From contig JACPNH010000019.1 of assembly GCA_016185565.1 (NCBI GenBank), forward strand, positions 1-39,467: a DNA stretch of 39,467 bases. The letters are read 5' to 3'. The notes under the pieces are model-generated. The model was given only the letters and a program-made list of their open reading frames with translations. It was not told the origin of the DNA and did not search any database. The DNA comes from Candidatus Woesearchaeota archaeon (GTDB lineage: Archaea; Nanobdellota; Nanobdellia; SCGC-AAA011-G17; JAGVZF01). Each line of letters starts with the position of its first letter. Within the stretch, counting starts at the first letter, position 1. The position numbers were made by a program, and so were the translations under genes. Shown here one piece after another: positions 1 through 39,467 of this stretch.

Positions 1-505
1 GTATTTTACTAAAGGCCCTAGGAGTTCTGCATTGACCTTTAAAATTAATGGTATAAACATGCACTGTATTAAGGGTCATGAAATATGTACGCTTGCTATA
101 GAAGCTTTAAGATTAGCTAATTCAAGGAATGCTCATACAGCCATAGAGATATTCTTTTTGAATAATGATGAGAAAACAATTGCCGTTGAAGTGCCCTTAT
201 GGCTAGAGCCAAATGAAATAGCATATTTCAAGGATTTATTTAAAAGCGAGCATCCTTTAACTGGGCATATAGATATATTAAGACTTGAAGATAATAAAAT
301 TTGGATTTGGGATTATAAGCCTAATTCATCTCAAGAAATATATGCGGCTACGCAAACCTTCTTTTATGCATATATGCTTAGCAAAAGAACAAATATACCT
401 CTAGGGAATTTTAGATGCGGATATTTTGATAGCAATTGTGCCTATGTTTTTAAACCCGCACAGGCTTCTGTAATAAAAGATAATACCTTAATTGACTACT
501 TATAA
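1..505 (+). CDS. PD-(D/E)XK nuclease-family protein, 5'-truncated by the window edge
   Basis: The frame is open from base 2 (YFTKGPRSSALTF...), so the TTG at 32 is not the true start. Motifs E-V-P, GHIDIL...WDYKP and Q..FYAYML are typical of PD-(D/E)XK (RecB/Cas4-like) nucleases. Confidence 0.7.
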   Translation, partial: YFTKGPRSSALTFKINGINMHCIKGHEICTLAIEALRLANSRNAHTAIEIFFLNNDEKTIAVEVPLWLEPNEIAYFKDLFKSEHPLTGHIDILRLEDNKIWIWDYKPNSSQEIYAATQTFFYAYMLSKRTNIPLGNFRCGYFDSNCAYVFKPAQASVIKDNTLIDYL

Positions 506-540
506 ATACTTTTAAATATGTTACAAAATTGTTTATTTTT

Positions 541-3006
541 ATGGTAAAACTACAATTTTATCCCATAGATTTTGGTTATGAAACAAATATTAGTGGAAAG
601 GCTATAATACAAATATTTGGTAGAACCTTTGATGGGAAAAGAATATGCGTTTTTGATCATAACTTTTATCCTTATTTTTATTTAATCCCTAAGTCCAATA
701 TAGATGAAATTACTGATAAGATAAAAGAAATAAATATAGTAAACAAAGACGAATCATATTATGTTATAGAATCTGAGGTACAAAGTCTTAAATTTAACAA
801 TAAACAAGTTAAGGCTATAAGGGTAGTTGTTAACCATCCCAGATCAATTAGAGTTATAAAGAGATTTATAGAAGCAAATTTTAATAATATAGATTTTGGT
901 GAATCTGATATCCCGTTTATTAGAAAATATGTTCTAGACCATAAACTTGCTCCATTATCGTTAACAGAAATTGAAGGAAATTTAATAGAGAGGTCTGACT
1001 TGGCTATAGATTTTGGAATAAATATAGATTCTATAAGAAATCTGGATACAGAATTTTTTAATAATCCTAAAATATTGTCTTTTGACATAGAAGCTTATAC
1101 GCAAGAAAAACGTTATCCAATAAAAGAAAGGGATCCTATGATAATGATTGCGTTTTCGGGCAATGACGGTTTTAAGAAAGTTATAACCTGGAAGAAATTT
1201 AAGTCTTTAAATGAATCTATAGAATTTGTAGAAGATGAACAAAGTTTAATTAAAAAATTTCTATCAGTAATAAACGAGTATAAGCCCGATTATTTAGTAG
1301 GGTATTTTTCAGATGGTTTCGATTTTCCTTATATTTATGCCAGAGCTAGAAAATATGAAGTAAAACTAAATTTTAGAAATTCAAAATTAAAATTGGTGAG
1401 AAGAGGAAATTATGGCTCTGCTAAAATCAAAGGTATAGTCCATTTAGATATTTTCAAATTCATAAAATCAATTATGTCTGGTTCTTTGAGGCTGGAAAAT
1501 TATAGCTTGGGCATAGTAGCTTATGAGTTATTAAATGAAAAAAAACTTGATGCTAACATAGAAGATATAGGTATAGTCTGGGATGAAAATCCTAACCAAT
1601 TGGAAAAATTTTGTATGTACAACCTGCAAGATGCAGACTTAACGTTGAAATTATGTGAAAAAATATTGCCAAATCTAAATGAATTAGTTAAGTTAGTTGA
1701 TATACCTATTTATGATGTATGTAGAATGGGTTATAGCCAATTAGTAGACTCTTATTTGGTTAAAAGAGCAAAAGAATACAAAGAAATCTTCCCAAATAAA
1801 CCAGATTATGGTTTAGTATCGGAAAGAAGAACACATACCTATAAGGGGGCATTTGTTATAAATCCAGTACCTAAATTTTATCAGAATATAGCTGTTTTTG
1901 ATTTTCAATCATTATACCCTAGTATAATAGTAACGCATAATATAAGCCCAATTACCTTAGTTAATGAAAATGGACATACTACGCCAGAAATAGAATTAGA
2001 AGATGGAAGAAGAGTCGTTTATCATTTCTCTAAAGAAGAAGGGTTTATACCAGCTGTTATAAGAGACATAATCATAAGGCGACGAAGGGTAAAAGAGCTT
2101 TTAAAAGAGGATTTTTATAATCCAGTTTTAGAAGCTAGGAGCTATGCATTAAAAACTGTGATGAATGCCACTTATGGTTATTTTGGTTTTTTTGGGGCGA
2201 GGTGGTATTCAAAAGAAACTGCAGAGGCAATTACAGCTTATGGAAGAAAATATATCCAAGATGTAATAAAAGAAGCGCAGAGACATAATTTTGACGTTAT
2301 TTATTCTGATACAGATTCTATATTTTTAGATTTAGAGAACAAAACTAAAGAAGACAGTTTAAAATTTTTAGAAGAGGTAAATAGAAAATTACCAGGATTT
2401 ATGGAGCTGGAGCTAGAGAACTTTTATATAAGGGGCATATTTGTTATGAAGAAAAATGAAGCTACTGGTGCTAAGAAAAAATACGCTTTAATCTCTGAAG
2501 ATGGAAGAATTAAAGTTAGGGGTTTTGAAACCATTAGAAGAGATTGGTCATCTATAGCAAGGGAAGTTCAAAGGGAAGTACTTAATTTTTTATTAAAAGA
2601 AAATTCTCCAGAAAAGGCTTTTGATTATGTAAAGAAAGTTATTACTGGTATAAGGAATAAAATAGTAGATAAAGAAAAAATGATTATACAAACTCAATTA
2701 AAGAAGAACATAGAACATTATGATTTGTTAAGTCCGCATGTAACTGTGGCTAAAAAAATGAAAGAAATGGGTTATTATGTTGTTCCTGGTGCTATAATAA
2801 ACTATATTGTAGCTCCTGGAAAGGGCAGGATAATGGACAGGGCAATGCTGCCAAATGAAACAGAAGATTATGATGCGGAATATTACATCAATAATCAAAT
2901 TATTCCAGCAGTAGACAGGATTTTTGATGCACTTGGCTACAATATAGAAGAGCTATTGAAAGGAAAAGAACAAAGCAGCCTAAAAAGTTTTTTTAAAAAT
3001 GAGTAA
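541..3006 (+). CDS. polB: Family B DNA polymerase
   Basis: Exonuclease motifs SFDIEAY, GFDFPY and YNLQD; polymerase motifs DFQSLYPSII, K..MNATYG and YSDTDS; C-terminal PIP box QSSLKSFF. No intein. ATG at 541 preferred over TTG at 529. Confidence 0.97.
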   Translation: MVKLQFYPIDFGYETNISGKAIIQIFGRTFDGKRICVFDHNFYPYFYLIPKSNIDEITDKIKEINIVNKDESYYVIESEVQSLKFNNKQVKAIRVVVNHPRSIRVIKRFIEANFNNIDFGESDIPFIRKYVLDHKLAPLSLTEIEGNLIERSDLAIDFGINIDSIRNLDTEFFNNPKILSFDIEAYTQEKRYPIKERDPMIMIAFSGNDGFKKVITWKKFKSLNESIEFVEDEQSLIKKFLSVINEYKPDYLVGYFSDGFDFPYIYARARKYEVKLNFRNSKLKLVRRGNYGSAKIKGIVHLDIFKFIKSIMSGSLRLENYSLGIVAYELLNEKKLDANIEDIGIVWDENPNQLEKFCMYNLQDADLTLKLCEKILPNLNELVKLVDIPIYDVCRMGYSQLVDSYLVKRAKEYKEIFPNKPDYGLVSERRTHTYKGAFVINPVPKFYQNIAVFDFQSLYPSIIVTHNISPITLVNENGHTTPEIELEDGRRVVYHFSKEEGFIPAVIRDIIIRRRRVKELLKEDFYNPVLEARSYALKTVMNATYGYFGFFGARWYSKETAEAITAYGRKYIQDVIKEAQRHNFDVIYSDTDSIFLDLENKTKEDSLKFLEEVNRKLPGFMELELENFYIRGIFVMKKNEATGAKKKYALISEDGRIKVRGFETIRRDWSSIAREVQREVLNFLLKENSPEKAFDYVKKVITGIRNKIVDKEKMIIQTQLKKNIEHYDLLSPHVTVAKKMKEMGYYVVPGAIINYIVAPGKGRIMDRAMLPNETEDYDAEYYINNQIIPAVDRIFDALGYNIEELLKGKEQSSLKSFFKNE

Positions 3007-3892
3007 TGAGCAAAATTTTGAAGACTATAAAAAGGCAGGTAAAATAGCTGCTGAGGTTAGAGAGTTTGCAAAAAAAATAGTTAAGGTAGATGGTTCTTTA
3101 TTAGAAGCTACAGAATTAATAGAGCAGCAAATTATAAAACTTGGAGGAAGGCCGGCTTTTCCAATTGACATGTCTTTAAATAATATTGCTGCGCATTATT
3201 CTGCAACAATAAACGATAAAACAGTATTTAAAGAAAATAATTTAGTTAAGGTAGACATAGGAGTGCATATTAATGGAGCGGTGGCAGATACTGCTGTTTC
3301 TATAGATCTTGGAAATAACAGGGAGTTAATTAAGGCTGCTGAACTTGCTTTGTTAGAAGCCCTGAAATTGGTGAAGCCTGGTATAAAAATTCTCGAAATT
3401 GGAGCTGTTATTCAACAGACAATTCAAGATTTTGGGTTTTCTCCTATAAGAAATCTTTCTGGACATGGCTTAGAATTGTATAAGGTACACACTAAACCAA
3501 ATATTCCTAATATAAATAATGGGGATAAAAATATTCTACAAGAGAATCAGATAATTGCAATAGAACCATTTGCTACAAATGGGGCTGGGTTAATTATTAA
3601 TGGAAAGCCAAGTGAAATTTATGAATTAAAAATCAAAAAACCAATTAGAAATCAAAGTGCAAGGAAATTATTGAGTTTTATAGAACAAGAATACAGGACA
3701 TTGCCTTTTAATAAAAGGTGGCTGCTTAATAAATTTAACAATTTAGATGTGAGTTTAGGGCTCTCATTACTAGAAAGAGAGGGTATATTGTATCAGTATT
3801 CTATATTACCTGAGAAAAATGATGGTATAGTTAGTCAGGCTGAACACACGGTAATTGTAAAAGATGATTCCATTATAACAACAAATTTGTAA
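2999..3892 (+). CDS. map: Methionine aminopeptidase type II
   Basis: [32 protein letters not shown] and SQAEHT motifs, plus the type II helical insert. Confidence 0.96.
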
Positions 3893-3893
3893 T

Positions 3894-3908
3894 AAAAACC
3901 TTTATAAA
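3894..3908 (+). promoter_or_regulatory. Archaeal BRE/TATA promoter of the aIF-1A operon
   Basis: AAAAACC-TTTATAAA lies about 25 nt upstream of the ATG at 3933, consistent with a leaderless transcript. Confidence 0.6.
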
Positions 3909-3932
3909 CACTTTTTTAGGATAAGTAACAAA

Positions 3933-4280
3933 ATGAGAGACGAAGAATTTTTTGATGAACAGCAAGGGGATATAGAAGGTCAGGAGTTTTTAAGAGTTAG
4001 AACTCCTAGAGGAAAAGAAACCCTTGGTATAGTAGAACAAAGACTCGGGGCATCAAGAATGAACATAAAATGCTTTGATGGAAAGATAAGAATTTGCAGA
4101 ATTCCAGGCAGATTAAAAAGAAAACTATGGGTGAGAGAAGGGGATGTTGTTTTAGTAGAGCCATGGGAACTTGGAGGGGATGAAAAGGGAGACATAATTT
4201 ATAAATACAAAAAAAACCAAGTGCAATGGTTGCAAAATAGAGGCTATATTAAATCAGTAGAAGAATCTGAAGAATTCTAG
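3933..4280 (+). CDS. eif1a: Translation initiation factor aIF-1A
   Basis: GIVEQRLG...[30 protein letters not shown]...[10 protein letters not shown]-fold signature. Confidence 0.97.
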
Positions 4281-4282
4281 AT

Positions 4283-4825
4283 ATGTATGAGGATCAGTTA
4301 AAAATAAATAAGGATAGAATTCCAATTTTAATTGGAAAAAATGGGTCTGTTAAAAAACAAATAGAGATAAAAACACAAACAAAAATAACAATTGATTCTA
4401 AAGAAGGCGATATTTTTATTAGAGGTAATGAATCATATGAGGTTTATATAGCAAAAATTATTGTTCTGGCCATTTCTCGGGGATTTAATCCTGATATTGC
4501 ATTGATGTTGAAAAATGAAAATACTATTTTAGAGATACTTGATATCAAAGATTATGCAGGGCGGTCTAAAACAAAAATAATTAGGGCTAAGTCAAGAGTG
4601 ATAGGCACTAAGGGCAAATCAAAAAAATTAATAGAGCAATTGACTGATACTGATGTATGTGTTTATGGAAAGACTATATCTATAATTGGCAAAGTAGAAA
4701 ACGCTATTATGGCGAGGAGAGCAGTTGAAATGTTGCTTGGAGGCTCTAAACATGGGAATGTGTACAGCTGGTTAGAAAAACAGCAACATCATCTTAGAGA
4801 GCAAAAACATTTAAACAATTATTAA
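4283..4825 (+). CDS. KH-domain rRNA-processing protein (Dim2/Pno1/Krr1 family)
   Basis: Two KH GxxG motifs (LIGKNG, VIGTKG), AISRGF and G.KHGNVY; canonical position after aIF-1A. Confidence 0.93.
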   Translation: MYEDQLKINKDRIPILIGKNGSVKKQIEIKTQTKITIDSKEGDIFIRGNESYEVYIAKIIVLAISRGFNPDIALMLKNENTILEILDIKDYAGRSKTKIIRAKSRVIGTKGKSKKLIEQLTDTDVCVYGKTISIIGKVENAIMARRAVEMLLGGSKHGNVYSWLEKQQHHLREQKHLNNY

Positions 4826-4833
4826 TACATTTA

Positions 4834-5733
4834 TTAATACATTTCTTCCAGACGCTTAATACGTGAATCTATGGGTGGGTGGGTGGAAAATAAATTGTTA
4901 AAATTGCCGCCTAAGTTTCTTAATGGGTTTTCTATATATAGGTGGGCTGTTGCTTTATTAGCAGTGTCTACCATTTTGTCTTTGTCATTTTTTATTTTTT
5001 TTAATGCATTAGCCAGTCCATGTGGATTTCTGTTCAATAAAGCGCCGTCTGCATCAGCAAGATATTCACGTTGCCTAGAAACAGCAAATTTTATTAGCTG
5101 GGCAATTAAAGGTGCTAAAATTGCTAGAATAGCACCAATAAGTACTGCGATTATTAATATGCCTCCACTACCTCTTTGATGTTTTTGTCTAGGAGACCAC
5201 AAAAAGCTTCTTAACAAAAAATCGCTTAATAAAGCAATTATCCCCACCAATATAGCAATTAGCATCATTAGTCTTACGTCATAGTTTTTTATATGGCTTA
5301 ATTCATGTGCAATAACACCTTCAAGCTCCTCACGGTTCATATTTTTTCTTAATCCGCTGGTGACTGTTACAGATGCGTGCTTATAGTCACGGCCTGTGGC
5401 AAATGCATTCATAGAATTTTCTTGAATAATGTATACTTTTGGTGTTGGAATTCCTGAGGCAATAGCAAGGCCTTCTACTGTGTTGACTAAATAAGGATCG
5501 TCTTTTTTGGTTACTTCTTTAGCATTACTCATGGCTAAAATTAATTTGTCACCAGAATAATAGCCAATAAGAATCATTATTAATGATATAATAAACGCTA
5601 CTAATAATCCAAAAGTTGCGGTAGCAAAGATATAGCCAAGAATATAACCTAGGACCATAATAATAACCAAGAATGAAAATATCAACAAATATGAATTTCT
5701 TTTGTTCTTAGAAACTTGTTCATAGATGTTCAT
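4834..5733 (-). CDS. htpX: M48 zinc metalloprotease HtpX (LemA-associated)
   Basis: NAFATG, HELSH, SRQREYLAD and STHPP motifs; multiple TM helices; downstream of lemA. Confidence 0.95.
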   Translation of the reverse strand: MNIYEQVSKNKRNSYLLIFSFLVIIMVLGYILGYIFATATFGLLVAFIISLIMILIGYYSGDKLILAMSNAKEVTKKDDPYLVNTVEGLAIASGIPTPKVYIIQENSMNAFATGRDYKHASVTVTSGLRKNMNREELEGVIAHELSHIKNYDVRLMMLIAILVGIIALLSDFLLRSFLWSPRQKHQRGSGGILIIAVLIGAILAILAPLIAQLIKFAVSRQREYLADADGALLNRNPHGLANALKKIKNDKDKMVDTANKATAHLYIENPLRNLGGNFNNLFSTHPPIDSRIKRLEEMY

Positions 5734-6298
5734 CTTTTTTCTTGTAAAGTTTTTTGTAGCCTATCCAAAGCACGATTAACAGCTCTAAAAATAATATTAT
5801 CACTCTTATGTATTTATTCTGCTCCATCAGGAACCTCATGGTTGCATAAAATAAAGTGGCTATTCCACCATACATAAAGCCAGAGCCTATAAATTCTATT
5901 TTAAATAAGACCCCAAAAACTATTGCTACGATTCCGATTAAGGCGATTATTATAAATGAAAGGTTGCTATGCTTTTTTGTTGCATCTTCGAGATATTTTT
6001 GGCAATAATCGCACTTAGCAAAAATAGGACATTTATCTTTTGTGTAATTGAAAAGAGGCTGGCCTTTTTCATTGTAACAGTTTTTTACTTCTTGTGTTTC
6101 GTATACATAGTTGCAGCTTTCGTTTACTATTTCAGCTAGATATGGTTTTTCATAAGGACGATAAGGGCCGCTAATAGTGTAGTTGCAGTAAACATCATAC
6201 TTTGGAGTTTCGTAAAATGCTTCCATTGAAACTATAACAAGGGCAGTGAAAATAACAGCTATTCCAACTATTATAGCTATTTGTTTTATATCTGCCAT
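5720..6298 (-). CDS. Membrane protein (about 4 TM) with a Cys-containing extracellular loop
   Basis: N-terminal TM, a loop with six Cys, and three C-terminal hydrophobic helices; lies within the lemA-htpX operon. Confidence 0.75.
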   Translation of the reverse strand: MADIKQIAIIVGIAVIFTALVIVSMEAFYETPKYDVYCNYTISGPYRPYEKPYLAEIVNESCNYVYETQEVKNCYNEKGQPLFNYTKDKCPIFAKCDYCQKYLEDATKKHSNLSFIIIALIGIVAIVFGVLFKIEFIGSGFMYGGIATLFYATMRFLMEQNKYIRVIILFLELLIVLWIGYKKLYKKKDEHL

Positions 6299-6300
6299 TT

Positions 6301-6861
6301 TCAGAATTTTACTTTGACTGGCTTTTTTGCCTCGCTTTCTGCTTCAAAGAATTCATATTGCTCTTTGAAATTGAACATTCCAGCCATAACATTCCCAGGG
6401 AAGCTTTGTCTTGAGTTGTTGTAGCTTAAAACATTTTGGTTATAGAATTGTCTTGAGAATGCTATTTTGTTTTCAGTGGCAGAAAGCTCTTCTTGTAACA
6501 TCTGGAAATTTTCAGTAGCCCTTAATTGAGGATAGTTTTCTGCTACTGCGAATATAGTCTTTAAGGCTCCTGCAAGCGTATTTTCTATTCTTGCCTTTTC
6601 TTTTAAGGAAGTGGCTTTTAACATCGAGGCTCGGGCGTTAGTTATTTCTGTCAAGGTTTCACGCTCATGCTTCATATAGCCCTTTACTGTCTCTACTAGA
6701 TTCGGTATTAAATCATAACGTCTTTTAAGCTGAACATCGATCTGACTCAATGCTTCTGATATTCTGTTTCTTAATACTATAAATCTATTATAGACTGCAA
6801 TAAACCATATTATTAGGATTGCGATAATAGCTATTATAATCCATAATACTATATTTGCCAT
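6301..6861 (-). CDS. lemA: LemA family protein
   Basis: N-terminal TM, SQIDVQLKRRYDLIPNLVETVKGY, AVAENYPQL and ENKIAFSRQFYN. Confidence 0.96.
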   Translation of the reverse strand: MANIVLWIIIAIIAILIIWFIAVYNRFIVLRNRISEALSQIDVQLKRRYDLIPNLVETVKGYMKHERETLTEITNARASMLKATSLKEKARIENTLAGALKTIFAVAENYPQLRATENFQMLQEELSATENKIAFSRQFYNQNVLSYNNSRQSFPGNVMAGMFNFKEQYEFFEAESEAKKPVKVKF

Positions 6862-6944
6862 GTTTTAAGGCTCTATAACCCAATATTTAAAGCTTTTTGT
6901 TTTTAGCAACAAATTTTATAAAGGCTTGAAATTTAATTGAGAAA

Positions 6945-8549
6945 ATGGCAGAGGAAAAAAAAGAGCCGATAGCAATCGAACTTGCAAAGAAACAGAGAGA
7001 GATATCTATATCAGAATTCTTCACAAAAAACAGGCATCTTCTTGGCTTCGATAACCCTACAAGGGCTTTAATGATGACAGTGAAGGAGTGTGCTGATAAC
7101 GCACTAGACGCAACAACTGAAATGAAAATTCTTCCTGAAGTTATAGTGAAAATAGACCAGTTAGCAGAAGATAGATTTAAAATTACAGTTGAGGATAATG
7201 GTCCTGGAATTGTCAAGAAACAGATACCAAATGTATTTGCAAGATTACTTTATGGAAGTAAGTTTCATACCTATAAGCAACAAAGAGGCCAACAAGGTTT
7301 GGGCGTCTCAGCAGCATTGCTCTATTCACAATTAACCACAGGAAAACCAACTAAAATTACTTCAAAAATAGATCCTAAAAAGCCAGCCCATTACTATGAA
7401 CTTGGAATTAATACCAAAACTAATGAGCCAGAAATATTTGAAGAGAGGGATATAGAATGGGAAAAAGATCATGGGACAAAAATAGAACTTGAAATAGAAG
7501 CAAAATACCAAAAAGGAAAGCAGAGTGTTGATGAATATATTAAGCAGGCAGCAATTTCAAACCCACATGCACATATAATTTACACTACACCAGAAGGAGA
7601 AAAAGTAGAATATATCAGGGCTACTAATGAACTGCCTAAGGAAAGCAAAGAAATAAAGCCTCATCCCCATGGCATAGAGCTGGGAATATTAATAAAGATG
7701 TTGCATGATACAACAGCTAATACAGTACAAGGATTTTTACAAAATGATTTTTCTAGAATAGGGCCTGGAACTGCTAAAGAAATAATAGATGATGCTAGAC
7801 TTTCTATAAATAAGCCAAAGAATTTAGAAAGAGAAGACATAGAAAGGTTGTTTAATACTTTACAAAATGCAAAAGTTATTGCCCCTCCGACAGATTGCTT
7901 AAGTCCGATTGGACAAGAAACTTTAGAAAAAGGATTAAGAAAAGAGATAAATGCTGATTTTTATGTTACTACCACAAGACCCCCTACAGTTTATAGAGGC
8001 TTTCCTTTTCAAATAGAAACAGCAATAGTTTTTGGTGGCGAACTTGAAAAGGAGGCTCAAGTCAGATTGTTAAGATTTGCAAACAGAGTTCCTTTATTGT
8101 ATCAGCAAGGAGCTTGTGCAATTACAGAAGCTGTAATGCAGACAAACTGGAAGTCATATGGATTGCAGCAGTCCGGTGAAAATCTACCAATAGGACCAGC
8201 AGTTATAGTAGTTCATATGGCTTCGGTGTGGGTTCCATTTACGAGCGAGGCTAAAGAAGCCATAGCTCATTATGATGAGATAATAAAGGAAATTAAGCTG
8301 GCATTACAAGAATGCGGAAGAAAACTTGCTTCTTATATAAGACATAATGTAAGGGCTGAGGAGCAGAAAGAAAGAATAAGCTTGTTTGAGAAATATATAC
8401 CGGAGCTTGCACAGTCTTTAAGTGTTTTAAGCGGAGAAAAGAAATTTAGCATAGAAGAAAATCTAAGGAAAATCTTGAAGAAAAACATGTCTATGCTGCT
8501 GGAAGAAAACGGATTGAATGAAAATGACAAAGAAGCAAATAAAAAGTAA
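6945..8549 (+). CDS. top6B: DNA topoisomerase VI subunit B
   Basis: GHKL motifs (E..DNALDA, EDNGPGI, GSKF...RGQQGLG), H2TH domain, RFANRVPL and VPFTSEAKEAIA. Confidence 0.97.
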   Translation: MAEEKKEPIAIELAKKQREISISEFFTKNRHLLGFDNPTRALMMTVKECADNALDATTEMKILPEVIVKIDQLAEDRFKITVEDNGPGIVKKQIPNVFARLLYGSKFHTYKQQRGQQGLGVSAALLYSQLTTGKPTKITSKIDPKKPAHYYELGINTKTNEPEIFEERDIEWEKDHGTKIELEIEAKYQKGKQSVDEYIKQAAISNPHAHIIYTTPEGEKVEYIRATNELPKESKEIKPHPHGIELGILIKMLHDTTANTVQGFLQNDFSRIGPGTAKEIIDDARLSINKPKNLEREDIERLFNTLQNAKVIAPPTDCLSPIGQETLEKGLRKEINADFYVTTTRPPTVYRGFPFQIETAIVFGGELEKEAQVRLLRFANRVPLLYQQGACAITEAVMQTNWKSYGLQQSGENLPIGPAVIVVHMASVWVPFTSEAKEAIAHYDEIIKEIKLALQECGRKLASYIRHNVRAEEQKERISLFEKYIPELAQSLSVLSGEKKFSIEENLRKILKKNMSMLLEENGLNENDKEANKK

Positions 8550-9615
8550 GGAGGAATTGGAGTTTTTCGGAAAGAAATTAGTTGATCAGGTTGATAAAGG
8601 AAAAAATCCCGAAATAAAATTTACTCTGAGAAATTTAAGCAATATTGTATTTGACAAAAAATCTGAGACGTTAAAACTTGGAGACAAGACTGGTTCTAGG
8701 TCATTTTTTAATGTTGCACACTCAAAAAAATTCTTGCAAACTGTTGAGGTGGCTAGTATAATAAAAAAAGAGTTGCTTGAATCTGGGAAACACGAACATT
8801 TGAGAGGAATTTTCTATATGAGCAAAAGAACGATTCCAGGAACTAATGTGAACATAGTTGATGATCAAATAGAAAGCGATAAATCCATCGAGGATCTCGA
8901 GGTCATAACAGGATTGTCTAGAGAGCAAATGCATGTATCCGCAAATAAGATGGGGAGCATGATAGGCAATGTAATCCTCGAAGATTCAGGTGATACAATT
9001 GATTGCAGCAAACTTGGCAAGGGAGGATATTCTATACCCTCTATTACTGACGAGCTTGAGTTTAAGAAAATAAAAGCAAAATATGTTCTTTATATGGAAA
9101 AAGCATCTACTTTTGAAAGGCTTGCTGAAGACAAGTTCTGGGACAAAAATGATGCAATAATTATAACTTCACAAGGCCAAACTACTAGAGGCATTAGGAG
9201 ACTATTACAGAGAATTTCTGAAGAAGAAAATCTCCCTATTTATGTTTTAGTAGATAATGATCCTTGGGGGTATTATATCTACTCTGTAATTAAATATGGA
9301 TCAATAGCACTTGCCTTTGCTTCAGAGAGACTTACTATACCTAATGTAAAATTTATAGGAATTTCTTGCGATGATATAATAAAATATGATCTGAAAAGAC
9401 AACTTATTAAGTTTACAGACCAAGACAGGACTAGATTAAAACAGATTACGGATTATGAATGGTTTAGAAATAATAAAGACTGGCAAAGACAATTTAAAAT
9501 GATGAAATATAATGACTCTAAGGTTGAAATTCAGGCATTAAGTTCTAAAGGAATAAGTTTTATTAGTGATATATATTTAGTTAATAAAATAAAAAATAAA
9601 GAATTCTTAGACTAA
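8518..9615 (+). CDS. top6A: DNA topoisomerase VI subunit A
   Basis: Catalytic-Tyr motif LRGIFY, TOPRIM motifs MEK and DNDPWG, and K.EIQAL; overlaps the end of top6B. Confidence 0.95.
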   Translation: MKMTKKQIKSKEELEFFGKKLVDQVDKGKNPEIKFTLRNLSNIVFDKKSETLKLGDKTGSRSFFNVAHSKKFLQTVEVASIIKKELLESGKHEHLRGIFYMSKRTIPGTNVNIVDDQIESDKSIEDLEVITGLSREQMHVSANKMGSMIGNVILEDSGDTIDCSKLGKGGYSIPSITDELEFKKIKAKYVLYMEKASTFERLAEDKFWDKNDAIIITSQGQTTRGIRRLLQRISEEENLPIYVLVDNDPWGYYIYSVIKYGSIALAFASERLTIPNVKFIGISCDDIIKYDLKRQLIKFTDQDRTRLKQITDYEWFRNNKDWQRQFKMMKYNDSKVEIQALSSKGISFISDIYLVNKIKNKEFLD

Positions 9616-10743
9616 TTTACTTTCAAATAATAAATTAGTGAAATCATTAGATGGCTTTAGCTTAGTTGAAGAATGATAAATTTGTATCAAAGTTATATTA
9701 TCTTTTATTAGTTGGATATCCTTATTTAAAAATTTAGACAATAGTATCAATTGAGTTATTTCAAATGGCCTCTTCCCCCTTATAATCTCTGATATATTGC
9801 CTTGAGTCGATCCAAGAAACTCAGCCGTTTTTTCTTGTGTCATGCCATTCTCTTTTGAGATACTTTTTATAAAATTGCTTCTGAGATAGATATACACTTT
9901 AGGTTTTCTAACTAAACTTACAAATAACTTCTTTTTTCTTTCACATCTATCGAATATTCCTATTTCCCACATCTTCTTAAAATTACACCAGTTGCATATA
10001 ACTATCTTACCCCCTAATTTGATCTTTGATTCTTCATATCTTGAATTTATACCCTCGAGTTTTAAGCAGCCCATACAGAAATCTCTAAGCCAATTTTCCT
10101 TAATTTTATTATAGGAAAATGATATGCTTGATACGCTCGTTCCTGTATTCTTATTATAATAGGAGATTGTACCTTCAGCAGCAAAATAACCTCTAAGAAA
10201 ACCTCTTCTTAAGTCCTTATCAATCGAAATGTAATTAAGGCTGTTTTTCATTATAGTTTGAAACATCTTTCTCAATATAATCCCATTAATTTGAATTTTT
10301 AGTGTTTCTGATAAGCATCTTTTTATTTTGTATATTCTATCTATTCTATTTATATTTAATATACACATCCATTTTTTCTTTATTGCTTTACGACTTCCGA
10401 ATCTGTAACGAATGTCTAAATCTATGTCTTCTAATGGTATTCTAAATTTAGATATAAAAAAATCTAACATAAATTTACAAATATCTGGATCTATGCTAGT
10501 GTAGCAAATAGCCCATGGGTTGTTTTCACTTGTGACGCCGTCCCCTAGATATAGTCCAATTGCTTCTGCGAATGTTACATCCAACTTTATTGAATTTGGT
10601 AAAGTGACATCTGATAAATGATTGCTTGTCCTGCCTATCAGATTTTTATACTTTATTTTAACTCTATTATTCTTTTGTTTTTCAATAATTAACTTTTTAT
10701 CTTTAAAAGTCTCTTTAGCTATTTTTGTTATATCTATTTCCAT
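9607..10743 (-). CDS. Free-standing double-motif LAGLIDADG endonuclease-like protein with a C-terminal XRE-type HTH
   Basis: AEAIGLYLGDG and RGFLRGYFAAEG motifs; C-terminal MTQEKTAEFLGSTQGNISEIIRG HTH; no intein termini. The likely ATG is at 10743, just after the Lrp stop. Confidence 0.85.
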   Translation of the reverse strand: MEIDITKIAKETFKDKKLIIEKQKNNRVKIKYKNLIGRTSNHLSDVTLPNSIKLDVTFAEAIGLYLGDGVTSENNPWAICYTSIDPDICKFMLDFFISKFRIPLEDIDLDIRYRFGSRKAIKKKWMCILNINRIDRIYKIKRCLSETLKIQINGIILRKMFQTIMKNSLNYISIDKDLRRGFLRGYFAAEGTISYYNKNTGTSVSSISFSYNKIKENWLRDFCMGCLKLEGINSRYEESKIKLGGKIVICNWCNFKKMWEIGIFDRCERKKKLFVSLVRKPKVYIYLRSNFIKSISKENGMTQEKTAEFLGSTQGNISEIIRGKRPFEITQLILLSKFLNKDIQLIKDNITLIQIYHSSTKLKPSNDFTNLLFESKLV

Positions 10744-10747
10744 TTTC

Positions 10748-11206
10748 CTAAAGTAAGTATTCCTCAAACTTATATACTCTTAAATTAATCACACTTTTCC
10801 AATCTGCTATTAAATTTTTAAATTTCTGCCTTATGTCTCTAGATATTAATTCTAACTCTTCTGTATTCTTTGCTATGATCACAAGAGTTAAATCATATTC
10901 TCCTAATATTGAGATTAGCTCTATTACATTTTTATGATGTGTTAAGAATGAAATAAATTTATTCAGTTCTTCTTCGCTGATATTCTGGAGTTTTACCTGG
11001 ATATTTGCAACAAGATCATAACCAAGAGTTTTCGGATTTATAAATATGCTGAATTTTACTATGATGCCTTTTTCATATAACTTTTTGATTCTTTTATGCG
11101 TTGAGTCTATTGACAGTTTAAGGGCTTTGGCTATATTAGTTAAGGACTCCCTTGAATTTTTTTGTAATATTTCTAGCAATAACTTATTTTTGTCGTCTAA
11201 TTGCAT
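10748..11206 (-). CDS. Lrp/AsnC family transcriptional regulator
   Basis: LDDKNKLLLEILQKNSRESLTNIAKAL...RIKKL..KGII HTH and a RAM domain (GEYDL). Confidence 0.95.
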   Translation of the reverse strand: MQLDDKNKLLLEILQKNSRESLTNIAKALKLSIDSTHKRIKKLYEKGIIVKFSIFINPKTLGYDLVANIQVKLQNISEEELNKFISFLTHHKNVIELISILGEYDLTLVIIAKNTEELELISRDIRQKFKNLIADWKSVINLRVYKFEEYLL

Positions 11207-11334
11207 ATATCTTAATAATTAAGACTACTATATAAATCTTTCTTATTTTTTTAAGATAAACTGATAGATAGACTTATTAATATGATCATGCTACTAATAA
11301 GTAATAATACATTAAGATATGGAAGTATATAAAA

Positions 11335-11820
11335 ATGGAAAGTAATCCAAGGTATAGTGAGGAAGACTATAAAATAAGAGTTCTTTCGATGACGGGGTTG
11401 TTGGGAAGAACTATTATGGATGAAGAAATTGCGAAAAATCGTGAATTGCAAAGACAAATTGATGAAAATCGCGGATATCGCATGGAGCTATTTAGAAAAG
11501 GAAAAATAAAAGCTTATAACAGAGAGTTAAGAAGATTTGGTCTTCCTGAGTTTGTTGAAGATAAAAGATATGACTCACCCAGCACATTATTTAAAGGGTT
11601 TGGAGCCCTAGCACTATCTGGTGCAGTGTACTTATTTGGGAGGGATATTTTACCAATAGATAGCAATAATTTGGAACTTTTGGTTGATGTAGCTTTGCCA
11701 ACAGCAATTGGAACTTTTGGACTTTATAGACTATGTATGTGGGTTGTCGATAAAGCACATTACCAAAGGGTTGATGAAATATGTCGGAACCTTCCAAGAC
11801 TGAAATTAAGTTTAAAGTAG
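11335..11820 (+). CDS. Hypothetical membrane protein (2 C-terminal TM)
   Basis: ORF with a TATA-like GTATATAAA just upstream and two hydrophobic segments; no recognised family. Confidence 0.6.
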   Translation: MESNPRYSEEDYKIRVLSMTGLLGRTIMDEEIAKNRELQRQIDENRGYRMELFRKGKIKAYNRELRRFGLPEFVEDKRYDSPSTLFKGFGALALSGAVYLFGRDILPIDSNNLELLVDVALPTAIGTFGLYRLCMWVVDKAHYQRVDEICRNLPRLKLSLK

Positions 11821-11879
11821 CTGTTGTGCAATTTAATATCAATCAATTTAACCCAAGAAGAAATTTAAGGAAAATGGAA
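11805..11879 (+). pseudogene. N-terminal relic of a carbon-nitrogen hydrolase (nitrilase-family) gene
   Basis: Translates (I)KFKVAVVQFNINQFNPRRNLRKME, the classic nitrilase-fold beta1-helix start. ATT stands where an ATG is expected. In frame with the NadE-like gene. Confidence 0.7.
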
Positions 11880-12926
11880 GCAAATCAAAATACAAATGTC
11901 CAAAGTACAGCAATAAACCTGTATAGATTTTCAAGCAAGAAAGAGGAAGTTAATTGGGATTCTAGATATCGTGGTAATAAAGAATTTAATCATAGTTTAA
12001 CGGAAATGCTTGTTGATACAATCCCAAAATATATTAAGAAAGTTACATATGACGAGAGAAATCTTAGAGCAGTGGTTCCAGTTTCCGGAGGTTTAGATTC
12101 TAGTGTAGTTGCTGATTTAGTAGCACAGTCGATGTATAGAGCTAGGCACCGTGGATTAGCTGACTCTGCAAGTCTTGTTTTATTGGCATTTCATGGAGTT
12201 AGCGAAGAAGATTTTTAATATAGTAGGAAGTTTTCTACTGATTTGATGAAAAAATTTCCCGGTACTAACATGCGAATTTTCCTTGCAGAAATGGACTTAA
12301 ATCCTTTAATGCAGCAAATTAGTCGTGGTACAAATAGGGTTATAGAAAGAATAAATACTCATATGTGTTATCCTGGAGAACTCGCGACAAGACTAATAAG
12401 TTTGGTAAATTTGGAATTTGCCGACCGGATTGGACATTGCGCTGTAGGCACAACAAACGGAACAGAAATAGTTTTAGGGGAATTTGTTATTGGTGCAGCG
12501 AATGAATGCGAACCAATTGCTGATATATATAAGAGCCAGGTTTTTGATATAGGTGAAATTTTGGGAATTTCTAGATATATTCTTGAGAGAAATCCTATAA
12601 ATTCGACATTTGGCACAGATAAAATCCATACCTATTTTGCCGAAATACCAGATGGTTTAGACGCAAGAGCAGTATATAGTGTTCTTGATCCGGTAGTTCA
12701 TCATTTATTCGATTTGAAATTAGAGCCTTCAGAAGTTGCGAGAAGGCTTGGTCACTCTAAGAGTTTTGTTGATAAAGTTGCAAGACGTATTAGAAATCAG
12801 GACCACAGAAGAAGGATTCCATTCTTTTGTTTAGAAGACAAAATCGAGACTACAAAAAGCTCGATAGAAAGTATCCCACAAGAAGACGTCAGTGCTGAGT
12901 TTAGGAAAATGTACTCATGCCAATAG
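11874..12926 (+). pseudogene. nadE: NH3-dependent NAD+ synthetase-like gene interrupted by one in-frame TAA (12216-12218)
   Basis: ORFs 11781-12218 and 12243-12926 are in the same frame. Motifs: PP-loop SGGLDSSV, GTTNGTE..LGEF, PIADIYKSQV, Y..LD and N.DHRR.IP. The spacer after TAA reads YSRKFSTDL with no further stop. Confidence 0.8.
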
Positions 12927-12937
12927 TTAAATCGTAG

Positions 12938-13510
12938 ATGGAGTTTCACAACATGGAACCAAATATCTGGAAGCAAAAGGCGAATGAAGGTTGCTTAGCA
13001 GTATGCTTGTTATCACTACTAGAATTCAAGAAAGGCATAAAGATAGATAAAGATGAAGAGTATAGTATACTATTTGAGGGCATGAGGTTTGGTCCTCTTG
13101 ACTTCTCTACTGGTCATCTCTTATATCTGGCAAGAAAATTTCCGGACATAGTGTTTGAACAACATATTGAATTCAAAGCTTTTAGAGAAAAACTAGAAAA
13201 ACTGATTATGCCTAACAATTTAAAATTGGTACCGAATAAAATCTATCTTAGGTTCTTGAAAAAATACCTCAACGACGGCCCTGTAATAATTTATATGGAC
13301 CGCTATGATGTTGCTGATCACCATGATATTACTGAAATGTACCATTCCCCCCATTTTGTCATTCTCTTAAATCTAAATGATGAAACTGGAACAGTGCTTG
13401 ATCCGCTAACCGGAACCAAAATAGCAATTAAGGTATCTAAATTAATGAAGTCGATAAACTTTCTCAGAAAAAAATTCTGGATCAGTCCGAAGCTTATCAA
13501 GGTCGTGTAA
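12938..13510 (+). CDS. Papain-like C39-family cysteine peptidase
   Basis: Q.....GCLAVCL (Gln/Cys), HFVIL and LDP (His/Asp); the catalytic set is intact. Confidence 0.8.
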   Translation: MEFHNMEPNIWKQKANEGCLAVCLLSLLEFKKGIKIDKDEEYSILFEGMRFGPLDFSTGHLLYLARKFPDIVFEQHIEFKAFREKLEKLIMPNNLKLVPNKIYLRFLKKYLNDGPVIIYMDRYDVADHHDITEMYHSPHFVILLNLNDETGTVLDPLTGTKIAIKVSKLMKSINFLRKKFWISPKLIKVV

Positions 13511-13516
13511 TTCTAG

Positions 13517-13685
13517 GAAAAATTAACTTCGGGAAATAAGGTTTGCGTGTTTAATACAAAATTTGGGAAAATTGGATTATAAAGAAGAAAAGATGTTTAT
13601 TCAGGAAGTAGATACTGCTATTTTAAAAGATACTGAAAAATTATATAAGATTAGAAGTGATTTGAAAAGTAGAGTTTTATACTGA
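13517..13685 (+). pseudogene. Middle and C-terminal relics of a carbon-nitrogen hydrolase gene
   Basis: 13517-13582 reads EKLTSGNKVCVFNTKFGKIGL*, the segment that precedes the catalytic ICxD in nitrilases. 13581-13685, in another frame, reads KEEKMFIQEVDTAILKDTEKLYKIRSDLKSRVLY*, resembling a nitrilase C-terminus. Confidence 0.7.
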
Positions 13686-13791
13686 GTTAAATCTTAAAAC
13701 TATCAAATTGAGAATATATTAGCTCCCTTTAACGCAACAATGCATAATATTAGAAACCTTTTTAAAGAATTTTCTATCCAAGTTCAGATAG

Positions 13792-13877
13792 GCCCCGGTA
13801 GCTCAATCTGGTAGAGCTCACGGCTGTTACTACTAGCTGAAACCGTGTGGTTGAGGGTTCAAATCCCTCCTGGGGCG
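13792..13877 (+). tRNA. tRNA-Asn(GTT) with a 12-nt intron at 37/38 (13830-13841)
   Basis: Acceptor GCCCCGG/CTGGGGC+G, anticodon stem CACGG/CCGTG, CT-GTT-A, T-loop TTCAAAT; C32 pairs with the antepenultimate intron G. Confidence 0.92.
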
Positions 13878-13886
13878 CATTTTTTC

Positions 13887-13900
13887 AAAAACTTTATAAA
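13887..13900 (+). promoter_or_regulatory. BRE/TATA promoter of tRNA-Ile
   Basis: AAAAAC-TTTATAAA ends 26 nt upstream of G13926. Confidence 0.65.
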
Positions 13901-13925
13901 GATTCTTTAATGGAAATTTTTCGAT

Positions 13926-14163
13926 GGGCTCGATGGTTAAGCTCAGTAGTGGAAGTTTAACGACTGCTAAAGCTCGTAGCTTAGACAAAGTTTAAACTTT
14001 GGAGCAACCTGGCTAGAGCACTCGTCAGCTTTGCTAAAAAGTTGGGTGAAACTGATAGGTTGAGCAACTTCTCATTTCCACGGAGGTGAGATATAAGAGC
14101 GATGCTCTTCTGTTGCAAGACTCACAAATCGAGAGGTCGCCGGTTCAAATCCGGTCGGGCCCA
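13926..14163 (+). tRNA. tRNA-Ile(GAT) with four introns (7/8: 13933-13976; 15/16: 13985-14007; 30/31: 14025-14050; 37/38: 14058-14127)
   Basis: Joining exons of 7+8+17+7+36 nt gives a 75-nt cloverleaf: GGGCTCG TA GCTT AGCCTGGCT AGAGC A CTCGA CT GAT AA TCGAG AGGTC GCCGG TTCAAAT CCGGT CGGGCCC A. Each junction has a BHB-like central helix. Confidence 0.85.
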
Positions 14164-14171
14164 CATTTAAA

Positions 14172-14507
14172 ATGAACTATTTGTTTGTGTGTACATATAA
14201 TGTAAATAGAAGTGTTGTAGCTGCTGAAGCGTTTAAAGAATTGTTAAAGAAACATGGAATAAATGGGCAAGTTAAGCATGCTGGTGTTTCTGAACTTGCA
14301 AAGAACAGAATCTCTAAAGAGCTAATAGAATGGGCTGACAAGATTTTTGTGATGGAAAACTTTCATAAAGATTTTATTTTAAAAATAGCGCCCGAAGCAA
14401 GGAATAAGATAGAAGTTTTAGGTATAGAAGATTTATATGGAGTAAATGACCCTTATTTATTAAAAATATTAAAAGAAAAATTACAAAAGGAATTAAAAGA
14501 TGAATAA
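14172..14507 (+). CDS. Low-molecular-weight protein-tyrosine phosphatase/ArsC-like protein
   Basis: LFVCTYNVNRS P-loop (CX5R) and EWADKIFVME. Confidence 0.9.
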   Translation: MNYLFVCTYNVNRSVVAAEAFKELLKKHGINGQVKHAGVSELAKNRISKELIEWADKIFVMENFHKDFILKIAPEARNKIEVLGIEDLYGVNDPYLLKILKEKLQKELKDE

Positions 14508-14736
14508 TATAGAAGAAATAGCTAAGGAAGTATTGAATGAGCTTGAAATAGAAGGCACAGTTACTTATATGGAGCCAGATACCTTAATGATTAGGTTGGC
14601 TAAACAATATTACACAAACCAAGATTTAATGAATCAATTCCTTAATAAAAGAGCTGATATAATTCGTGCATTAAAACTTGTTAATAGGATAAAATATAGA
14701 ATAACCTTAGACCTAGATTCTTATACTAACGAATAA
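14500..14736 (+). CDS. Small hypothetical protein
   Basis: 78-aa ORF translationally coupled to the phosphatase. Confidence 0.55.
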   Translation: MNNIEEIAKEVLNELEIEGTVTYMEPDTLMIRLAKQYYTNQDLMNQFLNKRADIIRALKLVNRIKYRITLDLDSYTNE

Positions 14737-15058
14737 TAGAGCCATTTTTTACATCTTGATCTGTTGTTAATAAAGATACAATATTATTTTTACTGTCCTC
14801 AGCTGCTAAAAGCATGCCTTCACTTTTAATGCCCCTAATTGTTGCTGGTTCTAGATTTGTGAAAACTATAATCTTCTTTCCTATTAGGTCTTCCTCGCTA
14901 TAGAAATTTTTTATTCCCGCTACTAAGTTAATAATTTTGTCTCCTAGGTCTACTTTCAGAAGAATGAGTTTATCGGCATTTGGGTGATTATTAACTTCTT
15001 TTATCTCGCCCACTCTTAAATCAATTTTTTTCCAATCATCAAATTTTATTGTTTCCAT
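14726..15058 (-). CDS. Stand-alone tRNA-binding OB-fold (MetRS C-terminal domain/Trbp111/CsaA family)
   Basis: IDLRVGEI...HPNADKL..LKVDLG...LVAGI...NLEPA.IRGIKSEGMLLAA. Confidence 0.93.
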   Translation of the reverse strand: METIKFDDWKKIDLRVGEIKEVNNHPNADKLILLKVDLGDKIINLVAGIKNFYSEEDLIGKKIIVFTNLEPATIRGIKSEGMLLAAEDSKNNIVSLLTTDQDVKNGSIIR

Positions 15059-15446
15059 TTGAAATTGTTTCTATTTCCTTCTTTAACTCAAAATAAAAAT
15101 CATTATAGTCTGTATTTCTATCTGCGCATTCTAAAATGAATTGTTCGAAAAAACTTGCCATTTCATTATTGTTGAGCAATAAAGAACAATAATAGCAGTA
15201 TTTAAACTTTTTTTCTATAGCACTAGATTCTAGTTCATTAATCAATCTTTCTTTTATTTTTTCTAAATTTTTTGCTTTTACATAAGCCTTTACCACAATA
15301 TATGTAGGAGTTCTTCCCTTTTTTTCTTTAAAAAGATCGGCATATTTTTCATATATCTCTTTTCTTTGTTCAAAAAGAAGCATATCTAAATTTACATTAT
15401 CGATGCCTTTCTTACTTAATAGAAGAAATATTTGATTTAGGTCCAT
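15039..15446 (-). CDS. Hypothetical protein
   Basis: 135-aa ORF overlapping the start of the downstream gene; no recognised motif. Confidence 0.6.
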   Translation of the reverse strand: MDLNQIFLLLSKKGIDNVNLDMLLFEQRKEIYEKYADLFKEKKGRTPTYIVVKAYVKAKNLEKIKERLINELESSAIEKKFKYCYYCSLLLNNNEMASFFEQFILECADRNTDYNDFYFELKKEIETISNGNNKI

Positions 15447-15491
15447 GATTATAATAAGAAAAATAAAAATATAAAGTTATTTATTTTTAAC

Positions 15492-16055
15492 TTATTTTAC
15501 TGGCGGTAAACCGGCACTGCTTTTTCCTTTTCCTATGTTTTTGATTGCTAAATTTACAGCCTCTTTTGCATTTTTTGCAAAATGTATTCTTACCAATTTT
15601 TTGTCATCTAAATAGTGTTCTGCGTCCATTATTTTTTTAATATTTTTAGTTGTCAGTCCGGTATCTTCAACTACGACTATAGACTTGCCTAACAGATACG
15701 CCGTTAAAGTTTCTATTAGGGTACCAGAACTACCACCAATAATTATTACCGCATCGCAAGAATTAATCATTATTGCAATTCTTCCTTCTTCTGTGAAGCC
15801 AGTGCTAATAATAATGTCCATATATTTACCTATGTAATTGTAGGTTTCTTTTAACTGAGGTATTAGGCTAATATTGATTCCATTATTTTTTTCATTACCT
15901 CTTCTTGCATATTCACCAATACCAGTTGTTCCTCCTGTTACTAGTACATGGCCTTTCCTAGCAATCTCAGCTCCTACTTGTTCTGCAACCTTATAAGATG
16001 ACTTCGGCAAGTTCATTCTCCAAGATCCCATGACACCTATTTGTAATCTTTTCAT
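15492..16055 (-). CDS. LOG/SLOG Rossmann-fold protein (TIGR00725-like)
   Basis: IGVMGS, LVTGGTTGIG and DAVIIIGGSSGTLIE...AY..GK motifs. Confidence 0.85.
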   Translation of the reverse strand: MKRLQIGVMGSWRMNLPKSSYKVAEQVGAEIARKGHVLVTGGTTGIGEYARRGNEKNNGINISLIPQLKETYNYIGKYMDIIISTGFTEEGRIAIMINSCDAVIIIGGSSGTLIETLTAYLLGKSIVVVEDTGLTTKNIKKIMDAEHYLDDKKLVRIHFAKNAKEAVNLAIKNIGKGKSSAGLPPVK

Positions 16056-17518
16056 TTTATCTTATTAAATAATATGGGCCCCTTCTTTACCATATAGTGT
16101 TCAATTAATCCAAATTTAGCTTCTTTTAATGAAGAACAACTTGTTCCGAGTTGCATATAAATTTTTCCAGAGGTTTCTGGAATAAAAGGGCTCAACAATA
16201 ATGCAATAATTCTAATGCTTTCGAATAATGAATATAGGTGTTTTTCCTGATCTGTTGGATTCATTGCCCAGAGCTTTTCATCATTTATGTGTTTATTACA
16301 AGATTTCACAAAAGTCCAGATCTCGTTCAAAACTTCTGTTAGTTTGAAATCGTTCATGAAATTTTCTATCTTTTTTACGTCTAATTTAGAGATTAGTTTT
16401 TCATCTATTTTATTTTTCTTTATTTTTCCACTGAAATTCTTTTCTGCTATTGTAAGGACTCTGCTTAACAAATTTCCTAGGTCGTTTGCCAATTCATTAT
16501 TTAGACGGTCTTTTAACGCTTCTTCTGAGAAGTTTCCGTCTTCCCCGAATGGAATTTCACGTATTAGGAAATATCTAATGGCATCTACATGGTATTTTTT
16601 TGCTAATTCGAACGGGTCTATAACATTGCCAACACTTTTACTCATTTTTTCTCCCTTTAAATTTATAAAACCATGGTTTAAAACTTTTGGAAGCTTCAAA
16701 TTAATTGACATTATTATAGAGCCCCATATTACGGTATGTTGCCAAAGGATATCTGGCCCGATCAAATGAGCCCCGGGCCAAAATTCTTTAAATTTTTTGT
16801 TAGGGTAATCTATAGTAGTAAGATAATTTATCAGGGCTTCCACCCAGACAAATTGGCTAAAATTTTTATCTAAGGGAAACTCTAACCCCCATACGTCTTT
16901 TCTTGTGATGCTTAAATCCCTTAAGGGTATCTTCAATCTATTGTATATTTCATTTCTCTTTTTTTGTATAAGAATAAATTCAGGATGTTTTTCTATATGT
17001 TTGATTAATTTTGATTGAAACTCACTCATTTTAAAGAAGTACCCATCTTCTTTTTTGATTTCCAATTCTTTTTTATGCACTGGACATTTTCCTTTTATAA
17101 GATCCTTTTCGGTGTAGAAATTTTCACATTCTACACAATACAATCCTTCATATGAACCTTTATAGATAAAACCATTTTCGTTTATTTTATTGATAATTTT
17201 TTTAACAACATCTTCATGTCTTTTTTCAGTGGTCCTGATAAAATCATCATAACTAATATTATAAACCTTACAAAGATTTAGAAAAAATCTCGAAATATAA
17301 TCTACAAATTCTTTTGGAGTTTTGCCTTGTTTTTCAGCTGCTCTTTGTATTTTTAAGCCATGTTCGTCAGTACCAGTAGAAAAATGTACTTTATATCCCC
17401 CTAATCTTTTCCATCTGGCTATTACATCAGCCAAGATTTTTTCATATAAATGCCCCAGATGTGGTGGCCCAGAGACATAATCTATGGCTGTAGATATAAA
17501 AAAAGTATTTTTAGGCAT
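16052..17518 (-). CDS. metG: Methionyl-tRNA synthetase catalytic core, lacking the C-terminal tRNA-binding domain
   Basis: HLGH, TGTDEHG, a single Zn knuckle CVEC...CPVH, KMSKS, and ELANDLGNLLSR in the anticodon domain. Confidence 0.95.
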   Translation of the reverse strand: MPKNTFFISTAIDYVSGPPHLGHLYEKILADVIARWKRLGGYKVHFSTGTDEHGLKIQRAAEKQGKTPKEFVDYISRFFLNLCKVYNISYDDFIRTTEKRHEDVVKKIINKINENGFIYKGSYEGLYCVECENFYTEKDLIKGKCPVHKKELEIKKEDGYFFKMSEFQSKLIKHIEKHPEFILIQKKRNEIYNRLKIPLRDLSITRKDVWGLEFPLDKNFSQFVWVEALINYLTTIDYPNKKFKEFWPGAHLIGPDILWQHTVIWGSIIMSINLKLPKVLNHGFINLKGEKMSKSVGNVIDPFELAKKYHVDAIRYFLIREIPFGEDGNFSEEALKDRLNNELANDLGNLLSRVLTIAEKNFSGKIKKNKIDEKLISKLDVKKIENFMNDFKLTEVLNEIWTFVKSCNKHINDEKLWAMNPTDQEKHLYSLFESIRIIALLLSPFIPETSGKIYMQLGTSCSSLKEAKFGLIEHYMVKKGPILFNKIK

Positions 17519-17562
17519 AGGAAAACATTAAAAAAGATATATTATAAAACTTATCATTTTAG

Positions 17563-17635
17563 GCGCCAATAGTTTAGCCTGGTAGAATCGGAGCTTCCCA
17601 AGCTTCTGGCCCGGGTTCAAATCCCGGTTGGCGCA
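17563..17635 (+). tRNA. tRNA-Gly(CCC), intronless
   Basis: GCGCCAA/TTGGCGC+A, anticodon arm GGAGC-TTCCCAA-GCTTC, T arm CCGGG TTCAAAT CCCGG. Confidence 0.96.
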
Positions 17636-17636
17636 T

Positions 17637-18680
17637 TTAGCTGCTAATTCTCGTAGACTTGATAAAGATGTTTTTTTCAAAAGATGGTATGGTATACTTT
17701 TTTTTGTACACTTCTAACCTTCTTATAACACCATTTAGTCTAATATAAATATCACCAGATCTTATTCTTGGTTTATAATAGATCTCAAACTCTTCATCAA
17801 GTAAACCTTTTTGTTGTAATTTATTCTTTTCTTCTTCGTTTTTATAGATTTGAGCTTTTACAAGATCTCCAAATACGGAATTTGTTTTTAAAACCTCGGG
17901 TTTTTCTTTAATAAAAGCATTTATTATGTCGCCGTAAGATGTCCTACTAGTTGATATCATCTGATATAAAATGGTAATATTTTCAAATGGAAATAAAACT
18001 TCTACTGTTTCTTTTGGTTTATCAGTACCTATGACTTTACAAGCATCTTCATATAGCAATCTTTCAAATAAACTGACTCTTCTTTCACCCTCAATCAAGA
18101 CCTTTTGCGCATCTACATAGGTTCTGGAGTTGTATTCAGTGACTGCAGAATAATTCCTCCCTAGAACAATAACAATTAATCTAGGGATCTCTTTAGTTAA
18201 GTCTTCGGGTTTAATGATTCCTAAACTTTGCAGTATTCCTTCTTTTCCTATTAGAAAATTTTGTAGATCTTCATTTATTTTTTTCATAATCTCATCTACC
18301 AAGATATACGGTTCATTCTCTATAGTTATTATGCCCTCCCTAGATATTTGCTTTTGATATTGATCTAAAAGAAATTTTAAATAATTATCAAATTCGACAC
18401 CAACTTCCTTATATGAGCTAATCTTCTTCTGAGGTGTTGTTGTTACAATAAATTCTAAATCTTCACTTATTTTTATGCTATCTTTTTTTCTTTCTGGAGG
18501 TCTGTTGGTATCCGAATACGGCAATGTTGAAAACACCCCAGTTTTAAATTCTTCACAGATTCTTCTTTCTATTTGTTTAGATTCGTCTCCCCAACTTAAA
18601 AATCTTAATAAATTTCTTTCAGTAAGCGTATTTAGTTCTGGTGGCAATTCTATCTCTAATTGCGTTAGTAGCTGTGCCAT
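17637..18680 (-). CDS. Hypothetical protein (347 aa) between two tRNA genes
   Basis: Long ORF with no recognised motif; its stop lies 1 nt from the tRNA-Gly 3' end. Confidence 0.75.
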   Translation of the reverse strand: MAQLLTQLEIELPPELNTLTERNLLRFLSWGDESKQIERRICEEFKTGVFSTLPYSDTNRPPERKKDSIKISEDLEFIVTTTPQKKISSYKEVGVEFDNYLKFLLDQYQKQISREGIITIENEPYILVDEIMKKINEDLQNFLIGKEGILQSLGIIKPEDLTKEIPRLIVIVLGRNYSAVTEYNSRTYVDAQKVLIEGERRVSLFERLLYEDACKVIGTDKPKETVEVLFPFENITILYQMISTSRTSYGDIINAFIKEKPEVLKTNSVFGDLVKAQIYKNEEEKNKLQQKGLLDEEFEIYYKPRIRSGDIYIRLNGVIRRLEVYKKKYTIPSFEKNIFIKSTRISS

Positions 18681-18723
18681 AATATAATAAGGTTAGAAAA
18701 TATTTTAAAATGATAGGTTTAAA

Positions 18724-18827
18724 TGGGCCCGGGCAGATTCGAACTGCCGACCTCCACCTTGTAAGGGTGGCGTCATTTGCGGGTTTCTTATTTTTAATTA
18801 TTAAACTAACCGCTAGACTACGAGCCC
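18724..18827 (-). tRNA. tRNA-Val(TAC) with a 31-nt D-loop intron (18777-18807)
   Basis: Mature sequence GGGCTCG TA GTCT AGCGGTT^ATGAC G CCACC CT TAC AA GGTGG AGGTC GGCAG TTCGAAT CTGCC CGGGCCC A; BHB with central helix GCGG/CCGC and bulges TTA/AAA. Confidence 0.93.
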
Positions 18828-18881
18828 TTTATATGCTGTAGAAAAAGCAAATTTAGAGGTTTTTAAAGATTTTGATAATTG

Positions 18882-19403
18882 TTATCGTAGTTTTTTAACT
18901 CTTCCAAATGTTCTTATCGTACTTTTTGATTCTAAAGTCCTATTTATTATTTTATTTCTTTTATTTTTATCTAAGAAGTACAAAATAGAAGTGGTTGAAA
19001 TTCTCTTGCTTCGTTTATATTCAGGCTCATCAGATTCCAGTCCTATTGTTCTAATTTCTATTTCATCAGGGACATTATAACATTCTCTAATTGCATCCTC
19101 TAATGTGGCATGTTTAATGCCAAATGGCTGTTGTTGTTGTATCCTTCTAAATAAGTCCTTGAACCTTTCCGTTCCGGGATTTGGTGCAAATGGGGTATAA
19201 CCTAAATAAGTAAGTAAATTAGACTCTATCAATATTGGGTATTTTTCTAAGGTATGGAACAAGGCATTAGTCACAGCGTTATAATTTATAGATTCTATAA
19301 GCTTTCTCTCGCTTATTCTTCTTACATCACTATAATTTGGAAATTTAAATCCATATACAGTTGCTTTCTTTGCAAATATTTCATATGCATCGCTATTTTC
19401 CAT
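18882..19403 (-). CDS. Hypothetical protein
   Basis: 173-aa ORF with an upstream TATA-like element; no recognised family. Confidence 0.6.
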   Translation of the reverse strand: MENSDAYEIFAKKATVYGFKFPNYSDVRRISERKLIESINYNAVTNALFHTLEKYPILIESNLLTYLGYTPFAPNPGTERFKDLFRRIQQQQPFGIKHATLEDAIRECYNVPDEIEIRTIGLESDEPEYKRSKRISTTSILYFLDKNKRNKIINRTLESKSTIRTFGRVKKLR

Positions 19404-19472
19404 TTTCTTAGTCTAAGATATTATGTTTTTAAAACTATATTTTATAGTATATAAATTTTTCTATTATCAGTC

Positions 19473-20072
19473 TTATCCGAAAATAATTGCTCTGTTGTCT
19501 CTTTTACATTTAGTTTTTACTTGTAAAAAGATTTCTTTCATTAGTTTTTCGTTTATTCTTAATGTTTGTCCTGTTAGTGTGTTATTCCAGAGATATAGAT
19601 TATTGCCGTAGCCATACAAAAGAATGTAATCGGGAATGGTTCTAACACGCAATAAAGGACCCATATTTACTCTTAATAAAACTACTTTATTCTTTTTTAA
19701 CGCCTCTTTGATTTCATCTAAAGAAAAGTCCCTGACTTCTACTAAATTTTTTTTCTTTGCTTCATCAAGGTTCAAATCAGAGAAGAATTTTGTATCATAA
19801 ATTTCTTTTTTTGTAAATAACTTAAATTTATATATTTTTGGAAGCTTGTATTGGGGGTCTTCTACTATGACTTTTGAGGATATTTTATAGCTATTTGTTA
19901 TTATAACAGATCTAAAAATACAGGCTCCTCTAGTAGGCAATAATACAATTTCCCTCCAAATTTTGAATTCATTTTCTCTATTAACTTTGAAGTTTTGATT
20001 AAAATGATTTATAATTAGCATTATCGCAGAAGCAAGTCCCGTAAATTTTGTTGTTTGTTTATAATTTTGCAT
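19473..20072 (-). CDS. C39-like peptidase homolog (DUF3335-type) with substituted catalytic residues
   Basis: YKQTTKFT-G-LASAIML (family pattern YxQTTxFTC), E.KIWRE...LPTRG, and PDYILLYG where PH(W/Y) is expected. Confidence 0.7.
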   Translation of the reverse strand: MQNYKQTTKFTGLASAIMLIINHFNQNFKVNRENEFKIWREIVLLPTRGACIFRSVIITNSYKISSKVIVEDPQYKLPKIYKFKLFTKKEIYDTKFFSDLNLDEAKKKNLVEVRDFSLDEIKEALKKNKVVLLRVNMGPLLRVRTIPDYILLYGYGNNLYLWNNTLTGQTLRINEKLMKEIFLQVKTKCKRDNRAIIFG

Positions 20073-20106
20073 GTTAATATTGATGATAAAGGAATATACT
20101 TAAATT

Positions 20107-20820
20107 TTATTTTATAAATATTATTATATTTCCACGACCTTTTTTTATTTTTTTTATATTCTCTTCAGATTCAAGTTGTGTAAGTATTAAAGAGACTTTT
20201 GCTTCAGACAGCATTAACTTTTTTCTTAGATCTTTTTGACTTACTCTTTTTTCTTCTTTGATAATGGAATATGCCCTTTCTAGGAATTCGTCTTTTAATT
20301 CTGGTTCTTTTGTTTCTAATTTTTCTAAATTTTTGTTTATTTCTTCGGATTTTTTAATTGTTTTTCTGAAACTAGAAATTAAATATACTACAACAAATAA
20401 AGAAATGACAGAAAGGATGATGAGCAAGACTGAGAAGTTGCCATTCTCTTTTTGATAGTATTCAGCTAGAGGTATATCAAGCTCGGAGATATTTTCATCT
20501 TCTAAGTAAGGAAATAGGATTAGGTCTAGATTGTAATCCCCGTTTGCATCTTCGATAGTTATGTCTTCTTGTGCGAAATGTTCAAGTGCATTATTTTTTA
20601 TGTAAAAAGCTTTTATAATATAATTTCCAGGGGCTAGATTAAAACTATAGCCTGAATCCTTTACTATCATCGATTGCTTTGGGATGGTGTTTATTTCTAC
20701 TATCGTGTTCGAAAGCTTATTAAAGTTAATGTCGTATATATCTCCATGTACTACTGCAGCCATCGTTGCTTTTGAGAAAATTATTATCAATATCAGCAAT
20801 AGATTCAGTTTTTTCAGCAT
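20107..20820 (-). CDS. Membrane-anchored transcriptional regulator (extracellular beta domain, TM, C-terminal wHTH; COG2512-like)
   Basis: Signal peptide, YSFNLAPGNYIIKA beta-sandwich, TM, then VSQKDLRKKLMLSEAKVSLILTQLE...KIKKGRGNII. Confidence 0.85.
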   Translation of the reverse strand: MLKKLNLLLILIIIFSKATMAAVVHGDIYDINFNKLSNTIVEINTIPKQSMIVKDSGYSFNLAPGNYIIKAFYIKNNALEHFAQEDITIEDANGDYNLDLILFPYLEDENISELDIPLAEYYQKENGNFSVLLIILSVISLFVVVYLISSFRKTIKKSEEINKNLEKLETKEPELKDEFLERAYSIIKEEKRVSQKDLRKKLMLSEAKVSLILTQLESEENIKKIKKGRGNIIIFIK

Positions 20821-20967
20821 AAAAATAAACTATAATCATAATTATAAAAACCTTACTATGAAACTGACTAGTAAGTATAAAAAGTTTAAATAATTCCAAA
20901 ATAAAGAAAAAGAGCAATATTTTTCCTATTTTTAAAATTATAAAGTAAAATTACCCTAATTTTTGCG

Positions 20968-20986
20968 TTGTAAAGCATTGTAAAGC
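20968..20986. promoter_or_regulatory. Tandem 9-bp direct repeat TTGTAAAGC-A-TTGTAAAGC (candidate operator)
   Basis: Perfect repeat with 10-bp periodicity in the divergent intergenic region next to the HTH regulator. Confidence 0.45.
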
Positions 20987-21148
20987 TTTAAAATAAGAAT
21001 GTTGAAAGTATATTTATAAATAAACTCTGCAAACATACTGTAAAATGAATTTAGAAAAATTTATCAAAATAGGCAGAGGGGCTTGGTTTGAAACAATTAA
21101 CGAATTAGATACTTTAATAGAAAAAATAAAAAATACGGAGGAGAGAAG

Positions 21149-22625
21149 ATGAAAAAGTTTATTTCAACATTTATTATTGTGCTTTTTCTTGCTAGTTTAA
21201 TGCCATTAAGTATTTTTGCTGACAGATCAGATGATGCAGCTAGCAATTCTGGTCCTGGAAAATTAATGCTCAGATTTAGCGATGATAATGTAGATAAAAA
21301 TGACGTAGATGAAAAAGAAGAAACTGAAATGAGGATGAAGTTGAGAAAAGAGGTGGTTGAAGACTCTGACTTTAAAGAACGCATATTGAAAGAAGAAGAG
21401 AAATCTAGACTTAGAGAAAATTCCATGAAACATCAGGAGCTTTTTAAGGTTGGCAAGCTAAAAGCAGACGAATTCAGGATAAGACTTGAAACAAATAAAA
21501 CAAAGATAAAAGAATGCAGAGAGAAAGACACAGAAGCATGCAGATTAATAAAAAAAGGATCATTTGAGATTGCCCAAAATTACTTGTTAAACATTATAGA
21601 TGCATTGATTAATCATCTAAAGTTTGTTAAAGAAAAAGTTCAAGGATCCGAAGAATTGTCAGAACAAGATGTTAAAGAGAGCGTTTCTAGAATTGATGCC
21701 TTAATAGGCAAGCTAGAAGATTTGAAAACCAAAGTTAGTCAAGCTACTACAAGAGATCAGATAATAGAGTTAAACTCACAACTAAGACAATTAATGAAGG
21801 ATGTCAAGGCGGATTCAGACCTTAGCATAGAGCATATAAGGCATAAGAGAATCGGGGAGATCTTAGAGAGAGCAGAGCACTTGGAGGCAAAGTTAGCAAG
21901 GATACAATAATTCTGAGCAAAGGCGTATTTTAGTGAGAGAAGCTCATGAACTATTAAAAAGTGCTCATCAGGACTTAAAAGACGCCCATAACGTATTAAA
22001 GCAAATTTTTAGGCTTTTGAAGGGCATTGATAAAAAAATAGATTTTAATAAGGACGAATGCTGGGGCGATAGACCATTGTTCAGGCCAGGAAAAGATCTT
22101 GGTTACTTCATATGGCAAAGTACTTGTAATGACAGAACTTGGGTTATAGCCTGGAGCGGCGATGGTAGACTAGTCAACTTAGGCAATATGACATCAGGCA
22201 ACACCACACAATCAAATGGAACAAATGCAACCTCATTGCATCACATGACCGGAACTATTACAACTGACGGTGAATTTAAGGATGTCGAAGCAAAGAAATT
22301 TGAAAGTAATGACAAAATAAATATAACAGCTAACAACACAATAACATTTGATGCATTTGTTTTAAATCACTTTGATGAGATAAGGTTTAAAACAACAGGA
22401 ACACAAGTTACATTTGACTTGTTTGTGGACGGAGAAAGAAAAACCAGTTTAGTATATATGGGAAAGAATTGGACTAATCCAAGTTCAATTCCATTTACAC
22501 TACAAGGTACAGTATTATTAACAGCTACATGTACGACTGGTCAGTTTTTAGTAAATGGAGTTTGTACTACAATTCCTCCTAGCGGTGGCGGTGGAGATGA
22601 TGACAACAAAGACAAACTCGATTAA
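21149..22625 (+). pseudogene. Secreted coiled-coil + beta-domain protein split by a frameshift or deletion near 21897-21910
   Basis: GGAGGAG RBS and signal peptide. ORF1 ends LEAKLARIQ*. The second frame is open from 21897 (QGYNNSEQRRILVREAHELLKSAHQDLKDAH), continues the heptad pattern, and has no RBS or signal peptide of its own. Confidence 0.65.
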
Positions 22626-22675
22626 CTTCATATTTTTATTAACGAAAAAGATATAAATACAAGAAATTTACAAGA

Positions 22676-22909
22676 ATGAAGATGAAGAGAGTCGCAATAT
22701 TACTTTTTGTTTTAATAAGTGCAATTTTTATAGCGGGATGTAATGGTCAAAAGGATAAAATTTCTGATAACAATGATGCGTTAATTAAAGATACCAACAC
22801 ACAATCCCAGGAATCGCCACCAGAGCTATTAACAAGTGACATAGACAAAGATTTGGATAACACTGATTTGGATAATCTAAATGTGAATTTGGATACTGAG
22901 GCGATTTAG
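22676..22909 (+). CDS. Small putative lipoprotein
   Basis: MKMKR + hydrophobic core + IAGC lipobox; acidic low-complexity tail. Confidence 0.7.
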   Translation: MKMKRVAILLFVLISAIFIAGCNGQKDKISDNNDALIKDTNTQSQESPPELLTSDIDKDLDNTDLDNLNVNLDTEAI

Positions 22910-23032
22910 ATTTTCTTTAATTTTTTTCTATAATCTATGTAAAGTTTGGTTAGCTTTACTAGAGACTCTTTATTATTTCTGAGTCGCTTATATTCGCCAG
23001 GCAACCACAATTCCTTGTAAATACTTTCTTTT

Positions 23033-23608
23033 TCATTTTGATATTTTTGTTATTTCCTCTAGTACAATAGGCAATTTTTTTATTCCGTCAGAACCGCTGA
23101 AATGTCCTTTATTTTTTTCTATAATTATTTTACTGCCTAAATTTTTCCTTAAAATTTCTGAATCTTCTACATATACAAAATAATCATTGTTAGAAAAAAT
23201 AGAGGTTATGTCTTTTGTATGGAGCAAAACCTTTGTAAAATCTATCTTTCTTTCAATCCAAGGTTTTGCTATTTCAACTTCTTCTCTAGTTTCGTACATC
23301 TTTAATCTAAACCAAGGTGCCACAAGTATTAGCTTTCCAACTTTAATATCACTTTTCAACCCTTGGAGGTATCTTAGGATAGTTTGACAACCAATACTAT
23401 GGCCAACAAAGCTTGTGTTAAAATCAGGATTTTTAACTATATACCTTAGATTTTCTACCCAATTCTCTATTGTAGGATTATCAGTTTCTGGCATAGAAGG
23501 AATATAAACTTCAAATCCTTTATTTACTAGTTCTTCTTTTAACCAAGGAAACCAGCCTTCTTCAGGATTTCCGCCCCACCCATGTATTATGAAGACTTTT
23601 CTTACCAT
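23033..23608 (-). CDS. RBBP9/YdeN-family alpha/beta hydrolase
   Basis: IIHGWGG...WFPWL, GHSIG nucleophile elbow, S.ND.FV and GHF. Confidence 0.92.
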   Translation of the reverse strand: MVRKVFIIHGWGGNPEEGWFPWLKEELVNKGFEVYIPSMPETDNPTIENWVENLRYIVKNPDFNTSFVGHSIGCQTILRYLQGLKSDIKVGKLILVAPWFRLKMYETREEVEIAKPWIERKIDFTKVLLHTKDITSIFSNNDYFVYVEDSEILRKNLGSKIIIEKNKGHFSGSDGIKKLPIVLEEITKISK

Positions 23609-23659
23609 GTTATGGAACTAAAACCAATTGTTTATAAATCTTTATTTTTCTAAAGTTTT

Positions 23660-24568
23660 ATGGAAAAAATAAGACCTTTTAGATATGGTAAAGATACTTC
23701 AATTAATAATTTGGTAAAGCAGTTTGAGAAATTAGGATTTCAAGCAAATAAATTGGCGAATACTGCAAATATTATTGGGTTAATGATTAAGGATAAAGAT
23801 TGTAAGGTATTTTTAGGGGTTGCCGGGGCATTAGTTCCAAGTGGCATGAAGGAAATTTTAATTGACATGCTTAATAATGACTGGATTGATGTTTTGGTTA
23901 TTACTGGTGCTAATCTAACACATGATCTAGTAGAGGACCTTGGGTATAGCCATTTTTTAGGGCATGAGTCTATGAATGATGAGGAATTAAACAAAAAAGG
24001 GCTAGTAAGGATGTACAACATCTTAATGCCAAACAAAGTATATGAAAAATTGGAAGAGTTTTTTAAAAGTAATTGGAATGAAATAAGCAAGCAAAATAAT
24101 GTTAAGGACTTTTTATGGACTTTAGGGAAGTTAAGCCCTGGAAATGGGATATTAAAAACATGTTTCAATAAAAAAATACCAATATTTAGTCCGGCTATTT
24201 CTGATTCTGGCATAGGCTTGATGATGTGGGGTCAATTAAGCCAGGGTAAAAGGGCAGAAATCAAGGCTTTTGAGGATTTAAAAGAGATTTTAGACATTGC
24301 ATGGACTACCAAAAGAACAGGGGTTATTTATTTGGGAGGAGGAACTTCTAAGAATTATATACAGCAGGCAATGCAATTTTCAAAAGAGGCTTATTATGGA
24401 GTGCAAATCACAATGGACAGGCAAGAATTTGGAGGAAGCTCTGGGGCTGAACTTAAAGAAGGCATATCTTGGGGTAAATTAAGCCCGAAGGCAAGGCATA
24501 TTAATCTGGCTTGCGACATCACAATAGCTCTGCCTTTAATATATTGTGCTTTGAAAGAAAGAATTTAG
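23660..24568 (+). CDS. dys: Deoxyhypusine synthase
   Basis: GFQA, TGANLTHD, PAISDSGIG, GGGTSKNY and GGSSGAELKEGISWGKL (catalytic Lys). Confidence 0.95.
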   Translation: MEKIRPFRYGKDTSINNLVKQFEKLGFQANKLANTANIIGLMIKDKDCKVFLGVAGALVPSGMKEILIDMLNNDWIDVLVITGANLTHDLVEDLGYSHFLGHESMNDEELNKKGLVRMYNILMPNKVYEKLEEFFKSNWNEISKQNNVKDFLWTLGKLSPGNGILKTCFNKKIPIFSPAISDSGIGLMMWGQLSQGKRAEIKAFEDLKEILDIAWTTKRTGVIYLGGGTSKNYIQQAMQFSKEAYYGVQITMDRQEFGGSSGAELKEGISWGKLSPKARHINLACDITIALPLIYCALKERI

Positions 24569-24648
24569 CATTATTTCTTGTCTAGTTCTTACAAATATTT
24601 ATATATTAGTATAACTTAGATTTTATTGGAATTGGAGGTGTGTACTCT

Positions 24649-24747
24649 ATGCCTAGAAGCAATCTTCGCAAAAAACAAAAAAGGGCCAAGAAAAAATCAG
24701 GCAAAAAGAAATCTTATTACGATAAAGAAGAAATGATGGAGTATTAA
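24649..24747 (+). CDS. Unannotated 32-aa basic small protein
   Basis: MPRSNLRKKQKRAKKKSGKKKSYYDKEEMMEY*; GGAGGTG RBS at 24634-24640; TATA-like TTTATATA at 24598-24605. Confidence 0.6.
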   Translation: MPRSNLRKKQKRAKKKSGKKKSYYDKEEMMEY

Positions 24748-25493
24748 TTTCTTAAAAATTTAGGCATTATTTTCTTTTCATTTTCAGGATCAAAATTTTT
24801 TATTTCTATATCATTTAATGGCATTACAATTCTAGAAACTAATGAATTTAAGGAATAAGGCAGTCTTATTAGACGTATATGGCCATGACTAACCCAAGGG
24901 TCTATAGGGAATTTCTTTAGATTTTTATTAAGCGAATTTCTTTGGCGCATAGTTAATTTGAAGGCTTTTTTATCTCTTACATGAACATGACAGCCCCTGC
25001 CCGAATATATGATTTTGATATTTTTAAAGTATTTTTGAAGACTATTTTTCATTTTGATGCCGTAATTAAGGCTCATTTTAATACAATATGGACAGAACTT
25101 ATGAAGGCTTTTTTTATGATTAGGGCAATTTATGTTTTCTGGATCTATGTCAAATACCAGTTCTTGGCCAAGACAATTTTTTGTACTTAAAGCATTCTTA
25201 AAATTCATATTCTTTAAGGCTAGATTAGCATCTTTGTATTTATTTCTGTCATAATAAACGTCTTCTGGGGCTAGTTCAATTAATTTCTTTTTTAGTTCTT
25301 TAAAGCTTATGTTAGGCTTTAGAATTAGAAGTTTTTTCATCTTTTTCTTGTCTTTAATAATGTGAGTTTCAGATCCTAGATCAACAACAAAGAATTGAGG
25401 TTTTTCTTTAAACCAAGATATTATTTTTTTTATCGAGAATTCTTGTTCATAGAACTTTTTTCTTTCTGCTAAATTGCTTGGTCTTAATTCCAT
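24744..25493 (-). CDS. Archaeo-eukaryotic primase catalytic-subunit-like protein (PriS-like)
   Basis: ELVFDID, Zn motif CPNH...CPYC, YSGRGCHVHV and ID..VS...RLIRLPYSLN. Confidence 0.88.
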   Translation of the reverse strand: MELRPSNLAERKKFYEQEFSIKKIISWFKEKPQFFVVDLGSETHIIKDKKKMKKLLILKPNISFKELKKKLIELAPEDVYYDRNKYKDANLALKNMNFKNALSTKNCLGQELVFDIDPENINCPNHKKSLHKFCPYCIKMSLNYGIKMKNSLQKYFKNIKIIYSGRGCHVHVRDKKAFKLTMRQRNSLNKNLKKFPIDPWVSHGHIRLIRLPYSLNSLVSRIVMPLNDIEIKNFDPENEKKIMPKFLRN

Positions 25494-25499
25494 TTAGAA

Positions 25500-25727
25500 T
25501 TACTTGGATTTTTTAGTTATTATTGAATTTAAGTGTTCAACCATTTCTTGCATTTGTTTTTTTGACATACCGTGACCAAGGGCACCCTGTTCAAGTGTTT
25601 CAAAAGTTGATGCTCCGCAACCTATGCAATGCAAGTTATATTTCTCCATTATAACTCCAGCTAATTGTGGATATCGACCAACTATCTCTCCCATTGTCAT
25701 GCCCTTATGTATTTTTACGATTGCCAT
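25500..25727 (-). CDS. DUF1858 domain protein
   Basis: MTMGEIVGRYP...LHCIGC...FETLEQGA..HG. Confidence 0.88.
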   Translation of the reverse strand: MAIVKIHKGMTMGEIVGRYPQLAGVIMEKYNLHCIGCGASTFETLEQGALGHGMSKKQMQEMVEHLNSIITKKSK

Positions 25728-25824
25728 GGTTTTATTACATTTATTATGGTTTATAAATTTTTTTATTACGATAAAATGTATAACAAAAAGCTTTAAAAAG
25801 ACTCTATATCTTTTTGTCCTTTAT

Positions 25825-25967
25825 AGCGGAGTGGGGCAGTTAGGAGTGCCCGTCGAATCTTAAAAAGATGCGGAAGGCTCATAAGGCATTAACTGCTTAG
25901 AGAGACCCGGAGGTCGTTGGAAGTTTTACTTAAGTAAAGCTGACGAATTCAAATCCAACCTCCGCTA
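25825..25967 (+). tRNA. Initiator tRNA-Met(CAT) with three introns (29/30: 25856-25875; 37/38: 25884-25904; 53/54: 25921-25947)
   Basis: 75-nt mature sequence AGCGGAG TG GGGC AGTTAGGAGT GCCC G TCG^GG CT CAT A^A CCCGG AGGTC GTTGG^TTCAAAT CCAAC CTCCGCT A; A1-U72 and GGG/CCC initiator marks; BHB helices CCGT/GCGG and CGTT/GACG. Confidence 0.92.
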
Positions 25968-26104
25968 CTTTATTTTACAATATTTATAGGTCTTTTTTTA
26001 ATAAAACTATTAATTTTACTAAAATTAAACTCTAGTTTAAGATTTTTTATTAACTACCCATTTAGAGTTTTTATAGAATGAACGGACTTAAACTAATCTA
26101 GAAG

Positions 26105-26220
26105 CGCCGGAACTGGGATTTGAACCCAGATCTCCGTTAGGAGCCAGCTACCTAGTATTCTTTCCAGGTTCACCTTTCTTTAAAGAAAACTGGTGCCATA
26201 CCAGGTTAGGCGATTCCGGC
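26105..26220 (-). tRNA. tRNA-Ser(GGA) with two introns (30/31: 26169-26189; 37/38: 26150-26161)
   Basis: GCCGGAA/TTCCGGC+G73, CCAG^C CT GGA A^A GCTGG, long variable arm CTCC-TAAC-GGAG; BHB central helices CACC/GGTG and CTGG/CTAG. Confidence 0.92.
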
Positions 26221-26354
26221 TTGGTATAAAAGGTAAAATTATGATATATAAAGCTGTCGCGCAAGCCGTTAGATGTGAGAAGTAGACGTGAATTTTTGTG
26301 CAAAGTTTGTTTTCAAAAGGTTTATATATTTTTTACTTTATATTAAAACTTCAG

Positions 26355-26588
26355 ATGGAAGATATTTTAGAATGCCCGCAATGTAGATCAAGAGAAATAA
26401 GTTTAATTCCTGATCAAACAGCCAAGTTTATATACAAATGCAACAATTGCAACTATTCTGGGCCCAGGATAATAAAATTGGATAAGCTAGAAGAGCAGAA
26501 GAAAAAATTAATGTCTATGACACTGTCTAAAGGCACAAGAAAAGAGATTGAAGAAGCTCTTAGAAAGAAGAAGGCTGGGATAAAATGA
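26355..26588 (+). CDS. Small Zn-ribbon protein
   Basis: CPQC...CNNC; ATG at 26355 preferred over GTG at 26298. Confidence 0.7.
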   Translation: MEDILECPQCRSREISLIPDQTAKFIYKCNNCNYSGPRIIKLDKLEEQKKKLMSMTLSKGTRKEIEEALRKKKAGIK

Positions 26589-26770
26589 TATACTGCCATA
26601 AATGCGGAAGAAGGACTGGCAAGCATGCTAATGTATGCAGTAACTGCGGGTCTTATTTGAGAAAAAGAGGGCATAGCACAAATTATACTTTAGTTATTAT
26701 AAGAGCAATTTTGCTTGTTGCTTTAGTCTTGTTTTTTATTTATTTATTCAATAAATATTTGGGAACTTAA
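26585..26770 (+). CDS. Zn-ribbon protein with a C-terminal TM helix
   Basis: YCHKCG...VCSNCG plus a hydrophobic tail; ATGA overlap with the previous gene. Confidence 0.75.
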   Translation: MIYCHKCGRRTGKHANVCSNCGSYLRKRGHSTNYTLVIIRAILLVALVLFFIYLFNKYLGT

Positions 26771-26780
26771 TAATTTAGAT

Positions 26781-27092
26781 TCACGATTCTAACATTTCTA
26801 TTTCTATAGAAACACCTTCAGGAATAGGAACCCTCATTACTAAGCGTAAGGCTCTTTCATCTAATCCGAGATCAATCAATCTTTTATGAATACGCATTTC
26901 AAACCTGTCAAAAGAAGCCTTTCCCTCCCCATCAGGACTTTTTCTTGTGGTGATTTTTAATCTTTTAGTAGGCAATGGAATAGGACCATAAATTGTTACA
27001 CCAGTTTTTTCAGCAATCTCTCTAATTGAATTACATATTTGATTTAACTTGTCTACTTCTGTGGAGGCTAAATTGATTCTTGCCTTTTGCAT
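26781..27092 (-). CDS. rpsJ: 30S ribosomal protein uS10
   Basis: [21 protein letters not shown]...[11 protein letters not shown]; true start MQKARI at 27092. Confidence 0.97.
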
Positions 27093-27135
27093 GATTGTAA
27101 AAGAAAAATAGTAATTTATAAAGCTTACTAAAAAG

Positions 27136-27227
27136 CTATGAATTTTCAGCATATTTTTTAATAAAGAGGTGTACTATTTAATTGGAGTTCTTGCATTCGC
27201 AAATTCTTTGAAGAAGCTTATTATCAT
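27136..27227 (-). pseudogene. Internally deleted relic of a paralog of ORF 27721-28455
   Basis: Begins MIISFFKEFAN (versus MIISFFEEFPN); another frame ends FIKKYAENS* (versus LLKQYA*). Confidence 0.6.
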
Positions 27228-27313
27228 TTATAAACTATGCAATTCCCTCATTTATGTAATTTTATAGGCTTAAATTCAAAAGATTTATAATTTTAGATAA
27301 ATCTGGTTATTAT

Positions 27314-27724
27314 ATGGCAAGATTCTTTAGAAGAGTGACCATAGTCAGAGTGGAAAAACCATCAAGATTTACGATTAATGAAGAGATACAGTGGTTTTCA
27401 AATAGTCTAGGCCTATTTGGAGAAAGGGATAAGGAAAAATCAAAATTCAGAATATTCCTAGAACTTTTAAAGGCTGCAAAGCTTAAGAAAGGACTGAGTA
27501 CGGAACAATTGTCAGAAAAAACTAATTTAACTAGGGCTACAATAATACATCATCTCAACTTGTTAATGGAGCAGGGATTAGTTATAGAAAAAGATGGGAA
27601 GTATTATCTAAGACTGCAAACCTTAGAGGAATTAGTTGGAGCCTTGCAACAAGACATAAGAGAAATATTTGGCGAGCTTTATAAAATTGCAGAGTCAATA
27701 GACAAGGAACTCGGATTGAAATGA
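27314..27724 (+). CDS. Winged-helix (ArsR/TrmB-like) transcriptional regulator
   Basis: LSTEQLSEKTNLTRATIIHHLNLLMEQGLV HTH followed by a coiled tail. Confidence 0.85.
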   Translation: MARFFRRVTIVRVEKPSRFTINEEIQWFSNSLGLFGERDKEKSKFRIFLELLKAAKLKKGLSTEQLSEKTNLTRATIIHHLNLLMEQGLVIEKDGKYYLRLQTLEELVGALQQDIREIFGELYKIAESIDKELGLK

Positions 27725-28455
27725 TTATTAGTTTCTTTGAAGAGTTTCCCAATAGTGAAAATTTAGAAAAATTAGAACTTGTTGATTGGGATACTAAACT
27801 ATATTTAGCAAGTAAAAGCCTCAAAGAGTTCCATAGAATAAGAAGAGGGATAAAAAATGAACATGTTAGAGAGCTTATTTATTGGCCCATTTTAAAGCAT
27901 GATTATTATATATCACCATTTTCTAAAAGAAAAAATTTAGAGGCTATTTTTAATGAAATCGGAGATGAAAATGTGAGTGTTCTTTTGGATGCGGAGTGGC
28001 CATTAAAAAAAAGGGTGGCATTAAAAGAAATTTTTAGTTTTTTTGGCAATAGAAGACTAATAAGGAATTTTGTTTTGCAACATAATAATATATACGTGGC
28101 TGAATATTATCATATGGGGGCGTTTATGGACGCTATTTATGGGTTTTTAGGGTTGCATTTTGATCCAAATAAATTTAATAATAGAGCCATCAGAATGGTT
28201 TATCATTCCTTGCATAATTTTGATAAAAACACCATTAATGAGCTGAGAAGATGCGAGGAAAGTTATAAAGATAAATTTTTGGTTGCTTATGGCACTATTG
28301 CTAGAGGAATTTTAAAAAATGAACCCATTCTGCCTCTTTCTAGATTAGAAGAAGATTTAATTATTGCCAAGGAACTAGGAATAAGAGAGGTTGTTATTTA
28401 TAGATTGGGTGGCTTGAATGAGGATTATGCTAGGTTATTAAAACAATATGCATAA
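27721..28455 (+). CDS. Conserved hypothetical protein (possible TIM barrel)
   Basis: Alternating beta/alpha pattern, LLDAEWP and a terminal VVIYRLGG; function not assigned. Confidence 0.65.
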   Translation: MIISFFEEFPNSENLEKLELVDWDTKLYLASKSLKEFHRIRRGIKNEHVRELIYWPILKHDYYISPFSKRKNLEAIFNEIGDENVSVLLDAEWPLKKRVALKEIFSFFGNRRLIRNFVLQHNNIYVAEYYHMGAFMDAIYGFLGLHFDPNKFNNRAIRMVYHSLHNFDKNTINELRRCEESYKDKFLVAYGTIARGILKNEPILPLSRLEEDLIIAKELGIREVVIYRLGGLNEDYARLLKQYA

Positions 28456-28457
28456 TT

Positions 28458-28652
28458 TTATTTTTCTATTTCTTTTTTTAATCCCTTTTCATAAGCACCT
28501 GTCCATTTAAAGAATGTTGGCTTTCTTTTTAACTTAATCAGGTTTTTCTCGCATTTATTGCTGCAGAAATTCAAGATTTTACCAGATCTCAATACAAGAA
28601 TCTTTCCTGTCCCTCTTGGAATATTGCATTTACAAAAACTACAGATTGCCAT
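28458..28652 (-). CDS. rpl24e: 50S ribosomal protein eL24
   Basis: CSFC...GTG...G..LNFCSNKCEKN...KWT. Confidence 0.96.
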   Translation of the reverse strand: MAICSFCKCNIPRGTGKILVLRSGKILNFCSNKCEKNLIKLKRKPTFFKWTGAYEKGLKKEIEK

Positions 28653-28653
28653 T

Positions 28654-28932
28654 TTAGCGTTTCTTTTGTGTTAGACGGCGAGCTTCTATTTCTGTTTCTC
28701 TTAGCATTAATATATCGCCTTCCTTTACAGGGCCTTTGCAGTTCCTTCTTATTATTTTACCGGCATCCCTGCCTTCTAGGATTTTTACTCGTACTTGGGT
28801 TACCTCTCCTCTAGCTCCGGTTCTGCCAATGGTTTCTTCTACTCTAGCAGGGAATGCTCTGGTAAATATTGATTTTTCCCTAAATTCTTCACGTTTAATT
28901 TCTTTTACGGGAGCGTGAGAAGATTTTTCCAT
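28654..28932 (-). CDS. rps28e: 30S ribosomal protein eS28 with an N-terminal extension
   Basis: [19 protein letters not shown]...[28 protein letters not shown]. Confidence 0.96.
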
Positions 28933-28934
28933 TT

Positions 28935-29270
28935 TTATTTATTAAGTTCCTTGATAATATCCTTAGAATCTCCCTCCTTTATTATTGCGACTGCAGATGT
29001 TGGAACACTTAAACCAGCGCTTAATCCAAGTTCCTGCCTGCTTGGAACTGGAATTAATGGAATATTTTTTTCCTTGCATAATAAAGGCAGATGCATTATT
29101 ATTTCCTTAGGATTTACATCAGTAGCAACAACTACTAATTTTGCTTGGCCTCTTTCAATAGTTTTAGTGACTTCGTTAATGCCTTTTTTTACTTTGCCAG
29201 TTTTTTTGGCAATTTCAACAGCTTCCAAAGCCCTCTTAGTAGTTTCTTTTGAAACTTCTTTAAACTCCAT
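28935..29270 (-). CDS. rpl7ae: Ribosomal protein L7Ae (eL8)
   Basis: [37 protein letters not shown]; conserved L7Ae-S28e-L24e order. Confidence 0.97.
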
Positions 29271-29387
29271 TTTTAACCTCCTTCATAAATTCAATCACAG
29301 GTTTAGATTTTTGTAAAATAGAGCTTTATAAAGGTTTTGGATTGTTAGCGGGAAGATTTTTATATTAATGTTTTTTATTTAATTGAT

Positions 29388-30392
29388 ATGGGAGTTCAAC
29401 TAGGCAATATAATTCCAAAGCACGAAATTAAGATAGAAGCTTTAAATGGAAAGATTGTTGCTATAGATGCTTCTAATATTTTGTATCAGTTTTTAAGTTC
29501 AATAAGACAGCAAGATGGAACTCCATTAAAGGATTCTGAAGAAAATATAACTAGCCATTTGGTCGGCTTGAGCACAAGAATACCAAAATTAATGTCAGAA
29601 GGATTAAGAATTTGCTTTGTTCTTGATGGGAAGAGCCCAGAATTAAAAGGTAAGGAGCAAGAAGATCGCGAGATTAAGAAATTAATGGCTGAAGAAAAAT
29701 TACATCAAGCTAAGGAATTAGAAGATGTTGAGTTAATGCACAAGTACAGTATGCAAACTACAAGGCTTAGTAAAGATATGATTAAGGAAGCAAGGGAATT
29801 AATGGAATATTTTGGATTGCCAGTAATTCAAGCTCCTAGCGAGGCAGAAGCGCAGGCTGCATTTATGACTACAAGAGATGTATATGCCATAGTAAGCCAG
29901 GACTATGATAGTTTGTTATTTGGGGCTGTAAAAGTAGTTAGGAACCTTACTATTTCGCAAAGAAAAAAATTACCTAGTGGAGGAAGTATAGCCATTAAGC
30001 CTGAAATAATTTATTTGGAGGAGGTTCTAGATAGCTTAGGAATAAAACAGGATCAATTAATTGTTATGGGCATTTTAATTGGAACTGACTTCAACAACAA
30101 AGGTGTAAAAGGTATCGGGCCAAAGAATGCATTAAAATTGATTAAACAGCATAAAGATTATGGCAAATTGTTTAAAAGTGTTAATGCAGATTTTGACTGG
30201 AAGGAAATTTATGACATATTTAAAAAAATGCCCGTGCTTAAAGATTACAAGCTTAAATGGGGCCATATTAATGAGGAAAAGATCAAAGAGCTTTTAATAG
30301 ATAAGCATGATTTCAGCAAAGAAAGAGTAGACAAGATATTCGAAACTCTTGGAAGAAAAACAGGGCAGTCTGGATTGGACAGATGGTTTTGA
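29388..30392 (+). CDS. fen: Flap endonuclease 1
   Basis: MGV, AIDASN.LYQFL, EAEAQAA, SQDYDSLLFG, GTDFN..GVKGIGPK, and PIP box QSGLDRWF. Confidence 0.97.
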   Translation: MGVQLGNIIPKHEIKIEALNGKIVAIDASNILYQFLSSIRQQDGTPLKDSEENITSHLVGLSTRIPKLMSEGLRICFVLDGKSPELKGKEQEDREIKKLMAEEKLHQAKELEDVELMHKYSMQTTRLSKDMIKEARELMEYFGLPVIQAPSEAEAQAAFMTTRDVYAIVSQDYDSLLFGAVKVVRNLTISQRKKLPSGGSIAIKPEIIYLEEVLDSLGIKQDQLIVMGILIGTDFNNKGVKGIGPKNALKLIKQHKDYGKLFKSVNADFDWKEIYDIFKKMPVLKDYKLKWGHINEEKIKELLIDKHDFSKERVDKIFETLGRKTGQSGLDRWF

Positions 30393-30393
30393 G

Positions 30394-31923
30394 TTAAGTT
30401 CTTGGTGTCAAACTCAGACTTTTTAATAAGACTTGTTCTATTTCATTGTGTAAGGCATTTAATGCAGAATGTTGGGCTTGTAGTTGTGCTCTTAAACCCG
30501 CAATATCCTTATTCTTTAAATTATCTGCGCTTGTGATAGAAATTTCTTTTCCTAAATTTTCTCTTATTTTCCTTGTCAATTCTATCGCCCTCGCGTAATT
30601 TGATGCAAGAACAGCTTTGTTTAATTCATTAACATAATTTATGTCGTCTCTATTAAACTGGGATAATGTAGCATATATTTTAATTCTCTGCGGATTCACA
30701 AGTTTTCTTATGTTATTCAATGTTATTGCAATATTTGACCTTAATCTTTCGATTTCTGATTCTTTATTTTTCAATACTGGATCATTTATATTTTTTGTTA
30801 TATCTTGCAATTCTTTGAAAACTCTTTTTTGGTCGTTAATTTGTTTTTTGGTTTCTATATTGAGTAAGTTAACATCTTGAGATTCTAGTTTTCTTTCTTG
30901 CTCTATTAGTTTTGTTGATGCTGATAAATCAGTAAACAACTGCTGGATTAAACCATTTAACCTTGTTTGAGCTTCTTGGTATCTTTGCTTTAATGTATTA
31001 ATTTGAGAAATGACATTTGGATCTTTGCTTTGGAATTTTAGATTAGTATCATTAAGATCTCTGATTAGAGCTTCTGTCTGAGTAATCATCCTTAATCTGT
31101 TCTGTTCATTTTTTAATAAATCTACTGAGAGTTGATTTTGCTGATTCTGGATATTTTGCATCAGTCTATCCAGTTGCTGCAGTTCACTAGTAATTTTTGT
31201 TAATTTTTCTTGGTCTCTGTGCTGAAACCAAGGTCTTGTTGCCCCGCTAATCACACTTGCAGCCCCACCAACTAAATTGCTTGATGCATTGAATAGTTCA
31301 TCAGGTGTTCTAAGATTGTTTATTCCAACTACACCGCCGCGAAAAAACATTATACGACCGATAATCAAAAAAACAATTATAGCAGTAATGGCTGTTAGTA
31401 TTGTCCATAAACCGAAAAAATTTTTGTCTATTTGTTTGGTGTAATCGCCTAGGCCGATACTTAATGCCCAGTAAGCTATTAAATAAAACAAAGCATATGT
31501 GTAGAAACCGCCAATCTTGTTTTTTCTTAATGCAGTATAAATTGTTCCTATTAGCACAAGTAGTCCAACAAGAAGGCCTAATTTCCCGAGATCTCCTAAA
31601 TAGAAATTGGCTGCTTTTTCTCCCGAATAAAATATCAGCCCCATTATACTTCCAATAACCCATCCGATATTTCTGTTACCAAATTTGTTACCGTAAACTC
31701 CTACTGCAACTATAGATATAGCAATAGCTACTAGGATAGAGTCTATGGCTTGTCCATGTCCAAGGGGCTCTTTAGTGTATAAATTAGGTCCAAAAACACT
31801 ACCTAATGTATCGAAAGCATCTCCTAAAACACCTCGGCCACTAGCTGCAAAAGTAAAACCTGCTATAAAAATTACAAATAAGAAAATATAAATTACTAAA
31901 AGCCCTCTTTTTTTCATTTCCAT
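30394..31923 (-). CDS. Polytopic membrane protein with a long C-terminal coiled coil
   Basis: About 6 hydrophobic helices in the first 200 aa, then about 270 aa of Q/N/L heptads. Confidence 0.8.
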   Translation of the reverse strand: MEMKKRGLLVIYIFLFVIFIAGFTFAASGRGVLGDAFDTLGSVFGPNLYTKEPLGHGQAIDSILVAIAISIVAVGVYGNKFGNRNIGWVIGSIMGLIFYSGEKAANFYLGDLGKLGLLVGLLVLIGTIYTALRKNKIGGFYTYALFYLIAYWALSIGLGDYTKQIDKNFFGLWTILTAITAIIVFLIIGRIMFFRGGVVGINNLRTPDELFNASSNLVGGAASVISGATRPWFQHRDQEKLTKITSELQQLDRLMQNIQNQQNQLSVDLLKNEQNRLRMITQTEALIRDLNDTNLKFQSKDPNVISQINTLKQRYQEAQTRLNGLIQQLFTDLSASTKLIEQERKLESQDVNLLNIETKKQINDQKRVFKELQDITKNINDPVLKNKESEIERLRSNIAITLNNIRKLVNPQRIKIYATLSQFNRDDINYVNELNKAVLASNYARAIELTRKIRENLGKEISITSADNLKNKDIAGLRAQLQAQHSALNALHNEIEQVLLKSLSLTPRT

Positions 31924-31998
31924 CGAGTTTAAATTAACATTAGGATGTTTATAAACATTTTGAAAAACTTTATATACGAAGATGCTTATTTTTAATCA

Positions 31999-32637
31999 AT
32001 GCAAAAAAAGAGGACTGGAGCTAATTTTAAGAGTATCGTTAAAGAAGAGAAAATAATTGAAGACCTTGAAAGAGCACAATTGAAAAAACTGGGCAAGGAA
32101 GATAGAAGGCTTAATCGTCTTGAGAAAGAAGAAGAAAAACTTGAAAGATTGACAAAGAAAGAGCTTCAAGAGTTGGAGGAATTAAAGCAGCTGGAAGAGG
32201 AAATTAAAAAAAGCGTGAAGGAAAGCCCCTTGAAAAGAATAACTACAAAAGATATGGCTCGAGGCTTGGTTGGGAGCTTTTTTGGTATAGTTGCTCATTT
32301 TGCATTTGCTAAAGGTGTAGAATTTACAGAACAACCTTCTTTTACTATGGTGAGAGCTACAATTTTATTTATTATATCCATAGGTATAGGGTTTATTTTT
32401 TTGTATGCAACTGGCTATAGAGAAATTAAAGATATGAAGCTCCTATCAATATTGCCCATAAGGTTGATAGTGATTTTCGGAATTTCTATGGTTTCAATCT
32501 TGGCTGTATTGTCTATCTATGGGATAATAAATTCGCATTCAACCTTTCAGGAAATATACAAGCAAGTAGCTGCGATCTCGCCATTAGCTATTATAGGTGC
32601 AGCGACAGCAGATTTGATTGGAAAGAAAAATGACTAG
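31999..32637 (+). CDS. Membrane protein with an N-terminal E/K coiled coil (DUF2391-like)
   Basis: Charged helix, then KDMARGLVGSFFG, four TM segments and IGAATADLIGK. Confidence 0.7.
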   Translation: MQKKRTGANFKSIVKEEKIIEDLERAQLKKLGKEDRRLNRLEKEEEKLERLTKKELQELEELKQLEEEIKKSVKESPLKRITTKDMARGLVGSFFGIVAHFAFAKGVEFTEQPSFTMVRATILFIISIGIGFIFLYATGYREIKDMKLLSILPIRLIVIFGISMVSILAVLSIYGIINSHSTFQEIYKQVAAISPLAIIGAATADLIGKKND

Positions 32638-33016
32638 AGAATTTTTATCCCAGATAATTGTAAAAAGGAAAACTTTTTTAGATGGTTTAGATAAAATGAT
32701 AGAAAATATTATTAAGGTTGCATCAGCGCGTCTTAAGGTAGAAATGTATTATACTAATGCATATGTAATAATCGATGCATTAATCGGTATAGATGAGGAC
32801 CTAGCCGGAGGATATAGAAATTCTAAAAAAGAGCTACAAGAAGAAAAGGCTTGTTTAATAGGATTAAGAGACCAAATAACAAACCTCAGGAGCTATGCGA
32901 AACATAGCGATGTTACAGATCCTGCCTTTTTTAGACTAGTTAATGCTCTGAATGCTAAGTTTAGTGAATTGCTTAAAATAAACTCTAAAGTTAACAATGT
33001 TTTAAGAATAAGATAA
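32630..33016 (+). CDS. Hypothetical helical protein
   Basis: ATG at 32630 overlaps the upstream gene end; all-helical composition. Confidence 0.6.
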   Translation: MTREFLSQIIVKRKTFLDGLDKMIENIIKVASARLKVEMYYTNAYVIIDALIGIDEDLAGGYRNSKKELQEEKACLIGLRDQITNLRSYAKHSDVTDPAFFRLVNALNAKFSELLKINSKVNNVLRIR

Positions 33017-33062
33017 GTTTTTAAAAAGGTTTATATATTAATTACAATTTAAGTCATAAAAG

Positions 33063-33488
33063 ATGGCCGAACTTATTATAATTCCTGCAATAATCATTGG
33101 TGCGCTGATTGGTTTTTATGAATTAATCTTAATACATAAAGATGAAAATTTTAGGGGAAGTCATTGGTTAACACATGGGTTGCACGCTGCTTTCTTTGCA
33201 GTCATATTTACATTTGCTTCTATGAATGTCGATTTTGTCAAGGAATTACTGCCTTTTCTTGATGCACTTGGCATATTTGGAAGCGCTTTAATGATTAGGC
33301 TTTTAATAGGAGTTTTAGCAGTATTTAAAATTCAAGCAGCCTCTGCAGTTGTGCGGGGCGGGGCTGGAGTGGCTGCTCGAGGATTAAGAGAACATTTTAT
33401 ACATACAGTTATAGTTGCTTCGTTAATAGTTTTAGTGCCTTATATTTATCCTTACATAGAGCCTTTATTTCCAGAATTCTTGAAATAA
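33063..33488 (+). CDS. Four-TM membrane protein with His-rich motifs
   Basis: YELILIHKDE, HWLTHGLHA and EHFIHT motifs in or near TM helices. Confidence 0.75.
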   Translation: MAELIIIPAIIIGALIGFYELILIHKDENFRGSHWLTHGLHAAFFAVIFTFASMNVDFVKELLPFLDALGIFGSALMIRLLIGVLAVFKIQAASAVVRGGAGVAARGLREHFIHTVIVASLIVLVPYIYPYIEPLFPEFLK

Positions 33489-33523
33489 AAAGATTTAATA
33501 TTTGGAGTTATTGATAAAAATTT

Positions 33524-34315
33524 ATGTTAACAGCAAAAGATTTAAAATTAATTCCGAAAAGCTTTGATGTCATAGGAGATATTTTAGTGTTTGCTGATTT
33601 TCCTAAAGAACTTATTAAAAAAGAAAAGAAAATAGGAAGTTATCTCCTTAAAAAATTAAAGAACGTAAAAGTAGTGACTAGAAAAACCAGGCATTTTTCT
33701 GGAGTTTATAGACTGCAAAAATTAAAAATAATGGCTGGTGAAGAGAGAAAAGAAACCTTGCATAAAGAGAATAACTGCATGTTTAAGTTAAATGTCGAAA
33801 CTTGTTATTTTAGCCCCAGACTAGGAAATGAAAGATTAAGAATTGCTAAGCAAGTAAAGAAAAATGAAAAAATTTTGGTTATGTTCAGCGGGGTAAGCGT
33901 ATATTCTATTATCCTTAGCAAGAAATCAAATGCCAGAGAAATTTATGATATAGAGATAAATCCTATTGCTAATAAATATGCAGAAGAGAATTTGGTTTTG
34001 AATAAAGTTAGGAATGTTAAGTTGATAAGAGGAGATGTAAGGAAAATAGTTCCAAAACTAAAAAAAAAGTTTGATAGGATAGTGATGCCATTGCCTAAAG
34101 GCGGAGAAGATTTTTTAGAGTTGGCATTAAATAAAATTAAAAAAAATGGCGTAATACATTTTTATGATTTTTTAAGGGAAGAAGAGATTCCAGAAACTGG
34201 AATAGAAAAAATCAAAAAAATGAAAAGGAAATTTAAAATTTTGAATGTTGTAAAATGTGGGCAGATTGCGCCTGAAAAGTATAGAGTTTGCTTTGATATA
34301 AAAATATTAAATTAA
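33524..34315 (+). CDS. trm5: Trm5/Met-10 family tRNA G37 methyltransferase (short form lacking the D1 domain)
   Basis: SFDVIGDI, ETLHKEN, YFSPRL..ER.RI, MFSGV, EINP and DRIVMPLP. Confidence 0.9.
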   Translation: MLTAKDLKLIPKSFDVIGDILVFADFPKELIKKEKKIGSYLLKKLKNVKVVTRKTRHFSGVYRLQKLKIMAGEERKETLHKENNCMFKLNVETCYFSPRLGNERLRIAKQVKKNEKILVMFSGVSVYSIILSKKSNAREIYDIEINPIANKYAEENLVLNKVRNVKLIRGDVRKIVPKLKKKFDRIVMPLPKGGEDFLELALNKIKKNGVIHFYDFLREEEIPETGIEKIKKMKRKFKILNVVKCGQIAPEKYRVCFDIKILN

Positions 34316-34329
34316 AAAATTAATTATAC

Positions 34330-35655
34330 TTATAATCCTAAACTAACAAGCTCTTTCTTTTTTATGAATACGGCGCTAGGAGTTTCACCGCCATGCCAGC
34401 TTATTCTAGGTCTAATTTTTACTGGATAAATTCTTTCGGAGTTGTCATCTAGTATTATGGCAGAGCCTTTTAAAGAAGGCAATTCGTTTAAATAGCGCTG
34501 TATATCTGCAACTAAATAACTTTGAGACATTGCATTTAGAGCTTCTATGTCTCTTTTTGCAGTTAATCTATGGCTTATTACAACATCGGTTTGGGTTATT
34601 ACATCTCTATGGATTTCTCCAGGTTGTTGCGTTGCAAGCACTAGTGAAATTCCCGGTTGTCTGCCCTCTCTTAATATTTGCACTAAAGCATCTGTAGCAG
34701 GTGTTTTTTTGTCGCGAGGCAGGAATTCATGACTTTCATCTAATAAAAACCAAACTAAAGGCATCTCTTTTTTATTTTCTTCATTTTCTGAAAATAGAAA
34801 ACTGCTTTTCTCTATATCTTTAAGCTCTTCTATTTTTCTTGCTTTTATTCTGTCACTTAATAATTTTCTTGAGATTATTGAAATTGCTATGCTCTTGATA
34901 TTAGTTGAGCCTGAAATATGAGTGTAGGCACTTAGGTCTAGTATAGAAACTTTCCCAGGCATTATTAAATCATTAATTTCCGTGCCATGTTTATCAAATA
35001 GACCCCAAGATTTAACTGCCTGAAATCTATTCTCTGCCGCATTTTTTGTGTTCTCATCTGGTTTTTTATCTTTTTGTATCTCCTTAATTATTTCATCTAT
35101 GCCATAAGTTTGATCTTGTAACTGTGATAAAGTACGTTCTATTAAAATTCCAATATTGCTAGTAATTTCCAAGTCAAATACGTTGCACCAATCTTCTGCA
35201 TTTAACTCGGAGGTTTTTATAGTAAATGGTATGTCTACAGGTATTCCATATTTTTTGTAATTTTTAAAGTAACCAGACGGAGCGTAGATTGTTACATTAA
35301 ATGTATCTGGTTTAAGATTCCATTCATTTAGCAGATCTTCCTCTCTTTTATTTGGGTATTTCATAGTCCAAAAAATTCCCATTGTGTCAAACATTACAAT
35401 AGATAGTTGTTGGGAAATTTCTTTTGGCAATTTTAACATTTCTTCTGCTAGAACCGAGATTGTCGTGCTTTTTCCCGAACCCCTCTTTCCAGAAACTAAG
35501 ATTACATGAGGTCTTGCAACATCTATCAGAATCCTATTGCTTAAAGAAGTAGTTTGGCCCATTTTTACATAGTGCTTGCCCATGTAAACGAGGCCCTTGT
35601 CACCCAACTTTTTTTTGTCGGATTCGTCTCTGCCGATTATAATATCATTAGTCAT
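34330..35655 (-). CDS. HerA/VirB4-like ATPase (DUF87)
   Basis: Walker A GKRGSGKS, FDTMG, Walker B LDESHEF, and REGRQPGISLVLATQQP (arginine finger/motif 4). Confidence 0.9.
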   Translation of the reverse strand: MTNDIIIGRDESDKKKLGDKGLVYMGKHYVKMGQTTSLSNRILIDVARPHVILVSGKRGSGKSTTISVLAEEMLKLPKEISQQLSIVMFDTMGIFWTMKYPNKREEDLLNEWNLKPDTFNVTIYAPSGYFKNYKKYGIPVDIPFTIKTSELNAEDWCNVFDLEITSNIGILIERTLSQLQDQTYGIDEIIKEIQKDKKPDENTKNAAENRFQAVKSWGLFDKHGTEINDLIMPGKVSILDLSAYTHISGSTNIKSIAISIISRKLLSDRIKARKIEELKDIEKSSFLFSENEENKKEMPLVWFLLDESHEFLPRDKKTPATDALVQILREGRQPGISLVLATQQPGEIHRDVITQTDVVISHRLTAKRDIEALNAMSQSYLVADIQRYLNELPSLKGSAIILDDNSERIYPVKIRPRISWHGGETPSAVFIKKKELVSLGL

Positions 35656-35700
35656 TCAATTAAACCATACTTTTATAAATTTATATCTTTTTCTCTTTTT

Positions 35701-36726
35701 ATGGAAGAGCCTACAACTAATCAAATCCAGGTTAAGAAGAAAATAAAATGGAATAGAGTTGTAATAGTTTCTTTGGTTATCATTGTTTTAATCTTGCTTG
35801 TTCCTATGGATTCTGGAAGTTTCGGTAAAAAAATATTAGATAGCATTACAGGCAATGTGGTTGGAAGCGATATTTTGGCTGTAGTTGATAGCGATAAGAT
35901 TACTAAAAAAGAACTAGACAAGGAATTTAATGCATTAAGCCCGCAGCTGAAGCAATTATACACAAATGAATTGCTATTGAGAGAATTAATAGATGAAAAA
36001 TTGATACTTGCAGAAGCAAAAAAGCAGAATATGGAAGTCGCTGATGAAGAGCTTGATAATGTTTTAAATGCCGCTAAACAAAATTTTCCTCCAGGGGTAA
36101 CATTAGAACAATTAGCAGAAACTCAAGGTTTTACTTTAAATGAATTTAAAGAAAAGATAAGAAATCAGATTTTAGTAAAAAAATTTATGGATAAAAATGT
36201 TATGGTCAGAACTATTGGAGAAAAACAGGCAAAAGAATTCTTTGATTTAAATAAAGACACATTAAAAAATCCAGAAATGGTGAACACGAGCCATATTTTA
36301 GTTGCTACAAAAGAAGAAGCAGACACTATACTAAAAGAGCTAAAGAATGGTGAGAGATTTGAGGATATTGCTAGAGAAAGGTCATTAGATCCGGGTTCTA
36401 AGGATAATGGGGGAAATTTGGGATATTTTCCGAAAGGGACTTTGGTCAAGGAATATGAGGATGTTGCTTTTAGTTTAAACATTAGGCAAATATCAAATCC
36501 TGTAAAAAGTCAATTTGGCTATCATCTAATAAGGATAGAAGCTAAAAAAGAGGCGTCTGAAGCTAAATTTGAAGACATAAAACAGCAAATAATAGAATAT
36601 CTACAAAAACAAGAAGACCAACAAGAGCTTAAAAATTTTAGAGATGCTTTATTCATCCAAGCCTTGGATACAGGAAGAGTTGAAATTTTCTATGAAGAAG
36701 ACAAAAATTTAAGTTCTGAGAAATAA
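35701..36726 (+). CDS. Membrane-anchored parvulin PPIase (PrsA/SurA-like foldase)
   Basis: N-terminal TM, SurA-N-like region, SHILV, F.DIARERS.D.GS..NGG.LG.F and SQFGYHLI; ATG at 35701. Confidence 0.92.
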   Translation: MEEPTTNQIQVKKKIKWNRVVIVSLVIIVLILLVPMDSGSFGKKILDSITGNVVGSDILAVVDSDKITKKELDKEFNALSPQLKQLYTNELLLRELIDEKLILAEAKKQNMEVADEELDNVLNAAKQNFPPGVTLEQLAETQGFTLNEFKEKIRNQILVKKFMDKNVMVRTIGEKQAKEFFDLNKDTLKNPEMVNTSHILVATKEEADTILKELKNGERFEDIARERSLDPGSKDNGGNLGYFPKGTLVKEYEDVAFSLNIRQISNPVKSQFGYHLIRIEAKKEASEAKFEDIKQQIIEYLQKQEDQQELKNFRDALFIQALDTGRVEIFYEEDKNLSSEK

Positions 36727-36776
36727 ATTCATAAAATTTATAAATCTAGTTTTGTTAAGTTATTGCATACTAGGAA

Positions 36777-37616
36777 ATGATGAATCAGCTAAAAACCGTA
36801 TTATTAATGAGCGTATTAAGTGTAATTTTATTAGCTATAGGACTTTTAATTGGCGGAAAAACCGGATTAACAATAGCTTTGGTATTTGCTATTATAATCA
36901 ACTTTTTGACTTATTGGTTTAGTGCAAAGATAGCATTGTTTATTTATGGAGCTAAAGAGGCTGATAAAAAGAAGTATTCAAGATTATATGAATCGGTTAA
37001 GGGAGTAGCTTTTAAATTCGGAATTCCTACACCAAAAGTGTATATTATAAGTAAGGAATATGCAAATGCATTTGCAACTGGGCGAGGACCTAAAAATTCT
37101 TATGTTGCTTTTACAGACGGCATTTTGAAATTGCTTACCGAAGACGAATTAAAAGGAGTTATTGCCCATGAATTAAGCCATATAAAAAATAGAGATGTTT
37201 TAATTGCGACAATAGCTGCCGTAATAGCAAGTGCAATCTCTTATATAGCCACCATTGGAAGATTTGGATTAATTTTTGGAGGCAACAGAGATGAAAATAA
37301 TGGGAATATAATAGGCATGCTTTTATTATTACTTTTAATACCATTTATTGCAATGATTATACAATTGGCAATATCAAGAAATAGGGAATATTTGGCTGAT
37401 GCTACTGGGGCCAGAACATTAAGAGAATCTAAGGGATTAGCTAATGCTTTATTAAAATTAGAAAATGCCGATAAATCTGGATTTCGTGGAAATAGTGCAG
37501 GAGCTTCTTTGTTTATAGTAAACCCATTATCTGGACAAGCGTTTATAAATTTGCTTTCTACACATCCCCCATTAAAATACAGGGTAGAAAAATTGAATTC
37601 TATGAAACTCAATTAA
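36777..37616 (+). CDS. htpX: M48 zinc metalloprotease HtpX (second paralog)
   Basis: NAFATGR, HELSH, SRNREYLAD and STHPP. Confidence 0.95.
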   Translation: MMNQLKTVLLMSVLSVILLAIGLLIGGKTGLTIALVFAIIINFLTYWFSAKIALFIYGAKEADKKKYSRLYESVKGVAFKFGIPTPKVYIISKEYANAFATGRGPKNSYVAFTDGILKLLTEDELKGVIAHELSHIKNRDVLIATIAAVIASAISYIATIGRFGLIFGGNRDENNGNIIGMLLLLLLIPFIAMIIQLAISRNREYLADATGARTLRESKGLANALLKLENADKSGFRGNSAGASLFIVNPLSGQAFINLLSTHPPLKYRVEKLNSMKLN

Positions 37617-37645
37617 GGTTATATAAACTCAATAAAGGTAATTGC

Positions 37646-38449
37646 TTAATAAATAGTAATTGACAATTCTTGTAAGTTTTGCAAGTAAAGAGAAGATGTT
37701 AATGTTATAGTGCATTTTATTTCTTTAGGCGAAACTGGCTGAGTTATGTTTACAGAGAACTTGTAAAGAACAAAATTTTTTGGATTTATCCTGCTATTTA
37801 TACCATCTACTTTATCTAAGCCTTCATCAAAATAATCCTTGAATATAGTGCCTAAATAATTGTCATTGTCTGTAACAGCTATTTTTGTTGTGTCTATGCG
37901 ACAATTAAATAAAGATGTTATTGTATCGGATGTTCTTTCTCCTACATTTGTTATGTATGTTTGAACTGAAGATGCTCCCTTGATACGGAATTGGTTAGCA
38001 CTAGTTTGTTCACAGTTTGTATCTGAACAGGTAAATGAAAATAGATCATTGGTTTTGGTTTCTTTTGTTTTGTGGATTATTAGGTTAGGTGGGCAATTTA
38101 ATCCACAGTCTCTTCCGCATTTTGTTTCATAAGTTGTAAGGTTGCATGCATATTCATCAAGCTCACATTTTTTATTTCCACAACAATTTGCCTTTGTTTC
38201 ATACACGCATGTATTAGTAGTAGGGTTAAATGAGTCTATAGTGCATTCATTTACATCATCACAATTCTTAGTGATATTCTTTACTTGGCAAAACTCGGTG
38301 TTTTCACAGTCAGAACAAGCACAGCTCTCTGTTTTGTCACAGATACCATCTCCGCATATGGTTTTTTCTTCGATATTATTGCAAGCGCTTATAAATAAAA
38401 TACCAAAAATTAGCAAAGCTAATGCCCATTTCGCTTTTTTCATTATCAA
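37646..38449 (-). CDS. Cys-rich surface lipoprotein
   Basis: ISAC lipobox; CGDGICD..E.C, CDDVNECTID and CCGN..CE repeats; C-terminal beta-rich domain. Confidence 0.8.
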   Translation of the reverse strand: MIMKKAKWALALLIFGILFISACNNIEEKTICGDGICDKTESCACSDCENTEFCQVKNITKNCDDVNECTIDSFNPTTNTCVYETKANCCGNKKCELDEYACNLTTYETKCGRDCGLNCPPNLIIHKTKETKTNDLFSFTCSDTNCEQTSANQFRIKGASSVQTYITNVGERTSDTITSLFNCRIDTTKIAVTDNDNYLGTIFKDYFDEGLDKVDGINSRINPKNFVLYKFSVNITQPVSPKEIKCTITLTSSLYLQNLQELSITIY

Positions 38450-38493
38450 AATGAATAATTCCTGGTATTTAAAATTTTCTTATTTAAAATGAG

Positions 38494-38567
38494 TGAGGAT
38501 GCCAGGATTTGAACCTGGGTCTTCTGGTCCCAAACCAGAAAGGATAGCCAAGCTACCCCACATCCCC
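38494..38567 (-). tRNA. tRNA-Pro(TGG), intronless
   Basis: GGGGATG/CATCCTC+A, anticodon arm TCTGG-TTTGGGA-CCAGA, T arm CCAGG TTCAAAT CCTGG. Confidence 0.95.
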
Positions 38568-38633
38568 ATTTAGAAAAGATTCGTGATTAAATATTTATAA
38601 AACTTTTCAAAAAAAGAAATAACTGAAAGTTGA

Positions 38634-39374
38634 TTACTTTTTCTTTTCTTCTTTCTTTTCAGGAGCTTTGGCAACAGTCTCTTTACTTTCTTTACCTTTT
38701 TCTTTTGGAGCAACGGCTTCTTTTGTTTCTTTTCCAAGCTCAGTTTCTTGAGCAATAACTTTCTCTTCTTTGACTTCTTCTTTAGCTGCTGCTTCTTTGG
38801 CCATTCTCTCGAGTTCTTTTTGTATCTTCTCTTGGACTTCTTTAAGTTGTTTTTCGAGAATACTTTTCTTTTCCTCTGAAACATCTGTTTTTATATTTTT
38901 TATTAGATCGTCATAAATGCCTTGATCTATATCTTTATTTACTTCAATAGCAGTTTTTCCTTCCACTAAGACCCCAATTGAATGACAGCTTCCTATAACA
39001 TTTTTAACAGCAGATTTCATGCTATTAACATGCATACTATCAAATTTCATTTTGGCAATTTTAATAACATGCTCTATGGCAAGATTTCCAATTTTATCTT
39101 TATTTGGCATGCCGGATCCTTTTTGAGCGTTTATTTCTTTCTTTATTAGTTCTGATACAGGAGGAGTTCCAATCTCTAGTTCAATGTCTTTTGTTTTTGT
39201 GTCTATTATAACTTTAACTGGTAGTTTCATGCCATCAAAGTCAAGAGTTTTCTCATTGATTTTCTTTATTACTGTAGGTATATCTACTCTTAAAGGACCT
39301 AATGCTTGGCTAAGGGAGGCGTTAGGAACTGCTTTTCCGCCCTCAATCATTAAATCAATTTTCTCCTTGCTCAT
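38634..39374 (-). CDS. rpl11: 50S ribosomal protein uL11 with a long K/E-rich C-terminal extension
   Basis: EGGKA.P...LSQALGP, GMKLPVKV, GTPPVSELIKKE and IGSCHSIGV.VEG; directly downstream of spt5. Confidence 0.93.
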   Translation of the reverse strand: MSKEKIDLMIEGGKAVPNASLSQALGPLRVDIPTVIKKINEKTLDFDGMKLPVKVIIDTKTKDIELEIGTPPVSELIKKEINAQKGSGMPNKDKIGNLAIEHVIKIAKMKFDSMHVNSMKSAVKNVIGSCHSIGVLVEGKTAIEVNKDIDQGIYDDLIKNIKTDVSEEKKSILEKQLKEVQEKIQKELERMAKEAAAKEEVKEEKVIAQETELGKETKEAVAPKEKGKESKETVAKAPEKKEEKKK

Positions 39375-39467
39375 TACTTTCCTCCGGCTCTGATTCGCGC
39401 CTTATAACCTTTACTGAATCTATCTTAACTGTTATTGGGATTGGAACAGCTGCTTCAAGCAATTCAA
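39355..39467 (-). CDS. spt5: Transcription elongation factor Spt5/NusG, C-terminal end (partial)
   Basis: The minus strand reads ELLEAAVPIPITVKIDSVKVIRRESEPEESNEQGEN*, the KOW-domain end; conserved spt5-rpl11 order. Confidence 0.9.
   Translation of the reverse strand, partial: ELLEAAVPIPITVKIDSVKVIRRESEPEESNEQGEN

Follow-up and report, generated by a model that had tools for sequence, protein, structure and literature searches.

A tRNA-Ile(GAU) gene very probably split by four introns in a Woesearchaeota-type archaeon

The 238 nt between positions 13926 and 14163 of the window, i.e. the whole 39,467-nt stretch of Candidatus Woesearchaeota DNA that was analysed, very probably represent a real tRNA-Ile(GAU) gene split by four introns of the endonuclease type, at the boundaries detailed below. 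This conclusion is drawn because orthologous genes share or lack introns at the same junctions, because the promoter spacing fits and because the D-stem pair 12-23 shows a compensatory change. It is further supported by the fact that the locus is the sole GAU candidate in the assembly, which also encodes EndA and RtcB. The gene is probably functional in its Woesearchaeota-type (DPANN) host and interrupted by four protein-spliced introns. In this process, a precursor of about 240 nt would be transcribed from its own TATA-type promoter, the single 184-aa EndA would cut within the two 3-nt bulges of the bulge-helix-bulge at each intron, and RtcB would join the exons into the tRNA.

Organization of the locus and its spliced product

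All elements of the locus lie on the + strand. A TATA-like promoter box (TTTATAAA, 13893-13900) ends 25 nt before exon 1, which occupies 13926-13932, corresponds to tRNA positions 1-7 and provides the 5' strand of the acceptor stem, pairing at 7/7 positions with 14156-14162. Intron 1 (13933-13976, 44 nt) follows at site 7/8, and its central helix reaches 4/4 pairs in the 7/8 register only. Exon 2 (13977-13984, positions 8-15) includes U8, A9, the 5' strand of the D stem, which pairs with 14017-14020, and the start of the D loop, and it is identical to the commonest sequence of positions 8-15 among the orthologues. Intron 2 (13985-14007, 23 nt) is placed at site 15/16, and exon 3 (14008-14024, positions 16-30) carries the D loop, the 3' strand of the D stem, A26 and the anticodon stem from 27 to 30. 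After intron 3 (14025-14050, 26 nt, site 30/31), exon 4 (14051-14057, positions 31-37) contributes A31, the anticodon loop with GAU and A37. The canonical site 37/38 is occupied by intron 4 (14058-14127, 70 nt), which hosts a conserved three-helix RNA. Finally, exon 5 (14128-14163, positions 38-73) comprises the 3' strand of the anticodon stem, the variable loop, the T arm, the 3' acceptor strand and the discriminator A, and over its last 30 nt it matches the orthologue of the same genus (G001) letter for letter. CCA is not encoded at the 3' end of the gene.

The exons, of 7, 8, 17, 7 and 36 nt, add up to 75 nt, and the introns, of 44, 23, 26 and 70 nt, to 163 of the 238 nt. The computed join of the five exons is called by ARAGORN as tRNA-Ile(gat), with a length of 75 nt and all four stems paired. 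A preliminary description of this DNA had proposed the four introns with these boundaries and this arithmetic, together with three exons of only 7-8 nt, and the computed join bears it out. The spliced product contains three G-U pairs (U5-G68, U13-G22 and G49-U65) and is identical at 67/75 positions to an intronless orthologue that reaches 70 bits on RF00005. The GC content is 0.60 in the exons and 0.42 in the introns, and 0.32 in the window. A split or circularly permuted tRNA gene is ruled out, since the five exons follow one another in order on the + strand, span 238 nt and have a single promoter box upstream.

Promoter and splicing enzymes

Archaeal TATA boxes lie about 25 nt upstream of the genes they serve. 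The TTATAAA box of the present gene stands 25 nt before exon 1, which is the modal spacing in the orthologues: a box of this kind is found within 45 nt upstream in 34 of 50 orthologous genes, and in 29 of these 34 at 24-27 nt, with a mode of 25.

A single gene for EndA is present, on contig C44, encoding 184 aa with matches to PF01974 (95 bits) and PF02778 (64 bits). The solved proteins most similar to it are the alpha subunit of the N. equitans enzyme (5.5e-41) and the enzyme of M. jannaschii (7.4e-35); residues 19-184 align to the latter free of gaps, and no specificity-relaxing insertion is evident in that alignment. Judged by its length and domain content, the protein is predicted to be of the homotetramer type. 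RtcB is also encoded (PF01139, 473 bits).

Intron turnover among orthologues

The comparison was based on 55 distinct tRNA-Ile(GAU) genes of the same order (Woesearchaeota-type), a non-random sample whose loci were fetched by three criteria. Introns were counted with a custom spliced aligner followed by hand curation. False 5' introns were removed by eye in L023, L029, L031, L032, L039, L050, L060 and L066, the mis-splicing of L017 was corrected, and the gene of G023, which fell under the score cut-off of the aligner, was read by eye as having two introns. In the same-family genomes G002, G005 and G006, tRNA-Ile(GAU) genes were not located.

The curated genes carry from 0 to 4 introns. Many are intronless, including L013 and L021-L049, seven have three introns and three have four. 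The four-intron genes, namely the present one (L001), L066 of G083 and L177 of G118, differ in their intron sets, and all of them are valid tRNAs for ARAGORN after computed splicing. Introns 2, 3 and 4 of the present gene recur in orthologues at the same junctions and with the same 3' ends, while other orthologues hold subsets of the introns at 15/16, 30/31 and 37/38. Introns at 30/31 with a GGTGA-type end were found in G001, G003, G019, G021, G008, G036, G075 and G125, and the position and end of intron 2 are shared by the tRNA-Ile of G004 (L012). In addition, the D-stem pair 12-23, whose strands are separated by intron 2, is U-A here and A-U in G001, i.e. a compensatory change. Across the 240 genomes surveyed, tRNA-Ile(GAU) of this order gains and loses introns at about eleven sites (site numbers in the relatives are approximate), with 0 to 4 introns per genome, which documents rapid intron turnover within one orthologous gene.

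Within the same genome, other tRNAs carry two or three introns, and intron 2 resembles by eye the intron at 15/16 in a different tRNA gene of contig C3. No paralogues of introns 1, 3 and 4 were found in the assembly, a BLAST search with the four introns giving only self-matches as significant.

Splice motifs and folding of the precursor

The archaeal bulge-helix-bulge consists of two 3-nt bulges with a 4-bp helix between them, to which flanking helices are added in the strict form; relaxed forms are also recognised. The motif of intron 3 is strict, with a central helix of 4/4 pairs (CACU/GGUG), an outer helix of 2 bp and an inner helix of 7 bp, and the minimum-energy fold computed for the whole precursor contains this motif. 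That of intron 2 combines a 4/4 central helix (GCUU/GAGC) with an inner helix of 7 bp and lacks an outer helix; the fold containing this motif is the minimum-energy fold. At intron 4, the central helix has 3/4 pairs and the inner helix 3+5 bp, and the anticodon stem serves as the outer helix, being complete only after the removal of intron 3. Intron 3 would therefore have to leave first, so that the anticodon stem can then form and complete the motif of intron 4. The helices that had been read from the letters at 7/8, 15/16 and 30/31, the last as a strict motif, were recovered with 4/4 pairs each, and the relaxed motif claimed at 37/38 with 3/4. For introns 2, 3 and 4, the motif coincides with the minimum-energy fold or comes close to it, the cost of forcing it being 0 to 3.6 kcal/mol, compared with about 17.5 kcal/mol for intron 1.

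Whereas introns 2-4 show the motif, it is doubtful for intron 1. Here it has a central helix of 4/4 pairs (GGCU/AGCU) and the bulges CG|A and CG|U, with an outer helix of 0 bp and an inner helix of 1 bp. The motif competes with the acceptor stem in the precursor, where its formation costs 17.5 kcal/mol, and in nascent transcripts the cost is still 7 to 12 kcal/mol. Cleavage at this intron would need a transient fold or one captured by the enzyme. Since exon 1 and intron 1 both end in GCTCG, the boundary could formally be drawn anywhere from 2/3 to 7/8; the registers 2/3 to 6/7 were rejected, as they allow at most 2/4 central pairs. The internal AAGCUCG was also considered as the true 5' acceptor strand and was rejected by eye for two mismatches at the top of the stem. 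Intron 1 contains a D-arm-like stretch. It has no counterpart among the orthologues surveyed, and a degenerate-pattern scan of metagenome contigs for genes with a 7/8 intron returned 16 matches, all of them ordinary tRNAs preceded by a heptamer that fits by chance.

These features lend some support to a different reading, in which a three-intron gene would have been disabled recently by an unspliceable 44-nt insertion or tandem duplication at 7/8, with a working copy in the 16% of the genome that is not assembled. The near lack of flanking helices and the energy of the motif fold agree with it, as do the absence of intron 1 from every orthologue and the presence of the direct GCTCG repeat and the D-arm-like stretch, of the kind left by a partial duplication. 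Moreover, the completeness of the assembly is 84%, which leaves room in the remainder for another intact tRNA-Ile(GAU) gene. On the other hand, all stems of the product are intact, exon 1 still pairing in full with the 3' acceptor strand, and exon 1 has kept the exact promoter spacing. The stretch 13925-13979 is also present in a contig of low depth from a variant strain, with 3 differences and 1 gap, so the insertion has outlasted some divergence. In addition, the relative G093 has an acceptor-stem intron at 3/4 with a central helix of 4/4 pairs by eye (1/4 at the boundary drawn by the script), and a second tRNA-Ile(GAU) candidate was not found in the assembly. We therefore regard a recently disabled gene as unlikely.

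It might also be argued that introns 2-4 are ordinary and that the cell removes or tolerates the 44 nt at 7/8 in another way, either by another nuclease-ligase path or through sites within the repeated GCTCG. The formal ambiguity of the boundary would permit this, and the minimum-energy fold of the nascent transcript places both proposed cut sites of intron 1 opposite each other in one helix, with no bulge-helix-bulge. Against it, a 4-bp helix with two 3-nt bulges appears in the 7/8 register only, and we know of no such alternative route of intron removal for archaeal tRNAs; its probability is accordingly very low. Returning to a gene with four endonuclease-type introns, the repeated GCTCG and the self-complementary AGCU of intron 1 suggest that local duplication might create a splice motif from nothing.

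Chance, assembly and detection by tRNA finders

Positions 1-37 of L013, an independent intronless orthologue, were splice-aligned to 13890-14127 with a score of 42, whereas the best of 1499 random windows from this genome reached 22 and the best of 500 shuffles 26, so that the match of the 5' part of the gene exceeds chance. Contigs from all four public DNA runs cover the locus without differences (X1 and X3, 13600-14163; X2, 13750-14162; X4, 13750-14156), which indicates that it is not an assembly artefact. Three of the four may represent the source sample; a search for RNA runs with this sequence found none. A mosaic arisen by chance or a chimeric assembly, in which the 3' half of a real tRNA would stand behind unrelated sequence with matching short words, can draw on the three exons of only 7-8 nt and on the inflation of matches by free intron placement, but it is contradicted by this score, by the junctions shared with orthologues, by the four identical runs and by the fitting promoter spacing, and is dismissed as almost certainly wrong.

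The unspliced locus receives no call from ARAGORN and no match to RF00005 even at E<=10 (the gathering threshold being 29 bits). The expectation of the preliminary description that tRNA finders would miss the gene was therefore correct for these two. An intact tRNA-Ile(GAU) elsewhere in the genome, for which it had advised a search, was looked for as CTGATA upstream of T arms, and no second candidate with a GAU anticodon was found in the 84% complete assembly. The CTGATA of the present gene, 87 nt upstream of its T arm, is the only one at a tRNA-compatible distance in the assembly, two other T-arm matches with CTGATA 137 and 315 nt upstream belonging to other tRNAs.

Relation to known systems

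A maximum of three introns per tRNA gene is given in the tRNAscan-SE 2.0 paper, in line with the usual upper limit named in the preliminary description, and no report of a tRNA gene with four introns was found in the literature searched. The present gene and those of G083 and G118, with exons down to 7 nt, exceed this ceiling. The portrayal of the present gene as an extreme case holds for the number of introns, which is above the stated three, but the gene is not a unique one.

The closest parallel is provided by the Thermoproteales (Pyrobaculum, Thermofilum), in which tRNA genes likewise carry several short protein-spliced introns at canonical and non-canonical sites, flanked by bulge-helix-bulge motifs. 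Introns are also gained and lost rapidly among relatives, and, as described in the tRNAscan-SE 2.0 paper, the removal of one intron may have to precede the formation of the motif of the next. The systems differ in that the stated maximum is three introns per gene, whereas this gene has four, and in that the Thermoproteales are hyperthermophilic crenarchaea with a two-subunit EndA, whereas the present host is a small-genome DPANN archaeon from groundwater with a single 184-aa EndA. The nuclear tRNAs of Cyanidioschyzon merolae (PMC3728597) are similar in having up to three introns, tRNA-Ile included, at sites in the D arm, at 37/38 and in the T loop. In that alga, the ordered removal of bulge-helix-bulge introns was shown by RT-PCR. 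It differs in being a eukaryote, with a stated maximum of three introns and with some genes circularly permuted, whereas the exons of the present gene are colinear.

Within the DPANN archaea, the study of Kaneta et al. 2018 (PMC5829648) included tRNA predictions for one Woesearchaeota and one Pacearchaeota genome; from the incomplete tRNA sets of DPANN, its authors inferred 'unidentified disrupted tRNA genes'. The present locus is a hidden disrupted gene of this sort, and a four-intron gene is not described in the sections of that paper available. In the same source, a homotetramer-type EndA with an 'L3' loop is linked to increased gene disruption. A single small EndA without an evident specificity insert, faced with a 7/8 junction far from the canonical motif, would offer a test case for homotetramer-type cutting. 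Moreover, because four-intron genes are invisible to ARAGORN and RF00005, DPANN genomes would be scored as lacking an essential tRNA, and tRNAs missed in this way would distort completeness estimates and inferences of host dependence.

A structured RNA in intron 4

The covariance model R2 matches 14056-14127 with 74.6 bits, and the RNA that it describes is a covarying three-helix RNA present in 15 genomes of the order. In the alignment of the 15 sequences, 94% of cells pair, compared with about 50% when the partners are shifted against each other, and double changes occur in 9 pairs. The 3' strand of one hairpin (GGAGGUGAG) is unchanged in 11/15 copies, the four lowest-scoring matches differing at 1-2 places, and the second hairpin covaries. 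The closing stem of the RNA is at the same time the inner helix of the splice motif. Free-standing copies with splice-motif flanks of their own were found in two of the 15 genomes. Outside the order, the model gave no match in the genomes of the class within a sample of 150.

A scan of 13700-14400 at E<=10 gave no Rfam match inside 14058-14127. A box C/D RNA, an H/ACA RNA and a small ribozyme were considered and rejected by eye, as neither such features, judged by what we take to be their consensus motifs, nor a conserved junction core were seen. A small ORF running through hairpin B was likewise set aside, since it is not conserved, its ATG being absent from G024 and G032. A motif search also gave matches in 15 genomes, five of which (L155-L158 and L164) fall in unrelated sequence that appears to be coding and are not recovered by the covariance model.

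In Euryarchaeota, the canonical 37/38 intron of tRNA-Trp contains a box C/D small RNA that is released by EndA. By analogy, the intron 4 RNA may be seen as another small RNA inside the 37/38 intron of one tRNA. It departs from the tRNA-Trp case in lacking an Rfam match and a box C/D visible by eye, in forming a three-helix junction, in its one invariant hairpin strand and in occurring also as free-standing copies. We consider it an evenly balanced proposal that the canonical tRNA-Ile(GAU) intron of this order is itself a gene, specifying a three-way-junction RNA of ~60-90 nt that would be released by EndA, probably as a circle, and that would be free-standing, with its own promoter and bulge-helix-bulge, where the intron has been lost. 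Such an RNA may represent a new endonuclease-processed non-coding RNA and would found a new family. If this is true, tRNA-Ile(GAU), with its roughly eleven sites and up to four introns, would be a natural system for the study of intron origin, movement and acquired function.

The purine strand of the intron 4 RNA resembles a Shine-Dalgarno sequence and is presumably complementary to the 3' end of 16S rRNA; no 16S gene is present in the assembly. In G092, the free-standing cassette lies one gene downstream of an intronless Asn-Ile tRNA pair.

A tRNA-Ile(GAU) gene in five exons

The tRNA-Ile(GAU) gene occupies positions 13926-14163 (+), where exons of 7, 8, 17, 7 and 36 nt (13926-13932, 13977-13984, 14008-14024, 14051-14057 and 14128-14163) alternate with introns of 44, 23, 26 and 70 nt at junctions 7/8, 15/16, 30/31 and 37/38. 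Joining the exons in a script, at the boundaries proposed in the preliminary description, yields a 75-nt product that ARAGORN recognizes as tRNA-Ile(gat), with all stems paired and A as the discriminator, which confirms the organization into five exons and four introns. The unspliced locus receives no ARAGORN call, with or without intron search, and no match to the Rfam tRNA model (RF00005), either at the gathering threshold or at E<=10. The expectation that tRNA finders would overlook the gene is thus borne out for both searches of the unspliced sequence. The exons are richer in GC (0.60) than the introns (0.42), and both exceed the window as a whole (0.32).

The tRNA-Ile match is beyond chance. 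As an independent reference we used L013, the intronless tRNA-Ile(GAU) gene of the related genome G016 (RF00005 score of 70 bits). Splice-aligned to 13890-14127, its positions 1-37 score 42, while the same procedure applied to 1499 random windows of the source genome gives a mean of 5.8 (sd 4.4) and a highest score of 22, and 500 shuffles reach at most 26. The spliced product is identical to L013 at 67 of 75 positions, and four of the eight differences form, by eye, two compensating stem pairs. Nor is the locus an assembly artefact, since contigs that match it without differences were recovered from all four public DNA sequencing runs of a groundwater study (13600-14163 in X1 and X3, 13750-14162 in X2 and 13750-14156 in X4), three of which may represent the source sample of the assembly.

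A TATA-like box, TTTATAAA (13893-13900, +), ends 25 nt upstream of exon 1. Such a box lies within 45 nt upstream of 34 of the 50 orthologous tRNA-Ile genes examined, and the distance from its end to position 1 is 24-27 nt in 29 of these 34 (mode 25). Because the spacing matches that of the orthologues, exon 1 is at the normal 5′ end of the gene. A tRNA-Asn(GUU) gene with a canonical 13-nt intron in the anticodon loop (13792-13877, +) sits 48 nt upstream of the tRNA-Ile gene; the ARAGORN label Ser(act) for this gene was dropped, and its identity follows from the RF00005 alignment, which gives a GUU anticodon and a 13-nt insertion. The Asn-Ile tandem recurs in two relatives (G024 and G092).

Intron turnover among orthologous genes

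The strongest line of evidence for the introns comes from the orthologous tRNA-Ile(GAU) genes of the order, in which introns are present or absent at exactly the proposed junctions. Many orthologues are intronless (e.g., L013 and L021-L049). In G004 the tRNA-Ile gene has a single intron, at 15/16, and its 3′ end is that of intron 2 (...GAGCAA); introns at 30/31 that terminate in a GGTGA-type sequence (GGTGAA in most) are found in G001, of the same genus, and in G003, G019, G021, G008, G036, G075 and G125; and the 37/38 intron is present in most intron-bearing orthologues. The D-stem pair 12-23, whose two halves lie on either side of intron 2 at this locus, reads U-A here but A-U in G001, on sequence comparison a compensatory change.

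Hand curation left 55 distinct tRNA-Ile(GAU) genes, a non-random sample, seven of them with three introns and three with four. Besides this locus (sites 7/8, 15/16, 30/31 and 37/38), the latter are L066 of G083 (about 19/20, 27/28, 37/38 and 43/44) and L177 of G118 (about 19/20, 27/28, 37/38 and the T-loop). The four-intron state is real and recurrent in the order, since all three curated genes give an ARAGORN-valid tRNA-Ile(gat) after splicing in script. About eleven insertion sites are used in tRNA-Ile(GAU) genes across the order, including an acceptor-stem site, 3/4, in G093.

The gene exceeds the published ceiling of introns per tRNA gene, yet the system it represents is of a type already known. 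The usual upper figure of three given in the preliminary description agrees with the published maximum (tRNAscan-SE 2.0), and a study of C. merolae likewise gives three as the most in its tRNA genes (PMC3728597). The gene had been called an extreme case, which stands as to intron number but not as to uniqueness, given L066 and L177. Incomplete tRNA sets have been described in DPANN, with hidden disrupted genes inferred, by Kaneta et al. 2018 (PMC5829648). Among the matches listed in a literature search covering the main texts of openly available papers, nothing relevant appeared on four- or five-intron tRNAs or on tRNA introns of Woesearchaeota.

The acceptor-stem intron of G093 (L060, minus strand) measures 22 nt; by eye, the 5′ leader contributes one strand of its central helix, CAAG/CUUG, and the script-drawn boundary scored 1/4. 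Acceptor-stem introns therefore occur elsewhere in the order. Long insertions were also seen in L067 (G074), L068 (G020) and L059 (G116), of 44-48 nt in the D loop and of 31-32 nt near 42-44; they score poorly as splice motifs in the script and may be nested introns or have misplaced boundaries.

Splice motifs and the status of intron 1

In the archaeal intron motif two 3-nt bulges flank a 4-bp helix, and cleavage follows the second bulge nucleotide; this bulge-helix-bulge geometry was applied to all four introns. The helices GGCU/AGCU, GCUU/GAGC and CACU/GGUG were found as claimed, the last in a strict motif (intron 3; 2 bp in the outer and 7 bp in the inner helix). The motif of intron 2 (GCUU/GAGC) has an inner helix of 7 bp and no outer helix. 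The 37/38 motif of intron 4 is relaxed, as proposed, with three of four central pairs, an inner helix of 3+5 bp and the anticodon stem as outer helix. This stem is interrupted while intron 3 remains, and the outer helix of the 37/38 intron has 5 bp in genes without intron 3; for this reason, intron 3 would be excised before intron 4. When the motif is imposed on introns 2, 3 and 4, the energy penalty is 0.0, 3.6 and 0.8 kcal/mol with each intron considered alone; the corresponding values in the full precursor are 2.0, 0.0 and 2.5 kcal/mol.

The four-intron interpretation is supported, introns 2 to 4 being secure and intron 1 the doubtful one. The intron 1 motif (GGCU/AGCU, bulges CG|A and CG|U) has flanking helices of 0 and 1 bp and costs 17.5 kcal/mol because it competes with the acceptor stem; in nascent transcripts without the 3′ strand the cost is 7 to 12 kcal/mol. 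The pentamer GCTCG occurs at the ends of both exon 1 and intron 1, and the intron contains a D-arm-like stretch, from which we infer that it may have arisen by local duplication. In that case the central helix would come from the self-complementary AGCU, and the two identical bulges from the GCTCG repeat. In X3, a 151-nt contig of low depth, from a variant strain, extends from exon 1 through intron 1 into exon 2 (13925-13979); it shows three differences and lacks one nucleotide, at 13962. At least one diverged strain thus has intron 1 as well.

A putative RNA within intron 4

Of 240 genomes of the order, 15 contain a 20-nt core of intron 4 with up to three mismatches, compared with two for a reversed control pattern. 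Eight matches belong to 37/38 introns of tRNA-Ile(GAU) genes and two are free-standing (G159 and G092); the other five, in unrelated sequence, were discarded as chance. Each free-standing copy has its own TATA-like box and bulge-helix-bulge-like flanks, and an intronless Asn-Ile(GAU) tRNA pair precedes that of G092 by about 480 nt. A covariance model of the element, R2, recovers every true copy, adds five intron-hosted ones (G046, G089, G118, G075 and G036) and has matches in 14 of the 151 genomes scanned from the order. Altogether, 13 genomes of the order host the conserved RNA in this intron and two carry it as a free-standing copy (14056-14127 in the window; L151-L154, L159, L160, L162, L163, L165 and L175-L179 in relatives). 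In 150 sampled genomes of the class, most of them outside the order, R2 matched only the source genome (G000), and the RNA has no Rfam match.

In an alignment of 15 sequences fitted to R2, and hence favouring structure, three helices are 94% paired, versus 48-59% with slid partners, nine pairs are changed on both sides and none of 500 shuffles reaches the observed covariation score. Hairpin A has a 3′ strand that is invariant in 11 of the 15 copies, and in these the partner strand varies only by G-U to G-C changes. We read the element as a putative functional RNA, presumably released by EndA and usually hosted by a tRNA-Ile(GAU) intron.

Splicing enzymes and intron load of the genome

A single gene on contig C44 encodes the splicing endonuclease EndA, a protein of 184 aa in which both Pfam endonuclease domains are recognized. 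Among solved structures, the N. equitans catalytic subunit (5.5e-41) and the M. jannaschii homotetramer (7.4e-35) are most closely related to it, and the latter aligns without gaps; its closest relatives in sequence records are from Woesearchaeota and Nanoarchaeota. The RNA ligase RtcB is also present (473 bits, profile positions 47-426; contig C11:19256-20431, -). The match lies within an uninterrupted open frame of 898 aa, about twice the usual length, which could reflect an intein or a fusion.

The source assembly (0.80 Mb, 53 contigs, 84% complete; the window is its contig C9) contains only 26 matches above the RF00005 threshold. A search for a second tRNA-Ile(GAU), as suggested earlier, found no other T-arm in this 84%-complete assembly with CTGATA at a tRNA-compatible upstream distance. 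By eye, several further tRNAs of the genome carry two or three introns, so that a high number of introns characterizes the genome as a whole. Many tRNA genes of 100-127 nt with one to three introns at non-canonical sites lie in the window at 18724-18827 (-) and 26105-26220 (-) and on contigs C3, C12, C18, C39, C41, C42, C52, C5, C8 and C22; ARAGORN anticodon calls are unreliable for them. Also by eye, contig C3 holds a tRNA-Phe(GAA) gene with three introns, whose 15/16 intron resembles intron 2 of tRNA-Ile, and C12 a tRNA-Lys(UUU) gene with a 30/31 intron ending in GGTGAT.

Follow-up and report, generated by a model that had tools for sequence, protein, structure and literature searches.

The origin of archaeal tRNA introns is an open question, and it is raised sharply by a tRNA-Ile gene in which a 44-nt insert stands at the very end of the 5' acceptor strand: is this insert spliced as an intron, and how did it come to lie there? 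The window analysed (a 39,467-nt stretch, contig JACPNH010000019.1 of assembly GCA_016185565.1) belongs to a metagenome-derived genome (the host, G000) of 0.80 Mb in 53 contigs, with about 32% G+C, 84% completeness and 2.3% contamination. The host is a small-genome, Woesearchaeota-like DPANN archaeon, and its DNA has been detected in metagenomes from groundwater.

A tRNA-Ile(GAU) gene in five exons

Positions 13926-14163 of the window were found to hold a tRNA-Ile(GAU) gene of five exons and four intervening sequences, I1–I4 (Table 1). When the exons were joined by their coordinates, a 75-nt tRNA-Ile(gat) was obtained that was accepted by ARAGORN and formed a perfect cloverleaf, with the 7-bp acceptor, D, anticodon and T stems all intact. 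The earlier note had placed GGGCTCG, a 44-nt insert, a GCTCG repeat, exon 2 and CGGGCCC at these same positions, and its view that the insert, here I1, interrupts a real tRNA-Ile(GAU) gene is borne out by the joined exons; the presence of four intervening sequences in the gene, as well as the lack of outer helices in the I1 motif described below, had escaped it. The gene was seen neither by ARAGORN nor by Rfam when both were run on the window, because it is broken four times, and with 238 nt it is by far the longest tRNA gene of the host. A scan of the 84%-complete assembly against the tRNA list gave no second GAU anticodon arm within a tRNA.

Altogether, 32 host tRNA genes were detected, 26 by Rfam and 6 by a scan for T-arms and then for the acceptor strand, and about 20 of the 32 were interrupted, frequently in the D-loop, with more than one interruption in several of them. 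The Rfam lists for the family were used for coordinates only. BHB-guided enumeration of introns was dropped, since its lax criteria returned 128-1356 candidates per gene, and the calls of ARAGORN with the intron option were found to be unreliable. Elsewhere in the window, an Asn(GUU)-type tRNA with a canonical intron of 12-13 nt (miscalled Ser(act) by ARAGORN), a Val(UAC) tRNA with an insert in the D-loop (33 nt aligned against 1 in the model) and a class II tRNA with one in the anticodon loop (37 nt against 4) were also observed.

Table 1. Coordinates of the tRNA-Ile(GAU) gene and of other features discussed (window positions unless a locus or contig is named).
Feature	Position	Strand	Basis
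TATA-like box TTTATAAA, tRNA-Ile promoter	13893-13900	+	sequence, spacing, homology to the G001 box
Exon 1, GGGCTCG, tRNA positions 1-7, 5' acceptor strand	13926-13932	+	sole 7/7 partner; follows conserved promoter and leader as in G001
I1, 44 nt at 7/8, ends AGCU-CG, repeating GCUCG of exon 1	13933-13976	+	removal with I2-I4 restores the tRNA
Exon 2, TAGCTTAG, positions 8-15	13977-13984	+	sequence and joined-exon cloverleaf
I2, 23 nt at 15/16, central helix GCUU/GAGC 4/4, intron hairpin h2 = 8	13985-14007	+	motif counts
Exon 3, positions 16-30	14008-14024	+	joined-exon cloverleaf
I3, 26 nt at 30/31, central helix CACU/GGUG 4/4, h1 = 2, h2 = 7	14025-14050	+	motif counts
Exon 4, ACTGATA, positions 31-37, anticodon GAT	14051-14057	+	joined-exon cloverleaf
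I4, 70-nt canonical intron at 37/38, central helix 3/4, h1 = 1, h2 = 3	14058-14127	+	motif counts
Exon 5, positions 38-73: T-arm, CGGGCCC, discriminator A; no encoded CCA	14128-14163	+	sequence, joined exons
15/16 intron copies	13985-14007; L023 120-141 (-); L011 1129-1150; L012 1510-1529		
tRNA-Leu(UAA) with 8/9 intron	L032 26-142 = G000:C18:30810-30926	+	
tRNA-Phe(GAA)	G000:C3:4740-4875	-	
Ser(GCU)-type tRNA	G000:C5:23928-24046	+	
Asn(GUU)-type tRNA	13792-13877	+	
Val(UAC) tRNA	18724-18827	-	
Class II tRNA	26105-26220	-	
EndA	L021 1474-2028 = G000:C44	-	PF02778 and PF01974
RtcB match	G000:C11:19256-20431	-	E 1.7e-142

In a metagenome-derived assembly of 53 contigs, an insert of this kind might be an artefact or a chimera, an explanation to which next to no credence can be given: the sampled 31-mers of 13700-14400 were present at 100% in four runs, and independently built contigs of two of these runs, which may be source samples, matched 13850-14163 with 0 differences. 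No RNA run was among those listed for 13700-14400.

The GCTCG repeat around I1 lies at 13928-32 and 13972-76, its second copy forming the 3' end of the insert. Within the 480 nt scanned upstream of the T-arm, GGGCTCG was the only heptamer pairing 7/7 with the 3' acceptor strand CGGGCCC (followed by A, together 14156-14163), as the earlier note had it. Such heptamers are rare in the genome (197 in 1,602,918 positions, about 0.012 per 100 nt), and AAGCTCG, directly 5' of position 8, pairs at 5/7 only. The first base of the TATA-like box lies 33 nt upstream of 13926 and its end 25 nt; YTTAWA starts 30-35 nt upstream of +1 in 19 of the 32 host tRNA genes, 33 nt being the modal spacing. The promoter had previously been attributed to the first copy of the repeat, and this attribution holds by spacing and by homology, since in a relative of the same genus (G001) the homologous promoter and leader (TTTATAAA..ATTCTTT..GGAAAT) adjoin an uninterrupted GGGCCCG-TTGCATAG.

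The second copy does directly adjoin position 8, and Thg1-like proteins carry out 3'-5' repair of tRNA 5' ends in some archaea, so that the mature tRNA could be imagined to start at AAGCUCG (13970) or at G13972, with the first copy as leader and the mismatched 5' end repaired or edited. Such a start is very improbable. Besides the 5/7 pairing, the promoter stands 77 nt from the second copy, promoter and first copy are orthologous to the uninterrupted gene of G001, and no gene of the Thg1 family (PF04446) was found in the 84%-complete host genome by a profile search that detected the control genome.

Splice motif and splicing machinery

The junction of I1 can slide through six equivalent registers, from 2/3 to 7/8, and a central helix of 4/4 was obtained only at 7/8, the others reaching 1-2 of 4, which agrees with the placement first proposed. 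In register 7/8, the helix GGCU/AGCU pairs G2-U5 with 13971-74 and is flanked by symmetric 3-nt bulges, CG|A and CG|U. The chance of a 4/4 helix is about 2% per register, and had the insertion duplicated GCUCG, the helix would result almost automatically, so that it does not count as independent evidence of function. With h1 = 0 and h2 = 1 bp, the motif lies outside the hBHBh' and HBh' forms, which have at least one outer helix; outer helices are present in I2 and I3 (Table 1) and in the 8/9 intron of tRNA-Leu(UAA). Forcing the I1 BHB was found to cost +8.7 kcal/mol locally (-7.7 vs -16.4) and +17.6 kcal/mol in the full precursor (-64.9 vs -82.5).

On balance, I1 is probably, at roughly 0.6, a recently acquired, lineage-specific BHB intron at 7/8 of the only tRNA-Ile(GAU) gene found in the assembly, and a small further share of probability falls to its removal by a variant cleavage route. 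The TATA-like box would set the start of transcription a few bases upstream of 13926. The 4-bp helix between G2-U5 and AGCU, with the unpaired CG|A and CG|U on its flanks, would be recognised by EndA, which would cut after G7 and after the second GCUCG; the 7-nt 5' exon would stay held on the 3' acceptor strand and would be joined to U8 by RtcB (predicted junction GGGCUCG|UAGCUUAG), and the short leader would be trimmed by RNase P.

RtcB and RNase P RNA (145 bits) are both present in the host genome. The RtcB match lies within an 898-aa open frame of about twice the usual length, which may indicate an intein or a fusion. A single EndA gene was found in the 84%-complete genome, in which a beta subunit may be missed; it encodes 184 aa with the N- and C-terminal endonuclease domains. 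No gaps are needed to align the protein with the strict alpha4 enzyme of M. jannaschii. It matches the alpha subunit of N. equitans best, but is without the 6-residue insertion of the latter before the catalytic His. Enzymes known to take relaxed motifs are of the (alpha-beta)2 or epsilon2 type or carry a specific-loop insertion. The nearest public relatives of the enzyme come from MAGs labelled Woesearchaeota or Nanoarchaeota. Most of the introns carried by about two thirds of the host tRNA genes are non-canonical, despite the single alpha4-like EndA.

A motif without outer helices that lies far from the predicted minimum free energy, next to an EndA resembling the plain alpha4 type, would also suit a recent disabling or neutral lesion that is spliced poorly or not at all. 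The gene would then be a young pseudogene, and a working tRNA-Ile(GAU) would lie in the unassembled 16%; a genome 84% complete has room for a second gene, and little can be concluded from intact exons after so recent an insertion. Such a lesion is nevertheless rather unlikely. The small DPANN genomes considered here have one gene per isoacceptor, and G001 (96% complete) has one Ile(GAU) locus. The cut sites given by the sole 4/4 helix restore the tRNA exactly. Contigs from two samples carry the sequence unaltered, and no variant free of the insert was seen, although contigs can hide rare variants. Additionally, the lineage keeps an 8/9 intron that is built on acceptor bases.

This last intron, of 31 nt, interrupts the host tRNA-Leu(UAA), of which Rfam matches model positions 9-63 only. 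The Leu(UAA) 8/9 intron was found in five genomes of three genera (G000, G001, G003, G006 and G024), with a central helix on acceptor positions 3-6 that is always 4/4 (GAGG/CCUU, GAGG/CCUC, GGGG/CCUC twice and GGGG/CCUU), an h1 that is always 3 bp and intron hairpins divergent in sequence; forcing its BHB costs +4.2 kcal/mol. The conservation of this intron implies that the machinery of the lineage handles motifs competing with the acceptor stem. In the same genes, a conserved leader was observed to pair with exon 2.

If I1 is an intron, its removal could also proceed through alternative half-motifs made from the three AGCU/GGCU copies (13927-30, 13940-43 and 13971-74), with two separate cuts, the 5' site being cut in a loop two bases after the G2-U5 helix. 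The minimum-energy fold predicted for the full precursor has the acceptor stem formed and an h-B-H at the 3' site, which falls in a 2-3-nt bulge between helices 13940-43/13971-74 and 13935-39/13977-81, and the intron stretch GGUUAAGCU is the complement of positions 9-17 in the exons. This route is improbable, as it needs an endonuclease that cuts single bulge or loop sites, an ability that PMC5829648 ascribes to (alpha-beta)2 and epsilon2 enzymes bearing specific loops, whereas the host EndA is alpha4-like; moreover, the symmetric partner site of the internal helix predicts an aberrant cut after 13945.

Filled and empty sites and the origin of the insert

The alignment with orthologous loci that had been suggested as a check yields insert-free genes. 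I1 was absent in all 19 of the 19 other loci from relatives, where the heptamer next to position 8 pairs 7/7, and the gene downstream of tRNA-Ile is syntenic between the host genome and G001. An environmental contig from a different study (X7, 16.6 kb, about 91% identical) reads GGGCTCA|TAGCTTAG|CCTGG at the site; its alignment covers 13879-13916 and 14008-14200 and shows 16 differences and 6 gaps. Between these two parts it reads GATTCTTAAGGGCTCATAGCTTAG, and it has neither I1 nor I2 while keeping I3 and I4. I2 is absent in G001 as well. Pairing is preserved by all the exon differences between the host and the X7 contig, namely G7>A together with C66>U, the exchange of C50/G64, and U65>C. At both empty sites, GGGCCCG|TTGC in G001 and GGGCTCA|TAGC in the X7 contig, the repeat unit occurs once. 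By these alignments, I1 is a lineage-specific insertion. 'Introns' of 145-349 nt reported by a spliced aligner in L001, L003, L013 and L016 were rejected as artefacts.

The earlier note had pointed to a resemblance of the repeat to a target-site duplication. The 5-nt repeat is real and is the longest found here, against 0-3 nt of boundary microhomology in 31 other introns of Ile-type loci. The reading as a duplication is not established, given that no copies of I1 were found and that the other inserts have 0-3 nt; furthermore, three of the five repeat bases follow from the self-complementary GGCU/AGCU helix, which weakens the evidence, and a target-site-duplication origin is only suggestive. 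A comparison of 19 interrupted genes of G000 with G001 gave microhomologies of 5 nt for Ile I1, 0 for Ile I2, 0 for the Phe 15/16 insert, 1 for the Phe 26/27 insert, 0 for the 19-nt insert of a Ser-type tRNA and 3 nt for an Ile insert present in G001 only. Between G003 and G006, two clean insert events with 0 nt each were recognised by eye, in a comparison in which a good partner was lacking for 12 of 20 genes and the alignment was ambiguous in several cases.

The search for copies of I1 was negative at each level. The best other match within its own genome by blastn-short was a 12-nt exact match (E 1.3), a BLAST search of the order (240 genomes) with 13915-13990 turned up four short matches, which are at chance level (E 0.015-0.04), and nothing beyond chance was obtained in the 239 genomes other than the host. 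Similarly, a metagenome collection gave 0 matches both to a 22-mer from I1 and to an exon pattern in which two gaps were variable. In these searches, I1 was found neither to recur elsewhere nor to bear features of a transposable element.

Local similarities of I1 were evaluated with shuffled sequences. A 10-mer, GGTTAAGCTC, is common to I1 and the canonical Ile intron of G001 (reached by 30 of 2000 shuffles), and a 9-mer is common to I1 and an intron of G006 (99 of 2000); both are post hoc and weak. The possibility that I1 is a decayed copy of sequence from its own gene was examined by local alignment, and the scores were reached by 172 (mature tRNA), 342 (rest of the gene) and 322 (upstream) of 2000 shuffles. 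For tRNA positions 8-37, the numbers were 139, 2721 and 1199 of 10000 shuffles for global, end-free global and local alignment, respectively. In the comparison with the leader and 5' end of the relative, 440 of 10000 shuffles attained the score, as did 225 of 5000 segments taken at random from the window. Taken over the tRNA 5' half, the leader of the relative and the canonical intron of the congener, the similarities have p values of about 0.014-0.27 and are post hoc. In addition, CGACTGCTA (13961-69), lying flush before the second GCTCG copy, resembles positions 29-37, a likeness also seen post hoc. Such similarities are suggestive at best, and a tandem-duplication origin of I1 is not claimed.

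A more specific history can be put forward tentatively, although it is unlikely to be correct: I1 would be an intron caught at birth, when a short insertion duplicated the self-complementary acceptor site G-GCU-CG. Since GGCU pairs with xGCU, duplication alone gives rise to a 4-bp helix in which each strand has the same 2-nt overhang. If this were true, a ready-made BHB core would result, symmetric cuts would restore the tRNA exactly, and the insertion would be spliceable, and therefore tolerated, from the first generation; the filled site of the host and the empty sites of G001 and the X7 contig would make a BHB-intron gain of this type directly testable. In a variant of this idea, the insert may be the scar of integration and excision of a mobile element at the tRNA 5' end.

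Other introns of the lineage and known systems

The 15/16 introns were found to be of two sequence types, which are common to different tRNA species and genera: the first (AAACAT..ATGTTGAGCAA) in the tRNA-Phe of G000 and the tRNA-Ile of G004, the second (ACAAA..TTTGGAGCAA) in the tRNA-Ile of G000 and G052. This distribution suggests that 15/16 introns are copied between tRNA genes with the same D-arm. A 30/31 intron ending in GGTGAA is also present in G001, G019, G021 and G052 and in another tRNA of G010. I4 is spanned by BLAST similarity of 78-83% in G019, G044 and G023. The canonical tRNA-Ile(GAU) intron (62-77 nt; I4 and L002, L003, L004, L006 and L008) retains in several families of the order the core TCTCATTTCCACGGAGGTGAG ... 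AAGAGCnnTGCTCTT, a conservation far exceeding what a BHB needs, and the core matched no Rfam family at the gathering score.

In tRNA-Phe(GAA), inserts are located at 15/16, about 26/27 and 37/38 in the host, against the canonical one only in G001 (L157); intron content, to judge from such pairs, is turning over fast within the genus. When the Ser(GCU)-type tRNA was compared with its counterpart in G001 (L164), a 19-nt insert at about 29/30 was observed in G000 only; by eye, its central helix is self-complementary (GCGC/GCGU) and its last six bases repeat four of the six exon bases before the 5' site. Two Ser-type tRNAs, L193 of G003 and L209 of G006, are identical at 96/96 positions except for a 27-nt difference that includes the anticodon region, and the shorter copy, in G006, may be a broken gene or an assembly fault.

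Thermoproteales are known for non-canonical BHB introns, of which one gene may have several and which occur even at 3/4 within the acceptor stem (Sugahara 2008, via PMC4090602 and PMC4033280), and a maximum of three introns per tRNA gene is stated (PMC4033280; PMC8450103). As in Thermoproteales, the introns described here occupy many tRNA positions, occur several per gene, leave very short 5' exons and have splice sites set by a 4-bp helix and 3-nt bulges. The differences from Thermoproteales are a DPANN host in which a single alpha4-like EndA stands in place of an (alpha-beta)2 enzyme carrying the Crenarchaea-specific loop, an insert at 7/8, an I1 motif from which both outer helices are missing, and four intervening sequences in one gene, which exceed the stated maximum of three. 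The earlier note had called acceptor-region introns a very unusual position, which is an overstatement in view of the published 3/4 intron (PMC4090602) and of the conserved Leu 8/9 intron of the same genome. I1 is probably a further case of the known archaeal BHB intron kind, unusual and not unprecedented. In a literature search to which the position list of Sugahara 2008 and the supplements of the Asgard preprint discussed below were inaccessible, neither introns at 7/8 or 8/9 nor four-intron tRNA genes in Woesearchaeota were found described.

Alpha4-type EndAs in DPANN have been linked to increased disruption of tRNA genes by Kaneta 2018 (PMC5829648), where tRNAscan-SE predictions, which covered one Woesearchaeota genome, gave incomplete tRNA sets that imply hidden disrupted genes; an epsilon2 EndA is known from ARMAN (PMC3239211). 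The host tRNA-Ile is a hidden disrupted gene of the kind foreseen by Kaneta 2018, in whose available text neither acceptor-junction introns nor four-intron genes are described. A 2026 preprint on Asgard archaea reports up to five intervening sequences per tRNA gene and a few inserts in the acceptor region, and its census identified no general path by which introns arrive. The present locus resembles that census in that many interrupted genes are missed by standard annotators and recent gains recur on terminal branches; it differs in superphylum, in offering a filled and an empty site between near-identical relatives and in its 5-nt boundary repeat.

Intron transposition between tRNA genes has been reported for Thermoproteales (Fujishima 2010, via PMC4033280 and PMC4090602). 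The 15/16 intron of the I2 type, which recurs with near-identical stems in the host tRNA-Phe and the tRNA-Ile of G004, is similar in this respect, unlike I1, which is without a similar copy in the sequences searched. Integration of mobile elements at tRNA termini leaves direct repeats and has been proposed as a route of intron gain (Sugahara 2012, PMC3293823). As in that proposal, part of the tRNA 5' end is directly repeated on the two sides of I1 and a relative has the uninterrupted form; in contrast to it, the repeat is 5 nt, the insert is 44 nt, and there is no integrase, element remnant or significant similarity.

With filled and empty alleles among near relatives, the locus offers a very recent, datable gain, and it offers a position at which the splice motif must compete with the acceptor stem. 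About two thirds of the host tRNA genes are interrupted, even though the only endonuclease detected looks strictly alpha4. The locus further shows that essential tRNA genes of DPANN genomes escape standard finders, which matters for estimates of completeness and for claims of missing tRNAs.

Follow-up and report, generated by a model that had tools for sequence, protein, structure and literature searches.

An initiator tRNA-Met gene with three predicted introns in a Woesearchaeota-like DPANN archaeon

Where does a small archaeal genome keep its initiator tRNA when standard tRNA detectors pass over the locus that appears to encode it, and can a tRNA gene broken three times, once within the anticodon stem, be that gene? 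The locus in question lies at positions 25825-25967 (+ strand, as for all of its parts below) of the window, by which we mean the whole stretch of 39,467 nucleotides that was analysed, and its host is a Woesearchaeota-like DPANN archaeon from groundwater with a genome of 801,777 bases (0.8 Mb) in 53 contigs at about 32% G+C. Four exons (31, 8, 16 and 20 nt) alternate with three introns (20, 21 and 27 nt) that break the tRNA at positions 29/30, 37/38 and 53/54; the initial annotation had proposed these sites and lengths, and they match the indexed sequence to the base.

Exon 1 (25825-25855, 31 nt) provides the 5′ strand of the acceptor stem from A1, the D arm and anticodon-stem positions 27-29; two extra bases in the D loop place its end at position 29, and this segment is 94% identical in relatives by BLAST. 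Intron 1 (25856-25875, 20 nt), at 29/30 and flanked by a bulge-helix-bulge, falls between G29 and G30 and does cut the GGG element, as had been claimed. Exon 2 (25876-25883, GGCTCATA) is indeed the 8-nt exon bearing the anticodon that had been described earlier, comprising G30, G31 and loop positions 32-37 with the CAT anticodon among them. Intron 2 (25884-25904, 21 nt) occupies the canonical 37/38 site with a relaxed motif and is followed by exon 3 (25905-25920, 16 nt), which contributes A38, C39-C41, the remaining anticodon stem, the variable region and the 5′ strand of the T stem. Intron 3 (25921-25947, 27 nt; HBh′-type), at 53/54, is the previously noted T-arm intron, and exon 4 (25948-25967, 20 nt) completes the gene with the T loop, the 3′ strands of the T stem and of the acceptor stem to U72, and discriminator A73; CCA is not encoded. 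Exons 3 and 4 are both 100% identical to a same-genus ortholog described below.

Upstream, an A-rich stretch followed by a TATA-like CTTTAAAAAG box (25785..25800) forms a putative promoter element, with the box 26-33 nt 5′ of tRNA position 1. Of 16 orthologous initiator genes, 14 have an (A)AAGCTTTAAAAAG-type motif at equal distance, and boxes like CTTTAAAAAG are also found 5′ of many other tRNA genes in the host genome. Immediately 3′ of the discriminator, a T-rich tract (25968..25978) is likely an archaeal transcription stop; such tracts also lie 3′ of most orthologs. The neighbouring genes have housekeeping roles (deoxyhypusine synthase, a primase small-subunit-like protein, a DUF1858 protein and ribosomal protein S10). 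Public runs carrying window positions 24000-28000 number four, all of DNA and none of RNA. The interrupted form is present, without gap or joint, in the contigs of all four DNA runs, with a single T>C difference at 25861 (in the hairpin of intron 1) in one of them, and no intronless DNA form occurs among these contigs. As the four runs come from one groundwater study that is possibly the source of the assembly, and contigs drop rare variants, they show that the locus is not a stitching error and nothing more.

Joined in silico by their coordinates, the four exons give a 75-nt product that ARAGORN calls as tRNA-Met(CAT) over 1-75, with a perfect cloverleaf consisting of a 7-bp acceptor stem whose first pair is A-U, a 4-bp D stem, a 5-bp anticodon stem and a 5-bp T stem. 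An A1-U72 pair is the rule for archaeal initiators. The anticodon stem has three consecutive G-C pairs, G29-31:C39-41, directly above the loop, so that both initiator features attributed to the spliced product by the initial annotation are seen in the ARAGORN cloverleaf. Such a run of three G-C pairs is almost universal in initiators, according to the available text of PMC7531240. The claim of initiator identity is also upheld by comparison within the genome: the sole other CAU tRNA found there (C30:566-639, − strand) has neither feature and, because it carries G1-C72 and the GGG/CCC block is absent, reads as elongator-type or Ile2-type. Judged from its sequence, the locus is confirmed as a real initiator tRNA-Met gene with three introns, which we predict to be spliced.

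The case for splicing starts from the motifs at the exon-intron junctions. In the bulge-helix-bulge, a 4-bp central helix pairs exon positions p-5..p-2 with intron positions n-5..n-2 and is flanked by 3-nt bulges that hold the cut sites, an inner helix lying within the intron and an outer helix between the exons. The canonical 37/38 case fits this geometry, which we used for scoring, as do the descriptions in the accessible parts of PMC4090602. Intron 1 has the full motif, with a central helix of CCGU/GCGG, two 3-nt bulges, an inner hairpin of 5 bp and an outer helix of 2 bp. The motif of intron 2 is relaxed: its central helix has three of four pairs, with A35 opposite A in an A·A mismatch, its inner hairpin is small, and its outer helix is the anticodon stem, which offers 2 bp with intron 1 present and 5 bp once that intron is removed. 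Intron 3 combines a CGUU/GACG central helix with an inner hairpin of 8 bp and an outer helix of 0 bp, the HBh′ form. The two central helices quoted in the initial annotation, those of introns 1 and 3, are thus present with 4/4 pairs each, one of which is a G-U pair in either case. The core of the bulge-helix-bulge is found in all three introns, and its strict form in intron 1 only.

The motifs are much better than chance would supply. With place and length fixed beforehand, and 400,000 random places per intron sampled in the host genome's own DNA, an equal or better motif arises with a frequency of 4.25e-5 for intron 1, 4.2e-3 for intron 2 and 2e-5 for intron 3. A slide of one base that leaves the product unchanged is possible for intron 2 only. 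In a folding model, adopting the motif costs about 2, 5 and 4 kcal/mol for introns 1, 2 and 3, respectively, and none of the motifs is the preferred fold. Separately, the heptamer GCAGTTA in the D arm and D loop (25836-25842) is perfectly complementary to TAACTGC in intron 2 (25890-25896), giving a long-range pairing of 7 bp in competition with the D stem and with the intron 2 hairpin. One ortholog (L002) has a 5-bp equivalent, and the pairing may be due to chance.

None of the standard searches recovers the gene. ARAGORN misses the locus in the window both with and without its intron search; Rfam at the gathering threshold gives no match at the locus over the window, nor does a whole-genome Rfam tRNA search; and Rfam at E<=10 over the 801 bases around the locus returns nothing, so the unspliced locus does not reach the 29-bit gathering score of RF00005. 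We attribute this failure to the three insertions, because orthologs with no intron and with one intron score 61.8 and 40.2 bits, respectively, against the same threshold. The host's initiator is therefore invisible to Rfam/Infernal and ARAGORN, which explains the annotation gap. As an uninterrupted initiator anticodon stem-loop is found in only 12 of 41 related genomes, calls of a missing initiator in DPANN bins are likely to be failures of detection rather than biology or incompleteness.

Other tRNA genes of the host are also unusual. Rfam detects only 26 and ARAGORN 27 in the 84%-complete genome, and about half of these exceed 90 nt. Two CAU tRNAs were found in all, and further hidden interrupted tRNA genes are likely. 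Within the window, a tRNA gene at 18724-18827 (− strand) is found by Rfam (56.9 bits) but escapes ARAGORN; once a 31-nt insertion (central helix 4/4, inner helix 4, outer helix 2) is taken out of its D-arm region, a 73-nt tRNA-Val(TAC) results, and this insertion is another non-canonical intron in the window. A further interrupted tRNA gene at 26105-26220 (− strand; Rfam 42.1 bits) lies 138 nt from the initiator in tail-to-tail orientation; two insertions break it, one of 37 nt in the anticodon region and one of 11 nt close to the variable region. Which tRNA it encodes is ambiguous (ARAGORN reports Leu(TAG) with a 31-nt intron), and its same-genus counterpart has no Rfam match at the gathering threshold.

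The strongest evidence on the boundaries comes from a genome of the same genus (G001), in which a syntenic, intronless 75-nt ortholog (L008, the gene scoring 61.8 bits above) departs from the joined exons at 2 D-arm bases out of 75. Collinearity holds over the 1.5 kb upstream (71.5% nucleotide identity), and a counterpart of the downstream tRNA is present too. Because the exons are 97% conserved against 71.5% for the upstream flank, they are under much stronger constraint; and because L008 carries the uninterrupted gene, the intron boundaries are fixed independently of the splicing motif.

We extended the comparison to 41 related genomes, searched with BLAST of the 143 nt, an intact anticodon stem-loop pattern and a 5′-exon pattern. 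This recovered 30 initiator genes from 29 genomes, all 30 of which splice in silico to a 75-nt tRNA-Met(CAT), the counts resting on a custom spliced aligner against the product of the window; no initiator gene was identified in the other 12 genomes (G003, G009, G012, G019, G020, G022, G023, G027, G028, G035, G038 and G039). Three short chance BLAST matches (L017, L019 and L020) were left out, and one further candidate (L014, G006:C2) was rejected as an initiator after aligning poorly, with a score of 36; its genome is represented by L115. Six of the 30 genes have no intron, eight have one, three have two, ten (the window's included) have three, one has four and two have five. The rarity implied by the initial annotation is not borne out within the host's order, where three introns are the commonest state of the initiator gene (10/30): the layout is unusual in general and common among relatives.

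Intron sites recur across these genes at 28/29 or 29/30, 37/38, 53/54 and 59/60, with a further group around 42/43-44/45; sites 7/8, 10/11, 15/16 and 20a/21 are single cases. For the 42/43 to 44/45 introns (seven genes), motif scores are uneven, down to 2/4, and boundaries are approximate. Introns at 29/30 or 28/29 are present in 12 of the 29 other genes and absent from the same-genus ortholog, and canonical 37/38 introns in 17 of the 29, several of them with a perfect central helix. Site 53/54 is occupied in 10 other genes (11 with the window), with a central helix of 4/4 in every one (CGTT/GACG, CGGT/GCCG, CGCT/GGCG, CGAT/GTCG or CGTC/GACG). The pair between exon position 50 and the intron takes the forms U:A, G:C, C:G and A:U across genomes, that is, all four Watson-Crick forms, and the 28/29 intron corresponds to the 29/30 intron moved by one base, its helix shifting along (CCCG/CGGG versus TCCG/CGGA). 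Intron interiors are nearly wholly different between genomes, and the parts that build the motif are either kept or change together with the exon; this pattern fits selection for recognition by the endonuclease and argues against decay.

Several of the recovered genes deserve individual mention. Two initiators have five introns, L004 (G010:C83, at about 132-303 of the analysed stretch) at 7/8, 28/29, 37/38, 53/54 and 59/60, and L141 (G021:C4, near 57074) at 29/30, 37/38, 43/44, 53/54 and 59/60; L139 (G026) has four. All three splice in silico to a 75-nt tRNA-Met(CAT), and Rfam finds nothing in L004. The single canonical intron of L009 (G015:C6) spans 98 nt, and the TGATGA and CTGA motifs within it bring to mind a box C/D guide RNA; in some Euryarchaeota, the intron of tRNA-Trp houses a box C/D guide RNA. 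In four orthologs (L009, L013, L120 and L141) the anticodon loop reads GGGCCCATAACCC, with C in place of the near-universal U at position 33. Intron number also differs within genera, with none in G001 versus three in the host and one in G005 versus three in G002, the last two sharing a 53/54 intron that differs by one base. These differences point to recent precise loss or gain, and the two pairs of genomes are material for its study.

How far initiation in this organism would depend on splicing turns on whether the interrupted gene is the only one. That it is the sole tRNA-iMet gene, as the initial annotation presupposed, is probable and agrees with the 84%-complete assembly, in which no second was found. 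A real and spliced gene might nevertheless be accompanied by an uninterrupted or differently disrupted copy in the unassembled part, which we consider improbable; initiation would then proceed independently of the three splicing events, a consequence to which we give the same low credence. The assembly is 84% complete in 53 contigs, which leaves room for such a copy, and one related assembly (G004, with 6% contamination) does show two different initiator genes. Searches of the 84%-complete host assembly recovered no second initiator, whether by BLAST at E<=10 with the locus as query (each exon matching nowhere else), by a scan for intact CAT stem-loops, by an A1-acceptor scan, by the stem-loop pattern (GGGCYCATAACCC, absent) or by the 5′-exon pattern, which matched once. 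That last pattern matched at most once per genome in all 41, and just once in every relative with a multi-intron gene; in seven relatives that are 95-100% complete (G002, G014, G018, G021, G024, G033 and G037) the initiator is a single gene with 2-5 introns; and in the same-genus genome the syntenic gene is the only one found. The two genes of G004 both have three introns, one (C65, L002) at 29/30, 37/38 and 59/60 and the other (C197, L112) at about 7/8, 20a/21 and 53/54, and given the 6% contamination they may derive from two organisms.

Two other readings are less likely still. One holds that the locus, once an initiator gene, took up three insertions and is now a decaying pseudogene that is no longer processed, as the failure of standard detectors and the imperfect motif of intron 2 could suggest; we regard this as very improbable in view of exons that are 73/75 identical to the intronless ortholog beside a flank at 71.5%, insertions that each sit exactly at a place able to form a bulge-helix-bulge, exon-intron covariation across genomes that points to selection on the motif, a conserved promoter box, and the absence of any replacement gene from the assembly. 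The other holds that the product is an elongator tRNA-Met or a CAU tRNA-Ile2. Three CAU tRNAs are usual in archaea and two were found here, so the assignment was made with one member missing; against this, the product has both A1-U72 and the three G-C pairs 29-31:39-41, the other CAU tRNA lacks the GGG/CCC block and begins with G1-C72, and four orthologs have C at loop position 33, a deviation that to our knowledge occurs in initiators only, and we hold this reading to be just as implausible. A split or permuted tRNA gene was rejected, the four exons being collinear in 143 nt behind one promoter-like box.

If a functional initiator gene is the right reading, the host should possess the enzymes that its processing calls for. 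We found one EndA gene (C44), encoding 184 aa with the Pfam C- and N-terminal domains and a TIGR00324 match, whose closest public relatives are in metagenome bins named Woesearchaeota or Nanoarchaeota. Its best PDB matches are the catalytic alpha subunit of N. equitans (5.5e-41) and M. jannaschii EndA (7.4e-35; 1A79), to which it aligns without gaps over residues 19-184. The tyrosine, histidine and lysine that we take to be the catalytic triad are conserved in this alignment, and the six extra residues that precede the catalytic His in the N. equitans alpha subunit are absent from the host protein. No EndA paralog was detected by phmmer against 2,636 six-frame ORFs of the host genome. Weak Pfam matches at C10 and C38, considered as a second subunit, were rejected as unrelated ORFs, which look like an adenylate-forming ligase and a triose-phosphate isomerase. 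Exactly one EndA-domain match is found in 38 of the 41 relatives; another genome shows a full match together with a fragment at a contig end, and the remaining two show none. By gene content, the host EndA is of the plain alpha4 kind and is presumably a homotetramer. The RtcB ligase is also encoded, with a match of 473 bits on C11. This match (G000:C11:19256-20431, − strand) lies inside an 898-aa open frame, about twice the usual length, for which an intein or a fusion is possible, and a 23-residue match to the RtcB N-terminus is on a separate contig, C47.

From the observed anatomy, cloverleaf, orthology, covariation and enzyme genes, we infer that the locus is very probably a functional and likely single-copy initiator gene with its own promoter, whose three introns would be cut by the sole EndA and joined by RtcB. 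Transcription from its own TATA-type promoter would produce a precursor of about 143 nt with three bulge-helix-bulge introns; EndA would cut within the 3-nt bulges at each exon-intron junction; and RtcB would join the exons, with CCA addition afterwards, to give the 75-nt initiator with A1-U72 and G29-31:C39-41. The order of cleavage would be constrained by overlap between motifs. In the outer helix of intron 1, G31 and C32 pair with C23 and G22, and both bases also take part in the outer and central helices of intron 2; because both motifs use G31 and C32, the full motifs of the two introns are mutually exclusive, and introns 1 and 2 are therefore probably removed one after the other. Sequential removal would keep the 8-nt anticodon exon attached at one side at all times. 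Intron 3 is structurally independent of the other two. In constrained folding, removal of one intron does not clearly favour the motif of another, and because the folding costs give no clear shift between introns, the proposed order is without energetic support. A like situation is described, in the available sections of PMC8450103, for archaeal genes elsewhere whose two or three introns lie close together.

Much of this has precedents elsewhere in the archaea. Three introns per tRNA gene, and the sites concerned, are established for Crenarchaeota in the portions available of PMC4090602, PMC8450103 and PMC3218864, with 29/30, 53/54 and 59/60 among the known intron sites listed in the first of these. 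The multi-intron tRNA genes of Thermoproteales (Pyrobaculum, Thermofilum) are alike in having up to three bulge-helix-bulge introns at canonical and non-canonical sites. Thermoproteales, however, are TACK archaea with a heterotetrameric (alpha-beta)2 EndA that has a specific loop, as stated in the accessible text of PMC5829648, whereas the present host, a DPANN archaeon with a 0.8-Mb genome, encodes one loop-less EndA of the alpha type, and it is the initiator gene that is interrupted.

Single-copy initiators that exist only in an EndA-dependent form also have parallels: within the available text of PMC3218864, the iMet halves of N. equitans are joined at 37/38, the iMet of T. pendens is permuted at 59/60 and has a canonical intron in addition, and processing of both is argued to be essential. 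The gene described here is like those of Nanoarchaeum equitans and Thermofilum pendens in that an essential initiator, in this case probably single-copy, would be available in such a form alone; unlike the split gene of the former and the permuted gene of the latter, it has three cis introns and collinear exons in one transcription unit.

Heavily interrupted tRNA genes in Asgard archaea are alike in having many introns per gene. As far as the sections available of bioRxiv 10.64898/2026.10.13.758758 go, Asgard tRNA genes have up to five introns, which are enriched at motif-forming boundaries and of which standard annotation misses many; the terms DPANN and initiator each have 0 occurrences in that text. 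Asgard archaea belong to a different superphylum and their EndAs carry an L1 loop, according to available parts of PMC5829648, whereas the host EndA has no insertion relative to the M. jannaschii enzyme. That study (Kaneta et al. 2018), in the same parts, predicted tRNAs in one Woesearchaeota genome, associated DPANN EndAs of the alpha4 type with increased disruption of tRNA genes, took incomplete tRNA sets to point to unidentified disrupted genes, and linked disruption to an L3 loop in the EndA C-terminal region. The host EndA, lacking any such insertion, is unlike the L3-bearing DPANN enzymes covered there, and those main-text parts do not describe a three-intron initiator gene. Our search of the main text of largely open-access papers found no report of an interrupted Woesearchaeota initiator. 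What is new is the three-intron initiator of a Woesearchaeota-like archaeon; such introns, their sites and EndA-dependent initiators were already known.

The enzyme and its putative substrate sit uneasily together. By the rule given in the available text of PMC5829648, only (alpha-beta)2, epsilon2 or extra-loop enzymes cut relaxed motifs. The A·A mismatch of intron 2, the lack of an outer helix in intron 3 and an EndA that aligns gaplessly to the strict M. jannaschii enzyme are at odds with this rule. Among relatives, an outer helix is never found in introns of the 53/54 class, and a mismatch interrupts the central helix of some 37/38 introns. The host's order thus seems to manage relaxed 53/54 introns and some relaxed 37/38 introns with a loop-less, single-subunit enzyme. 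We put forward tentatively, with somewhat less than even confidence, the broader proposition that Woesearchaeales process heavily interrupted initiators, modally with three and with up to five introns, by means of one plain alpha-type EndA. If this is true, a loop-less alpha4 endonuclease has a broad substrate range, the accepted link between endonuclease architecture and intron diversity is broken, and the initiator gene is a recurrent intron hotspot in a lineage of minimal genomes.

The locus itself is a natural substrate that combines one strict and two relaxed motifs in a single 143-nt RNA, and it could show whether strict motifs are the only ones that a minimal alpha4-type EndA accepts. 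For the organism, every start of translation in a 0.8-Mb genome would depend on six endonuclease cuts and three ligations, and through this dependence of the initiator on splicing, EndA and RtcB would be strictly essential to the host.
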